Shown here: positions 1 to 64,000 of the stretch, in pieces
Layout of the letters: each line of letters begins with the position of its first letter
Position numbering within the stretch: the stretch's first letter is position 1
From: Alphaproteobacteria bacterium
Lineage (GTDB): Bacteria > Pseudomonadota > Alphaproteobacteria > UBA828
DNA length: 64,000 nucleotides
Direction: 5' to 3'
Assembly: GCA_963422645.2 (NCBI GenBank)
Contig: CAXXVO010000006.1
Coordinates: 224,001-288,000 of the forward strand
Notes under the pieces: model-generated
The model's input: only the letters and a program-made list of their open reading frames with translations
Databases searched by the model: none
Told to the model about the DNA's origin: nothing
Translations under genes and position numbers: made by a program

Positions 1-873
1 AGCAAGCGCAAGGCGATGAGCTATGGGCGGATGTTGACCGAGGAGTCTCGGCTGAAGGAGGAGATTCAACGGCTGCTGGACCGAGCGGGCGCGGTCGATG
101 CCGAAGAGGATGAACGCTACGGTGATGAGGTGCGCGGTGATGAGTTGCCCGCGGAGCTCGAACGGCGCGAGAAACGCCTGGCGGCGATTCAGGAGGCGAA
201 GGCGCGGCTGGAAGCGGCGCAACGTGAGGCCGATGACGCGCGCGGGCGCGAGCCCGGCCAGGACCGCAATCGCAAAGGAGGCCGGCCGTACAAGCGCGCC
301 TACGGTGAGCCCGACCCCGGTGCGCAGAGCAACTTCACCGACCCCGAGAGCCAGATCATGAACACCTCCACCGAGGGGTTCCAGCAGTGCTACAACGCCC
401 AGACGGTGGTCGACGAGACGCATCAACTCATTGTCGCCACCGATGTCGATGCGAACGCCAGCGACCAGGGCCAGTTGCTCCCATTGCTCGATGGGGTGAG
501 CGAGACCTTCGATGTCGAGCCCGAGGTGGTGTTGGCCGACGCGGGCTACTGCAACGAGGCGGACTTGGTGGCGTTGGAGCAGTGCGGCATCGATGCTCAT
601 GTCGCGCTGGGGCGCGAGGGCAAGGCACGAGTGGCGGTGGACCCCGAGACGCGTCCGGCCACCCACCGCATGGGCGAGAAGCTGGCCAGTAAGACGGGCC
701 GGGCTCAATACGCCAAGCGCAAGTGGTTGTCCGAGGCACCGAACGGCTGGATCAAAGAGGTGCTGGGGTTCCGGCGGTTCAGCGTTCGGGGTGCGCACCA
801 AGTCCGAGGTGAATGGCATCTGGTGTGCCTGGCATTGAACATCAAGCGCATGGCGGGGCTGGCGGCATGTTGA
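1..873 (+). CDS. IS1182-family transposase, 5' part outside the window
   Basis: ORF 16..873 is open from the window edge; motifs ASKRKAMSY, NFTDPES, QCYNAQ, LADAGY, KRKWLSEAPNGWIK, GFRRFS. Confidence 0.85.
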   Translation, partial: SKRKAMSYGRMLTEESRLKEEIQRLLDRAGAVDAEEDERYGDEVRGDELPAELERREKRLAAIQEAKARLEAAQREADDARGREPGQDRNRKGGRPYKRAYGEPDPGAQSNFTDPESQIMNTSTEGFQQCYNAQTVVDETHQLIVATDVDANASDQGQLLPLLDGVSETFDVEPEVVLADAGYCNEADLVALEQCGIDAHVALGREGKARVAVDPETRPATHRMGEKLASKTGRAQYAKRKWLSEAPNGWIKEVLGFRRFSVRGAHQVRGEWHLVCLALNIKRMAGLAAC

Positions 874-1075
874 CGCAACCAATGGCGCTTCGCGGTGTCG
901 ACTGGCGGGGGTCGTTCGCCCCCGCAACGCGCTCTCTACGCCTTCGAGCGTTCCCGGCGCAGTTCCTCGGCTCCGGACCATGAAAAACCCCAATCACCGC
1001 GTTCGGTCAATCGGCCGACGTCACTACGGCCAAACGCCGTTTGCCCGACGCGAAAACTCCTGCGGCGCACGCTCC
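1..1075 (+). mobile_element. IS1182-family element (right part); right end ...CTGCGGCGCACGCTCC followed by TAG
   Basis: Transposase followed by an IR-like end abutting CTAG at 1075-1078; the left end is not in the window. Confidence 0.6.
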
Positions 1076-1078
1076 TAG

Positions 1079-2695
1079 CCCCAATTATTCACGGCGTGTC
1101 TGATTTTGGGGTGGCGGACGTAGCGTAAGCCGTTGCCATCGGGTAGGAATTCGTTGTCCGAGCGTCTTCCTCTCCGAACAACGAAAACGCCACGCCCGCC
1201 ATGACCGACGATAGCCTTCTCCCCTTCGATCTGCCAAGCGTCCAACGCAAGAAGGTGAGTGCCGCCTTCGATGGTGGCCTGATCTCGTCTGACGGCGGCC
1301 TCGTCCTGTTGCGCGGGGCGGAGCGCCGCTTGCGCCTCGCCGAGACCCTGGCAGGCTGCATCCGCGACCGGCGCAATCAGGCGCAGGTGGTCCACTCGCT
1401 CTCGGCCATGCTGCGCTTTCGCATGCTGGCGATCGCCTGCGGTTACGAGGATGCCGACGACTGCGACGCGCTCCGCACGGACCCCCTGTTCAAGCTCGCC
1501 GCGGGCCAGGCGCCGGAGAGCGGGGGCGCGCTCTGCTCGCAGCCGACCATGAGCCGCCTGGAGAACGCACCGTCCCGCATCGAGGTGGCGCGCATGACGG
1601 CGGCGCTGGTCGATCTCTTCTGCCGCTCCTTTCCCGCCCCTCCCGCCGCCATCACCCTGGATATCGACGACACCTGCGATGCCGTGCACGGCCACCAGCA
1701 GCTCTCGCTCTTCCACGCCCATTACGACACGCGCTGCTTTCTCCCCGTCCACGTCTACCATGTGGAGAGCGGCAAGCCGGTGGCGGTCCTCCTGCGCCCG
1801 GGAAAGACGCCGTCCGGGCCTGAGGTCCGCACCCTGCTGAAGCATCTGGTCCGCCGTATACGCCGCCACTGGCCCCGCACCCGGCTCACCTTCCGCGGAG
1901 ATTCCCACTACGGCCGCCCGCAGGCCATGGCCTGGTGCGAGGAGAACGGCGTCGACTACATCTTCGGCCTCGCGGGCAATCGCGCGCTGCATGCCCTCGC
2001 CTACGAGGTGGCCGACGACCTCAAGGTGCGCCGCGCCGAGGCCGGCGCAGACAGGATGCGCAGCTTCGCCGCCTTCGCCTACGCCGCCCGCTCCTGGGGC
2101 CGCGAACGCCGGGTCGTCGCCAGGCTAGAGGCGAGCACGCGCGGCTTCGACGCCCGCTATATCGTCACCTCGCTCAGCGGCGAGCCCCGCCATCTCTACG
2201 AAGTCCTCTACTGCGCCCGCGGCCAGGCCGAGAACCTGATCAAGCTGCACAAGGGCCAGCTCGCCTCGGACCGGACCTCTTGCCAAAGCCCGCTCGCCAA
2301 CCAGCTCAGGCTGGTCCTGCACACCGGCGCCTACTGGCTCATGCTCGCCCTGCGCGACGCCATTCCCCGTGCTGCGCCGCTCGCCCGCGCCGAGTTCGCC
2401 ACTCTCAGGCTGCGCCTGCTCAAGATCGGTGCCCGCGTCATCGAAAAGGCCGCCCGCATCCGTATCCACTTCTCCTCTGCCTGCCCGGACGCCGCCCTCT
2501 TCCGCCTGCTCGCAGGGCGCCTCGCAGCAGCAGGCCCCTGACCGCCGGGGCGCCGTGCCCCGTAAACCCGAACTCCCCCTCAACCCCCAACGCCTGTCAC
2601 AACAAAGCTCGAAACCGGATGCCTATGGCGTCAGGGGGAAAGCTCACGCCGTGCCATCGTGACCTCCAAAGGCAACGCAGGATGAATAGGTCAGG
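1079..2695 (+). mobile_element. Complete IS1380-family element
   Basis: Imperfect IRs CCccAatTATTCA / CCtgAccTATTCA; CTAG duplicated at 1075-1078 and 2696-2699. Confidence 0.9.
1201..2541 (+). CDS. IS1380-family transposase
   Basis: 446 aa; FDGGLISSDGG, SQPTMSRLEN, TLDIDDT, RGDSHYG, YCARGQAENLIK motifs. Confidence 0.93.
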   Translation: MTDDSLLPFDLPSVQRKKVSAAFDGGLISSDGGLVLLRGAERRLRLAETLAGCIRDRRNQAQVVHSLSAMLRFRMLAIACGYEDADDCDALRTDPLFKLAAGQAPESGGALCSQPTMSRLENAPSRIEVARMTAALVDLFCRSFPAPPAAITLDIDDTCDAVHGHQQLSLFHAHYDTRCFLPVHVYHVESGKPVAVLLRPGKTPSGPEVRTLLKHLVRRIRRHWPRTRLTFRGDSHYGRPQAMAWCEENGVDYIFGLAGNRALHALAYEVADDLKVRRAEAGADRMRSFAAFAYAARSWGRERRVVARLEASTRGFDARYIVTSLSGEPRHLYEVLYCARGQAENLIKLHKGQLASDRTSCQSPLANQLRLVLHTGAYWLMLALRDAIPRAAPLARAEFATLRLRLLKIGARVIEKAARIRIHFSSACPDAALFRLLAGRLAAAGP

Positions 2696-2745
2696 CTAGT
2701 ATCCTGATCGAGAAGTTCGTATGCATTTCGGGAAACCCCAACACG

Positions 2746-2835
2746 TCCTGGCCGGGCTTGTCCCGGCCATCCACGCGCTCGCCCAGCGTCCGACGGGTCT
2801 GGCTGAGCGAGATGCCCGGAACAAAGCCGGACTGA
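2746..2835. repeat. REP-like palindromic repeat (GTCnTGGCCGGGCTTGTCCCGGCCATCCAC...GATGCCCGG type)
   Basis: Hairpin TGGCCGGG-CTTGT-CCCGGCCA plus a degenerate partner; resembles a common alphaproteobacterial REP-like repeat. Confidence 0.6.
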
Positions 2836-2948
2836 ATTGCCCATCATTCCGATAACGCATTGTTATTATTCATGAAACAGCCTATCTTCCGAGAGCGCTA
2901 AAGCGGAAACGCAGAATCAGTAATCAAACCGAATGCGGATTTTTTCAA

Positions 2949-3116
2949 AAGGCTTATCCCCTTGGCTCCGGGAGCGCATGATGTTGCGTGCCTTCCCACT
3001 GCTGGAAGGCCCGGACAAGGCACGGACTGCGCTGTGATTTTCTGAGTCCGCCAGCTGAAACCGTTGCATTGCGTAGGTCAATATCTAGACGAACCGGAGG
3101 CAAGGGGATAAGCCTT
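2949..3116. mobile_element. 168-bp MITE, IS1595 family (ISSod11-like ends)
   Basis: 23-bp IR AAGGCTTATCCCCTTG(G/C)CTCCGG with 1 mismatch; near-perfect 8-bp TSD TTTTTCAA (2941-2948) / TTTGTCAA (3117-3124); no transposase. Confidence 0.8.
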
Positions 3117-3161
3117 TTTGTCAATACTGGGATCCTCGCTGACTGCGTTTGTCATCAGAAT

Positions 3162-5674
3162 CAGACTTCCTGACCTCGTGATGCTGGCTGTTCTGGGCAG
3201 CGTGCCGGGAACTCCTTGAATTCTGATACATTTCGGTTGTTTCAGGCGGTTTTTCGCTGGGTGTCGCGCCCGAGGTCTGATAGTATAATTTGATACCAAT
3301 TGCACGGGGTCTCAACCATGCCCAGTACCCTCCCAATGTGCCCTCCAGAGGCGGTCTCGATCGGCAACAGCTGCTTCGCCGTCCTGATCTCGGACGACAC
3401 CTTCACCTACTTTTCCAACCTCATTCCCTTTGACAGCCACGCCGCCGATGACCGCACGGCCATGCTCTTGCGGATCGGCCGCCTCGCGGCGATCAGCGCG
3501 GTCTCGCCGCAGGAACTGGCTGACGCTTTCGCTGTCTCGCGCGCGACGGTGCAGCGCGCACGACGGCGCTACCTGGCCGAGGGCGAAGCGGGGTTCATGA
3601 AGCCCCGGCGCGGTCGCGGGCCGTCGGTGTTCACTCCGGAGTTGGCGGAGAAGGCGACGGCGTTGCTGGCATCGGGCCTGAGCGGCTCTGCGGCGGCCCG
3701 GGTTCTCGGCGTGTCAGCGCCATCGGTCAACAAGTGGCGCCGTCAGGGACTGATCGGCAACACGGAGGCGGATGGGGAGCCCGGACGCTCAGCGCTGGCT
3801 GCGCCGCCTGACGCGGGTGCGGCTCCTGAAGGCCGTGTCGATGAAGAGAGTACCGGTGCCCCGGGGCCGGAGACGGCGCCGGGGCTGGAAGCGCAGCCGC
3901 AAACGGATCGCAGCGCGCGCGATCGGCGGGACCGGCAGGCGCCGATGGGGCGTGCGACTTGCGATGTTCCGGCTCGGGTTCTGGCCAGTTGTGGACAGGC
4001 GGGGCCGGTCGAACCGCAGTTCGCCGCCGCCGCCCGCGGTGTCCGCTTCGGCGGCGTGCTCGCCGCCCTGCCGGCCCTGCTGAAGGAAGGTCTTCTCTCC
4101 GAGACCGGTCTCCTGCCATTGCTGCCGAAGGGCTATTACGGCTTGCCTACGATCCTGCTCTTCCTGGCCTTCATGACCTTGGCGCGGGTGCGCAACCCCG
4201 AGAGCCTGCGCTACCAGGCGCCGGGCGAATGGGGCGCCATTCTCGGCCTCGATCGCTGCCCCGAGGTCAAGACGCTGCGCCGCAAGATCGCTCTCATCGC
4301 CGACGACGAGGCCGGCGTGCGGGCGTGGCAGCTCGCCCTTGCCAGGCGCTGGCAGGCCGACGAGCCGGAGCTCTGGGCGACGCTGGCCATCGACGGGCAC
4401 GTCAAGGTCTACTCCGGCCGCAAGGGGCGCTTGCCCAAGCACTTCGTCTCGCGCGAGAAGCTGTGCCTGCCGGCGAGCGCCAGCTACTGGATCAACGCTC
4501 TGGGCGGCAAGCCGCTGCTCTGTCTGCACAAGCCGCTGGACCCGAAGATGGTCGCGGCCATCGAAGCCGACGTGGTGCCGGCGCTGCAGGAGCTTGGGAT
4601 CGTTGGCGCCGGGGCGCCGGACCTGACCGCCGAGCATCCCGGCCAGCCGGCGCTCACCCTGGTCTTCGACCGCGAGGGCTGGAGCCCGGATCTGTTCCGC
4701 CGGCTGGCGAGGCGCGGCGTCGCCTGCCTGACCTGGCACAAGAACTTCAGGGGCGAGGACTGGCCGGCCGAGGACTTCGGCGCGATGACCGTTCCCATTC
4801 ACGGACCGGCGGCGGACGGCAGCGCCACCATGCGGCTGGCTGAGAAGCCGGTGACGTTGCCGAACGGCTTCAGGGTGCGCCAGATCCGCCGCCTGCTCGA
4901 CAACGGCCGTCAGGTGCCGCTGATCACCACCGATCCGCACAAGCCGATGGCTGAGGTTGCGGGCGCCATGTTCTCGCGCTGGTCGCAGGAGAACTTCTTC
5001 AAGTACATGCGTGACGAGTTCAATCTCGACGCCCTGCCGACCCACGAGCTCGAGCCTCTCGATCCCGCCGCCATGGTCGTCAACCCGCTGCGGCGGGCCT
5101 ATGACAAGGCAATCCATCGCCTCGACCGCCAGCTTGGCCGCCTGCGCAACCGCATCGCCGACACGGCCCGGAAGAAGCAGCCGACGGCGGAACTCAGGAG
5201 GGAAGTCAGGGACCTCCAGGATGTCCGCGACATCGTCAGGGCCAGCCGCAGGGAGACGCCCAAGCACTGCCGGGCCGGCGACCTCGACGAAGCCGAGCAG
5301 CTCGATGCCTTGCCCGCGCGCGAGCGCCTCCTCCTCGACGTCATCCGGATGATCGCCTACCGCGCCGAAACCCGCATGATGCTTCCCGTCATGCAGGCGC
5401 AGGGCCACAAGCCCCATCCCCGGAAACTGCTTCAAGCGCTGCTCACCGCCGATGCCGACATCCTGCCGGATCCTGGCAATGGCCTCCTGCGGGTCCACAT
5501 TCTTGGCCTCGCAAACGACGCCTGCGACCGTTGGATCGATGCGGTTCTGAGCGACCTGAACGCCACCGAAACGGTCTTCCCCGGCACCCGTCTGCGCATA
5601 GTCTACGACATCGACGGGGCCTCGGAATCCGCGCGGCTCGTGTCACCTAAAATCAGCAGAGGTCAGGAAGTCTG
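3162..5674 (+). mobile_element. Complete unclassified (ISNCY-type) IS, 2513 bp
   Basis: Perfect 16-bp IR CAGACTTCCTGACCTC; 5-bp TSD AGAAT at 3157-3161 and 5675-5679. Confidence 0.9.
3284..3289 (+). promoter_or_regulatory. Putative -10 box of the ISNCY transposase promoter
   Basis: Perfect TATAAT 28 nt upstream of ATG 3318; the -35 box is weak. Confidence 0.45.
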
Positions 5675-5675
5675 A
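3318..5675 (+). CDS. Large DDE transposase with N-terminal HTH domains (ISNCY-type)
   Basis: About 785 aa; HTH-like segments, LGLDRCPEVKTLRRK, IDGHVKVY, VFDREGWS, FSRWSQENFFKYM. Confidence 0.85.
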   Translation: MPSTLPMCPPEAVSIGNSCFAVLISDDTFTYFSNLIPFDSHAADDRTAMLLRIGRLAAISAVSPQELADAFAVSRATVQRARRRYLAEGEAGFMKPRRGRGPSVFTPELAEKATALLASGLSGSAAARVLGVSAPSVNKWRRQGLIGNTEADGEPGRSALAAPPDAGAAPEGRVDEESTGAPGPETAPGLEAQPQTDRSARDRRDRQAPMGRATCDVPARVLASCGQAGPVEPQFAAAARGVRFGGVLAALPALLKEGLLSETGLLPLLPKGYYGLPTILLFLAFMTLARVRNPESLRYQAPGEWGAILGLDRCPEVKTLRRKIALIADDEAGVRAWQLALARRWQADEPELWATLAIDGHVKVYSGRKGRLPKHFVSREKLCLPASASYWINALGGKPLLCLHKPLDPKMVAAIEADVVPALQELGIVGAGAPDLTAEHPGQPALTLVFDREGWSPDLFRRLARRGVACLTWHKNFRGEDWPAEDFGAMTVPIHGPAADGSATMRLAEKPVTLPNGFRVRQIRRLLDNGRQVPLITTDPHKPMAEVAGAMFSRWSQENFFKYMRDEFNLDALPTHELEPLDPAAMVVNPLRRAYDKAIHRLDRQLGRLRNRIADTARKKQPTAELRREVRDLQDVRDIVRASRRETPKHCRAGDLDEAEQLDALPARERLLLDVIRMIAYRAETRMMLPVMQAQGHKPHPRKLLQALLTADADILPDPGNGLLRVHILGLANDACDRWIDAVLSDLNATETVFPGTRLRIVYDIDGASESARLVSPKISRGQEV

Positions 5676-5690
5676 GAATACCATTTCAAG

Positions 5691-6751
5691 TGCGGAATCC
5701 GACGCACTTGACCGCCGTTTCCGATTTTACTTGACCGCGATTCCGACGACACTTGACCGCGCCGCGGGCGCGCCATCGCTCTGTCTCTCCCGGATGTGTT
5801 TGTGGCCCCCTCCCTTGGTGATTGCAGGGGGCTGGCCAGTGGCCAGCCCGAGCCGAGCGTATGCCGAGGCCCCTTAGCCGTGCAGAGGACCGGTGGGCGC
5901 GGCGGCAACCCCTCACATCAGGCATGCCGCCGCGCCCCTCCGCCCTCGCAGCCAGGAAGGCGCCGCAGGCGCCCATGGACCCCGGCCGTCAGGCCGGGGC
6001 TCTGTTGCCGTCGTCGCCGCCGTCGAGGGGCGGAAGCTTGTTGCGCTTGCGCTTCGACCCGCCCTCGAGGTCGATGCGATAGGCGTTGTGGACGATGCGA
6101 TCGAGGATGGCGTCCGCGATCGTTGGCTCCCCGATCACCTTCGGCCAGTGCTCTACGGGGATCTGACTGGCGACGAGGGTGGACCTCCACTCGTGGCGCT
6201 GCTCGACGATCTCCATCAGCTCGCGCCTGCCTTCGGTTGAGAAGTCCTGCAGCCCCCAGTCGTCGAGGACCAGGAGGTTGTACTTGACGAGGCGGCGCAT
6301 GAGCCGATCGTGACGCGCCGTGTCGCGGACCCGGGCGAGTTCTGCGATCAGCTCGGGGACGCGTCGATAGAGGACGGCCTGCTTCTGGCGGCAGGCCTGA
6401 TGGGCGAGGGCGCAGGCGACGAATGTCTTCCTCGATCCCGTTGCGCCGCAGATGATCAGATTGATGGCCTGCCGGATCCAGCCGCCGGCGGCGAGCTGGG
6501 TGAGCGTGGTGCGCGCGATGCCGCGTCCGGCGCTGCAGTCGATGTCCTGGATATCCGCCCGGACGCGCAGCTGGGCCTGTCGGAGATGACCGAGATAGCT
6601 GCGGTTGTCGCGGTGCTGGCACTCGCGCTCGAGCAGCATGGCGAGACGGTCGTCGAAGCCGAGCTGGTCGATGTCGGCGATATCGCGCTGCTCCTCCATG
6701 GCCTCGGCCATGCCGGAGAGGCCGAGCTGGAGCATGCGCTCGATATTGGGC
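5691..6751 (-). mobile_element. IS21-family remnant (right end plus istB)
   Basis: End TGCGGAATCCG with 3 tandem ACTTGACCGC motifs; cut at 6751 by another IS21 end. Confidence 0.8.
5989..6750 (-). pseudogene. istB: IS21 helper ATPase IstB, start lost, Walker A degenerate (GATGSRKT)
   Basis: LVLDDWG, IADAILDRIVHNAYRI; no istA upstream. Confidence 0.8.
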
Positions 6752-6782
6752 TGTCAATCGGCATTCAATATTGACCCCTGAC
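6752..6782. mobile_element. 31-bp IS21 terminal IR stub
   Basis: TGTCAATCGGCATTCAATATTGACCCC is nearly identical to the right end of the IS21 ending at 40934. Confidence 0.75.
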
Positions 6783-6810
6783 TGGAGTGGGCCCCTGGGG
6801 CCGGACAGTT

Positions 6811-7710
6811 TCATGCGGCCGATTTGACCGGCTTGCGGGACTGCTCCTCCTCGAAACGGTCGGGGCTCAGGTATCCGAGGGCGGAGTGTAGGCGTCTCTC
6901 GTTGTAGCTGTCGATGAAGCGGGGCAGGTGCTCCGCCACGTCTTCCGCGCTCTCGAGGGCCATGGGATAGACGCCCTCGACCTTCAGGGTCTTCATGAAG
7001 CTTTCCATCATGGCGTTGTCGTAGGGGTTGCCGCGCCGGCCCATCGAGCCGACCAGGCCGTGTTCGTCGAGCAGGGCCCGGTAGGCCTGGGCGGCGTATT
7101 GCGAGCCCCTGTCGGAGTGGTGGATGCAGCCGGGTGGCGGGTTGCGGCCCTCGATCGCCGTCGCCAGCGCCGCAAGGGTTAGCCGGGCATCGATCCGCCG
7201 GCCGAGGGCGTAGCCCACGATGCGCCGCGACCACGCATCCATGATCGCCGCCAGATAGACGAAGCCGCCCAGGATCGCGATGTAGGTCAGATCGGCGACC
7301 CAGAGCTGGTTCGGACCATCGACATCGCGCTCCCTGGAGCGGTCCGGGAAGACGGGCTCGTCGTGGTCGCTGTCGGTGGTGGCGACGAAGCGGCGCCGGC
7401 AGGGCGGATGCAGCGCGTGCTCGCGCATCAGGCGCTTGATCTTCTTGTGGTTCACCACCCAGCCGCGATGCCTCAGCGCCGCCTGCATGCGCCGCCAGCC
7501 GTAGGCTTCGAACTCATCCTTGATCGCGTGCATGGCCTCCACCAGCGCGGTGTCGTCTGCCGAGCCCTTGGGCTTGTCGTAGTAAGTAGAATGCGCGATC
7601 CCCATCAGTCGGCATCCTTCGGCGACGGAGAGGCCTTGGGGCCGGTGATGACGGACATGGGCGCGTTTCTCGGCCGGCGTCCTTGCCGCTGAGCCCCCTT
7701 TAGAAACTCG
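6811..7710 (-). CDS. IS3 OrfB (integrase-core DDE); 5' limit approximate, expressed by -1 frameshift
   Basis: WVADLTYI, HHSDRGSQY, DNAMMESFMKTLKVE, YNERRLHSALGY. Confidence 0.85.
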   Translation of the reverse strand, partial: RVSKGGSAARTPAEKRAHVRHHRPQGLSVAEGCRLMGIAHSTYYDKPKGSADDTALVEAMHAIKDEFEAYGWRRMQAALRHRGWVVNHKKIKRLMREHALHPPCRRRFVATTDSDHDEPVFPDRSRERDVDGPNQLWVADLTYIAILGGFVYLAAIMDAWSRRIVGYALGRRIDARLTLAALATAIEGRNPPPGCIHHSDRGSQYAAQAYRALLDEHGLVGSMGRRGNPYDNAMMESFMKTLKVEGVYPMALESAEDVAEHLPRFIDSYNERRLHSALGYLSPDRFEEEQSRKPVKSAA

Positions 7711-7958
7711 AGCTCCAGGGCCTGCTTGCCGACCAGGCGCTCGAGCGCCGCGATCCGGGCCTCGTATTCCTGGATCGTGTCGGCCGCCTCGGCGTCCTCG
7801 TCGAAGGCGCCGGCCTCGTACTTGTCCACCCAGATCCGGATCAGGGTGCGGGAGAGCTCGTGCCGACGGGCCAGGCCGTGCAGCGTCTCGCCGGCGAGAT
7901 ACTCCTGAACGACCTGGCGCTTGAACGCGATGCCGTGGGTGCGGTGGGTTCGGTGCTT
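7605..7958 (-). pseudogene. IS3 OrfA (HTH), start codon removed
   Basis: KHRTHRTHGIAFKRQVVQEYLAGETLHGLARRH...LERLVGKQALELEFLKG. Confidence 0.75.
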
Positions 7959-8069
7959 TGTGGAAACGGCGGTGCGAAATTAGTCCACGGTAGCGGCGGG
8001 ATTGTCTCGCAGCGGGCGGAGCAAGACTCTGCCAGATAGGCCCTTCCCGGCGACGGGGAGGGCGGGGGC

Positions 8070-9440
8070 ATGCATACCGTGGAACTTTATCGGAAGGTCC
8101 GTCTCGCGTGTCGGGACGGGATGAGTGAGCGGGCTGCGGCGCGTCATTTCGGGATTTCACGCGAGAGCGTGAAGAAGATGCTGCAGTTTTCGGCGCCGCC
8201 GGGCTATCGGCGGACGGCGCCGCTTCGGCGTCCGAAGCTGGACGGGTTCATCGAGATCATCGACGGGTGGCTGCGGGACGATCTGGAGCAGCTGCCCAAG
8301 CAGCGGCACACGGCGAAGCGCATTTTCGACCGTCTTCGGGCCGAGCACGGGTTCAGCGGCGGCTACACGATTGTGAAGGATCATGTGCGCGAGCATCGGC
8401 GCCGGCGGCGAGAGATGTTCGTGCCGCTGATCCATCCGCCGGGGCATGGGCAGGCGGACTTCGGCGAGGCGCGGGCGGTGATCGGGGGTATCGCGCGCAA
8501 GGCGCACTTCTTCGTGTTCGATCTTCCGCACAGCGACGCCTGCTACGTGCGGGCCTACCCTGCGGCGACGGCCGAGGCGTGGATGGACGGGCATGTGCAT
8601 GCCTTCGCCTTCTTCGGCGGGGTTCCCCGATCGGTTCTCTACGACAACGACCGCTGCCTGGTGTCGCGCATCCTGGCCCGGCGCAACTTCATGGTGCCGC
8701 TGCCACGGTTTGCGAGCTGGGAAGAGTTCAACCTGCGGCTCGAGGAGCAATGCCACAGCCGCCAGGGCGATATCCTGCGCGGACACCGCGAGACCATCGG
8801 AGAGCGCCTGGCGCGGGATGTGGCGGCCATGGCCGCGCCGCCGGCTACGCCCTTCGAGGCCTGTGACCAGGCTCCCGGCCAGGTCAGCTCGCAGTCTCTG
8901 GTTCGCTATCGGACCAACGACTACTCGGTGCCGGTGGCCTATGGCCATCGTGACGTCTGGGTACGCGGTTACGTCGATCGAGTGGTGATCGGCTGTGGCG
9001 GAGACGTCATCGCCCGCCATCCCCGGTCCTATGAGCGTGAGGACATGATCTTCGAGCCGATCCACTATCTGCCCCTGATCGAGCAGAAGATCGGCGCCCT
9101 GGACCAGGTAGCGCCGCTCGCCGGATGGGACCTGCCGCCCGCCTTCCAGACCCTGCGCCGCCTGATGGAGGCACGCGCGCTCAAGGCGGGGCGGCGGGAG
9201 TACGTGCAGGTCCTGCGGCTGCTGGAGAGCTTCGGGCTGGAGGATCTCCACGCCGCAGTGAAGGATGCCCTGCGCCTGGGCGCCATAGGCTTCGACGCGG
9301 TCAAGCACCTGGTGCTGTGCCGCCTCGAGAAGCGCCCGCCGAAGCTCGACCTCGATGTCTACCCCTATCTGCCGAAGGCTACCGTCGGCAGGACCTCGGC
9401 GGCCAGCTACATGTGCCTGCTGTCGGAGGACGCGGCATGA
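8070..9440 (+). pseudogene. istA: IS21 transposase IstA with an in-frame internal deletion near 8675
   Basis: QADFG and YDND are present, but DNDRCLVSRIL joins ARRNFMVP directly; the KGxVE catalytic segment (about 40 aa) is missing. Confidence 0.8.
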
Positions 9441-10105
9441 CGGACACGCCCCACATCCTGCTGGCGCACCGCCTCAAGGCCCTGAAGCTGCCGACCTTCC
9501 TGCGCCAATACGAGAAAGTGGCGCACCAGTGCGCGGCCGAGGGCCTGGATCATATCCAGTTCCTGGCCCGGCTGGCGGAGCTGGAGTTGATCGAGCGCGA
9601 AGGGCGCATGGTCGAGCGGCGCATCAAGGCGGCGAAGTTCCCGCTCGCCAAGAGCCTCGACAGCTTCGACTTCAAGGCCATGCCCGCGCTGAACAAGCCG
9701 CGGGTGCTGGAGTTGGCGCGCTGCGAATGGATCGAGCGGCGCGAGAACGTCATCGCCCTCGGCCCATCGGGCACCGGCAAGAGCCATGTCGCCCTGGGGC
9801 TCGGACTGGCCGCCTGCCAGAAGGGGCTGAGCGTGCGCTTCATCACCGCAGCGGCGCTGGTGCATGAGCTCATGGAGGCGCGTGACGAACGACGACTGCT
9901 GCGGCTGCAGAAGCAGCTGGCAAGCCTCAAGCTGTTGATCATCGACGAGGTCGGCTTCGTCCCGCTATCGAAGACAGGCGCCGAGTTGCTGTTCGAGCTG
10001 GTCTCCCAGCGCTACGAACGGGGCGCCACCCTGATCACCTCCAACCTCCCCTTCGACGAATGGACCGAGACCTTTGGCTCCGAGCGCCTCACCGGGGCGC
10101 TCCTC
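9437..10105 (+). pseudogene. istB: IstB, C-terminally truncated and fused in frame to an amidohydrolase tail
   Basis: GPSGTGKSH, LIIDEVGF, TSNLPF, RLTGALL, then the sequence switches. Confidence 0.85.
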
Positions 10106-10624
10106 AACGACGACCGCGACATGCTTCTGGAGATGCGCATGGTGCTCAACGTGCACCGCGAGCCGGGCTTCGACGACAGCGTGCCGACCTCGGCCCAGGT
10201 GCTGCGCATGGCGACGTCGAATGGCGCGCAGACGACACCGTTCGGCACCGAAATCGGTTCGCTCGAGGTTGGCAAGGCGGCCGATATGGTGCTCATCAGC
10301 TGGCGCGACATCACCGGCCCGTTCCTCGATCTCGACATCGACGTCTCGGTAATCGACGCGATCGTCCTCCGCGCCAAGTCGTCGGGCGTCAAGACGGTGC
10401 TGGTCGCAGGCGAGCCGATCCTGCGCGACGGCCGCTTCACGCGGCTCGACCGCGAGGCGGCGCTGGCCGAGCTCGCCGCGTCGCTCAGGCGGCCGGCCGA
10501 CGACGACGAGCTGCGGCGCATCGCGCTCAGCCGCAACGTGCTGTCCCATGTCCGGAAGTTCTATGACGGCTATCTCGACGCCGAGACGCGCGAGCCCTTC
10601 TACGCCCGCAATTCGCGTCGCTGA
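10106..10624 (+). pseudogene. C-terminal remnant of an amidohydrolase (Atz/Trz/SsnA-like)
   Basis: NDDRDMLLEMR, MATSNGA, IGSLEVGKAADMVL, VKTVLVAGE. Confidence 0.8.
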
Positions 10625-10811
10625 ATTTGGCGGCCGATCGAGTCGACGGCCCGCGCCGCCGACGTCGAACAACAGCTTACCGCTGACACCGCGTTGTTCG
10701 AGCCGTCGCTGCAGGTCGGCGCGGCGTTCGAGTGTCAGCAGGCGTCAACTCCGGCGCGAGATTCAGCCAAAGGGCGGCGCAAAAGACTGCCACTCGGACT
10801 GGTGAGTTGAT

Positions 10812-10889
10812 CCAGGTTCCGGCGGCACGCGCCGGTTCGCGAAACAACCGCCGCCACCCGAACACCTGATTGGCGTTGAGGTTGTCCAG
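10812..10889 (-). pseudogene. Short IS66 TnpA-like HTH fragment
   Basis: Translates NLNANQVFGWRRLFRE. Confidence 0.5.
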
Positions 10890-11255
10890 ATGCAATCGGA
10901 GCTGACCCGTCTCCACCGCCAGCTCGGAATCACGTTCCTCTTCGTCACGCACGCCCAGTTGGAGGCACTGGCGATGGCGAGCCGCGTCGCGGTGATGAAC
11001 GAAGGGCGGATCATGCAGATCGGCGCACCGCTTGCCGTCTACCGCGCGCCGACGAACCGCTTCGTCGCCGAGTTCGTCGGGATGAACAACATTCTCACGG
11101 GCCCGGTCGGCCGGCTCGAGGGAAGCGCGCTCGTGCAGACGGAGTTCGCCCGCCTGCGCGCCCCGATGGCGGCATCGCATGGCGTCGCCCCGGGCGAGCG
11201 CATCTCGGTCGTCATCGGCGCCGACCCTGTCACCCTCTCGGCCGACCGGACGCCA
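10890..11255 (+). pseudogene. Internal fragment of a PotA/MalK-type ABC ATPase
   Basis: LHRQLGITFLFVTH, VAVMNEGRIMQ, PTNRFVAEFVG; Walker A/B are absent. Confidence 0.8.
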
Positions 11256-11368
11256 CTCGGGCGCGACACCCAGCGAAAAACCGCCTGAAACAACCGAAAT
11301 GTATCAGAATTCAAGGAGTTCCCGGCACGCTGCCCAGAACAGCCAGCATCACGAGGTCAGGAAGTCTG
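11256..11368 (-). mobile_element. Isolated left end (113 bp) of the ISNCY-type element
   Basis: Reverse complement of 3162-3274. Confidence 0.9.
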
Positions 11369-11478
11369 AACCTATACAGTCAAGCGGAGATCAACGACGC
11401 GCCGACGGCGAAACGGCACCGACGGCAAGCAACATCAGCACGCACTCAGAACTGGCGGCGGGGTACCTGGGTAGTTAC
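11369..11478 (-). mobile_element. IS66-type terminal remnant
   Basis: Ends GGGGTACCTGGGTAGTTAC, identical to 53765-53783. Confidence 0.8.
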
Positions 11479-11766
11479 GAATTGTTATGGAAACATCAAC
11501 AAAAATGAACAGATTGTGGCTCTTACACATTTCCTAAGAGGGCCCATCCGCGTCGGGCACGGTCACCCGACCCCGATAACGAACGAGACGGCGCTTTGCG
11601 GTCGCTGCCCGCGCGACAGCCGGCCACCGCGGAAAGCGAATCGTCAGGCCGCGTCCCTATACCGATTCGGCGGACCGCGCCATTGCTGCTAACATTCGTT
11701 CCGCGCTGGCGGAATCGCGTACCGAACGGCGCGACACACACACACGGGTTAGAGCGGAGACCGGGG

Positions 11767-12558
11767 GTGGCGCTGACCACGTTGAAGGAGATGGCGGGCA
11801 CGCGGCGGGCCAAGTTCGGCACGCTTGCCATCGAGCTCACCTCGCCCGGCATCGGCCATATTCTCAAGGCCGCCGGCGCCCAGTTCCTCTTCCTCGACAT
11901 GGAGCATTCCGGCTTCGGCTTTGACACGCTGAAGCAGATGCTGCGTTACACGGAGGCCGCGCAGCTGCCGACTCTCGTGCGCCCGCCGTCCCGCCACTAC
12001 CACCACATCGCCCGCGCGCTCGACATGGGCGCCGAGGGGATCATGCTGCCGATGGTGGGCTCAGGTGAGGAAGCGGCGCGAATCGTGGCGCACGCGAAGT
12101 ATCCGCCGCACGGGCATCGCGGGGTGGCGTTGGGTGTCGCCCACGACCGTTACGCGCCCGGCGCGCCGGTGACCAAGATGCGCGCCGCCAACCGCCGGGT
12201 TGCCGTGTTCCCGCTGGTCGAGACCCGGCAGGGCGTGGAGAACGTCGAAGCAATCGCCGCCACGGAGGGAGTCGATGGCATCTGGATCGGCCACTTCGAT
12301 CTCAGCACCGCGCTCGGGTATCCCGGCCAATTCGATCACCCCGTTGTCATTGAGGCGGAGCAGCGGGTCGCGCGCGCCTGCGTCAAGAACAAGAAGTCCT
12401 TCGCCTGCATCGTCCCCAATGTCGAGGCCGGCGTCGCTGCCTACCACAAGGGCTACGACATGATCTGCTATTCCGGCGACGTCTGGCTGCTGCGGGAGAC
12501 GCTGCGGCAGGGCATCGACGATCTGAAGGCCGCGCTCGCCGACCGACGGAAAGGATAG
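11767..12558 (+). CDS. HpcH/HpaI aldolase family protein, copy 1
   Basis: FLDMEHS, ALDMGAEG, KYPPHGHRG, VETRQGVEN, DGIWIGHFDLS; GTG start chosen by comparison with copy 2. Confidence 0.88.
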   Translation: MALTTLKEMAGTRRAKFGTLAIELTSPGIGHILKAAGAQFLFLDMEHSGFGFDTLKQMLRYTEAAQLPTLVRPPSRHYHHIARALDMGAEGIMLPMVGSGEEAARIVAHAKYPPHGHRGVALGVAHDRYAPGAPVTKMRAANRRVAVFPLVETRQGVENVEAIAATEGVDGIWIGHFDLSTALGYPGQFDHPVVIEAEQRVARACVKNKKSFACIVPNVEAGVAAYHKGYDMICYSGDVWLLRETLRQGIDDLKAALADRRKG

Positions 12559-12567
12559 GAGCAGAGG

Positions 12568-13374
12568 ATGCCGAGCGCCGCGCTGCGCGCGATGATGGGC
12601 ACGAAGCGGGCCAAATTCGGCTCGTTCGTGATCGAGTTCGACAGCCCCGGCATGGGGCAGATCCTCAAGGCCGCCGGCTGCGAGTACGCGCTACTCGACA
12701 TGGAGCATTCCGGCTTCGGCTACGACCAGCTCAAGCGGATGCTGCGCTTCTATCAGGCGGCCGACCTGCCGGTGATCGTCTCCACTGTCGGCGGCGACTA
12801 CGACATGGTGGCCCGTGCGCTCGACATGGGGGCGGACGGTATCCAGCCAGCCAAGGTCGGCAACGCCGCCGAGGCGCGCGCCATCCTCGATCACGTCCGT
12901 TATGCGCCGAAGGGTGCGCGGGGCGTTGCCGTCGGCATCACCCACGACCGCTTCGTCCCCGGTGCGCCGGCGCCCAAGCTCCGCGCCGCCAACCGGGACG
13001 TGGTGTTCTTCCCCAAGATCGAGACGCCCGAGGGGATCGAGGACATCGAGGCCATCGCCGCGCTCGACGGCGTGGACGGCATCTGGATCGGCCACTTCGA
13101 TCTCTCGGTTGCCATGGGCATTCCCGCGAAGTTCGACCACACGAGATTCCAGGCAGCGATGCAGCGGGCCGCCGCCGCCTGCGCGCAACACGGCAAGTCG
13201 CTGGGACGCATCTACGACGACACCGAAACCGGCTTGGCGCTTTACGAGATCGGCTTCGATTTTCTGTGCTGTTCGGGCGATAGTTGGCTGCTTCAGCGCG
13301 GCGTGGCGGAAGGTATCGCTGCGCTCCGAAAGGTCTGCCGCGGCCCGCGGGCAGGAGCCGCAGGCGGCCGATAG
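12568..13374 (+). CDS. HpcH/HpaI aldolase family protein, copy 2
   Basis: LLDMEHS, RYAPKGARG, IETPEG, DGIWIGHFDLS. Confidence 0.88.
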   Translation: MPSAALRAMMGTKRAKFGSFVIEFDSPGMGQILKAAGCEYALLDMEHSGFGYDQLKRMLRFYQAADLPVIVSTVGGDYDMVARALDMGADGIQPAKVGNAAEARAILDHVRYAPKGARGVAVGITHDRFVPGAPAPKLRAANRDVVFFPKIETPEGIEDIEAIAALDGVDGIWIGHFDLSVAMGIPAKFDHTRFQAAMQRAAAACAQHGKSLGRIYDDTETGLALYEIGFDFLCCSGDSWLLQRGVAEGIAALRKVCRGPRAGAAGGR

Positions 13375-13422
13375 TTTGGAAGAAAGCGCGGCGCCGCCGC
13401 GCCCAACATGGGGAGACCATCG

Positions 13423-14838
13423 ATGGCAATGAGGTCCATACGATCCACAATCGGCGGGATTGCCGCGCTTGCGGTGCTTGGGGCAGGGGCAAGCGCCGCC
13501 TGGGCCGAGAGCGCTGCGGAGATCGCGGTGCGCGAGGCTCAAGAGTATTCCGGCACCGAGATCAACGTGTTCTGGGAGGCCGGGTTGCAAGCGCTGGGCC
13601 CGCAGAACTTCTCCGGCCCGCTCTGGGAGGAGCTCACCGGAATCAAGGTCAACATCGTCGAAGCCCAGCATGACGAGATGTTCCCCAAGATGCTGCAGGA
13701 GCATCGGGGCGGCACCGGCGCCTATGACGTCCTGAACGTCGTACCCGCCTGGATGGGCGACATGGTGCGCGCCGGCGCGGTCGAGCCCCTTGATGCGTAC
13801 GTGGACAAGTACGGCTATCGGGCGGAGCTCGACGATATCGGCGACGTCTATCGCGAGAACCAGATGCGGATCGGCGACACCATCTACGGCTTCCCGGATG
13901 ATGGCGACGTGTTCATTCTCTACTACCGCAAGGACATCTTCGAGGAGATGGGCCTCTCGGTGCCGACCACGTGGGACGAATTCTACGAGGTCAGCAAGGC
14001 GATCACCGACGCGAAGGCGCCGGACGTCTACGGCTCGGGCTTCATGCGCGCGCGCGGCCTCCTGCAATACTTCTATCAGGAGCGGGCGCGGGTCGAGGGC
14101 TGCAAGTTCTTCGACGCCGAGTCCATGAATGCGACGATCAACGGCCCCGGCTGCGTCAAGGCGCTCGCGGGCATGGTCAAGGACAACACCACCATGCCGC
14201 CCGGCATCGAGGCGTGGGGCTTCGTCGAGACGCTGGCTGCCTTCAACGCCGGCCAGACCGCCATGCTCCAGTCGTGGCCGCCGGTCGGCCGCTGGTCGGC
14301 GGGCTACGGCACCGACGACATCGCCATGCAGTGGGTGCCGCCGTCGGTGGTTTCGGGCAAGGTGGGCTACGCGCTGCCGCCGGGTGGCCACCCGCAGCTT
14401 GCGGCCGGGTTCGCCATGGCGGTCTCGTCCAGCAGCGAGAACAAGGACGCGGCCTATCTCTACATCCAGTGGATCAACAGCATCGACATCAGCCACCAGC
14501 GGGTGCAGCTGCCCTACGCACTGCGCGATCCCTTCCGCAAGTCGCACTTCTCGTCTCCGGAGTACCAGTCGCGCTGGCCGGACGCGAAGTACTATCTTGA
14601 AGCGGCTGAGAAGGGCGCGGTCTCGGGCCTGCTCGATCTCTCGATCATCAATACCTTCGCGTATATCGACGCGCTCGCGGCCGGGCTTCAGGCGGTGATG
14701 GGCGGTGGCGATCCACAAGAGGAGCTCGACGACGTCGCCGCCAAGTGGGACGCGCTCACCGAGAAGGTGGGCGTCGATGCGCAGCGCGAGGCCTACATGG
14801 AGTGGGCCTCCAAGCCAGCGGCTTATCCGGGCGACTGA
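13423..14838 (+). CDS. Sugar ABC transporter substrate-binding protein (SBP_bac_1), copy 1
   Basis: Signal peptide, WEELTGIKV, YYRKDIF, PTTWDEF; RBS GGGAGA. Confidence 0.88.
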   Translation: MAMRSIRSTIGGIAALAVLGAGASAAWAESAAEIAVREAQEYSGTEINVFWEAGLQALGPQNFSGPLWEELTGIKVNIVEAQHDEMFPKMLQEHRGGTGAYDVLNVVPAWMGDMVRAGAVEPLDAYVDKYGYRAELDDIGDVYRENQMRIGDTIYGFPDDGDVFILYYRKDIFEEMGLSVPTTWDEFYEVSKAITDAKAPDVYGSGFMRARGLLQYFYQERARVEGCKFFDAESMNATINGPGCVKALAGMVKDNTTMPPGIEAWGFVETLAAFNAGQTAMLQSWPPVGRWSAGYGTDDIAMQWVPPSVVSGKVGYALPPGGHPQLAAGFAMAVSSSSENKDAAYLYIQWINSIDISHQRVQLPYALRDPFRKSHFSSPEYQSRWPDAKYYLEAAEKGAVSGLLDLSIINTFAYIDALAAGLQAVMGGGDPQEELDDVAAKWDALTEKVGVDAQREAYMEWASKPAAYPGD

Positions 14839-14852
14839 TCCCGGTTTCTTTC

Positions 14853-14879
14853 GGGGAGGGGCATCGTCCCCTCCCCTTT
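14853..14879 (+). terminator. Stem-loop / putative intrinsic terminator
   Basis: GGGGAGGGG-CATCGT-CCCCTCCCC-TTT after the stop codon. Confidence 0.55.
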
Positions 14880-14919
14880 GCTTTCTGGCGTCTTCGCGCC
14901 GAGTCGAGGGAGAACAGCA

Positions 14920-16335
14920 ATGGCAATGGGAACGATGCGGTCAATGATGGGCGGGCTTACCGCGCTCGCTCTGCTTGGGGCGGGGGCAAGCGCCGCCTGG
15001 GCCGAGAGCGCCGCCGAGATCGCGGTGCGTGAGGCCAAGCAGTACGCCGGCACCGAGATCAATGTGATCTGGGAGGCCGGGCTTCAGTCGCTCGGCCCGC
15101 AGAACTTCTCCGGCCCGATGTGGGAAGAGCTCACGGGGATCAAGGTCAATGTGATCGAGTCCCAGGTGAACGAGATGTTCCCCAAGATGCTGCAGGAGCA
15201 TCGGGCGGGAACCGGCGCCTATGACGTGCTGAGCGTGGTGCCCGCCTGGATGGGCGACATGGTGCGCGCCGGCGCGGTCGAGCCCCTCGACGAATACGTC
15301 GACAAGTACGGCTATCGCGAGGAGCTCGAGGATATCGGCGACGTCTATCGCGAGAACCAGATGCGGATCGGCGACACCATCTACGGCTTCCCGGATGATG
15401 GCGACGTGCTGATTCTCTATTACCGCAAGGACATCTTCGAGGAGATGGGCCTTTCGGTCCCGACCACGTGGGACGAGTTCTACGAGGTCAGCAAGGCGAT
15501 CACCGACGCGAAGGCGCCCGAGGTGTACGGCGCCGGCTTCATGCGGGTACGCGGCCTCCTGCACTACTTCTATCAGGAGCGGGCGCGCAACGAGGGTTGC
15601 AAGTTCTTCGACGCCGAGTCCATGAAGGCGTCGGTCAACGGCCCGGGCTGCGTCAAGGCGCTTGCCGGCATGGTGAAGGACAACACCACCATGCCGCCCG
15701 GCGTCGAGCAGTGGGGCGCGATCGAGTCTTTGGCCGCCTTCAACGCCGGCCAGATCGCCATGACCCAGTGGTGGCCGCCGGTCGGCCGCTGGTCGGCGGG
15801 CTATGGCACCGACGACATCGCCATGCAGTGGGTGCCGCCGTCGGTGGTTGCGGGCAAGGTGGGCTATGCGCTGCCTCCGGGCGGCCATCCCCAGCTCGCT
15901 GCCGGGTTCTCGATGGCAGTCTCGTCCGACAGCAATAACAAGGACGCGGCTTACCTCTACATCCAGTGGATCAACAGCATCGACATCAGCGGCCAGCGGG
16001 TGCAGCTGCCCTACACGCTGCGCGATCCCTTCCGCAAGTCGCACTTCTCGTCGCCGGAGTACCAGTCGCTTTGGCCGGATGCGAAGGAATACCTCGATGC
16101 CTTGCAGGCGGGCGGGGTCTCCGGCCTGCTCGATCTCTCGATCATCAACACCTTCGCCTACGAGGATGCACTGGCGATCGGGCTTCAGGCGGTGATGGGC
16201 GGTGCCGACCCGCAGGAGGAGCTCGACGACGTGGCCGAGGCGTGGGACGCGCTCACCGAGAAGGTGGGCGTTGACGCGCAGCGCGAGGCCTACATGCAGT
16301 GGTCCTCGAAGCCGGCCGCCTATCCGTTCGACTAA
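14920..16335 (+). CDS. Sugar ABC transporter substrate-binding protein, copy 2
   Basis: Colinear, highly similar paralog of 13423..14838. Confidence 0.88.
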   Translation: MAMGTMRSMMGGLTALALLGAGASAAWAESAAEIAVREAKQYAGTEINVIWEAGLQSLGPQNFSGPMWEELTGIKVNVIESQVNEMFPKMLQEHRAGTGAYDVLSVVPAWMGDMVRAGAVEPLDEYVDKYGYREELEDIGDVYRENQMRIGDTIYGFPDDGDVLILYYRKDIFEEMGLSVPTTWDEFYEVSKAITDAKAPEVYGAGFMRVRGLLHYFYQERARNEGCKFFDAESMKASVNGPGCVKALAGMVKDNTTMPPGVEQWGAIESLAAFNAGQIAMTQWWPPVGRWSAGYGTDDIAMQWVPPSVVAGKVGYALPPGGHPQLAAGFSMAVSSDSNNKDAAYLYIQWINSIDISGQRVQLPYTLRDPFRKSHFSSPEYQSLWPDAKEYLDALQAGGVSGLLDLSIINTFAYEDALAIGLQAVMGGADPQEELDDVAEAWDALTEKVGVDAQREAYMQWSSKPAAYPFD

Positions 16336-16504
16336 GCCGAACACTCTCGGAGGGGGCGCAACCCGCGTCCCCTCCCCTCTTCCCCCCTCTCGCAGGTAAC
16401 TCGGCAGACGCCGATGTTGACGTGCGTGCCGTGCGCGTGGAACGTCGGGACGCTGTCTTCCGCCGAGTCGGAAGCGCTCGGCCCGCTGCACGAGGGGAAT
16501 TGGG

Positions 16505-17152
16505 ATGAGAGCAATTCTGTCAGCCGTGGCCGGGAGCGCCTTTGCGACCCTGGCACTGTTGTCCCCCCCGAGCCACGCCGAACAGGTTGGCCTCTACTTC
16601 GGCGCCGATGTCGGGGTGTTCGATTTCGATCTCCCCGGTGAGCTGTCGCGGCTCCAGGGGTGCAGCAACGGCAGTTGCAGCGACTTCGAGACTCCCACCT
16701 ACGACGACACGAACTTTCGGATCAGCGGCGTCGTGGGCATGGGCCTTACCGAGATGCTTCGGGCCGAGGCCGAAGTCTTCTTCGACATCGACACGGCTTC
16801 CGGCAGCGAGCGTCAGACCCACGGGCTGAGCGCCTCGGTTTCCGGCGATGTCCGCACCTATGGCGTGATGCTGAACTCCTGGGTGGACCTCGGAGCCGGC
16901 ACGACGTGGGGTTTCTATGCCGGCGGTGGCGCCGGCATGTTGTTTGCCGACACCAGCCACCGAATCCTCGATAGAGCACAAATTGCTCTCGAGGGCGGCG
17001 ACGAGACGGACACGGAATTCGCCTATCAGCTGGGCTTGGGCGTTCACTTCCAGGGCTGGCATGTGGGATATCGCTTCCTCAAGACCGGCGACCTCAACGA
17101 CTACGGCGATATCACCCAGCACGTCTTGATGGCGGGCCTGCGCATGTGGTGA
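16505..17152 (+). CDS. Outer membrane beta-barrel protein (Opa/OmpA-like)
   Basis: Signal peptide, LRAEAE, YAGGGAG, FAYQLGLG, VGYRF, terminal aromatic W. Confidence 0.7.
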   Translation: MRAILSAVAGSAFATLALLSPPSHAEQVGLYFGADVGVFDFDLPGELSRLQGCSNGSCSDFETPTYDDTNFRISGVVGMGLTEMLRAEAEVFFDIDTASGSERQTHGLSASVSGDVRTYGVMLNSWVDLGAGTTWGFYAGGGAGMLFADTSHRILDRAQIALEGGDETDTEFAYQLGLGVHFQGWHVGYRFLKTGDLNDYGDITQHVLMAGLRMW

Positions 17153-17244
17153 GGCGTCGAGCCTCCGACCTGCCGAAGAGCCATCGACGCGACTAGGCGC
17201 CGCGGTTATTCTCCGGCCCGCTCAGGTTTGGGGAAAGCGCGCCC

Positions 17245-18231
17245 ATGCGCATCGTTCGGCACTGGCAGTCAACGCCCGCGGAGGCGCGGGGCGGGGTGGT
17301 TGCCGTCGGCAATTTCGACGGCGTCCATCTGGGCCATCGTGCGGTCATCGAGGAAAGCCGGCGTATCGCCCACTCCCTCGGCGCGCCGCTTGCCGTGCTT
17401 ACCTTCGAGCCGCACCCGCGCCAGGTGCTTGCGGCGCCCGGGGAGCCATTCAGGCTCACCCCCTTGAGAATCAAGGCCCGCCACCTCGCCGCACTCGGTG
17501 TAGACATCCTCTTCGTCGCGCGCTTCGACCGCGCCTTCGCCGCCCGCGAGCCCGCGTCCTTCGTTGCGGACGTGGTGGCGGCGGGCATCGGCGCCCGCCA
17601 CGTCGTGGTCGGCCACGACTTCGCCTTCGGCCGCGGGCGCGCCGGCACGGTCGCCCTGCTCACCGAGGTGGGCGGCTCGCTCGGGGTCGGCGTGACCAGC
17701 ATCGAGGCTGCCGGCACGGGCACGACGATCCATTCGGCGAGCCGGGCCCGGCGCCTGCTGGCGGACGGCGACGTCGCCGCGCTGCCTGAGGTGCTCGGCC
17801 GCTATTGGGAGATCGACGGACATGTCGTCGCGGGTGATCGCCGCGGGCGGACCATCGGCTTCCCCACCGCCAATCTGCGCTGCGCCGGCATTCTGCACCC
17901 CGCGCGCGGGGTCTATGCGCTGTGGGCCCAGCCCGGCGGCGACGCACACTGGTACCCGGCGGTGGCCAACCTCGGTCGCCGGCCGACCTTCGACAAGACG
18001 GAGGACCTTCTCGAGGTGCATATCTTCGACTACGCCGCCGATCTCTACGGCAAGCGGCTGCGCGCCGCCTTCGCCGACCGCGTGCGGCCCGAGCGCCGCT
18101 TCGACGGCATCGACGCCCTGAAGGCGCAGATTGCCAACGACTGCGACACCGCCCGCACCATCCTCGCCCGCTCGCCCGCGCCGGACGCCGAAGAGTCCGC
18201 CGCCCTGCCCCGCCGCCAGGCCAGCTCATGA
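17245..18231 (+). CDS. ribF: Bifunctional riboflavin kinase/FAD synthetase
   Basis: GNFDGVHLGH, TFEPHP, GRTIGFPTAN, LEVHIFD; upstream of ileS. Confidence 0.95.
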   Translation: MRIVRHWQSTPAEARGGVVAVGNFDGVHLGHRAVIEESRRIAHSLGAPLAVLTFEPHPRQVLAAPGEPFRLTPLRIKARHLAALGVDILFVARFDRAFAAREPASFVADVVAAGIGARHVVVGHDFAFGRGRAGTVALLTEVGGSLGVGVTSIEAAGTGTTIHSASRARRLLADGDVAALPEVLGRYWEIDGHVVAGDRRGRTIGFPTANLRCAGILHPARGVYALWAQPGGDAHWYPAVANLGRRPTFDKTEDLLEVHIFDYAADLYGKRLRAAFADRVRPERRFDGIDALKAQIANDCDTARTILARSPAPDAEESAALPRRQASS

Positions 18232-21098
18232 CCACCGACTATCGCGATACCGTCCTCATGCCGCGCACCGCCTTCCCCATGAAGGCGCGGCTGCCCGAAC
18301 GCGAGCCGGCGACGGCCGCGCGCTGGGAAGAGATCGACCTTTACCGGCTCCTCAGGGAGGACTCGGCCGGCCGGCCCAAGTTCGTGCTGCACGACGGCCC
18401 GCCCTACGCCAACGGCCACCTTCACCTTGGCACGGCGCTGAACAAGATCCTGAAGGATGTCGTCGTGCGCTCCCAGCAGATGCTGGGCAAGGATTCGGTC
18501 TACGTTCCGGGCTGGGATTGCCACGGCCTGCCCATCGAATGGCAGGTGGAGCAGGCCTACCGCAAGGAAGGCCGCGACAAGGATTCCGTCCCGGTCAGCG
18601 ACTTCCGCGCCGACTGCCGCGCCTTCGCCGACCACTGGATCGACGTGCAGCGCAACGAGTTCAAGCGCCTGGGCGTGATCGGCGACTGGGACAATCCCTA
18701 CACCACCATGAGCTTCGCGGCCGAGGCGCAGATCGTGCGCGAGCTTGGCCGCTTCCTGGTAGATGGCAGCCTCTACCTGGGCGCGCGGCCGGTCATGTGG
18801 TCGCCGGTCGAAAAAACCGCGCTGGCCGAGGCCGAGATCGAGTACCACGATCACAAGTCGGTGGTGATCACCGTCGCCTTCCCGGTGATCGAGAGCCCGC
18901 TGGAGGCTCTGGACGGTGCGGCCATCGTCATCTGGACGACGACGCCCTGGACCATCCCCGGCAACCGCTGCATCGCCTACGGCGACGCCGTGCGCTACCA
19001 GGTGCTCGAAGTGACCGAGGTCGCGGACAGCGCGGCAATCTCGCCCGGCACGCGCATCGCCGCTGCCGAGGAGCTCGCGCCCACCCTCTGTAAGGAGAGC
19101 GGAATCACCGGCCACCGGGTGATCGCCTCCGGCCTCCCCGGCACCGCCTTCGCCGGCACCGTCTGCGCCCACCCCCTGCGCGGCAGGGGTTACGACTTCC
19201 CGGTGCCGCTGATCCCTGCCGATCACGTCACCACCGAGCAGGGCACCGGCTTCGTCCACATCGCACCGGGTCACGGCGCGGAGGACTTCGAGGCGGTCGC
19301 AAGCTATAACGCAGGCCTCTCTGCGGGCGGCGGCGATGGCGCGCCGATCGAGACCCCTGCCACGGTGGACGACGACGGCTGCTTCTACGACCACGTGCCG
19401 GCCTTCGCCGGCAAGCACGTCTACAAGGTTAACGGCGAGATCGCCGACGCGCTGGCCGACGCCGGCCGGCTGCTCGCGCGTGGCGCGCTGGTGCACTCCT
19501 ATCCCCACTCCTGGCGCTCCAAGGCGCCGCTGATCTTCCGCAACACGAGCCAGTGGTTCATCAGCATGGAGACCACCGGCCTTCGCAGCACCGCGCTCGA
19601 CGCCATCGACCGGGTGCGCTGGGTGCCGCCTGCGGGGCGGGCACGCATCCGGTCCATGATCGAGACCCGGCCGGACTGGGTGCTCTCGCGCCAGCGGGTC
19701 TGGGGCGTGCCGATCACGGTCTTCGTCTCGCGCGAGGACGGCACGCCGCTGCGCGATCCGCAGGTGGTCGAGCGCATCGCCGCCGTGGTCGAGGCGGAAG
19801 GCGCCGACGCCTGGTTCACCAGCGACAACGCGCGCTTCCTCGCGCCGGAGTACGACCCGGAGGCCTACGACAAGGTCACCGATATTCTGGATGTCTGGTT
19901 CGAGAGCGGCACCACCCACAGCTTCGTCCTGGAGCAGCGGCCGGAGCTGATGTGGCCGGCGTCGCTCTACCTTGAAGGCTCGGACCAGCACCGGGGCTGG
20001 TTCCACAGCTCGCTGCTCGAATCCTGCGGCACCCGCGGCCGCGCGCCCTACGACGCCGTGCTCACCCACGGCTTCGTGGTCGATGGCGAGGGGCGTAAGA
20101 TGTCGAAGTCGCTGGGCAACGTCATCGCACCGCACCAGGTGAACGAGCGCTACGGCGCCGACATCCTCCGGCTCTGGGTGGTGAGCACGGACTACGCCGA
20201 AGACCTCAGGATCAGCGACGAAATCCTGCGTCACCAGGTCGATTCGTACCGGCGGCTGCGCAACACGCTGCGCTACCTCCTGGGCAATCTTGCCGATTTC
20301 CACCCGGGCGAGCGCCTGCCGGCGTCCGAACTGCCCGCTTTGGAGTGCTGGGTGCTGCACCGGCTCCACGGTCTCGACCGCGACGTCCGCCAATGGTGCG
20401 AGGACTTCGCCTTCCACGAGATGTTCGTGGCGCTGCACCACTTCTGCGCGGTCGATCTCTCGGCCTTCTACTTCGACATTCGCAAAGACGCGCTCTATTG
20501 CGAGAGCGCGGGCTCGGCCCGCCGTCGTGCCGTGCGCACCGTGCTCGACACGCTCTTCGACTGCCTCAGCGCCTGGCTCGCCCCCTTCCTCTGCTTCACC
20601 GCAGAGGAGGCCTGGCTTGCCCGCTATCCGGACGATACGAGCGTGCACCTGCGCGTCTTCCCCGCGCTGCCGGCCGAGTGGCAGGACGACGCGCTCGCCG
20701 AGCGCATCGAGCGCATGCGCGCGGTTCGCCGCGTCGTCACCAAGGCGCTGGAGTGGCACCGGTCTATCAAAGATATCGGCTCGTCGCTGGAGGCGGCGCC
20801 GACGGTGTTCGTGGACGAACACTACCGAGATGCGCTGACCTATGACGATGACGATTGCGCGACACTCTTCATTACTTCGGCCGCGACGATCAGGCCGTTA
20901 AGAGAAGCGCCCGTCGACAGCACCGTCGTCAACCTGCCGGAGGTACCTGGAGTCCATGTCGTGTTCGCGCCGGCAAGGGGTGAAAAGTGCGCGCGATGCT
21001 GGCGGCTCCTGCCCGAAGTCGGCGGCGACGAGCGCCATCCGGACATCTGCGGCCGCTGCGTGAGCGCCGTCGAGGCTGCCCGCCCGGCAGCCGCCTAG
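18228..21098 (+). CDS. ileS: Isoleucine--tRNA ligase
   Basis: HDGPPYANGHLHLG, PGWDCHGLP, WTTTPWT, KMSKS, C-terminal Zn finger. Confidence 0.97.
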   Translation: MTTDYRDTVLMPRTAFPMKARLPEREPATAARWEEIDLYRLLREDSAGRPKFVLHDGPPYANGHLHLGTALNKILKDVVVRSQQMLGKDSVYVPGWDCHGLPIEWQVEQAYRKEGRDKDSVPVSDFRADCRAFADHWIDVQRNEFKRLGVIGDWDNPYTTMSFAAEAQIVRELGRFLVDGSLYLGARPVMWSPVEKTALAEAEIEYHDHKSVVITVAFPVIESPLEALDGAAIVIWTTTPWTIPGNRCIAYGDAVRYQVLEVTEVADSAAISPGTRIAAAEELAPTLCKESGITGHRVIASGLPGTAFAGTVCAHPLRGRGYDFPVPLIPADHVTTEQGTGFVHIAPGHGAEDFEAVASYNAGLSAGGGDGAPIETPATVDDDGCFYDHVPAFAGKHVYKVNGEIADALADAGRLLARGALVHSYPHSWRSKAPLIFRNTSQWFISMETTGLRSTALDAIDRVRWVPPAGRARIRSMIETRPDWVLSRQRVWGVPITVFVSREDGTPLRDPQVVERIAAVVEAEGADAWFTSDNARFLAPEYDPEAYDKVTDILDVWFESGTTHSFVLEQRPELMWPASLYLEGSDQHRGWFHSSLLESCGTRGRAPYDAVLTHGFVVDGEGRKMSKSLGNVIAPHQVNERYGADILRLWVVSTDYAEDLRISDEILRHQVDSYRRLRNTLRYLLGNLADFHPGERLPASELPALECWVLHRLHGLDRDVRQWCEDFAFHEMFVALHHFCAVDLSAFYFDIRKDALYCESAGSARRRAVRTVLDTLFDCLSAWLAPFLCFTAEEAWLARYPDDTSVHLRVFPALPAEWQDDALAERIERMRAVRRVVTKALEWHRSIKDIGSSLEAAPTVFVDEHYRDALTYDDDDCATLFITSAATIRPLREAPVDSTVVNLPEVPGVHVVFAPARGEKCARCWRLLPEVGGDERHPDICGRCVSAVEAARPAAA

Positions 21099-21133
21099 CC
21101 GGCTCAGCGGCGCCGGGCTCGGGAAGGGCGGCC

Positions 21134-21613
21134 GTGCTCCGCCTCGGACTGCCGCTCGCGGCCGCCGCCATCGCCGCCGACCAGATCAGCAAGTGGGCCG
21201 CGCGCGATGCGCTCTGGGACCCGCTCCGGCGCATCGAGCTAACCTCCTTCTTCAATCTCGTTCCCGCCGAGAACAAGGGCATCAGCTTCGGTCTGTTCCA
21301 GAGCGAGGGCGCCGGCATGTTGCTGATTGTCGGCCTCGCCCTCGCGATTTCGGTCGGACTCGGTGTCTGGCTGCATCGCAGCCGCTCCCGCTGGCAGGCG
21401 TGCGCGCTCGGCCTCGTCATCGGCGGCGCGGTCGGCAACGTGGTCGATCGGCTGCGCCTCGGCTGGGTCATCGACTTTCTCGATTTCCACGGCGGCGGCT
21501 ATCATTGGCCGACCTTCAACCTAGCCGACTCCGCGATCAGCGTGGGCGTCGTGATGCTGATCGTGCACGGCTTCTTGATGAAGCCACGGAAAGAGCCTAG
21601 AAAAGAATCATGA
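21134..21613 (+). CDS. lspA: Lipoprotein signal peptidase
   Basis: DQISK, NKGISFG, GAVGNVVDR, VIDF, FNLAD. Confidence 0.93.
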   Translation: MLRLGLPLAAAAIAADQISKWAARDALWDPLRRIELTSFFNLVPAENKGISFGLFQSEGAGMLLIVGLALAISVGLGVWLHRSRSRWQACALGLVIGGAVGNVVDRLRLGWVIDFLDFHGGGYHWPTFNLADSAISVGVVMLIVHGFLMKPRKEPRKES

Positions 21614-22143
21614 AGCAGGTTGCACATCGCCCGTTCCGACGCGAGAGAATCGGCCGCCGTGTGGCGGCGGGCCTCGGCGCTCTGGCGCTGGTGGCGTCCC
21701 TTTCCGCCTGCGAGAGCCTCAACGAGACCTTCGGCTTCGGTAAGAAGGCGCCGGACGAGTTTGCGGTGGCGCGAAACGCGCCGCTCACGGTGCCGCCAGA
21801 CTACACGCTGCGCCCACCCCAGCCCGGCGCGCCCAACGCCAACCAGGCCTCAGTGCGCGATCAGGCCGAGAGCGTCCTGTTGCAGGAGGCCGGCGTCAGC
21901 CCTGCCGAGAGTGCGGCGGCAACGAGCGGCGAGACCGCCCTGATCGAACGGGCCGGCGCGACCGACGTGGACCCGAACATCCGGCAGAGCCTGGATCGCG
22001 GGGTCTCGCGCGACGGCCCGAAGGACAAGAGCTTCCTCGATTCGCTCATGTTCTGGCGGGATGACGATCCGCCGGGCGACGTGATCGACGCGGATGCTGA
22101 GGCCGAACGGCTGCGCGAGAAGGGCGGAGAGGACAGCCAGTGA
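21610..22143 (+). CDS. DUF3035-like lipoprotein
   Basis: Lipobox LSAC, APDEFAV, PLTVPPDYTLRPP; usual position after lspA. Confidence 0.8.
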   Translation: MKQVAHRPFRRERIGRRVAAGLGALALVASLSACESLNETFGFGKKAPDEFAVARNAPLTVPPDYTLRPPQPGAPNANQASVRDQAESVLLQEAGVSPAESAAATSGETALIERAGATDVDPNIRQSLDRGVSRDGPKDKSFLDSLMFWRDDDPPGDVIDADAEAERLREKGGEDSQ

Positions 22144-22197
22144 GGGCGGGCGGGATGCCGGCCGTCAAGCGGCGCAAGAAGGCACCTCTGGAAGGGA

Positions 22198-23511
22198 TTG
22201 TCTGAGTTGACGCGGCGAGGCCGCGCCCCGACCGAGTCCGAACCATCTGTCGAGACGTCGCCGGCCGTGACGCAGGGCGTGGACGCCTGCTTCGCCGATG
22301 CCGTAGGCCCGGGCGGAATCCCGCGCTCCGCATTCCAGGAACTGCTGCATGAGGCGGCGGCCGCGCTCGAGCGGCTGCGTCAGGCACGCGCGTCCGGGGC
22401 GCATCGCTTCCTCGCCTGTGCCGACTCGCGCGACGATCTCGCCGCGTTGGAGGCGCTGGCTCGCGACTGGCGCGGGCGCTATCGCCGCCTCGTCGTCCTC
22501 GGCACCGGCGGCGCCAGCCTCGGCGGCAAGGCGCTCGCCGCTGCCGGGCCGGAGAGCGAGCGGCTGCTGGTCCTGGACAACGGCGACGCCGACCGCTTCG
22601 ACAGCCTGTTGAAAGGACCGGGCCTCGACCGTACCGGCTTCCTGGTCATCTCGAAATCAGGCGCCACCGCCGAGACTCTCGCGCAAGCGCTGCTCGTGCT
22701 GGGCGATGCGGGTCCTGCAAGCGTCGCTGCCGTCATCACCCAGCCCGGCGCGAGTCCCTTGCGCCGGCTGGCCGCACGCTTCGACCTGCCCGTCCTCGAT
22801 CACGATCCGGCACTGGGAGGCCGGTTCTCGGCGCTCTCCCTGGTCGGCCTCCTGCCCGCGATGTTCGCCGGCATTGACGGCCGGGCCGCCCGGGACGGTG
22901 CGCAGGCGGTGCTGGCGGCGGCGCTGGCGGCGCGAACGCCCGGCGAGTCGGCGCCGGCGGTCGGCGCGGCGCTCGCGGTCGCCGCCATGCGGGCCTGGCC
23001 GGCGGCCAGCATGGTGCTCATGCCCTACGGCCCCAACCTCTACCCCTTCGGGCTCTGGTATCGGCAGCTCTGGGCCGAATCTCTCGGCAAGGACGGGCAT
23101 GGTTCCACGCCGATTCTGGCGCCCGGCCCGGTGGACCAGCACAGCCAGCTGCAGCTCTTCCTGGACGGCCCCGGCGGCAACCTCTTCACCATCCTCGAGG
23201 CACCTGACCCGGTGCCCCGCAGCGTGGACGCCGCGCTGGCCGAAGCGATCGGTGCGGGCTACCTGGGCGGGCGCAGCATGGGTGAGCTGATCGCGGCGCA
23301 GGCGCGCGCCACGGCCACAATGCTCAGCGAAGCCGGCCGGCCCGTGCGCCGCCTGGGCGTTGCGGCGGCCGACGCTTGCGCTGTCGGTGCGCTGATGATG
23401 CACTTCATGCTAGAGACCGTGGTGGCCGCGCACCTGCTCGGCGTCGACCCCTTCGACCAGCCGGCGGTGGAACGGGGCAAGGAGTTGGCGCGCCGCGACC
23501 TGGAAGCCTAG
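22198..23511 (+). CDS. pgi: Glucose-6-phosphate isomerase-like protein (start uncertain)
   Basis: [53 protein letters not shown]. Confidence 0.8.
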
Positions 23512-23513
23512 CC

Positions 23514-25342
<1,829 letters not shown>

Positions 25343-25346
<4 letters not shown>

Positions 25347-25437
25347 AGCGCGTCCGTCTTTGACGGACGAGCAACAGGCCGGCCGCCGTGAGCGACAAAT
25401 TCCTAAAGCGTTTCCGTGCAAATCGGAAACGCTCTAA
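25343..25437. repeat. RIME/BruRS-like intergenic palindromic element between convergent genes
   Basis: Terminal IR TTAGAGCG/CGCTCTAA; internal hairpins CGTCCGTC-TTT-GACGGACG and AGCGTTTCCG-N7-CGGAAACGCT. Confidence 0.65.
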
Positions 25438-25443
25438 GCACCC

Positions 25444-26148
25444 TCAATCCCCAAAGTACGCCGCCGCGATGTCGGCGGATTCGCGCAGCTCGTCGGGCGT
25501 CCGCCTGTCGCCGATGCGGCCGGTCTCCAGCAGGTAGACCTCCTGCGCCAGGCTCATGGCGAAGTTCGCGTTCTGCTCGGTGATCATGATGGTGAGGCCG
25601 AGCCGCTCGTTGAGGTCTCTGAGCACGGCGGCGATCTCCAGGCACACACGGGGCGCGAGGCCGAGCGTCGGCTCGTCCACCATCAGCAGCTTGGGGCTCG
25701 ACATCAACGCCCGGCCGAGCGAGGCCATCTGACGCTCGCCGCCCGATTGGGTCACTGTCTCCTGGTTCTGCCGCTCTTCCAGCCGCGGGAAGAGGTCGAA
25801 GACGGTGCGTAGATTGACCTCGATCTGGTCGCGCTTGCGGTAAGCGCCGACCAGCAGGTTTTCCTTCACCCCCATGAAGGGGAAGAGGTTGCCGCGCTCC
25901 GGCGCGTAGCCGATGCCGAGCCGGACGATCCGCGCCGGCGACATCCGGCTGATGTCGCGGCCCTCGAATTCGATCCGGCCGCGCCGCCGAGTGAGCCCGA
26001 TGACCGAATCGAGAAGGGTCGACTTGCCGGCGCCGTTGGGGCCGACGACGGCGACGATCCGGCCCGCCTCGACGTCGAGCGAGACGCCGTGCAGCGCCTG
26101 CGCGCGGCCGTAGAAGACGTCGAGATCGCCGATGCTCAGCAGCGCCAC
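25444..26148 (-). CDS. Branched-chain amino acid-type ABC ATPase (LivF-like)
   Basis: [27 protein letters not shown]. Confidence 0.9.
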
Positions 26149-26169
26149 GGCCCTCTCTCCTCCCCCCTC

Positions 26170-26922
26170 CTATTGCCCGAGGTAGGCATCGCGCACCGCC
26201 TCGTCGCGCACCACGTCGTCGAAGGTGCCCTCCGCGATGACCTCGCCGAAGGACATCACGATGACCCGGTCCACCAGGGGCGCGAGCGCGCGCAGGTCAT
26301 GGCTCACGATGATGTAGGTGAGCCCGTCCTTGCGCTTCTTCTCGACCAGCAGCTCGGAGATCTGGGCGATCTCGCGCAGCGTAAGGCCGGCGAAGACCTC
26401 GTCGAGAAGCAGCAGCGTGGGCGCGACGGCGACGTTGCGCGCCATCTCCAGCCGGCGCAGGTCGCCCATGGCAAGCTCGCTCGGCAGCATACCGATCTGC
26501 TCGTCGGAGAAGCCGACGCTGTGGCCGATCTCCGCCTCGGCCGCGTGGTCCGCTCCCTCGCCGATGAGCTTCCAGATATCGTCCGGCGCCATGCCGACGC
26601 GGATGTTGGCGCCCACCGACATTTCGGCGAAGGGCTGGGGCACCTGATAGGTCCGCGCGATGCCGCGCTTGACCCGCTCGTAGGTGGGCACGCGGGTGAT
26701 GTTCTCGCCCTTGAACCAGATCTCGCCGCTGGTGGGCTTGAGCTCCGCCATGATCATGTTGAAGACGGTGGTCTTGCCGGCGCCGTTGGGGCCGATCAGG
26801 CCGAGGGTCTCGCCCTCCGCCACCTGGAACGAGATCCCCTGCACGGCGCGGATGCCGCCGAAGGTCATGTGGAGGTCGCGCACCTCCAGCAGCGGACCCG
26901 CGCTCGCCGTCACCGCCGCCAC
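26170..26922 (-). CDS. Branched-chain amino acid-type ABC ATPase (LivG-like)
   Basis: [28 protein letters not shown]. Confidence 0.9.
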
Positions 26923-27863
26923 TCCTGCACCTTGCGGCCGGCGTCTACGATGATGCTATAGATGCCTTCCGGCCGGACGACGTAGAGCACCAGCGCGATT
27001 CCGCCGTAGAGCAGATAGCGTTCCATGCCCGGCATCACCGGCCGCAGGTATTCCAGCAGGACGGTCAGGAAGTAGGCGCCCAAGATCGGGCCGATAATGG
27101 TTTCCGCCCCGCCCAGCAGCGCCGCAACCAGGATGGTGAAGAGGAAGTTGATCTCGAACATGCCGCGCGGCGCGATCGAGCCGATGTAATGGACGTAGAA
27201 GGCGCCGCCGATGCCGGAGACCGCCGCGCTCACCGTGAAGGCGAAGAGCTTGAGCTTGGTGGTGTTGTGGCCGGTGCTGCGGACGGCATCCTCGTTCATT
27301 CTGATGGCGCTCAGTGCGACGCCGAGCCGCGTGCGGATGAGCAGCCAGAGCACCACGCCAATGATGAACATGATGCCGAAGCTGAGGTAGTAGTTGTTGA
27401 CGGCGCCGGTGACGATGGAATCGAGGCCGGAGATGCCCCGCGTGCCGCCGGTGATCTTGGGCGCCACCACCTTGGTGAGCTGGTAGAGGATCTCCATGAA
27501 GGCGAGCGTCACCAGGGCGAAATAGGTGCCGCGGATGCGCAGTGCCGGCAGGAAGAAAAGCGTGCCGCCCACCATGGTCGCGACGACCGCTGCCGGAATG
27601 CTGTAGTAGATCGGCACGTCGAATCGGAAACTGAGGATCGCCGTGGTATAGCCGGCGATGCCGATCAGGAAGGGGTGGCCGAAGCTGATGTAGCCGGTCC
27701 GGCCTGAGAGGAAATCCCAGCTCATGGCGAACATCGCCAGGAAGTGGGCGAAGATCAGGATGCGCAGCGTGCCGGTGCCGACCACCAGCGGCAGCAGGCA
27801 CATGAGCACGCCGAAGGCGAGCCACCAGCCGAGATAGCGCAGCGTCTCGCGGTCGATGGCCAC
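26910..27863 (-). CDS. LivM-like ABC permease
   Basis: [26 protein letters not shown]; hydrophobic. Confidence 0.88.
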
Positions 27864-27866
27864 GGC

Positions 27867-28721
27867 TCAGAGCTCCGCCCTGCCGAAGAGGCCCTTGGGC
27901 CGCACCAGCAGCACCAGGATGATGAGCAGCATGGTGGAGACGCCGCGCAGCTCGGCCGCGATGATCGTGGTCGTGATGGTCTCCACGAAGCCGATGATGT
28001 GGGCCGCAATCAGGCTGCCCACGATGCTGCCGATGCCGCCGACAATCACCACGGCGACCGAGATGATGAGCGGGAACACCCACATGTGGGAATCGAGCTG
28101 GGTAAAGGTGGCGAAGAAGACCCCGGCGATGGCCCCGAAGGCACCTGAGAGCGCCCAGGTCACCATGCTGATGACGCTGGGCTCGATGCCCGAGATCACC
28201 GCGCCCTTGCGGTCCATGGAGACCGCGCGGATGGCGCGGCCGAGGTGGGTGTAACGCACGAAGGCAATGAGGCCGCTGAGCACGATCCAGCTCACGCCCG
28301 TGGCCAGCAGGATGTTCATGGTGACCGAGATGCCCTCGAAGCGCAGCACGCCGCGAATCACCGGCCACATGGTCTTGGGCGCGGCACCGAAGATCACAAC
28401 GATCAGCGCCTGCATGACGACGGCGAGAATCAGCGTCGATATCTCGACCGCGATCGGGTTGTCTTCCAGCCGACGTACCAGCAACAAGTAGGTGAGCAGG
28501 CCGAAGGTCACGCCCGCCAGTATCGCCAGAATAAAGCTCGCGAAGACCGGCAGCCCCGCCCCCGGGAGGGCCGCGTAATAAATGTAGCCGCCGAGCATGA
28601 TGTAGACGCCGTAGGCGAGGTTCAGCACCCGGCCCACGCTGAAGATCATGGTGAAGCCAACGGCGATCAGCGCATAGAGGCCGCTGAGTACAAACCCTTG
28701 GATCAGGATCTGGAGCGCCAT
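27867..28721 (-). CDS. LivH-like ABC permease
   Basis: YALIAVGFT, NLAYG, GRAIRAVS, VGGIGS, RPKGLFG. Confidence 0.9.
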   Translation of the reverse strand: MALQILIQGFVLSGLYALIAVGFTMIFSVGRVLNLAYGVYIMLGGYIYYAALPGAGLPVFASFILAILAGVTFGLLTYLLLVRRLEDNPIAVEISTLILAVVMQALIVVIFGAAPKTMWPVIRGVLRFEGISVTMNILLATGVSWIVLSGLIAFVRYTHLGRAIRAVSMDRKGAVISGIEPSVISMVTWALSGAFGAIAGVFFATFTQLDSHMWVFPLIISVAVVIVGGIGSIVGSLIAAHIIGFVETITTTIIAAELRGVSTMLLIILVLLVRPKGLFGRAEL

Positions 28722-28868
28722 CCGGGTCCGCTCAGCCGCCGTCGCGTCGATGTTCGTGTGCCGGCCGAAACAGCGCTCTCACTCTCTGCTCCGGCCGGCT
28801 ACAGTCAGGCTACAGACAGATTAGCCCGGGCGCGACCCGTGAGGCCGCGCCCGGAACTATAACGTTGC

Positions 28869-30173
28869 CTACTTCAGCCAGTCCGGCACCTCGAACTCGC
28901 CGTTGGCGTATTTCGGCGGATAGACCACCTTGGTGGTGCCATCCGAGTACCACTGGATGACCACCATCGACGGCGCCCCTTCGTCATAGGGCGGATCGAT
29001 GTCGAACTTGATGTTGTGGGTGTACTCCCGCTGGGTCCGGGGCTCGATCTCTCCCGGCTTCCAGAAGGCGTAGCGGAGCCAGATCTCGCCGTCCTTCTCG
29101 ACGATGATATCGTCGTTCTCCATCTCGCGGACCCAGTCGTCGAGCGGCGCGAAGCCGCCGGCGCGCTCGGCTGCAGAGAAGGCGTTGAGCATGCCGTAAT
29201 AGGCGTTGAAGCCGTTGAAGTGCGGGAAGACCGGCCGAGAGTCACCGTACTTGGCGGTGTAACGCTCGAGGAACTCCGCCGTGCGCGGGTCGATGTCGGA
29301 GCCGATCGAGGGCACCGGGCTCAGCGTCGAGATGCCGCCGCCGAGGCCGCCGGTGTCGTCCCAGAACTCCCGGGCGAAGGCAGAGACGTTGATCCCGGTC
29401 ATCGGCACCGGCACCTCGAGCTTCACGTACTGCGAGGCAGGCACCTGGCTGCGCACCGCCGCGATCAGGTAGATGAAGTCGGGCTCGGCCGCCGCCGCCT
29501 TGTTGTAGATCGGCCCGAAGTCGACCGTGTTGGTGTCGTAGACGGTGTGACCGATGATCTCGATGCCGGCCTCCGGCGCGAGAACCTGCTCGATCAGTTC
29601 GTACACGCCGCCGCCGAACGCCGTGTCCTCCTGCAGCACGTACACGGTACTCCAGCCCATCTGCTTGGCGAGCACGTCCTTGCCGAAGTCGACATAGAGG
29701 ATGGCCAGCGCGTAGTCGTTGGAGACGTTCATGAAGTACATCTTGTACTTCTCGTACTCCTCGACGACCTTGTCGATGATGCCGACGTAAGAGGTCCAGG
29801 TATCCAGCGTCGGCGTCCGGTACTCCGCCATGCGTTCGAGCCAGCCCAGCGACACGTCGTCGATGCAGCCCGAGATGATGAAGTCCACGTTCTCGACTTC
29901 GTTGAGATACTCGTAGGCCCGGATGCCTTCCTGCACGTCCTCACGCGTATCGGCCATGACCAGCTCGATCATGCGTCCGCCGAGTACACCGCCGTTCGCA
30001 TTGAGCTCCTCGATGGCGATCTCGGTGCCCCGGATCGTGCTCTTGCCGGTATCGGTATCGAAGGAACCGATATAACCAACTTTTATGGGGTCGGCAGCGG
30101 GCGCTGCCGTAGTTAGCGACCAGACGGCCACCGCCGCCGCGGCGGCTCCGATCAAGAGGTGACGGAGTCTCAT
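28869..30173 (-). CDS. LIV-type ABC substrate-binding protein
   Basis: Signal peptide from MRLRHLL, PIKVG, NANGGVLGGR. Confidence 0.85.
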   Translation of the reverse strand: MRLRHLLIGAAAAAVAVWSLTTAAPAADPIKVGYIGSFDTDTGKSTIRGTEIAIEELNANGGVLGGRMIELVMADTREDVQEGIRAYEYLNEVENVDFIISGCIDDVSLGWLERMAEYRTPTLDTWTSYVGIIDKVVEEYEKYKMYFMNVSNDYALAILYVDFGKDVLAKQMGWSTVYVLQEDTAFGGGVYELIEQVLAPEAGIEIIGHTVYDTNTVDFGPIYNKAAAAEPDFIYLIAAVRSQVPASQYVKLEVPVPMTGINVSAFAREFWDDTGGLGGGISTLSPVPSIGSDIDPRTAEFLERYTAKYGDSRPVFPHFNGFNAYYGMLNAFSAAERAGGFAPLDDWVREMENDDIIVEKDGEIWLRYAFWKPGEIEPRTQREYTHNIKFDIDPPYDEGAPSMVVIQWYSDGTTKVVYPPKYANGEFEVPDWLK

Positions 30174-30283
30174 GACCACCCTCCCATTCCTGTTATTGGT
30201 CTCGCGCGCGTAGCACTCTAGAGGGGTTCCCGATCGAGGGAAACCGCGTCCGTTGCAGGCCACCGATGCGTTTGGTGCATCCC

Positions 30284-31150
30284 TTAGACGCCGCCCCACC
30301 CCCCGGTCAGGTAGCGCTCGATGAAGGACGAACGATGGCCTGCGGCAGTCCAGAGGATGGGAAAGAAGGTCTCGTCCATGGCCGTCTCGCCCACGCGCTT
30401 GTAGCGGCCGTAGATGGCGCCGACGTTGCTTTCGTGGAATCGAGCCTCGCTCGAGAAGCAGTGGACGACCAGGCTGCGACGCCCGACTCCGGCGGCCTCC
30501 ACGAGCGAGCCGTGCCAGGTGCGGCCGTGGTGGAAGGCTCCGCCTCCTGCCGGCACTTCCACCGGCACCAGCTCCGGCTTCACGCCTGCCCGCGACGCGG
30601 CGTCGTTCAGCGCCGCAAGCGGCTCATCGGGTGCATGGAAAGCGTCCGGCTGCGGCGAGAGGCCCCAGCGATGCGAGCCTCTGACATAGTTGACCGTCCC
30701 GGCATCGCGCGCGGTGTCGTCGAGGGCGATCCAGCAGCTCGTCATCTCGGGCGGCAACACCCAGTCCAAGTAGCTCGCATCCTGATGGAAGCCGAGGGAC
30801 TTGCCGCCCGGCGGCTTCCACAGCAGGTTGTCCTGGGCGAGCCGCGCACCGGGCCAGCCGGAGAGCTGCGCACAGGCCGCGCCGACCTCGGCGGAGAGAA
30901 TGGTCGCGGCGACAGCGCGGTCCGCTTTCCAGCCGTTGCAGATCTGGCGGGTCAGGTCGGGGGCGTCGCGGCCTTCGCGCCAGTTCCACTCGTCAGGCTG
31001 GAGCCCGGTCTCGAACTCGCCGCGAAAGAGCGGCTCGAAGCGCTCGCGCAGGCGCGCCGCTGTCGCGGGCGGAATGATGCGCGGCACAACGGCGAAGCCG
31101 TCCTCGGCAAAGGACGCACGCTGCCGGTCGGTCAGCGTGAATCCTGCCAT
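30284..31150 (-). CDS. Phytanoyl-CoA dioxygenase (PhyH) family protein
   Basis: FHQD, WIALDD, HHGRTWHGS. Confidence 0.85.
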   Translation of the reverse strand: MAGFTLTDRQRASFAEDGFAVVPRIIPPATAARLRERFEPLFRGEFETGLQPDEWNWREGRDAPDLTRQICNGWKADRAVAATILSAEVGAACAQLSGWPGARLAQDNLLWKPPGGKSLGFHQDASYLDWVLPPEMTSCWIALDDTARDAGTVNYVRGSHRWGLSPQPDAFHAPDEPLAALNDAASRAGVKPELVPVEVPAGGGAFHHGRTWHGSLVEAAGVGRRSLVVHCFSSEARFHESNVGAIYGRYKRVGETAMDETFFPILWTAAGHRSSFIERYLTGGWGGV

Positions 31151-31279
31151 GCTCCCCCTCCCTTCGACCGTGCTTGGCGCACTCGGGCCAATGTCTCGCC
31201 ATCATAGAAAGGCCCCTTAGCTGCACAACGGCCCGACCAGCGCTTTGCAAATCCGTCCGACGGATGGGACAAGGCGCCC

Positions 31280-32161
31280 ATGAACGAAGCGATCGACATT
31301 CCCATCCTGCCCGGCCTGGCGCCCCTGACGGCCGATTACGACGGCTACATCCTCGATGTCTGGGGTGTGATGCACCAGGGCGGGCCGGTCTACCCGGAGG
31401 CGCTCGCCTGCGTGCGCCGGCTGCGCGCAGCCGGCAAGCGGGTGGTGTTCCTCTCCAACGCGCCGCGGCTCGCCCCGCAGGTCGAAGCCGTGCTCAAGGG
31501 CAAGGGGGTCGATGCCGGGCTCTACGACGCCGTGGTCGCCTCCGGCGATGCCGCTCGGCACGCGCTTGCGGATCGCGCGCGTCCCCCGGTCGAAGGGCTT
31601 GGCACTCGCTACCGTCTGCTCGGGCCGCCCGGGTCCGACGACGTGCTCGACGGTCTCGACTACACCGCCGCAACCGACATCGCGACGGCGGAATTCTTGC
31701 TCGGCATCGGTCTCGACGACGCCAGCAACACGGTCGAGGCTCACGAGCCGATTCTGCAAGCCGCAGTCACCCGCCGCCTGCCCATGATTTGCGTCAATCC
31801 CGACCTTCTCGTGATCCGACTCGGCGTTCAGGAAGCCTGCGCCGGCGCCCTTGCCGCGCGCTATGAGGCGCTCGGCGGCCGCGTGCGCTACTTCGGCAAG
31901 CCCTACCCGGACGTTTACGACCTGGCGCTGGCCAAGCTGGGCCTCCCGTCCGCCCGCGTGCTCGCGGTCGGCGACGGACTCGCCACCGATATCGCAGGCG
32001 CCAACGCCGCCGGACTCGATTCGGTGCTGATCACCGGCGGCCTGCTCGCCGATAAGCTCGACCTCGCGCCGGGAGAGGCGCCGAGCGCCCGCGACCTGGA
32101 GGAGGCCTGCCGGGCTGCGGGTGCCAGGCCGCGCGCCGCGCTTAGCGCATTCATTTGGTAA
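31280..32161 (+). CDS. HAD-IIA hydrolase (TIGR01459-like)
   Basis: LDVWGVMH, LSNAPR, NPD, GKPYP, VGDGLATDIAGA. Confidence 0.88.
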   Translation: MNEAIDIPILPGLAPLTADYDGYILDVWGVMHQGGPVYPEALACVRRLRAAGKRVVFLSNAPRLAPQVEAVLKGKGVDAGLYDAVVASGDAARHALADRARPPVEGLGTRYRLLGPPGSDDVLDGLDYTAATDIATAEFLLGIGLDDASNTVEAHEPILQAAVTRRLPMICVNPDLLVIRLGVQEACAGALAARYEALGGRVRYFGKPYPDVYDLALAKLGLPSARVLAVGDGLATDIAGANAAGLDSVLITGGLLADKLDLAPGEAPSARDLEEACRAAGARPRAALSAFIW

Positions 32162-32220
32162 TAGCACCCTCAAGTTAATGTTATTGGCGCGCGTCCGGCA
32201 CGCGCCCAATAGTCAATTTC

Positions 32221-33459
32221 ATGAGCACCGCCATGCCCACGACCGCCGCGATGCCTCCTGTACGACCGCAGGTCGCGGTGGTGGCCGTGGCCGGGCTGCT
32301 GATCGCCGCCGGCGTCGTCGCACTCGCCGTCACGGTGGACGGCAAGCTGGCCGCGCTGCTGGTCGTGGGCGGGCTTGCGGGCCTCGCTCTCCACCACGCG
32401 CTCTTCGGCTTCTCCGCCTCGACCCGGCGCTTTCTCATGGAGCGCCGCGGCGTGGGCGTGCGCGCGCAGCTCCTGATGATCGGCCTCGCAAGCATCGCCT
32501 TCGTGCCGCTGCTCGCCGGGGGCAGCGCGTTCGGTCAGGGGCTCGGCGGCGCGCTTGCACCTGTCGGGGTCTCGGTCGCGCTCGGCGCTTTCCTCTTCGG
32601 CATCGGCATGCAGCTCGGCGGCGGCTGCGCCTCCGGCACCCTCAGCGGTGCCGGCGCCGGCAGCCTCCGCATGGCGATCACGCTTGGTGCCTTCATCGCA
32701 GGCTCGGTGATCGGCACGGCGCACCTGCCCTGGTGGCTCGACCAGCCGCGCCTCCCCGCGCTCTCGATCCCCGACACGCTCGGCTGGCCGGCCGGCCTCG
32801 CGGTTCAGCTTGCCGCCATCGCCCTCCTCGCGTTGGGCGCGCTCTATCTGGAGCGCCGGCGCCACGGCGCCCACGAGCCCCTCGTCTGGGGCGCCGGCGG
32901 CGACTGGCGCGAGCGGTTGCTGCACGGTGGCTGGCCGCTGGCCTGGGGCGCGCTCGCCCTGGCTCTCCTCAACCTCGCGACGCTGTTGATCGCAGGCCAT
33001 CCGTGGAGCGTGACCTGGGGCTTTGCGCTCTGGGGCGCCTCGCTGGCCGATGCCTTGGGCTTTGGCATCGCCGAGTGGACATTCTGGCAATGGCCGGGTC
33101 CGGCTCGGAAGCTCGAAGCCGGGGTCGCGCATGACACCGTCTCCGTGATGAACGTGGGCCTGATCCTGGGGGCGCTGTTGGGCGCCGCGCTCGCCGGCCG
33201 CTTCGCCGCCCGGGGCCGGCTCACTATCGGCGCGGTGGCGAGCGCGGTGATCGGCGGCCTGCTGCTCGGCTACGGCGCGCGGCTGGCCTTCGGTTGCAAC
33301 ATCGGCGCTCTCTTCAGCGGCATCGCCTCTGGCAGCGTGCACGGCTGGCTCTGGCTGCTGGCCGCCCTTCCCGGCGCGGCGCTCGGCGCGCGTCTGCGCC
33401 CCCTGTTCGGTCTCGATCGTGCTGCGGCACCGGCTGCAGAAGGAGTACGCGCATCATGA
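32221..33459 (+). CDS. YeeE/YedE sulfur transporter family protein
   Basis: GMQLGGGCASGTL and GYGARLAFGCNIG motifs. Confidence 0.88.
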   Translation: MSTAMPTTAAMPPVRPQVAVVAVAGLLIAAGVVALAVTVDGKLAALLVVGGLAGLALHHALFGFSASTRRFLMERRGVGVRAQLLMIGLASIAFVPLLAGGSAFGQGLGGALAPVGVSVALGAFLFGIGMQLGGGCASGTLSGAGAGSLRMAITLGAFIAGSVIGTAHLPWWLDQPRLPALSIPDTLGWPAGLAVQLAAIALLALGALYLERRRHGAHEPLVWGAGGDWRERLLHGGWPLAWGALALALLNLATLLIAGHPWSVTWGFALWGASLADALGFGIAEWTFWQWPGPARKLEAGVAHDTVSVMNVGLILGALLGAALAGRFAARGRLTIGAVASAVIGGLLLGYGARLAFGCNIGALFSGIASGSVHGWLWLLAALPGAALGARLRPLFGLDRAAAPAAEGVRAS

Positions 33460-34164
33460 CCACCTCTGTGAGCACCTCCCCCGGCACCTCGCCCCTCCAG
33501 CGCTTGCGAAAGGTGCTGCCGCGCTTCCTGCTGCTGGGCGCGGTCATCGCCGGCATCGTCTTCGCCGTGCTGAATCGGGAGAGCATCGATTCGGCGGCAC
33601 TCGAGACCTGGATCACCCAGTTCGGCCCCTGGGCGCCCGTGGTCTTCTTCTGTGCCTACGTGCTTGCCACCCTGCTCTTCCTGCCGGGCCTGCTGTTCAC
33701 GCTTGCCTCCGGCGCACTCTTCGGCCCCTATCTCGGCACCCTCATCGCCCTCGTCGGCGCGACGGTGGGTGCGACGGCCGCCTTCCTCGTCGCCCGCTAT
33801 GTGCTGGCAGACTGGATCCAGAGCCGCACGCCGGCGCGGGTGAAGCGCGTGATCGAAGGGGTCGAAGGCGAAGGCTGGCGCTTCGTCGCCATGACCCGGC
33901 TGATCCCCTTCATCCCCTTCAACGCGCTGAACTATGCGCTGGGGCTCACGCGCATCCCTCTCGTGTCCTACGCCCTCGCTTCCTTCGTCTTCATGGCGCC
34001 GGGTGCTGCGGCATACGCCTATCTCGGCCATGCCGGGCGCTCGCTCGCGACCGGTGACGGTGACCTGGTTCAGAACGCCCTGCTCGGCCTTGCCGTGCTC
34101 GGCCTGATCGGCTTCATGCCCCGCCTCATCAAGCGCTTCGTCAAGGGCCGGAAGGCGACTCGGG
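33456..34164 (+). CDS. TVP38/TMEM64 (VTT, DedA-like) membrane protein, 3' end cut by IS66; the frame reads on to 34298
   Basis: FLPG, GALFG, RLIPFIPFNALNY; IS66 IR begins at 34165 before any stop codon. Confidence 0.8.
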
Positions 34165-34568
34165 GTAACTGCCCAGGTTCTTGCTGTGAAAATTCTCTGG
34201 GATTCGGCACAACGCTACCCACGCGACGCCCGTGTGCTCCTCTGTGGTCGCCGGGTTTCACAGCTCACGATGCCCCTCTTGCGGACTGCGACCGGTAAGC
34301 TACCCCGATGTGGCCCGAAGTCCGCCCGCGCGACGGGCACCGATTTTCATTCTATGGGGTGGTCCAGCACGGCGTCGACCATGATCGTTTATGAGAATGG
34401 CTCCGCTGTTGGAGAACCCGTGCCAGGTGAGCTTACGCGCACTTGACGGTGGCGATGAGCCGATCCGATGGGCTGGTCAGGGCTTCGATGATATTCCAGC
34501 CCTGCTTTCTGGCGGTGGTGATGACGCTGCGCAGGATGGCGAAGTTCTCGGCCCCCTGCGCGGACCGC
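34165..34568 (-). mobile_element. IS66 right-end remnant with the last ~45 codons of TnpC (34433..34568)
   Basis: IR GTAACTGCCCAGG; RSAQGAENFAILRSVITTARKQGWNIIEAL parallels the TnpC tail at 51441-51580. Confidence 0.82.
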
Positions 34569-34956
34569 TGAGCATGCTGGCGGCGGTTGCGAAGCGCACG
34601 GTGTGGCCGGCCAGCACGGCGCGGTGGGCGATATTGGCTGCGATGGTCGACTTTCCGACGCCGTTGGGGCCGACCAGGACGACGTTGGCGGCCTCGTCGA
34701 GGAAGTCGAGGGTCATGAGGTCCTCGACGGCCATGCGGTCGCAGCGCCTTGGCCAGTCCCAGTCGAAGTCGGCGAGCGGCTTGAAGCGGCCGATCCGTGC
34801 GGCGCCGAGGCGGCGCTTGAGGCTGCGGCTGCGCCTTTCCTCCTCTTCCCAGGCGATCAGCTCGGGCAGCCAGCCGGTCTCGCCGATGTCGTCCCAGTGG
34901 GCGACGAGGCCGTGCAGGCCGAGCGCCCGGGCGCGGTCCATGAGGGGATCGGTCAT
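34569..34956 (-). pseudogene. istB: IstB N-terminal half
   Basis: MTDPLMDRARALGL, FKPLADFDW, GPNGVGKST; cut after FATAASML. Confidence 0.8.
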
Positions 34957-35890
34957 TCTTCGCTGTCCTCCTCGGGGTCCTTGGCCAGCCCGTCGTATCC
35001 GCCGAGGTCGTGGTCGCGCACCGCGATGTCGCGCGCCTTCGCCTCGCTGGGCAGGTCGACCGGGATGGGCGGGGGCCGGTTGCGCTGCTCGCGGCGCCGG
35101 GTGAGGCTCAGGCGCACGGCGTTGGGATGCGGGACGCCGCGCTCGAGGGCCTCGCCGATGGCCGCCTCGAGCTCGGCAGCGCCGTAGGCGTCGAGCAGGC
35201 GCAACAGGGCGGCAACGATGGTGCCGAGATTGTCGCCGCGCATGGCCGCGCCGGCGAGCAGGCGCTCGCTGGCAGGCGCGGCCCGGAACAGGCGGTCCTG
35301 GCCGCGCAGGCGCCGCGCATGGCGCTTGCTCCTGGCCAGTTCGGCGATGTGGCCGGGGATCTCGACGCATTCATCCCTGTCGAAGCTGCGCGGGTGTGCG
35401 GCGATCACCTTCACGCCGTCGAGGATGCGCACCTCGTCGAGCGTTGCGACCACCACCAGGGTGCGCCCGACATGGGTGTGCGGCACGCTGTAATCGTTGA
35501 GATCGAACCTGGCGTAGGGGGTCTTGCCGATGACGACCTCGACCCGGTCGTGGGCCGGGAAGGGATCGCCGGGCAGCGCGATCAGGGCGCCGCGCTCGCG
35601 CTCGAAGGCCTGGCGCACGGCGATCGAGCGGTCGTCCGGCCACGGGCGGTCGGCGGCGATGCCGTCGCACCACTCCCCGGCCTGGGCGTTCAGGTCGTCG
35701 ATGTCGCGCCAGGAGCGGGCGGCGAAGAAGCTGTCGCGGACATAGCGGATGGCGCGTTCCACGCGTCCCTTCTCGTTGCCGCGGGCGACCGCGACCGGCC
35801 TGGGCAGGAACAGGTAGTGGCCGGCGAAGGCGAGGAGCTGCGGGTTGAACCGGATGGCGTCGCCGTGGCGCTCCGCCACGACGCTCTTGA

Positions 35891-38049
35891 CCCAAGTTGG
35901 CACTTTTTCCGTTTGTTCGGGGCCGAATTGGCCAGGTTTTTCCGGCTGACACACCAGATATAGCGTTGACGAGAAGGGCACGCCCCTACATTTGCGATTG
36001 CCGTCTCGAACTCCCTTTGTAGTGCCAGGGAATGGTGGGTTTGCAGGATTTCCCTTGACCCCACCACCAAAGCCGACATATCTGAACCCGCCACGACCAA
36101 AACGTGCCGGGCGACATGTTCATCAGGGCAACCAAGACCCACACTACCGAAGGCAAGCCGGTCCGCAGCCATCGCCTCGTGCTCTCGCAGCGCATCGGCG
36201 ACAAGGTCAGGCAGCGCACGCTTCTCAACCTCGGCACCGACTATCCGGTGCCGAAGGAGAAATGGCGCGAAGTTGCCGGACTCGCCGAGGCGCTGCTCAA
36301 CGGCCGCCCGCCGCTGCTCGAAGCCGCGCCGGACGTGCAGGCCGCAGCCGAGGACATCGTCGCCAAGCTCAGGGCCAGGGGGTTCCGCCCCGAGGCGATA
36401 CAGGAAGAGGCGCGCAAGCCCGACATCGCCACCGTCGACCTCGATACCCTGGAGCACGAGAACCCGCGCACGGTCGGCTGCGAGCGCCTGTGCCTCAAGG
36501 CCCTCGACGACCTCGGCTTCGCCGACATCCTCCACGGCCTCGATATCAAGGGCCGCGACGGGCGCATCGCCAGCGCGCTGATCGTCGCCAGGATGGTCCA
36601 TCCCGCCAGCGAGCGTGACACCAGCCGCTGGCTGCGCCGCGACAGCGCGACCGCCGAGCTCCTGGGGCTGGAGGGCGACCGCAAGGCGCTGCGGCGCAAG
36701 ACGCTCTACCGCATCGGCGACCTGCTCTGGCGCCACCGGGCCGCCATTCAGCGGGAGCTGTTCAACCGCGAGCGCGCGCTGCTCGACCTGCCCGAAACGA
36801 TCGCCTTTTACGATCTCACCAATGTCCACTACCACGGCCACACCCACGGCCAGCTTCCCAGGTTCGGGCGCTCCAAGCAGAAGCGCGACGACTGTCCGCT
36901 GATCACGCTGGCGCTGGCGCTCGACGGCGCAGGCTTCCCGCGCAGTTGCGAGATCCTGCCGGGCAACGTGAGCGAGCCGGGCACGCTGGAGGACGCGCTG
37001 GTCAGGCTCGAGGCGGTGTGCGGCGGCACGGCGCCGAAGCCCACGGTGGTCATGGACGCGGGCATCGCCACCGAGGAGAACGTCGCGTGGCTGGGCGAGC
37101 AGGGCTACGACTGGATCGCGGTCAGCCGCGGCGCCAGGCCGCCGCTGCCCGAGGGCGGGCCCGAGGCTCTGCTGATCACCAGCGCGCGGCACGAGGTGCG
37201 CGCCTGGCGGCTTGCCAGCGAGGACGGCGAGGCGCGGCTCTACGTCGTCAGCGAGGGCAAGAAGAAGGCCGAGAACGCGATCATCGGCCTCAGGCGGAAC
37301 CGCTTCGAGGCGGCGCTGGAAAGGCTCCATAGCGGCCTGCCGGTCAAGGGCCGCCTCAAGCGCTACGACAGGGTGCTGGAGAGCATTGGCCGTCTCAAGC
37401 AGCGCTTCTCCACCGTCGCCAGACACTACGAGGTCACGGTCGAGAAGGCGAAAACCGGCCCCAACGCCGCCGCCGTGCGCTTCAAGCGCAGGCCGCAATA
37501 CGACGAGGCCGACGAGGGCGCCGGCGCCTATGTGCTGCGCACCAGCCACGTCGACTGGGATATCGAGACGATCCTGCGGACCTACTGGCGCATCACCGAC
37601 ATCGAGGCCACCTTCCGCAGCCTGAAATCCGAGCTCGGCCTTCGCCCGATCTGGCACCAGCTCGACCGTCGCATCGCGGCCCACCTGCTGATCGCCGTGC
37701 TGGCCTATCACGCCGTGCATCTGATCCGTACCCGACTGGCCGCGCGGGGCATCCACAAGTGCTGGGCATCGATCCGCGAGGGCATGCGGACCTGGGTGCG
37801 GATCACCACGCGACTGCGCCAGACCGACGGCACCTTGATCGTCAACCGCCAGGACACGCGCCCGGCCGCCGAGGTCGCCCAAATCTCCTCGGCGGCGGGT
37901 GTTGACCCCGCCATCCACCGCACGAGGACCCGCCTGACGAGCTGACAGAATCTCACAAAATGTAGTGCCATGTTGGAATCGGCAGAGAAAAATATTGCGC
38001 CATATCAAAGCGATAAACGACAGCAGAACACAAAAAGTGCCAACCTGGG
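35891..38049 (+). mobile_element. Complete IS1634-family element
   Basis: IR CCCA(A/G)GTTGGCACTTTTT; TSD TTGA at 35887-35890 and 38050-38053; internal TGTAGTGCCA near both ends. Confidence 0.9.
36116..37945 (+). CDS. IS1634-family transposase
   Basis: MFIR, RQRTLLNLG, FYDLTN, FGRSKQKRDD, VVMDAGI, IEATFRSLKSELGLRPIWHQ. Confidence 0.9.
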   Translation: MFIRATKTHTTEGKPVRSHRLVLSQRIGDKVRQRTLLNLGTDYPVPKEKWREVAGLAEALLNGRPPLLEAAPDVQAAAEDIVAKLRARGFRPEAIQEEARKPDIATVDLDTLEHENPRTVGCERLCLKALDDLGFADILHGLDIKGRDGRIASALIVARMVHPASERDTSRWLRRDSATAELLGLEGDRKALRRKTLYRIGDLLWRHRAAIQRELFNRERALLDLPETIAFYDLTNVHYHGHTHGQLPRFGRSKQKRDDCPLITLALALDGAGFPRSCEILPGNVSEPGTLEDALVRLEAVCGGTAPKPTVVMDAGIATEENVAWLGEQGYDWIAVSRGARPPLPEGGPEALLITSARHEVRAWRLASEDGEARLYVVSEGKKKAENAIIGLRRNRFEAALERLHSGLPVKGRLKRYDRVLESIGRLKQRFSTVARHYEVTVEKAKTGPNAAAVRFKRRPQYDEADEGAGAYVLRTSHVDWDIETILRTYWRITDIEATFRSLKSELGLRPIWHQLDRRIAAHLLIAVLAYHAVHLIRTRLAARGIHKCWASIREGMRTWVRITTRLRQTDGTLIVNRQDTRPAAEVAQISSAAGVDPAIHRTRTRLTS

Positions 38050-38502
38050 TTGAGATTGTCGTACCAGAGCTCGCGCGGCACGCCCTGCCATGCCTCGAAG
38101 GCGGCGACGTGGCCGCGCAGGAAGTTGCTCATCCCGGCGTCGAGGTAGAAGCGCAGGAAGACCCGCCGCGAGTAGCTCAGCACCATCACGAAGCCCATCA
38201 GGCGGCGCTCCGCGCGGCCGATCCTCACCGTGCCGAAGTGGGCCCAGTCGACCTGGGCCTGCTCGCCGGGAAGGGTCTTGAGGCGCAGATAGGCCTCGGC
38301 CACCGGCCTCGGCCGCTCGCGGGCGACGAGGCGGCGGAAGTGGCTCTGGCTGCCGCGATAGCCGCGCTCGCGCGCCATCTGGTTGTTGTTAAGCGTGGAA
38401 AAGTGACCCCCTATTGGGGGTGATCGGCGTCCAAAATTGACCCCCTTGGATTTGTGTCCATGAACACACCTCGTCGTTTGGACGGACGGGGTGGTGGGGG
38501 AG

Positions 38503-40017
38503 ATGCTGGTTGTGGAAACGATCGCGAAGATCCGTCGGGATCATCTGGTGAAGGGCGTTCCGATCAAGAAGCTCGCCCGGGATTTGAGGGTTTCCAAGAA
38601 CACGATACGCAAGGTGGTGCGGGGCGATGCGACCTCGCACAGCTACGAGCGCAAGATCCAGCCGATGCCGAAGCTTGGGCTGTGGGTGGAGGAGCTTGAG
38701 CGCCAGCTGAAGGCCAACGAGAAGAAGGCACGCAAGGATCGGCTGTCTCTTCTGCGGATTCATGAAGACCTTGTGTCGCTGGGCTACAAGGGCGGCTATG
38801 ACGCGGTTCGCCGCTATGCCAGGGCCTGGCGGCGCCGGTGGCGGCTGTTGTCGCCGGCGCAGGCCTATGTGCCGCTGATCTTCGATCCCGGCGAGGCCTA
38901 CCAGTTCGACTGGAGCCACGAGTACGCGCGTCTGTCGGGCGCGACGACCAGGGTGAAGGCGGCGCACATGCGGCTGTGCCACAGCCGGATGTATCTGGTC
39001 CAGATCTTTCCCCGCGAGAGCCAGGAGATGGTCTTCGAGGCGCACGAGCGTGCCTTCCGCTTCTTCGGCGGGGTCTGCCGGCGGGGCATCTACGACAACA
39101 TGAAGACGGCGGTGAGCACGATCTTCGTGGGCAAGAAGCGGGACTACAACCGCCGCTTCCAGGAGCTGTGCTCGCACCATCTGGTGGAGCCTGTGGCGTG
39201 CACGCCAGGGGCTGGCTGGGAGAAGGGGCAGGTCGAGAAGCAGGTGGGTGACCTTCGCGGCCGCCTGTTCGTGCCCATCCCGCGGGGCCGCTCCTACGCC
39301 GAGATCAACGAGTGGCTGATGGATCGGTGCATCGAGGACGCCAAGAAGCATCCGCATCCGACAATCCCGGGCAAGACGGTGTGGCAGGTGTTCGAGGAGG
39401 AGCAGCCCTTCCTGATGGCGTATCGCGGCCCCTTCGACGGCTTCCATGCCAGCGAGGTGTCGGTCTCGAAGACCTGTCTGGTGCGCTTCGACAACAACCA
39501 GTACAGCGTCGCGGCCCGCGCCGTCGGCCGGCCGGTGGACGTGCGGGCCTATGCCGATCGGATCGTCATCCGCCAGGACGGCGAGACCGTTGCCGAGCAC
39601 CCCCGCAGCTTCGGGCGCGGCCGGTTCGTCTACGATCCGTGGCATTACGTGCCGATCCTGACGCGGAAGCCCGGCGCGCTACGCAATGGCGCGCCCTTCA
39701 AGGACTGGCAGTTGCCCAACGCGCTCGGCCGCCTGCGAACCCGGCTCGCGGGCCACGACGACGGCGACCGGCAGTTCGTCAAGGTGCTCGCGGCGGTGCT
39801 GGAGGACGGACTGGAGGCGGTTGAGGCGGCCTGTGCCGAGACGCTCGACTGCGGTGCCTGCAGCGCCGACGTGGTGCTCAACATCCTCGCCCGGCAGCGC
39901 CAGCCGGCACCGCCGGCAATCATCCCGACGCCCGAGGGCCTGCAGCTTCGCCACAAGCCGGTAGCCGACTGTCAGCGCTACGACAGCCTGAGGGAGGCCG
40001 GTCATGGAGCGTCATGA
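38503..40017 (+). CDS. istA: IS21 transposase IstA (intact)
   Basis: [22 protein letters not shown]. Confidence 0.92.
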
Positions 40018-40732
40018 TGTGCTGGAGATGATGACCCAGCTGAAGCTCGCAGGTATGCGCGCCGCTTACGACGACATCCTTGCCGACGGGCTCAAGCGCC
40101 GCCATCCGGTGCAACAGATCATCGGTACGCTGCTGCAGGTCGAGATCGCCGACAAGAGGGCCCGCTCGATCAAGTACCAGATGGCCTCCGCCAAGCTGCC
40201 GACGGTCAAGGAGCTGGCCGACTTCGACTTCGCCGCCTCGCCGGTCAACGAGCCCCTGATCCAGGAGCTCGCCGGCGGCGGCTTCCTCGAGGGCAAACGC
40301 AACATCGTGCTGGTCGGCGGCACCGGTACCGGCAAGACCCATCTCGCCGTCGCCATCGCGCGGTCCTGCATCCGCAAGGGCGCGCGCGGCCGGTGCTACA
40401 ACGTCGTCGACCTGGTCAACCTCCTCGAGGCCGAGCTTCGCGCCGGACGCCAGGGCCGCACTGCAGACCAGCTCGTCCGCCGCGACTTCGTCATCCTCGA
40501 CGAGCTCGGCTACCTGCCCTTCGCCCAGGCCGGTGGGCAGCTGCTCTTCCATCTGATGAGCCGGCTCTACGAGCGCACCTCGATCGTCATCACCACAAAC
40601 CTCGCCTTCGGCGAATGGCCATCCGTCTTCGGCGACCCCAAGATGACCACAGCGCTGCTCGATCGCCTCACCCATCATTGCGAGATCATCGAGACCGGCA
40701 ACGAGAGCTGGCGCTTCAAGAACCGCTCCTGA
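40004..40732 (+). CDS. istB: IS21 helper ATPase IstB (intact)
   Basis: [24 protein letters not shown]. Confidence 0.93.
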
Positions 40733-40934
40733 CCCGCCGCCGGCCTCCCTTGCGGCCCGGTTGCCCCGGTGGGCCAACAGGGACCCCCCACGCGGCTTCG
40801 CTCCGCGTAGCGCAGGGCGCCACACGAAGCCGCGCGGGTCCCCCCTATTGGCTACCGGGACAACCTCCGCCGTGCCACTCAGGGGGGTCAATTTTGCACG
40901 CCGATCGGGGGTCAGTATTGAAAGCCGATTGACA

Positions 40935-42316
40935 CACCGCGCGCCGGGTCCACTACCTGCTCGAGCCCGGCTGGCGCGCCGACCAGGCGATCCAGGGCCT
41001 CGGCCGCACCCATCGCACCCACCAGGCCTCGGCGCCGCTGTTCCGCCCCGTCGCCACCGACGTCAAGGGCGAGCGGCGCTTCATCGCCACCATCGCCCGG
41101 CGGCTCGACAGCCTCGGCGCCATCACCCGCGGACAACGCGACAGCCAGACCGCCATGGGCGGCGACCAGGCGCTCTTTCGCGAGAGCGACAACCTGGAGA
41201 GCCTGTATGCGAAGGCGGCGCTGCGCCAGTTCTACGGCGCGCTCTGGCTCGGGCGCATCGAGGGCTGGACCGTCGAGCGGTTCCAGGACGCCACCGGCCT
41301 CAAGCTCATCCACGAGGGCGGTCTCAAGGAGGAGCTGCCGCCCATGCCGCGCTTCCTCAACCGCCTGCCTGCTCGCATTGCCCATCGCCGAGCAGAACAC
41401 GCTCTTCGCCGCGCTGGAGGAGCGCATCGCCGCCAACATCGAGCAGGCCGTCGAGGCCGGCAGCTACGAGGTCGGCGTCGAGACCGTACGCGCGGACTCG
41501 CTTGTCCTCGCCGGCCGGGAGACCCTCCACGACCGTCCCGGCACCGGCGCCGCGACCGAGCTGGTCGAGATCCTGCGCCGCGACCGCCTCGTGCCGACCA
41601 CGGTCGAGGCCGCGCTCGACATCGGCGCGTGCGATCCCGCACCGGACGGCAGACCCGCGCTGGTGGTCAACGCGCGTTCGAAGCGCGCCGCCGTCCTGCT
41701 GCGCAGCACCTCGCGCATGTTCGACGACGGCGGCGTGCAGGAGCGGGTCCGGCTCGTCCGCCCCGCAGTGCGCGAGTCGATGGCCCGCGCCGAGCTCGAC
41801 GCCTCCAACTGGCGCCCCGCCGACGAGGTTACCTGGCGCGCTCTCTGGGAGCGGGAGATCGCCTCCCTGCCGACCCACAGCGAGTCGCGCTTCTGGCTCG
41901 CCGCCGGGCTCCTGCTGCCCGTCTGGGACAGGCTGCCAGCCGAGAACATGCGCGTGCGCCGGCTCACCTCGGACGACGGCATAGCCCTCATCGGCCGCGT
42001 GCTAGACGCCGAGCAGGTCCGCGCCGTGCGCGCGAGCTTCGGCCTCGGCGGCGGCCCCGCCCTGACCGGCGGGGAGGCCTTCGAGGCGGTCCTGGAGCGC
42101 GGCGCCGCGCTCCCCCTCGCCAACGGCTGGCGGCTCGCCCGGCGGCGCATCATGGGCGCCGACCGTGTCGAGATCGAGGGACCCGCGGACACCGACATCG
42201 CCGCACTCCGGCGCATCGGCTGCACGGTCGAGATCGTCTCGTACCGCGCCCGCGCGTTCGCGCCCGGGCCGGACGCGCTCTCGCGTATCCTCGACCGCTG
42301 GCCGCCCGCCGTGTGA
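40935..42316 (+). pseudogene. C-terminal part of a strawberry-notch-like methylase/helicase of ICEs/plasmids; 5'-truncated, frameshift near 41368
   Basis: RRVHYLLEPGWRADQAIQGLGRTHR, GERRFIATIARRLDSLGAITRGQR; CCTG duplication shifts the frame at FLNRL. Confidence 0.8.
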
Positions 42317-42432
42317 CCCTGGCCGTACCGCCGGGAACGGTCCGTCCGCCGCCCCGATTTACTTCGCCGCCGCGCCGGGGGTACGTACCGCCGGCCCGCC
42401 GCCCGCTGTCGCACCCCGGGAGGAACGCCGCC

Positions 42433-42702
42433 ATGACCGCCCAGACCCTGCCCGACAATCCGAACTTCTGCTTCTGCCCCGCCTACGACGTCGAGGTCGA
42501 CGTGCAGCAGATCCGCATCGTCATCGAGGGGCTCGCCGGCCACGTGCCGACAGCGCTCATCGCGCTCGACCTCGACGATGCGCTCACCATCTGCGACAAG
42601 CTCAACCGCCGCCTCGGAATGGACCGCGATGCGTGGACGACCATGGCCGCCGCCTCCATGCGCACCGAGGACCGGGAGCCCGGCAACCCCATCGAGCACT
42701 GA
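42433..42702 (+). CDS. Hypothetical 89-aa protein
   Basis: RBS GGAGG, coding-like codon usage; no recognisable family. Confidence 0.6.
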   Translation: MTAQTLPDNPNFCFCPAYDVEVDVQQIRIVIEGLAGHVPTALIALDLDDALTICDKLNRRLGMDRDAWTTMAAASMRTEDREPGNPIEH

Positions 42703-42814
42703 CGGGGCGCGGCGGCGCCGCTGCGCAGCCGCGCCCGACGTCCGCCGAAGGCATCTCGACAGGGGTGCCTTGCCCCGATATGGTGAAACCCCTATAGTCC
42801 GGACCCAGTGGCGC

Positions 42815-43171
42815 ATGTCGAGACCAGTCGAATGGGTTGGTTCGAGCAAGATGGATCTGAAGCGGTTTCCGGAGCCCGTGCAGGACCGCATGGGCTTTGC
42901 GATCTACCAGGCCCAGACCGGCCTGCAACACCACGACGCCAAGCCGCTCAAGGGCTTCGGTTCCGGCGTTCTGGAGGTCCTGGCGCGCCACGACGGCGAC
43001 ACCTTCAGGGCCGTCTACACGGTCCGGTTCCAGGCGGCGGTCTATGTCCTGCACGCCTTCCAGAAGAAGGCGAGGCGGGGCATCGCCACGCCGAAGAAGG
43101 ATCTCGATCTGGTCCGGCAGCGGCTGAGAGTCGCCGAGCGTCATTACCGGGACACGCATGGCGGAGGGTAG
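42815..43171 (+). CDS. RelE/ParE (HigB/Gp49-like) toxin
   Basis: WVGSSKMDL, AKPLKGFG, FRAVYTV, YVLHAFQKK. Confidence 0.88.
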   Translation: MSRPVEWVGSSKMDLKRFPEPVQDRMGFAIYQAQTGLQHHDAKPLKGFGSGVLEVLARHDGDTFRAVYTVRFQAAVYVLHAFQKKARRGIATPKKDLDLVRQRLRVAERHYRDTHGGG

Positions 43172-43175
43172 AACC

Positions 43176-43514
43176 ATGACCACATCCGACGCGACAGTCG
43201 AACGCGGCGGCGGCAACGTCTTCGCCGACCTCGGCCTTCCCGAGGCCGACACGCACCTGCTGAAGGCGGAACTGGTCGGCCGCATCGACGCCATCCTCCG
43301 CCAGCGCGACATCACCCAGACCGAGGCCGCACGCCTGCTGGGCCTGTCCCAGCCGGACGTGTCGCGGCTCCTGCGCGGCGATTTCCGCGAATATTCGCTG
43401 GAGCGCCTGTTGCGCCTCCTGACGGCGCTCGGCCGCGATATCGACATCGTCATCCGGCAGCCCCGTTCGGATACCGCCGGCAGGCTGCGCGTCGCCGCCA
43501 CCGAAGCCATCTGA
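43176..43514 (+). CDS. XRE/HTH_37 (HigA-like) antitoxin
   Basis: GNVFADLG, TQTEAARLLGLSQPDVSRLLRG, YSLERL. Confidence 0.88.
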   Translation: MTTSDATVERGGGNVFADLGLPEADTHLLKAELVGRIDAILRQRDITQTEAARLLGLSQPDVSRLLRGDFREYSLERLLRLLTALGRDIDIVIRQPRSDTAGRLRVAATEAI

Positions 43515-44094
43515 ACCACCCGGGACCGCGGAGATCCTGCCGCGCGCCGCCTTCGCGCCTGCATCGCCAGCGACCGCCATGCGATCCACACGGGCCGGCT
43601 GAGCGCGACCGCACCGGCGGCGACCGCCGCCGGACCCGACAACCCCGCGAGCATCGACGCCGCCACCATGAAAGGGCCGAGTGCGATTCCCGGCGCCCGG
43701 ACGCCCCGCCGGTAACCGAGACGCCACAGCCTCCGGCAACCGAGCGCCAGCAGCCGGCCGCGTCGAACACCAACGATCCTGCCGCCATCGGCAGCATCGC
43801 CGCCTGCCCCGGACCCCGATCCGGGGGCACCAAGTCACCGACCTCGGGCAGGCCGTGTTCCGGCCCGAAGCGCACCGCCGCCTGTACCGGGCTCCGACCG
43901 GCAGCTACCACAGCGCCGGCGGCCAGAGCTCCCATCGTCCCACGGTTTCCCGTCTCCTCACGCCTCGCCCCGATGCGCGCGCCGCTTCCAGGCCCGTCCT
44001 GCCCTCGTGCATGCCGGGGTTGGAGGACAGCCCGGGGAGGGCGATGGCCGCAAGCGAGAGAGAGGCCTGCGGCCGCTACCGGGGAGGTTACGAC

Positions 44095-44622
44095 ATGACG
44101 ACGCTCATCTACGCCGGCATCGGCGCCCGCGCCACACCCGAACATGTGGTCGCCGACATGACCGTGATGGCGGAATGGCTGGCGCACGCCGGCTGGCATC
44201 TCGCGAGCGGCGGCGCGAAGGGGGCCGATACCGCGTTTGCCGGGGGCGCGCCGGCCGAAAAGCGGACACTGTATCTGCCGTGGCGCGGCTACAACGGGCA
44301 TGGCGGGCTGGACTGCCGGGTGCTGTCCCCGTCGGAACTGGAAGCCTGCATGAGCCTCGCCGCCCGTCTGCACCCCGCCTGGAACCGCTGCTCGCCCGCC
44401 GTGCGCAAGCTCCATGCGCGCAACGCCGCAGTCGTGCTCGGGCCCCGCCTCGACCGGCCCGTCCATGCCATCGTGTGCTGGTCTCCCGATGGCGAGATCG
44501 TGGGCGGAACCGGCATGGCGCTGCGCATCGCGGCCGAGCACGGCATTCCGGTGCTGAACCTCGGCGTCCTCTCTCCGCGCACGGCCTGCGAGCGCCTGCT
44601 GGCCATCCGCCGCGCGGCCTGA
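44095..44622 (+). CDS. SLOG/DprA-like Rossmann-fold protein
   Basis: YAGIGARATP, SGGAKGADTAF, LHARN, GGTGMA; RBS GGAGG. Confidence 0.75.
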   Translation: MTTLIYAGIGARATPEHVVADMTVMAEWLAHAGWHLASGGAKGADTAFAGGAPAEKRTLYLPWRGYNGHGGLDCRVLSPSELEACMSLAARLHPAWNRCSPAVRKLHARNAAVVLGPRLDRPVHAIVCWSPDGEIVGGTGMALRIAAEHGIPVLNLGVLSPRTACERLLAIRRAA

Positions 44623-44740
44623 CCCTCTCCGCAGTTCGAGTCAGAGCGGTGCGGAGTGCCGGGCGAACGCCCGGCTGCGAGAGAGGGAGACGGTCTCCCG
44701 CCGCTGCCGGATGCGGCAACCGGTACAGGAGACCCCAGCC

Positions 44741-44935
44741 ATGTTCTACACCGACCCCGACTTCCCCGTCACCGGCGAGCAGGCGCTTGCCGAACTCGGC
44801 ATCGACCCCCGCGCCATGCACGACGCCATCGAGGACGACCGCGCCCGGCGCTGTCCCGACCGGGACGCCGTGTACCCGGAGCGGCGCATCGCGGACCTCC
44901 ACGGCGAATCGCCCTTCCGCCACGCGGCGGAGTGA
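44741..44935 (+). CDS. Hypothetical 64-aa acidic protein
   Basis: RBS AGGAG, coding-like codon usage. Confidence 0.55.
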   Translation: MFYTDPDFPVTGEQALAELGIDPRAMHDAIEDDRARRCPDRDAVYPERRIADLHGESPFRHAAE

Positions 44936-45042
44936 GAGGAGGGCTTGAAGAGGGTGAACGGGAAGGGGCCGGGGAGTGAGTCCCCCGGTCCCCGACCGGT
45001 CGCAACCCATCGTCATCAACCAGCCTTGCAAGGAGAATCGCC

Positions 45043-45270
45043 ATGGCATTCGGACTGAACCGGGTGGAACTCATTGGCCGCCTCGGCGCCGACGTCACCG
45101 TCAATCACCTGACCAGCGGCGGGCGCGTCGCCAACCTGTCGGTCGCGACCGACGAGTCGTACATCAACAAGCAGACCGGCGAGCGGGTCGACAAGACCGA
45201 GTGGCACCGCATCGTCACCTTCCAGGACGGGCTCATCTCGATGTTCGAGAAACATCATGATCAAGGATAG
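45043..45270 (+). pseudogene. ssb: Single-stranded DNA-binding protein, truncated near 45256
   Basis: LNRVELIGRLGAD, VANLSVAT, TEWHRIV; the KG..V.V.G.L.TR half of the OB fold is missing. Confidence 0.85.
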
Positions 45271-45432
45271 ACAGGAATGCGTCCGACTTCGATGGAGACG
45301 ACATAAGTATCATTTTTTCATTGGATTATAGGGGAATCGGTTCGGAAGTTACGACACATGGGACGCGCTGCCGTGCGCGTCGGTTTCTTTTCCGGTGTTG
45401 ATAATCGTGTTGCCCGGTGCCATGCTCCCGGC

Positions 45433-46698
45433 ATGGAAAACCGACACTCTGGAAAACGCATCGCGAGGGTCAGGACCCACCTGACCAAGCGCACCGTCGA
45501 GGCGCTTGCCCCCGCCGACAAGTCCTGGATCGCCTGGGACGACAGGCTCACCGGCTTCGGCGTGCGGGTTCAGCCCTCGGGCACCAAGTCCTTCATCGTC
45601 AACTACCGTCTTGGCGACGGCGGGCGCAGGGCGCCCAACAAGCGCGTCGTCATCGGACGCTTCGGCCGCATGGCGCCCGACGAGGCGCGGAAGAAGGCCC
45701 AGGACCTGCTCGGGCGCGTCGCCCGGGGCGAGGATCCGGCCGGCGAGCGGGCCGAGGCGCGCGGCGTACCGACGCTGGCCGAGGCGTTCGAGACCTACAT
45801 GAAGGCCAATCCCAACCGGGCGGCCAACACCGTCCGGCTCTACCGCCAGAACCTGCGGGTCAATCTCGGCGACTGGCTGAAGCGCCCGCTCGACAGCATC
45901 ACCCGGCAGGACGTGGAGGACCGGTTCAATCTCGTCAACGCCAGGCACGGCTGGGCGGGGGCCAACCAGACGCTCTCGATGCTGCGTTCGATCTACCGCC
46001 GGCCCTGCGCCGACCACGAGAACCTGCGCAATCCCGTCGAACTGTGGCTGGCGGCCGGGGGCCGCTTCAACCGCATGCGGCGGCGGCGGATCTCGTCGCC
46101 GGCCGAGGTGTTGCCGCGCTGGCGCGCAGGCATCGAGGCGGTGGAGCTGGAACCGGCCATCCGAGACATCTTCCTGATCGGCCTCTACACCGGCATGCGC
46201 ATGGGCGAGGTCGTGTCGCTGCGCTGGGAGCGGTTGGACCTTGAACGGCGCATCCTCAGAGTCGAGGAGACCAAGACCGGGGAGCCGCTTGAGCTTCCGA
46301 TCACCCGGCAGCTCGCCGCGATCTTCGAGCGTCGCCGGGCGGAGGCCGACGAGCCGGACCTGGAGCCCGAGGGCTGGCTCTTTCCGGCCCCCAGGAAAGC
46401 CGCGTCGGGCCACGTCTCGCAGCTTTCGCAGTTCTATCCCGACATCACCAGGGCCGGCGGCACCCGCTTCTGGTTCCACGGCCTGCGCAACGCCTTCATC
46501 ACGGTGGCCGAGCGCGAGCTGATGCTGCCGCGCTCGCTGACCAAGCGGCTGGTCAATCATGCACGGCCAACCGACGTGACCGAGGGCTACGCGGCGGACT
46601 GGACGGTCGAGCAGCTCCGCGAGCCGGCGCAGCGGGTGGCGGATCGGATCGACGAGCTGACGAATGCGAAGGCCCACACAAACCGCGCGGCAGCATAG
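45433..46698 (+). CDS. Tyrosine recombinase/integrase with Arm-DNA-binding domain
   Basis: WDDRLTGFGVRV, TGMRMGE, TKTG, HGLR, VNH, TEGY catalytic set. Confidence 0.9.
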   Translation: MENRHSGKRIARVRTHLTKRTVEALAPADKSWIAWDDRLTGFGVRVQPSGTKSFIVNYRLGDGGRRAPNKRVVIGRFGRMAPDEARKKAQDLLGRVARGEDPAGERAEARGVPTLAEAFETYMKANPNRAANTVRLYRQNLRVNLGDWLKRPLDSITRQDVEDRFNLVNARHGWAGANQTLSMLRSIYRRPCADHENLRNPVELWLAAGGRFNRMRRRRISSPAEVLPRWRAGIEAVELEPAIRDIFLIGLYTGMRMGEVVSLRWERLDLERRILRVEETKTGEPLELPITRQLAAIFERRRAEADEPDLEPEGWLFPAPRKAASGHVSQLSQFYPDITRAGGTRFWFHGLRNAFITVAERELMLPRSLTKRLVNHARPTDVTEGYAADWTVEQLREPAQRVADRIDELTNAKAHTNRAAA

Positions 46699-46971
46699 AG
46701 CGATCACCACGGGCAGCGTGTGATTACGGTCGACTGGTCAACTTGAACTGTGAGGATGACATCATGCACCAACTGATGCACGATATACCAAAGCTCGACA
46801 ATGCAGCACTTGGTGGTAACGCCGAATCCGAGGACCATGACGCCATGATCCGCCCTGCCAAATCGCTGCGTCGTGGTTCGTTCGTCGCTCGATGCGCGAA
46901 TTTCTCGGACCGCAAGAACGCAATGGCACTACCCGGGTCGAAAGCCGCAGCGGTTCCCGGAGATGCGTAAG

Positions 46972-48708
46972 ATGGCCGAAGCCCTGAGCAACCTGTCGCC
47001 GCTGGCCAGCCAAGTCTCCTTGCCCGGTTTTTGCCCCGTGCAGGATGCACTCGGAAGCCTGTCGCAGGCTGGCACGGAAGCGCGAGGCGCGTTCTTCACG
47101 CGTCGGGAGGTTGTCGAGTTCATCCTCGACCTTGTAGGCTATACTGTTGATCGACCGCTATACGACCTGTCCCTTCTGGAACCGTCCTTCGGCGACGGCG
47201 ACTTCCTTCTCGTCGCTGTTGAGCGGCTTCTCAAAGCGTGGCGGCGTCGAAGAAAACCAGTTCCGGTACAGGATCTGGCGTCATGCATCCGTGCCGTCGA
47301 ACTCCATCGAAGCACTTTCGAATCGACCCGCACCAAGTTGCTTCAGCAGCTTTGTGAAGCGGGAATCGATTGCGAGGGCGCAACGGCGCTCGCAAGCCAA
47401 TGGCTTGTTCATAGCGATTATCTGCTGGTCGAATTGCCGTCCGAGTTTGCGTTCGTGGTCGGCAATCCGCCGTATGTTCGTCAGGAGCTCATTCCCGACG
47501 CGCTTGTTGCCGAATATCGGGCGCGATATACGACCGTCTTTGATCGGGCCGACCTCTACATTCCCTTCATAGAGCGTTCGGTGAAGCAGCTTTCGGCCAA
47601 GGGAAAGGTCGGCATCATATGCGCGGACAGGTGGGTCAAAAACCGCTATGGCGGGCCGTTGCGACAGCTCCTGTCGGAGCAATTTCATCTCCACGTCTAT
47701 GTGGATATGGTCGATACGCCCGCCTTCCATTCGGAGGTTATCGCTTATCCGGCAATATTCGTGATCGGGCGAGGGAAGGCTGCACTGACACGCGTCGCTC
47801 GCCGTCCCGAGATCAGCAGAGAGGCATTGACCTCGCTTGCCTGCCAACTTCTGGACCGCGAGAAGCCTGCATCGGGCGGGCCCGTAGCGGACCTTACCAG
47901 TATTGCCGATGGCGCACAGCCCTGGATACTGGAGTCCTCCGACCGGCTAGAAATCGTTCGGCGACTGGAACGGGACCTCCCCTGCATCGAGGAAGCGGGA
48001 TGCAGGGTTGGCATCGGGGTTGCCACGGGAGCGGACGGAGCGTTCATCGGTCGATATGACGAGCTCGATGTCGAAGACGATCGCAAGCTGCCGCTTGCGA
48101 CGACGCGCGACATCTTGTCGGGAGAAGTCCGGTGGCGAGGACTGGGGATCGTCAATCCGTTTGCCGAAGGAGGCGGACTTGTCGACCTCGCGCACTACCC
48201 ACGATTGAAGCGGTATCTGGAAGATAGAAGAGACGAGATCGCCAAGCGCCACGTTGCCCGGAAGACGCCTGCCAACTGGTACCGCACCATTGATCGCATC
48301 TATCCCGTGCTTGCCGCAACACCCAAGCTCCTGATTCCGGATATCAAGGGAGAAGCCCATGTCGTCTATGAGGAGGGTCGCCTGTATCCGCACCACAATC
48401 TGTATTTCGTGACTTCACGCGATTGGGACCTTCGTGCTCTTCGGGCCGTCCTGCTTTCCGGGATCGCCAAACTATTCATCGGCACCTATTCGACGCGAAT
48501 GCGGGGCGGCTATCTGCGGTTCCAGGCGCAGTATCTGCGGAGGATTCGCCTCCCCCGCTGGTCATGTGTCCCACGCGATACGGCGACCTCCCTTATCGAC
48601 GCCTCCACCTCGGGAGACGTTAACGCCTGCAATCAACTCGTCTTCGAGCTGTATAACCTGAATTCCGAAGAGCGTGCCGTCCTCAGCAGCCACGCTGCCG
48701 AACACTGA
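46972..48708 (+). CDS. Type II N6-adenine DNA methyltransferase, M.PaeR7I/M.XhoI-like (Eco57I family)
   Basis: [45 protein letters not shown]. Confidence 0.88.
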
Positions 48709-48724
48709 CCGTGGGAGGAGCGGA

Positions 48725-49468
48725 GTGCCGATCGACTTGCTCGATTACGAACAGAGGGCTCGCGCGGCGGTGCAGGCCTTTTGGGCAACCCGTCAGACAG
48801 CGCGTCAAAGGCAAATCGAGTCCGGCAAGGCCGACCAGGGCGAACGCGCGGGCGTGACTGCCGGGAAAAACATGGACGGCTTCATCGGCCTTGTCGGTGA
48901 TCTGGTCAGGGCCAATGGACTTGCCCACGCGAACATCTACCGCAAACGGCGCGTCGTAACGCTGCCGGGCTTCTTTCGGCCCACAAAGCTTTGGGATGTC
49001 GTTGTTATCGATGGAGGCCGGCTGATCGCGGCACTGGAGTTCAAGAGCCAAGTTGGCCCGTCATTCGGCAACAACTTCAACAACCGGACGGAGGAGGCAA
49101 TCGGTTCGGCCTACGACCTTTGGACGGCCTATCGCGAAGGGGCCTTCGGCGAACAGCCCCGGCCGTTCGTCGGCTGGCTGATCCTGGTCGAGGATGCTGA
49201 AGGTTCCCGCAGGCCGATCGGCGACGCTTCTCCGCATTTCCCGATCTTCCGTGAATTCAGGGGTGCGTCCTACGCGGACCGTTACAATATCCTGTGCCGC
49301 AAGCTTGTGCAGGAACGGCTTTATTCGGCGGCGTCGGTGCTGATGTCACCACGTTCGGCTTCCGATGACGGCGCATTTACGGAGTTGAGCGAGCTGACCG
49401 GCTTGAGGACTTTCGTAGCGGGATTGGCCGGGCACGTCGCGACCGAAGGAGCTCGCGTCCGTCGATAG
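48725..49468 (+). CDS. PaeR7I/XhoI-family type II restriction endonuclease
   Basis: [46 protein letters not shown]; GTG start with RBS GGAGGAG. Confidence 0.88.
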
Positions 49469-49529
49469 AGCGCTCGCTCGCTGTCCACGGCCCGAGAGTT
49501 CGGCGTCCTGAGCGGTACCAAAAAAGGCT

Positions 49530-50075
49530 TCAAGCGGTGCAGGCGAACAAACCGCCGCCCTTGTGCGCCGTTCGCCCGATGGCCAGCGGCCCGGTTTGCG
49601 CTGCCGTAAAGGCGAGCCGCAGCCGACCCGATAACCCACCGCGCGGCCCGCGCCGCGCCGCAAGGATTTCCACGGTCTGCAGCGCCGGCCAGCCGATACG
49701 GAAAGTTCGGCCTGGACATCGACCTTCAGCGCCTCTTCGTCAGTAAGCCGACGACGATGACGGGTGACGCAGTAGTCCGTGACGCTTTGCCAGACCCACG
49801 CCGAAGAAAATAGCGGCTCGGTGTCCGCATCGAGCATCGAAGGAACGAGAACCAATCGGCCCACTTTGCCCGCACGCAGCAATTCCGTGCCTTCCAACGC
49901 CTTCGCGGTATAACGGTGTTCGGCGGCGATGTCACGCCAGCGCACGCCGCCGAGCTGCAAATAGTTTGGCGCGATGTTGAGGATGCACCGTCTCGGAGGA
50001 TCCGTGACGACAGCGATATGGCGGTGTTAGCCACCGCCGACCGGATGGCCTCTATAGCCCGGTCCGATTGCTACC
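49530..50075 (-). pseudogene. csb2: C-terminal remnant of type I-G (I-U) Csb2 (Cas5/Cas6 fusion)
   Basis: HRHIAVVTD, LRAGKVGRL, WQSVTDYCVTRH, then after a frameshift near 49701 GRLRLAF...GPLAIGRTAHKGGGLF (Cas6 G-loop); internal TAA at 50027-50029. Confidence 0.72.
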
Positions 50076-50411
50076 GGCTGGAGCGACAGTTGCCGGGCGG
50101 GATTTGTCTCCCCTGAGGAATGGCGCATTTCCACGGCGCGCTGAACCCCTTCCTTCCCTCGCACGTTCGACCCGCGTCTCGTGACCATCGCCCGGTCGCC
50201 TCCGGAGCTGCGCAAATGTCTCCGATAGGCCTGTTCGGGAGATCGGCCATCACAGCGAACTTTCATCCTGTCGCCGTCGGCAAGTCCATCGCATCGCCCA
50301 TGCCCAGCCGTCTCCCGCATTCCCGGCCGCCCGGATCCTTGCGCGGAACCACCTTCTGCGCCGTGTCCCTCAGGAAACATCACGGCTGCGGATTGCGGCC
50401 GCTTCTCGATT

Positions 50412-50584
50412 CCTGATTACGTACGATCCTCATGTTCGAGGCGCCAGACCGGTGCGGAAACCGAATTTGGGCCACAGAGATGGTGTCGTGCAGCCCATTC
50501 GGACCGATTCGGCGGCCGTTGCGGGCTCCTCAGGGCGCAATCCCCGTGGTCGATCGAGCAAGATGAGCTTAGTGCGTAATCAGG
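50412..50584. mobile_element. 173-bp MITE with IS1595-type CCTGATT ends, inside a CRISPR repeat
   Basis: IR CCTGATTACG(T/C)AC, 20/25 over the longer alignment; TSD TCTCGATT at 50404-50411 and 50585-50592. Confidence 0.88.
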
Positions 50585-51440
50585 TCTCGATTTGCTACAG
50601 TAGAGACTGTGACCTTCCTTTCCCTTCTCTCGCTGCGGATTGCGGCCGCTTCTCGATTTGCTACAGTGCCGTGAGGTAGCGCACGTAGCCACAGCAGCTG
50701 CGGATTGCGGCCGCTTCTCGATTTGCTACAGTCGGGTCGAGAAAGACCATCCCCGTCGTCTCGCTGCGGATTGCGGCCGCTTCTCGATTTGCTACAGTCG
50801 CCAAGAAGGAGGATGTGACGATGGAAGCGCTGCGGATTGCGGCCGCTTCTCGATTTGCTACAGTGCACAGGTTGGCCTTGAAAACCCCACTCAAGCTGCG
50901 GATTGCGGCCGCTTCTCGATTTGCTACAGTACGGAACATCAAACACCATCGGAAATATTGGCTGCGGATTGCGGCCGCTTCTCGATTTGCTACAGTCAGC
51001 CTCCCCAAAGGACTCAACGTCGAATGGCTGCGGATTGCGGCCGCTTCTCGATTTGCTACAGTCATCCTCAATGCCTTCCGACAACCCGCCCCGCTGCGGA
51101 TTGCGGCCGCTTCTCGATTTGCTACAGTGGCTGACGATGTGGACTGTACGGGAGAAGTGCTGCGGATTGCGGCCGCTTCTCGATTTGCTACAGTGCGGAC
51201 CTGGTGGGGTATTGTGGTGCTGTCGCTGCGGATTGCGGCCGCTTCTCGATTTGCTACAGTCAATGAAGTTCCTGTGTAACTGCCCAGGTACCCCCTCTCT
51301 CTTATGGAACAAGCCAGTTCCTTTTGCGTCAACGCCCCCACGCCGCGGGGGTGCCTACTCTCTTGAGCGCGAGAGGATGATGAACGCCGCGTCGCGAACA
51401 AGATGAGAGGACAGCGATACTCAGGATGAGCCGGAGAAGT

Positions 51441-52979
51441 TCAGGAGCGCAGTATAGGGATCAGCTGCATCGGTTCCGGGTGCGCCAGGATTTGCAGGAT
51501 GTTCCAGCCTTGCTTTCGAGCGGTGACGATGACGCTGCGCATTCCGGCGAAGTTGCAGGCGCCTTGCAGGGAGCGGAAGCCGCCTGAGATCTTCTCATGC
51601 ACTTTGTTCATACGGATGTCACGCTCCGCCTCGTTATTCGTGAACGGCGTGCGCAGGTCGGTGAGGAAGCGCAGGCAGCCCTCCTTATGCTTTTGAAGGC
51701 GGCGCGCGAGGTTGTGGCCGATGCGGCGTTTCTTTCGCCCTCGCTTTGCGATCTGGAGCGGCGGTTGGGCCTCATGGAAGGCGATGGCTTCTTCGAGGAT
51801 ACGGTCCCATGCCCTTGAGATGCGGGCCACCAGGGAGGCGGGGACTTGACGGTCTTTCTCACGGGCGAAGCGGGCGGCCCTGCGCGCGCGCTGAAGCAGG
51901 CGGTGCATGCTCGCCGCCCATTCCTCCTTCTCGATGTCGATCAGGGCCTGGAGTTCGCGCAGGTGATGTGCGTTGCAGGCGCCGTGGCGGACGCCCTTGA
52001 TGGTGAAGTAGGGGGCGAAGTCGTCGTGGACGAGGATGCCTTTCAGGTTCTTTTCGACATCGCCGCGTCCCTCGCCGATGCGCAGGACGGTGAGCAACGG
52101 GGTGCACAGCACATGGAGCCAGCGGGTACGGGCGGCGATACGCAGGCCGGTCTCGTCGAGGTGCTTGACCGGCGCCTGCGTGCGGATCAGATCGGCGACA
52201 TGGTCGAGGAAGCCCTCGAAGCGCTGCGCTGTGCGCCGGCCCATGGCGGCGATCGTGGCAGTGGAGATGGACACCGCGAAGATGTCGCTCATGAGTTCGG
52301 CCAGACGCTTCTCGGGCACGAACTGGGCGTACAGCAGGTAACTCACCCAAGCGGTGATGCGAGGGCCGTACTGGACCGGGGCGGTGACGCCCGGCGGGAA
52401 GGCGGCTCGTGTCAGCGTGCCGCATGCGCCGCAGAGGCAGCGATGGGCGCGGTGTTCGGTGACCTCGAGAGGCTGCGGCTCGGGTACGTCGAAGACCTGC
52501 CGACAGGCGGGCGCGCCTTGCCGGTCGGCGTCCGAGAGCTCGACGCCACAGCCGGAACAGGTGGAGGGGTGGTGATCGACGACACGGTCCGGGCTGTCGC
52601 TCCGCGCGAGGGTGGTTCCCTTGTGGCCGGGCTGGCCGCCACTGGGCCCGCCGGACTTTCCGCGCTGGCTTTGGGTGCGCCTCTGGGCTCCGCTTTTCTT
52701 CTTGAGCCCGTCGCTGGCGGGGGGCTTGCTGCTTGTGGTGCTGTTGAGGGCCGCGCTGCGCTCGAGTTCGGCGATGCGCTCGCGCAGGGCCGCGTTCTCC
52801 TGCTCGAGTGCGGCATTTTCCCGGGCGAGCGCGGTGGCTGATCGCAGCAGCCCCTGCCCCCATTCCCGGACGGCAACGACGACAGTGGTTGCGAGGGATG
52901 ATGGCTCGAGAAGCTCCTTCAGGCAGCAGAAGGCCTCGTTACGGGCGGCGAGGTCTTCGTGCCAGTGCGACACCGTCAC
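51441..52979 (-). CDS. IS66 transposase TnpC (512 aa, GTG start)
   Basis: NSTTSSKPPASD, GGQPGHKG, CxxC motifs, HLDETG, VHDD, CNAHHLREL, TNNEAERDIR. Confidence 0.9.
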   Translation of the reverse strand: MTVSHWHEDLAARNEAFCCLKELLEPSSLATTVVVAVREWGQGLLRSATALARENAALEQENAALRERIAELERSAALNSTTSSKPPASDGLKKKSGAQRRTQSQRGKSGGPSGGQPGHKGTTLARSDSPDRVVDHHPSTCSGCGVELSDADRQGAPACRQVFDVPEPQPLEVTEHRAHRCLCGACGTLTRAAFPPGVTAPVQYGPRITAWVSYLLYAQFVPEKRLAELMSDIFAVSISTATIAAMGRRTAQRFEGFLDHVADLIRTQAPVKHLDETGLRIAARTRWLHVLCTPLLTVLRIGEGRGDVEKNLKGILVHDDFAPYFTIKGVRHGACNAHHLRELQALIDIEKEEWAASMHRLLQRARRAARFAREKDRQVPASLVARISRAWDRILEEAIAFHEAQPPLQIAKRGRKKRRIGHNLARRLQKHKEGCLRFLTDLRTPFTNNEAERDIRMNKVHEKISGGFRSLQGACNFAGMRSVIVTARKQGWNILQILAHPEPMQLIPILRS

Positions 52980-53641
52980 GTGTCTTCGGCCTCGACGGCC
53001 ATCATGGCGGCGAGCACGGCGAGGCGTTCGCCCGGCGGCAAGGCCTGGTAGCGCCGGCCCCAGTTGGCTGCCTTGCGCTTGATGCGCTGGCGGTCGGTGA
53101 AGTTCCGGCCTGCGTGGCTGGCCCAATGCATCCGGTCGGGGGCGTAGTTGAACCAGACGACCTCGGTTCGCACCAGACCCTGGGTCGTGACCTGCAGCGC
53201 CAGCCGGCGCCATCCCGCCAGCACCTCGTCATAGAGCGCCGACGGATGGCCCGAGATCATGACCTGGCAGGGCAGAGCCTTGAGCAGCGCGAGAAGCGCG
53301 ACGTGGCCGGCCTCCTCGTACTCGAAGCGGTAGCGCTGCGCCGAGCGGCGGGTCGCGTGCAGATAGGGCGGATCGCTGTAAACCAGCTCCGGGCCCAGGA
53401 ACGGGAACGAGGCCAGGAAGTCATGGGCACAGCCGTGAACCAGATCGACCGGGTAGTCGCAGACGAAGGCCTCGAGCGCCTGCGCATCGCGGTCGATGCC
53501 GATCGAACGCACGGCCGGCGGCTTGCGCTTCGTCAGCGCCCCGCCCCCAAGGTGGCTTTCGATGTAGACGGAGTGCGGCGGCATCAGCGCAATCAGCGCT
53601 TGGCACAGACCTGCTGTCGCCTTCGAGCCGAAATACCCCAT
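52976..53641 (-). CDS. Small Dam/D12-class DNA adenine methyltransferase
   Basis: YFGSK (motif X), YIESHLGGGA (motif I), YSDPPY (motif IV), VMISG, RTEVVWFNY. Confidence 0.8.
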   Translation of the reverse strand: MGYFGSKATAGLCQALIALMPPHSVYIESHLGGGALTKRKPPAVRSIGIDRDAQALEAFVCDYPVDLVHGCAHDFLASFPFLGPELVYSDPPYLHATRRSAQRYRFEYEEAGHVALLALLKALPCQVMISGHPSALYDEVLAGWRRLALQVTTQGLVRTEVVWFNYAPDRMHWASHAGRNFTDRQRIKRKAANWGRRYQALPPGERLAVLAAMMAVEAEDT

Positions 53642-54023
53642 GGACCGCTCCCGTCACGCGAGAGAGCAGTCCATAGTCCCGCAACTCTATGAGGTCAAGA
53701 ACCAATCGCGGTGGCAGAACCAGGCCGCGGCCGCCGCCATAATCACCGTCCTCAACTCAGGATTGGGGTACCTGGGTAGTTACGTTCCTGTGTGCACTCC
53801 CTAAGGCTGCGGATTGCGGCCGCTTCTCGATTTGCTACAGTGATCCTCTGGATGCACAAGGAGGGAAGGCCGCTGCGGATTGCGGCCGCTTCTCGATTTG
53901 CTACAGTAACGACATGCACGCCTGCCTGATGAAACAGGCTGCGGATTGCGGCCGCTTCTCGATTTTCTACAGTTTCCCGAGACGTAAGGCATTGAACGGA
54001 CGTCGTTTTCGTCCGCCCACTGG

Positions 54024-54359
54024 TCAGAAAAACTCCAGTTGTGCGGGCGGATTCGGCGGTGCCTTGCGGGTTTTTCCGACATAGGTCTCGATCCGGCCGA
54101 ACTGTTTGTCGGTGATCGTCAGGAATCGAACCTCTCCCGCGGACGGAACGCGGCGCCCCATTCTGGCCGCGTGAACCTTGGCGTTCTCGATCGATGCACA
54201 GTGCCGAATGTAGACCGAGTACTGCATCATCGTGAAGCCGTCGTTGAGCAGATCCTTGCGAAACCTCGCATAGGCCCTGCGCGCCTTCGGCGTGTCGGTG
54301 GGCAGGTCAAACATCGCGATTACCCACATCGTGCGCCAGCCCCACGGAATTGTTTTCAC
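54024..54359 (-). CDS. cas2: CRISPR-associated endonuclease Cas2
   Basis: MWVIAMFDLP, FRKDLLNDGFTMMQYSVY, ITDKQF. Confidence 0.93.
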   Translation of the reverse strand: MKTIPWGWRTMWVIAMFDLPTDTPKARRAYARFRKDLLNDGFTMMQYSVYIRHCASIENAKVHAARMGRRVPSAGEVRFLTITDKQFGRIETYVGKTRKAPPNPPAQLEFF

Positions 54360-54374
54360 CCCCCGCGGCAGGCA

Positions 54375-55311
54375 TCAACCGATCTCGGCGGCATCGACCA
54401 GATCGGGCTCCACCGGGAGTCCTTCCGGAAGAGCCAGATTCCGATCACCGCCAGTGAGCGTTCGGCACAGGGAGACCGCACTGGTATGGAGAGCTAACAG
54501 CAGAGGTTCCCGGCGCCCGCCCACATGGACGGTTTCGTTGAGCAGGGAAAGAAGTACGGCGCGGGTCTCGCGGTCTGCCAGATCGGGCGCAGACTCTCCG
54601 TCCTCCCCGGCCATTTGGCGGACCCGCCAGTCGACGTAAGGGCGGTACGGCTCCAGCAGATCGTCCGCCAGACAGAACGGATTGCCGCGGTGCCGATGAT
54701 GCACACCGAGAGAGGGAATCAGTCCGGCCGCCACCACGCCGCGGGCAACGGCGGCCCGAACGACCGCGTAGCCGTAGTTCAGGAGCGCCGTTCACGCCCT
54801 CGGCCTCGCGGTCGCGGCGGAATGTCTTGCCGAACAGGCGCGGCCAGTATCTCTGCGCGGCCTGGGCTTCAAGATTGTCCGGATCGCCCGAGCGAACCCG
54901 GCGAGCCATCGGAACGAGCCCTCCGTGACTTCCGGTGAAATGGGACAGCACGGTGGCCTGCTGAACGATCTTGGCCCGCACGATCGCCTGCCAGGCGCGT
55001 TTGCGAACCGGCGCGCTGGTCTCGACCTGCGCCCGGTGACGTTCGGTCTGGACGTGATGCGCGTCGAGCGGAAGCATCATTCCGGCGGGCAGATGATCGC
55101 GGCCGGTGACCAACACGGTGGCGCCGGCTTCCAGAAGCGACAGAAAGACGGACTGCGTGTAGGTTGCCCGAGTGTCGTCCACGATGACCACGCCGAGATC
55201 CTCGATCGGGAAGGTCGCTTTCGGCAGGTCGGGTCGCTCGACCACGAGCTGGCGATGCGCGACGGAGAGCCGTGTGCCGGGCGTCGAAAACTCGATGGTC
55301 TTGCGGATCAT
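54375..55311 (-). pseudogene. cas1: Type II Cas1 with a +1 frameshift near 54790
   Basis: SGDPDNLEAQAAQRYW...GVN, extra G, then ALLNYGYAVVR, LGVHH, LADDLLEPYRP in another frame. Confidence 0.9.
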
Positions 55312-55323
55312 CGCCGGACAAGC

Positions 55324-58000
55324 TCAGTCATTTGCCGGACGAACGCGACCGATCGGATCGACCGAGACCTTCCTGCCGCCGCTCGAGACGATCGTCTTGG
55401 CGCCGGGGCGAAACGCCGTCGCGCCCTCAGCATCGTCATGGTCGACCATGACGACCTGGCCTGCCGACCATACGCTCTCGACAATCTTCAGCCTGGTTTT
55501 TCCGTTCCTGGTGAGTTGCAATGAGTCGCCGGGAGACAGCGACATCACGAACTGCGCACCGTCGCCGCGCTCCCGCCTGACGACGGGTTCGTGCCGTGCC
55601 TTGCGCCGCGAGGCTTCCAGCAGGCTCACCACGTCGTAATCGACGGTTCCATCGGCCAGCCGGTAGATCACGATGTGATGATTGTTGCCCAGATCGGCAT
55701 AGCCCGTGGAGGCTTTCGTCATCAGTTCGATCTGCTGCTTCACGCGCAGACGGACCTTGCGGATTTCGGGGCCTTTCCTGCCCCGTTTGGGATAGCCATG
55801 TACGAACGCCGCGCCTGGATCGCCACCGTGCTTGTCGACCCAGCTCTGGACGATGTCGCGCACGCCGTCATCGACGATGTCGATGATTCTCGTCCCGTTG
55901 AAGCGTTCGAACTCCGAGTTCTTCAGTTCTTCTACGGCCTTTCGGCGGACGAAATAGCGGTATGTCTTTCCGCGCCTGCCCGCGATTTTCTCGCCGGTAT
56001 CGCCGTAGATCGTCTCCTTGTGGAGCTGTCCGGAGACCTTCCTGCGGACGCGATGGGACACGACGATGGCAGCGACCGCCCTTGCGGCGTCGCTTCGAAT
56101 TGTTTCCCAGGGCGGGTTAAGTTGCAGCTGCGGCGCGCGGGGATCGTCCTCTTCCTGCCAATATCGCGAGAGTTTCTGCGTCATCCCCGGATGGCAGCAC
56201 GCGACTGTCAGCGCATCGATCGCGTGATGGCGATGATCGGCGCGGGTCTTTTCGCCGTCATCGGCCAGAATGTTGTTCAGGCGCCACAACCGGCGGAGAT
56301 GTCCCGTGATTCGTCCGGATACGGCGAAGACCTTCACGGACGCTTCCGGTCCCTGGTCCGGCCACAGCTTCTTGAGGTAGGCGACCGCCTCGCGCGCGGC
56401 GAAACCGGTGTCGTTCAGTTGCCGGGAGGCAAAATCCTCCGGGATGGAGGGCGCAAGGAATCGCCTGATCTTGCCGGGAGACATGCCCGTTCCACCCTTG
56501 GGGCGCTTCATGCCGGCAAGCCGATTGGCGAAGGCATCCCACTCTTCCTCGTTGTTTCGGAAGAACTCGTACGGGGTTTGGTTGCCCTTTCGGAGGTTCA
56601 CGTCCTTGCGGCAGAGGGTCTTGTTTCTGAAGCTGTTGTCGAGCGAGCGAGATCTCGGCCAGATATGCTCCACCTCGAATGCCCCAGTGCGGAACAAAGC
56701 ATCGAACGAAATCGAGTCTCCGGTGTACGGACAGCGGTGGCCGCATTCCTCCCAGAGCATCCATTTTTCGATATCCGCGCGGGCCGGTTCCGCGATCCCG
56801 TTCTGCTGGAGCGCTTCGCGCGCCGCCTTCCGGCGCTGTTCCTGGCGGCGAATGCCGGACGCCTTTTCTTCTCGCTGGCGCTTGGAGTTGCCGACGTCGC
56901 GCGCGACCTCGACGCGAATCATGTCCGGCTTTCCGTACAGGTCGATCAGGTTGTTGACCACCTTGCGCAGCTCGTTGCGTGTGCGGGCGACCGTCGGGTT
57001 GCGCAGGCTGGCAACACGTTCTCTTTCCTCGCGTTCGGCTGGACTTGGAAGGCGATCGAACACTTCGCCGGTCGGCTGATCGCGACCGGGAAATGTCTCG
57101 GCTCGCCACCCCTCCCAATCGGGACCGTTGACCAGTTCGCCGAACCTGACCCCGTCCTCGAGATGCGGCAGCATCGCCTGTAGCGCCTCGACGGAATAAG
57201 GCTCCCAGCCGGACGGCAGTTTCAACGTCTCGATCTTGGTCGCCTGAGCGTCCGACAGGCCGAACTCCGCGACAAATTTCTGCACGAGCGCCGCCCTGCG
57301 CGCGGTGCGCTCGGCCTTGGGAAGAATGACCACGCGCTGATCGCGCACCTGTTCGTAGTCGGCCTGCCAGGTCCGGTAGGGAAGCGAATCCCGGATTTCC
57401 TGCTTGTGCGGATGCTCCTGCCAGTCGCTGCCGAAGATATCCGCGAGCTTCGCCTCGACCGGATTGCCGAGCAGTTTCTTCTCTCCGCCTTCCTCCAGGT
57501 TGAACTTGAGCGCTCTCTCCTCGCCGGGCTCGCCGCGAGCCCGGTATAGCGGTGCGAGCGCCCGGCGAACGCCCGGCCACGTCATCGACGCCTGCATTTG
57601 CAGTCTGGAGAGGATCGCCTGGCGCTCTTCGGGGTTGAGAAGACGCTGATTGCCGCCGGCAAGCGCAAGGTTGTTCAGCTTTTCGAGCATGCGCCGCTGC
57701 TGCGAGAGCCAGGAACCCTTCGGACAGAGAGGCGCGTCAGGGACGAACCGGCACTTGCCAAGCGTGTTCAGCCGCCAGAAGACGGGCCGCTGGCCGAAGA
57801 TCGCGTCCCGCACGGAGGAACGGAATGGCTCCGGAACGAGCGGCATCCACACCGTATCGAACTCGTCCTCGACGGTGTCGCGCGTGGCATGCTCGCCTCG
57901 CTTGCGCTCATGTGGTCCACGCGCGGCGAGCCAGGCGCCGAGCGTCTTGCCCTCGCGCTTCAGTGCCTGAACGGTTTGCTCCCGCGCCGACGTCGCTTGA
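55324..58000 (-). pseudogene. cas9: Type II-C Cas9 lacking roughly the first 150 aa (RuvC-I and bridge helix)
   Basis: RNPTV, IRVEVARD, CPYTG, EVEHIWPRS, QLNDT, HHAIDA, LHKET, VDPIG; no DxG..SIG motif or Arg-rich helix upstream; closely resembles Parvibaculum-type Cas9 as recalled. Confidence 0.9.
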
Positions 58001-58267
58001 GCTTGACGCGCGCGACGCGCTTCCCGGGATTTGGCATGCGGGCATGATGGCATGGCTTGGGATCGCAATCAACACCAACCACAACACATGAGAGTAACTT
58101 CAGGGGTGTTCCTGACCTCTCCTGGCCTTTCAGGATCGTCGGATATCGGCCAAAACCCAATGTTACAGCGGTATCCGAGTACTCCTAAGCAAGTACGAGC
58201 ATCAGCAGGAACAAGACGTAACTGTTGTTTCTCACCAGGGTCATGGGCCCTGAGCCGGGACATGACC

Positions 58268-58302
58268 TTGACATTCCGCGATACAACCATAAAACTAGTT
58301 AT
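58268..58302 (+). promoter_or_regulatory. Putative sigma70 promoter/operator of the arsR-like gene
   Basis: TTGACA at 58268; AT-rich -10 region (TAAAACT); imperfect IR ATACAAC...GTTATAT reaching the ATG. Confidence 0.5.
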
Positions 58303-58686
58303 ATGAAATCCACACACGCCCACTATTCCTTTCCGGACCGCGCCGTCGTCCTCGAGGAAGCGGCGCAGGGGTTCGCCGCATGCGGCTCTGAGCCCAGGCT
58401 CACGGTGCTGCGCCTGCTCGTCCGCGCGGGAGACGAGGGGCTCACCGTCGGCGAGATCCAGGAGCGCACCGCCATCCCGGCGTCCACCCTGGCCCATCAC
58501 CTGGGGATTCTCGCCGCCGGCGGACTGGTGGAGCAGGAACGCCGCGGCCGCACGGTGATCAACCGGGCCGCCTATGGGCGCCTCGAAGCCCTCGCCGGCT
58601 TCCTGCTGGAGGCGTGCTGTGCCGATGCCAGGCCCTCGCCTCAGGCCCGTGCCGCGCGTGCGGCGCTCAGGAGTCCGTCGCCATGA
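58303..58686 (+). CDS. ArsR/SmtB family regulator
   Basis: RLTVLRLLV, ASTLAHHL, GLVEQERRGR, C-terminal CC. Confidence 0.88.
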   Translation: MKSTHAHYSFPDRAVVLEEAAQGFAACGSEPRLTVLRLLVRAGDEGLTVGEIQERTAIPASTLAHHLGILAAGGLVEQERRGRTVINRAAYGRLEALAGFLLEACCADARPSPQARAARAALRSPSP

Positions 58687-59720
58687 CAGCGCTCGTTCTT
58701 CGCGGCGTCCACGGCCTGCGCGCGAAGATACAGGGCGTCCGGTCCGTCTGGGCCCTGATCCTCGCCATCCCGCTTGGAGTGGCCCTGCTCGACACGCCGA
58801 ACCTCTCGGACATCCTTCGCACCGCTGCCGAGGCGTTCGCCGGAACCCTGCCCTACATCGCCGGCGCGGTCGTGCTCATCGCATCGCTCAAGGCGACCGG
58901 GGCCACGGTGCTGGTCTCCCGCGCCTTCGCGGGCCGCGAGACGCGGATGATCGTGCTGGCCGCACTCCTCGGCGGCCTCGCCCCCTTCTGCTCGTGCGAG
59001 GTCATTCCGCTCATCGCGGGCCTGCTTGCGGTCGGCGTCCCGCTCTCGGCGATCATGGCGTTCTGGCTCTCCTCGCCGCTCATCGACCCCTCCACCCTGC
59101 TCATTACCGCTGCCGCGCTCGGCTGGGATTTCGCGGTGGGCAAGGCGGTCGCCGCCGTTGCGCTCGGCCTGTTCGGCGGCTTCGGGATTCGCTTTCTGGT
59201 CTGGCGCGGCGCCTTCGCTGAACCGCTCCGCCAGGGCGCAGGCGGTTGCTGCGGCGGCGCCAGCGGGTTCGAGGATGGCGCGCCGGTGTGGCGCTTCTGG
59301 CGCGAGCCGGCGCGGGTAGCCGCATTTCGTGCCGAGGCCATCGCCAACGGGCGCTTCCTCGTCAAGTGGCTTGCGCTGGCCTATCTGATCGAAGCCCTGC
59401 TGGTCGCCTATGTGCCGGCCGACCTGATTGCGGGTGTGGTCGGCGGGGACGGGATGGCGCCGATCGCGCTGGGCGCGCTCGTGGGCGCGCCGGCCTACAT
59501 CAACGGCTACGCCGCGCCTGCGCTCGTCGCCGGCCTCATGGAGCAGGGCATGGGCGCAGGCGCAGCGATGTCGTTCATGGTCGCGGGCGCGGTGAGCTCC
59601 ATACCGGCCATGGTCGCGGTCTGGTCGCTCGTGCGCCGGCAGGTGTTCGCGGCTTACGTCTGCTTCGGCGTCGCCGGTGCAATCCTGAGCGGCGTGCTCT
59701 TCGCGGCCCTGGTCGCGTGA
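58683..59720 (+). CDS. ArsP/DUF318-type permease
   Basis: PFCSCEVIP, FWLSSPLIDP; ATGA overlap with the arsR-like gene. Confidence 0.82.
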   Translation: MTALVLRGVHGLRAKIQGVRSVWALILAIPLGVALLDTPNLSDILRTAAEAFAGTLPYIAGAVVLIASLKATGATVLVSRAFAGRETRMIVLAALLGGLAPFCSCEVIPLIAGLLAVGVPLSAIMAFWLSSPLIDPSTLLITAAALGWDFAVGKAVAAVALGLFGGFGIRFLVWRGAFAEPLRQGAGGCCGGASGFEDGAPVWRFWREPARVAAFRAEAIANGRFLVKWLALAYLIEALLVAYVPADLIAGVVGGDGMAPIALGALVGAPAYINGYAAPALVAGLMEQGMGAGAAMSFMVAGAVSSIPAMVAVWSLVRRQVFAAYVCFGVAGAILSGVLFAALVA

Positions 59721-59739
59721 CCCTGGTGAGCGGTCCGGC

Positions 59740-60519
59740 TTAGAGCTTGGCCATGATCCCGCCGTCGACCACGAGGTCGATGCCGGTGATGAAGGAGGCC
59801 TTGTCCGAGAGCAGGAAGAGGCACGCGTGGGCGATGTCCTCGGGCATTCCGAGGCGGCCGAGCGGCGTGCGCGCGATCATGGCGTCGGCGCTGCTGGGGT
59901 CGGCCTCGTAGGCGGGCGCCGTCATCGGAGTCAGCACCGCGCCGGGGCAGATGGAGTTGGAGCGAATGCCGTCGGGCCCGAGCTGCATGGAAAGCGAGCG
60001 CGAGAGCGCGGAGAGGCCGGCCTTCGACGCCTGGTAGGCGTCGATGGGACCGTTCACCAGGATGTTCTCCATGTTGCGCAGGCCCACCACGCTCGCGATG
60101 TGGACCATCGACCCGCCCGCGCCGGTGCGCCGGAGCAAGGGCACGGCATGGCGCGCCATCAGCGCGGACGCGGTGAGGTTGATCTCCATCACCCGGTGCC
60201 AGATCGCCATCTCCATCTCGGCGATGGAGCCGTCCCGGTCGTACCAGCCGACGCCCGCCGCATTGACCAGGTAGTCGAGCCGCCCGGACGCATCGAAGGC
60301 CTCCGCCACGGTGCGCTCGACCAGCGCCTCGTCGGTGGCATCGCCCTGAACGTAGCGGCCGGGGGCGCCCTCGCCCGCCGCGAAATCGGGCGGTTCGGGC
60401 TTGAGGTCGATCGCGCTGACCGCGCAGCCCTCGGCGCGGAGTGCGCGGGCGATGGCGAGGCCCATGCCGCCGCCTGCGCCGGTCATCACGCAGGCCTTGC
60501 CGTCGAATCCGTCGCTCAT
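59740..60519 (-). CDS. SDR oxidoreductase
   Basis: TGAGGGMG, NAAG, YQASK, GIRSNSICPG. Confidence 0.9.
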   Translation of the reverse strand: MSDGFDGKACVMTGAGGGMGLAIARALRAEGCAVSAIDLKPEPPDFAAGEGAPGRYVQGDATDEALVERTVAEAFDASGRLDYLVNAAGVGWYDRDGSIAEMEMAIWHRVMEINLTASALMARHAVPLLRRTGAGGSMVHIASVVGLRNMENILVNGPIDAYQASKAGLSALSRSLSMQLGPDGIRSNSICPGAVLTPMTAPAYEADPSSADAMIARTPLGRLGMPEDIAHACLFLLSDKASFITGIDLVVDGGIMAKL

Positions 60520-60535
60520 GGCGCTCTTCCTTCTC

Positions 60536-61471
60536 TCAGCGGGCGCAGGCGGCCCGCAACGCCGCCGCCGAATCGGCCAGGCCCGCCTCGGCGCTCTCGA
60601 TCAGCCCGGTGATCGAGACGAAGCCATGGATCATGCCCTCGTGGCAGCGATACGCAGCGGGGACGCCGGCCGCCTCCAGGCGCTTCGCGTAAGCCTCGCC
60701 CTCGTCCCGCAGCGGATCGAAGCCGGCGCTGAGCACGAAGGCCGGCGGCAGGTTGGAGAGGTCGGGCGCCAGCAGCGGCGAGGCGAGCGGGTCGGCCGCG
60801 TCGCCCCCCGGCCCCAGGTAGCTGGCCACGTAGAAGGGCATCGAATTGAGCAGGTAGCCCGAGGAATAGAGGCGCTTGGACTCGGTCTCGCCGGCGAGGT
60901 CGGTGGCCGGGTAGATCAGGAGCTGGAAGCAGATCGCGGGACCGCCGCGCTCGCGCGCCTTGAGCGTCACGCCGCAGGCGATGTTGCCGCCGGCGCTGTC
61001 CCCGCCGATGGCCATGCGCTCCGGATCGGCGCCGAGCTGTGCCGCGTTCTCCGCCACCCAGCGGGTTGCGGCGTCGCAGTCCTCGAGTGCAGCGGGGAAG
61101 GGGTGCTCGGGTGCCAGGCGGTAGTCCACGGAGGCGACCAGGCAGCCCCCGTGATGGCAGAGGTAGCGGCAGACGTCGTCGTGGGTGTCGAGGTCGCCGC
61201 GAATCCAGCCGCCGCCGTGATAGTAGACGAGGATCGGCAGCGGGCCTGCGACCGCCCCATCCGGCTCGTAGAGGCGGACCGCGAGCGGGCCGGCGGGCCC
61301 CGGCGCCTCGTGCGCGCTCACCGACTTCACCGGCAGAGGCCGGCCGGCAACGGCGGCCATCTCCTCCTTCCACGTCGCGCGCGCGTCTTCCGGCGTCATC
61401 TCCTCGACCGGCGTCTCGGCGCTCGGGTCGAGCGAGGCAAGGATCTCCGCCAGCGCGGGGTCGAGCTTCAT
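60536..61471 (-). CDS. Alpha/beta hydrolase (HSL-family esterase)
   Basis: HGGGW, DYRLAPEH, GDSAGG, DPLRDE, HGF. Confidence 0.92.
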   Translation of the reverse strand: MKLDPALAEILASLDPSAETPVEEMTPEDARATWKEEMAAVAGRPLPVKSVSAHEAPGPAGPLAVRLYEPDGAVAGPLPILVYYHGGGWIRGDLDTHDDVCRYLCHHGGCLVASVDYRLAPEHPFPAALEDCDAATRWVAENAAQLGADPERMAIGGDSAGGNIACGVTLKARERGGPAICFQLLIYPATDLAGETESKRLYSSGYLLNSMPFYVASYLGPGGDAADPLASPLLAPDLSNLPPAFVLSAGFDPLRDEGEAYAKRLEAAGVPAAYRCHEGMIHGFVSITGLIESAEAGLADSAAALRAACAR

Positions 61472-61496
61472 GGTCGTTTCGCCGGGGTGGTGCGGG

Positions 61497-62603
61497 TCAG
61501 GCGCCGGCGGCGGCGCGCAGGGCTTCGCCGCCCTCGAAATAGGGCGCCACCTCGTCGGCGAAGCGGCCGAGCCAGGTCTGGCGGTGGCGGCGCGGCACGC
61601 CGGGCGTCGCGGTCAGGATGAGGAAGCTGTTGAAGCCCGCCTCCACGTACGCCTCGACGCGGCGGCGCACGGTCTCCGGCGAGCCCACGAACTGCCCGTC
61701 GGCCCAGGGCGGGATGTTGGCAGGGTCGGTGCGCGCCTTCATCTTGGCGAAGATCTTGGCCCAGGCGGTGTAGGTGGAGAGCGTCTCGAAATGGCCGTCG
61801 TCGGCCTCGTAATGGTCGATCTGCGCCTGCTGGAAGCGCGGGATGTAGCGCTTGGCGAGGTTGTAGGCCTCCTCGTCCTTATCCGCGATGATGCAGTTCA
61901 CCATCATCGGGTAGCGGCAGGCGCCGACGTCGATGCCGCGCGCCTGCGCCGCTTCCTTCCAGCCGTCGAGCGCCTCGCGCTGCAGTGGCAGGTTGCTGAA
62001 GGCGGTCATGATCGGCGGGAGCCCGAGCGAGGCCATCACCGCGCCCGAATCAGGGCTGCCACCGACGGCACCGTAGAAGTTGATCTTGCCCGTGTCCGAG
62101 CGCGGGCGCAGCTCCACGCGCGTGGAGACGGTCAGGTGCTCGCCCTCGTAGCGGAAGCGCCCGCCGGCGAGCGCGGTGCTGACGATCTCCCAGACCTCGC
62201 GGAAGCGCTGCCGGCTCTCCGCCATCGGCACGCCGAAGGCGTCGTACTCGTACTTCGCCGTGCCCCGCCCGAGCCCCATGTGGAGCGGCTGGTCGGTGAG
62301 CAAGTTGAGCTGGGCGATCTCCTCGGCGAGCCGCAGCGGCTCGTACCAGGGCGTGACCAGCACGCAGGTGCCGAGCGCGAAGTCGGGGAAGCGCGCGGCG
62401 ATGTGGGAGAGGAAGGCCAGGGGATTGGGCGTGGGATAGTAGTCGGAGAAGTGATGCTCGATCATCCAGGCCGCCCGGTAGCCGGCCCGGTGGGCGAAAT
62501 CGCAGTCCGCCAGAATCTCCTTGTAGAGCGCCGCGTCGGAGAGCCCGTCCTCGCCCACCGGCGCCGCGACGAAGGCGAAATCGATGCCGCTCACCCTGCC
62601 CAT
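61497..62603 (-). CDS. Luciferase-like (LLM) flavin-dependent monooxygenase
   Basis: WMIEHHF, PLRLAEEIA, GLGRG, VGSPETV. Confidence 0.88.
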   Translation of the reverse strand: MGRVSGIDFAFVAAPVGEDGLSDAALYKEILADCDFAHRAGYRAAWMIEHHFSDYYPTPNPLAFLSHIAARFPDFALGTCVLVTPWYEPLRLAEEIAQLNLLTDQPLHMGLGRGTAKYEYDAFGVPMAESRQRFREVWEIVSTALAGGRFRYEGEHLTVSTRVELRPRSDTGKINFYGAVGGSPDSGAVMASLGLPPIMTAFSNLPLQREALDGWKEAAQARGIDVGACRYPMMVNCIIADKDEEAYNLAKRYIPRFQQAQIDHYEADDGHFETLSTYTAWAKIFAKMKARTDPANIPPWADGQFVGSPETVRRRVEAYVEAGFNSFLILTATPGVPRRHRQTWLGRFADEVAPYFEGGEALRAAAGA

Positions 62604-62679
62604 GGTTCTCCCGCACCCCCCGCTGCGAACGGCCGGAGACTCGGGCCATCGGCAGCGACTGTCAATGGCGGGCGGGTGC

Positions 62680-63406
62680 TCAGCCGAGCGGCCTCTCGGG
62701 CAATATCTGGCCGCCGTCGAGCACGATGTCGTGGCCGGTGACGAAGCGGGCCTGATCGGACGCGAGATAGAGGAGCGCGTAGGCCACGTCCTCCGGGTCG
62801 CCCAGGTGGCCTGTGGGGATCACCCGGCTGAATTCTTTCACCGCCTCGTCGCCGCGGGCCTGGGCGATGCCCTCGGTCAGGATCGAGCCGGGGGAGACCG
62901 TGTTGGCGGTAATGCCAAAGGGCGCGAGCTCCAGCGCGGCGCCGCGGACGAAGGCGTTCACGCCGCCCTTGGACGCCATGTAGCAGCTCACGTCCGGCAG
63001 GCCTACGCGGGGGCCGGTGATCGAGGAGACGACGAGAAGGCGGCCTGCGCGCTGGCTCTTCATCTGCGGCAGGCACGCCTGGACCGCGAAGAACACGCCC
63101 TTGAGGTTGGTGTCCATCACGTCGTCCCACATCGCCTCGCTCATGTCGGCGATCAGCGCGTTTGGGTAGATGCCGGCGTTGAGGCAGAGGATGTCGATGC
63201 GGCCGTAGCGCTCGATGCAGACCTGGGCCATGCGCTCCATGTCCGCCTTCCTGCGCACGTCGGCCTGGAGGAAGGACGCGTCGAGGCCCTCAGCCAGGAT
63301 GCCGTCGGTGGCGGCCTGGCCCGCCTCAGGGCTGCGATTCACCACGAGGACGCGCGCGCCCTCGCGAGCGAAGACCTCGGCCACCGCCTTGCCGATGCCG
63401 CGGCCG
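62680..63406 (-). pseudogene. SDR (FabG-like) missing its first ~10-13 residues
   Basis: Begins at GRGIG in the middle of TGxxxGIG; NAGI, SSITG and YMASK follow. Confidence 0.8.
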
Positions 63407-64000
63407 GGCGACATCCTCTACTTCCGCGCCAACGCCAGGCCCGGCGCATCCCGCGGACGCTCCGACCTGCTCGCCGCCATCGACTGGCTCGACGGATACG
63501 AGCGACACCTCTTCGGAGAGATCGACCGCGCCCACTTCCTCCGCGCCTTCGTCTGGGACGTCACCATGACCGGCGCCAGTCAGGAAGAGGTCGAGGAGCG
63601 CGCCGCAAGGGCCACGGCGCCCACGCCCGGAACCGTCCGCGTCCACAACGAGAGCGAGACATGGCAGGCGCTCGCCCCGGACCTCGGCGGCCGCGACCTC
63701 GACGCAACATCCCGCCTCTTCCGCAACCACCTGCTCGGCGGCGCCGGCATGCCCGAGCACTGGTTCGGCGGCGGCGGCGACGTCAACCGCGCAACCGCCG
63801 CAGAGATGGGCGATCCCGCCTTCAAGACCCTCAAGATGCGCCAGAGGCTGTGGACCGAGATCCTGCGCCGGGCCGCAGACTACGCCATCGCCCGCAGGCT
63901 CGACCCCTCCGGCGCATCATGGCCCGATCCCGCAGACCCCGCCCTCGCCGTCTCCGTCGAATGGCCCGAGATGGTGGTCGCCGACGCCTCCCGACACGCC
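63407..64000 (+). pseudogene. Internal fragment of a probable phage portal protein (absent from the ORF track)
   Basis: 198 open codons: RGRSDLLAAIDWLDGY, FLRAFVWDVT, VRVHNESE, GMPEHWFGGGGDVNRATA; no start codon; runs off the window. Confidence 0.6.

Follow-up and report, generated by a model that had tools for sequence, protein, structure and literature searches.

The IS66-family insertion sequence at positions 51276-53783 of the window (the whole stretch of alphaproteobacterial DNA that was analysed, 64,000 nucleotides in length) is probably equipped with a throttle of its own and not with an enzyme that marks DNA: upstream of its transposase gene lies a gene for a Dam-fold protein related to Upf31 of IncP-1beta plasmids, and our analysis leans towards the interpretation that this gene, together with the promoter-operator region in front of it, forms a portable autorepressor cassette that would throttle expression of the transposase in this element. 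We computed here how the element is built, the joint movement of its two genes, the relationship of the upstream gene to Upf31 and the conservation of the operator layout, and repression by the IS-borne protein is extrapolated from its plasmid homolog.

The element comprises 2508 bp, made up of two minus-strand genes and 307 bp of non-coding DNA. Its 19-bp terminal inverted repeats begin with GTAAC, both contain GGTACC, and are located at 51276-51294 on the tnpC side (plus strand, GTAACTGCCCAGGTACCCC) and at 53765-53783 on the side of the upf31-like gene (minus strand, GTAACTACCCAGGTACCCC), the latter identified by reading of the sequence and by a repeat search; the two pair at 18 of 19 positions, with 0 such pairs expected from 100 shuffles. 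Direct reading of the flanks revealed the 8-bp target-site duplication GTTCCTGT at 51268-51275 on the left and at 53784-53791 on the right. The upf31-like gene (52976-53641, minus strand) encodes a protein of 221 aa for which homology and modelling indicate a Dam fold with a DPPY motif and a two-helix C-terminal tail, whilst tnpC (51441-52979, minus strand) encodes an IS66-family DDE transposase of 512 aa that matches PF03050 (E 4.4e-41, 141.6 bits against a cut-off of 23.1), zf-IS66, DUF6444 and NF033517 (E 3.6e-86, 289.7 bits against a cut-off of 180). As for the GTG start codon of tnpC, relatives match TnpC from residue 1 onwards, directly past the stop codon of their own upstream gene. The stop codon of the upf31-like gene and the start codon of tnpC overlap in a GTGA (52976-52979, minus strand, read directly), from which we infer that translation of tnpC is coupled to that of the upf31-like gene. 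The ORF list leaves room for two long ORFs only, with neither tnpA nor tnpB present, and no IS66 accessory domain was matched by the 221-aa protein in Pfam or NCBIfam. A generic promoter scan of the element returned 0 promoter-like sites, and a terminator scan returned one terminator-like site (plus strand, 51306-51321), which is fewer than the mean of 1.8 obtained with shuffled sequences. An earlier note on this DNA had already described the size of the element, its repeats and duplication, the GGTACC in both repeats, the GTGA overlap and the IS66 affiliation without tnpA/tnpB, and all of these were recovered in our analysis.

The same note had held the lineage to be multi-copy and the methylase-like gene to be an integral part of the element, and both views are borne out: the genome contains 36 full-length copies with an identity of at least 99.7%, in addition to 24 genes of a sister type. 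Perfect 8-bp target duplications flank 22 of these 36 copies, all 22 being mutually different, and thus tnpC and the gene upstream of it travel together. No copy has a disrupted upf31-like ORF (36/36 intact), and tnpC is intact in 28/36. In other genomes, the upf31-like gene is paired with tnpC in 15/15 loci encoding a TnpC at least 75% identical to the one described here. Related ends, also listed by the note, are present in the window at 34165-34178 and at 11460-11478, the latter having the same sequence as the right repeat of the element, with both being remnants from which the upf31-like gene is absent. In genome G011, 5 of 10 loci, which are located at different sites, share one and the same frameshift in the upf31-like gene, and these frameshifted copies stand alongside intact ones able to act in trans; the upf31-like gene is not required in cis. 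The copy in the window is inserted in a spacer of a 13-repeat CRISPR array, which it splits; comparison of the spacers of this array with the genome itself gave no match other than the array.

One structural claim requires revision, namely that the methylase-like gene stands in place of tnpA/tnpB. Whilst tnpA and tnpB are indeed absent, the nearest transposases without an upf31-like gene belong to 1.8-kb single-ORF elements of the same genome, which are 59-60% identical and whose left end opens with the same GTAACTGCCCAGGT; since these gene-free relatives are single-ORF, the gene is an addition to a tnpC-only element and not a replacement. TnpC extends about 50 N-terminal residues beyond these single-ORF relatives, with the alignments beginning at residue 43-51. 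Members of the IS66 family typically have ends starting with GTAA and an 8-bp target duplication, and the ISBst12-type group is defined in ISfinder by tnpC as the only gene. The element resembles this group in its TnpC (PF03050, zf-IS66, NF033517), its GTAA ends and its 8-bp duplication, but it differs in exhibiting a second, conserved gene and its own promoter-operator upstream of tnpC. With canonical IS66 elements (tnpA-tnpB-tnpC) it shares the transposase family, the end type and the duplication length, but not tnpA or tnpB. In the favoured explanation, this highly active IS66-family element belongs with the tnpC-only (ISBst12-like) insertion sequences and has gained a cassette at its upstream side.

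The identification of the 221-aa protein as a DNA adenine methyltransferase, also put forward in the earlier note, holds for the fold and the motifs and does not extend to the recognition domain or to the curated thresholds. An AlphaFold2 model of the protein (pLDDT 90) gave E. coli Dam, DpnM, Mcbe1 and T4 Dam as best Foldseek matches (TM ~0.55), and SAM-binding motif I and the catalytic DPPY are both present on a Rossmann fold. Across 43 homologs, which reach down to 39% identity, residues G32, D90, P91 and P92 never vary, and E28, G34 and Y93 are kept in at least 90% of these sequences. The family profile reaches DpnM with E 2.6e-8 and Dam with E 5e-5, covering residues 10-64 and 162-240 only of Dam and 16-73 and 183-266 only of DpnM: the alignment skips the ~90 Dam residues that hold the target-recognition domain, and in the model motif I and DPPY are separated by 55 residues. 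Judged by these alignments, the target-recognition domain of Dam is absent from the protein. PF02086 (Pfam D12) scored 12.0 bits, below the cut-off of 22, TIGR00571 scored 21.1 bits against a cut-off of 114.85 and this with the C-terminal part only, and the single 221-aa sequence gave no match in the PDB, with Dam and DpnM being reached by the family profile only. The likeness to the D12-class methylases (E. coli Dam, DpnM, T4 Dam) comprises the Rossmann core, an N-terminal GxK motif, motif I and DPPY, and the difference lies in the missing recognition-domain residues and in scores that fall short of the curated cut-offs. This is a large family, for which one search gave 3704 matches and another 5554 half-identity clusters, and plasmid-borne relatives 46-56% identical to the 221-aa protein account for 196 records, 134 of them conjugative.

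The sole tested homolog, Upf31, tells against the methylase-based function that the earlier note had suggested, being described as an autorepressor with no detectable methylation in a 2024 preprint (10.1101/2024.02.05.579024). Alignment of the 221-aa protein with pBP136 Upf31 is full length (45% identity, 222 columns, E 2e-67) and extends to residue 218, thus including the C-terminal tail, and Upf31 keeps DPPY. In this preprint, Upf31 is reported to reduce the activity of the promoter that drives it from 4.76 to 0.09 XylE units, to have an operator of inverted CAGCATCG repeats and to need residues 173-225 for autorepression; it is further stated that neither restriction digests nor SMRT sequencing detected any modification, that Upf31 is not a Dam, with GATC methylation being absent, and that the strain used for SMRT sequencing was without a plasmid bearing the Upf31 operator repeats (10.1101/2024.02.05.579024). 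In such a strain, a methylase whose target is long and rare could have escaped the SMRT test. The IS-borne protein resembles Upf31 (pBP136, R751, pB3) in its size, its Dam-like core with DPPY and its basic C-terminal helical tail. In contrast to the IS form, which heads a transposase operon, Upf31 is encoded by a lone gene of the plasmid backbone that no transposase gene follows; the Upf31 repeats occur in four groups around the plasmid, and cross-talk of Upf31 with KorB is proposed, whereas each element of the IS form has a single operator, with no further ones in the genome outside the elements. The IS-borne proteins form a clade apart from three plasmid homologs (99 SH-aLRT, a value that carries a long-branch warning).

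Alignment of 19 upstream regions placed a putative promoter with operator at 53670-53698 (minus strand), ending 28 nt before the ATG of the upf31-like gene. This region comprises a -35 hexamer TTGACC (53698-53693), a -10-like hexamer TATGGA (53675-53670) and the inverted repeat CATAG-N10-CTATG (53672-53691), which overlaps the -10-like hexamer and abuts the -35 region. Of 157 related loci, 152 show the pattern TTGAC-N4-TAG-N10-CTA in the 100 nt preceding the gene (shuffle mean 0.0), and 156 show a looser version of it. The commonest half-sites among 88 distinct promoters are CAACATAG (41) and CTATGCTG (32), each one base from the IncP-1beta halves CAGCATCG and CGATGCTG, with the 10-nt spacing and the place beside the -35 hexamer being identical: the layout of TTGAC and, after it, two inverted half-sites of 8 nt with 10 nt between them is found also at upf31 of IncP-1beta plasmids. 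CATAG-N10-CTATG occurs 59 times in the genome that harbours the element, against 1.5 occurrences expected, and all 59 lie inside the cassette.

The upf31-like gene is followed by an IS66-family transposase gene in 129 of 160 related loci. With the gene 66-95% identical, the cassette lies ahead of the transposase in several IS66 lineages that share only 22-35% transposase identity with the TnpC described here, and it also precedes IS701-family transposases (NF049999, E 1.4e-91), these partners exhibiting inverted repeats of their own and 5-bp CTNAG duplications. Two other families were considered as partners and rejected. An IS630 gene at locus L064 is an unrelated neighbour, since just 826 bp around the upf31-like gene are shared with the second copy at L067; in the case of IS1634 (L157 and L160; NF033559, E 8e-74) the left end is of IS66 type, which indicates a nested insertion, and at L156 a piece of IS66 tnpC is retained between the upf31-like gene and the IS1634 part. 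This portability of the cassette between deep IS66 lineages and IS701-family elements speaks for the autorepressor explanation.

The autorepressor cassette would consist of three parts: a sigma-70-type promoter, the operator CATAG-N10-CTATG laid over this promoter, and the Upf31-family gene. Transcription from the promoter would give a single message spanning the upf31-like gene and tnpC, with translation of the latter coupled via the GTGA overlap. The protein would bind to the operator via its globular Dam-like domain and C-terminal helical tail and so silence the promoter of its own gene, which would stop synthesis of the transposase as well. A burst of transposase would be expected only while little repressor is present, as when the element has newly entered a naive cell, and in a genome with dozens of copies the transposase would be held low in trans. 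Several points speak against this explanation. The argument draws on one preprint concerning a plasmid protein of 45% identity, so that repression by the IS-borne members is an extension from Upf31. The DPPY and SAM-binding motifs are invariant across the family, and their retention would be unexpected in a pure repressor. The -10-like hexamer of this element is TATGGA, and the element is without a generic promoter call. Finally, its half-sites CCTCATAG and CTATGGAC agree with the family consensus in their 5-nt cores only.

The invariance of motif I and DPPY in 43 homologs would be accounted for if the protein were an active, highly site-specific adenine methylase with its target in the operator, an alternative that we consider possible although rather unlikely. 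Methylation of the -35/-10 region would then set promoter activity, and a transposase burst would be timed to unmethylated or hemimethylated DNA. Host Dam times the transposition of IS10 and IS50 in this manner, and the conceptual likeness is that transposition is limited by a mark on, or by binding to, the promoter of the transposase gene; the difference is that the methylase there belongs to the host, whereas here the enzyme would be the element's own. The Dam-like fold is in keeping with this alternative, as are the adenine-containing half-sites, which form an inverted repeat overlapping the -10-like hexamer, and the genome-wide restriction of the operator pattern to the cassette, which fits a rare target that would escape a motif search on E. 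coli DNA. Set against it are the absence of the Dam target-recognition domain, the Pfam D12 score of 12 bits (cut-off 22) and the lack of detectable modification by the DPPY-bearing Upf31 in either digests or SMRT sequencing (10.1101/2024.02.05.579024). Operator methylation and repression by binding are compatible, and both could hold: somewhat less probable again is a Dam-fold governor that has been captured repeatedly by unrelated transposons (IS66 lineages, IS701) and for which its own operator is binding site and methylation target alike. In such a case transposase would be made only from unmethylated or freshly replicated copies and, if true, this would be a self-encoded epigenetic transposition switch and the first insertion sequence bringing its own Dam-type control. 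On our analysis, methylase activity of the IS-borne protein is a candidate function, with Upf31-type repression as the favoured reading.

The earlier note had suggested an adenine methylase that could modify the ends of the element or protect it from restriction and that would alter the host methylome wherever it spreads; such a general orphan methylase acting on the GGTACC ends we now regard as very doubtful. The GGTACC in both inverted repeats of this element would suit such an enzyme, as would the plasmid-borne relatives; orphan methylases on conjugative plasmids are commonly read as anti-restriction genes. However, the nearest relatives keep GGTACC only at the end beside the methylase-like gene, with the tnpC-side end reading GTAACTACCCAGGTCTGATT, and GGTACC is missing from the ends of both the divergent IS66 partners and the IS701 partners, so that the proposed methylation at both ends is not supported. 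The conserved companion of the protein is the promoter-operator and not an end sequence, the recognition domain is lacking, and the tested homolog Upf31 was without methylation (10.1101/2024.02.05.579024). A single capture of the gene, carried since then as an inert passenger with no role for the element, is extremely improbable: the frameshifted form still exists in multiple copies (the 5/10 G011 loci), but those copies coexist with intact ones able to act in trans, the ORF is intact in every copy in the genome when tnpC is not (36/36 vs 28/36), the gene stays 66-95% identical across two IS families with transposases down to 22-35%, and the promoter-operator is kept in 152/157 loci.

Insertion sequences are usually thought to be self-regulated via their own transposase gene or via host factors. 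IS1 InsA and Tn5 Inh are element-encoded proteins that hold transposase expression or activity down; both originate in the transposase gene or in the N-terminal portion of it that binds DNA, whereas the 221-aa protein is unrelated, has a Dam fold, comes with an operator of its own and can be exchanged between IS families. A search confined to the literature yielded no description of an insertion sequence carrying a methylase-like gene. For annotation, databases name such genes 'DNA adenine methylase', and Upf31, the one tested relative, argues that this name is wrong or incomplete. For regulation, a separate, exchangeable cassette of promoter, operator and putative repressor precedes the transposases of at least two unrelated families, and the cassette protein holds 66-95% identity while its partner transposases diverge almost beyond recognition. 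If the repressor reading is true, it would explain how the element and its sister type reach high copy number (36 copies and 24 sister-type genes) without host death, and the cassette would offer a compact autoregulated expression module for practical use.

The IS66-family element occupies 51276-53783 (2508 bp), and all the features ascribed to it in the earlier note can be read in the sequence: the ends, GTAACTGCCCAGGTACCCC and the complement of GTAACTACCCAGGTACCCC, match at 18 of 19 positions (0 expected by chance), an 8-bp direct repeat (GTTCCTGT) lies on both flanks, and the minus strand carries the gene for a 221-aa protein (53641..52976), here termed upf31-like, and that for a 512-aa IS66-family transposase, TnpC (52979..51441; PF03050 E 4.4e-41, zf-IS66, DUF6444, NF033517 E 3.6e-86). 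The TGA of the upf31-like gene overlaps the GTG of tnpC in a GTGA at 52976-52979; this GTG start is supported since in relatives the match to TnpC begins at its residue 1, straight after their own stop codon, and we infer that the two genes are translationally coupled. The related ends reported at 11460-11478 and 34165-34178 are likewise present, and belong to remnants of related IS66 elements without an upf31-like gene. The element splits a spacer of a CRISPR array with 13 repeats (50633-53973; 35-nt repeat, 30-31-nt spacers) directly beside cas2 (minus, 54024-54359) and an ORF resembling cas1; with the element and one duplication copy removed the split spacer would measure 30 nt, and the array's spacers found no match elsewhere in the own genome. 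At 8070-10624 (plus), two overlapping ORFs resemble by eye an IS21-type istA/istB pair: a transposase with an N-terminal helix-turn-helix and an ATPase with GPSGTGKS.

The element is an active unit: the 5.9-Mb assembly, of which the window is C7:224001-288000, carries 36 full-length copies with an identity of ≥99.7%, 22 of them with perfect 8-bp duplications, each different (63% A+T vs 67% G+C for the genome), along with numerous fragments interrupted by other insertion sequences. The upf31-like ORF is intact in 36/36 copies and tnpC in 28/36. Another insertion sequence, with end CAGACTTCCTGACCTC, interrupts many copies of the element (many genome sites; window 11341-11362) and recurs at element positions 180, 416 and 438, which suggests a preferred target inside the element. 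A sister element in the same genome (24 full-length genes; protein 85-87% and TnpC 74-76% identical; e.g. G000:C8:733609-735809) has TATAG, not CATAG, as its left half-site. Copies of the studied element often lie within ~250 bp of a single-ORF 1.8-kb IS66 element lacking an upstream gene (left end GTAACTGCCCAGGTCGTCTG; e.g. G000:C8:577360-579175; window 34241-34567), whose TnpC is 59-60% identical to the studied one from residue 51 on and which is present in great numbers (140 blastn pieces with ≥95% identity, 98 sharing the same right boundary). Among public sequencing runs, contigs of nine (six studies) contain at least half of the element's sampled words, so that a near-identical element occurs in several samples; one of the nine may be the source sample, and one run with a low share of these words is labelled sponge metagenome.

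Searches with the 221-aa protein gave no Pfam family at threshold (PF02086, 12 bits vs 22) and only 21 bits against the TIGR00571 cut-off of 115. A profile of 43 homologs matches DpnM (E 2.6e-8) and Dam (E 5e-5) in two stretches, skipping ~90 DpnM/Dam residues in the region of their target-recognition domain. The AlphaFold2 model (pLDDT 90, pTM 0.83) predicts a minimal Rossmann core of ~165 residues with a pair of helices (181-199 and 203-220) at the C terminus, and Foldseek ranks E. coli Dam, DpnM, Mcbe1 and T4 Dam as the structures closest to it (TM ~0.55). Across the homologs G5, H23, G32, D90, P91, P92, H113 and G131 are invariant, and K7, E28, G34 and Y93 nearly so.

Starting from this protein, 160 loci were examined, 80 in species genomes and 80 in metagenomes, and classified by the gene directly downstream. 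The pairing described in the earlier note recurs, with an IS66 transposase in 129/160: 62 with a transposase ≥60% identical to the studied TnpC and 67 with other IS66 transposases, 61 of the latter placed by BLASTP against a partial reference (from L084) and six by weak matches to the studied TnpC, with Pfam or NCBIfam confirmation for five (L081, L087, L111, L116, L117). The remainder comprise IS701-family transposases (10), relics (2), unclassified or weakly classified genes (2), contigs ending too soon (15) and two IS1634 genes; these were judged nested insertions, and IS1634 was rejected as a partner. A search from TnpC through 60 further genomes in its class gave matches at E 1e-30 or better in five. 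The idea of a one-off capture did not hold, as the upf31-like gene stands upstream in 15/15 loci with TnpC ≥75% identical; it is absent from 3/3 full-length loci at 58-59% identity and from two short TnpC fragments (L177, L178). The patchy occurrence (4/20 same-genus genomes, 1/40 others) points to horizontal spread. One lineage, its upf31-like gene carrying a single shared frameshift around residue 32 and its tnpC intact, occupies no fewer than five different sites: it accounts for 5/10 loci in another genome, G011 (L185, L189, L192, L194, L196), and for L075-L077. Since this lineage is still multi-copy in G011, the upf31-like protein is not needed in cis. In a 236-aa database protein (P0126), ~150 N-terminal upf31-like residues are joined to an IS66 TnpC C-terminal tail, probably through a deletion that fused the two.

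The IS701-type elements are genuine multi-copy units of 2.5-2.8 kb with their own inverted repeats (CTCGACTTTGTACATTT), 5-bp CTNAG duplications, a transposase matching NF049999 (E 1.4e-91) and an upstream protein 71-85% identical to the studied one; in the divergent IS66 partners the ends read GTAACTACTCACCC and the duplications are 8 bp long. A quick-search tree covering 112 distinct proteins, with SH-aLRT as its only support measure, separates the 109 IS-borne proteins, as one group, from the three plasmid homologs (99, flagged for a long branch). Within it a 31-row clade (99) contains IS701-partnered rows at three separate positions, as well as all 20 rows whose partner is a close relative of the studied TnpC; it follows that IS701 and IS66 elements have made at least one exchange. 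The IS701-type elements have a third small, divergently oriented ORF (L072:3472-4002 minus; L085:3611-3899 minus) upstream of the cassette (promoter, operator and upf31-like gene), its last ~95 residues conserved between two lineages; a Pfam search with it gave no match.

Upstream regions from all partner types were aligned and the resulting pattern counted: 152/157 loci have TTGAC-N4-TAG-N10-CTA no more than 100 nt from the start codon (shuffle mean 0.0), and 156/157 have a looser promoter pattern, which is absent from L162. For 89 distinct sequences the consensus reads TTGACA, 17 nt, TATGCT, with an inverted repeat filling the spacer and -10; the commonest half-sites among 88 distinct promoters are CAACATAG (41) and CTATGCTG (32). 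The own genome contains 59 occurrences of CATAG-N10-CTATG vs 1.5 expected: 57 adjoin an upf31-like gene start and two lie in element fragments. The putative operator of the studied element (53672-53691; -35 TTGACC, -10-like hexamer TATGGA) sits in a candidate promoter matching the consensus more weakly, which a generic promoter scan of the element did not call.

Homologs 46-56% identical occur on 196 plasmid records (134 conjugative), among them upf31.0 of IncP-1beta plasmids. Upf31 of pBP136 (45% identical over 222 residues, E 2e-67) resembles the 221-aa protein in keeping DPPY and the C-terminal tail. According to a preprint (10.1101/2024.02.05.579024), Upf31 reduces the activity of the 68-bp promoter region of its own gene from 4.76 to 0.09 XylE units, requires residues 173-225 for this repression and likely uses an inverted CAGCATCG repeat pair as operator. 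The commonest IS half-sites differ by one base from those of IncP-1beta and share with them the 10-nt gap and the position against the -35, and CATAG-N10-CTATG is present with a Xanthomonas plasmid homolog.

What can be said of the IS protein's function is drawn from homology and anatomy. That the 221-aa protein is an operator-specific methylase, a reading compatible with repression, is less likely: the same preprint reports no methylation by Upf31, either in GATC-sensitive digests or by SMRT sequencing of methylase-free E. coli expressing it. It nevertheless stays a live rival, because the invariant catalytic motifs are unexplained by binding alone and the SMRT strain is described there as lacking the operator-bearing plasmid. 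The proposal that GGTACC marks methylated element ends fails, as in the nearest relatives GGTACC is retained at the gene-side end alone and other partners lack it. In the literature searched no insertion sequence with an upf31-like gene is described; ISfinder, TnPedia and REBASE lay outside this search, and a catalogued entry is possible. The best-supported mechanism, and a reasonably likely one, is an autorepressor, which fits the conservation of the upf31-like gene across diverging transposases, the confinement of the operator to the cassette, the intact ORF in every full-length copy and the frameshifted yet multi-copy lineage in half of the G011 loci: the promoter, operator and upf31-like gene would form a portable cassette setting transposase expression.
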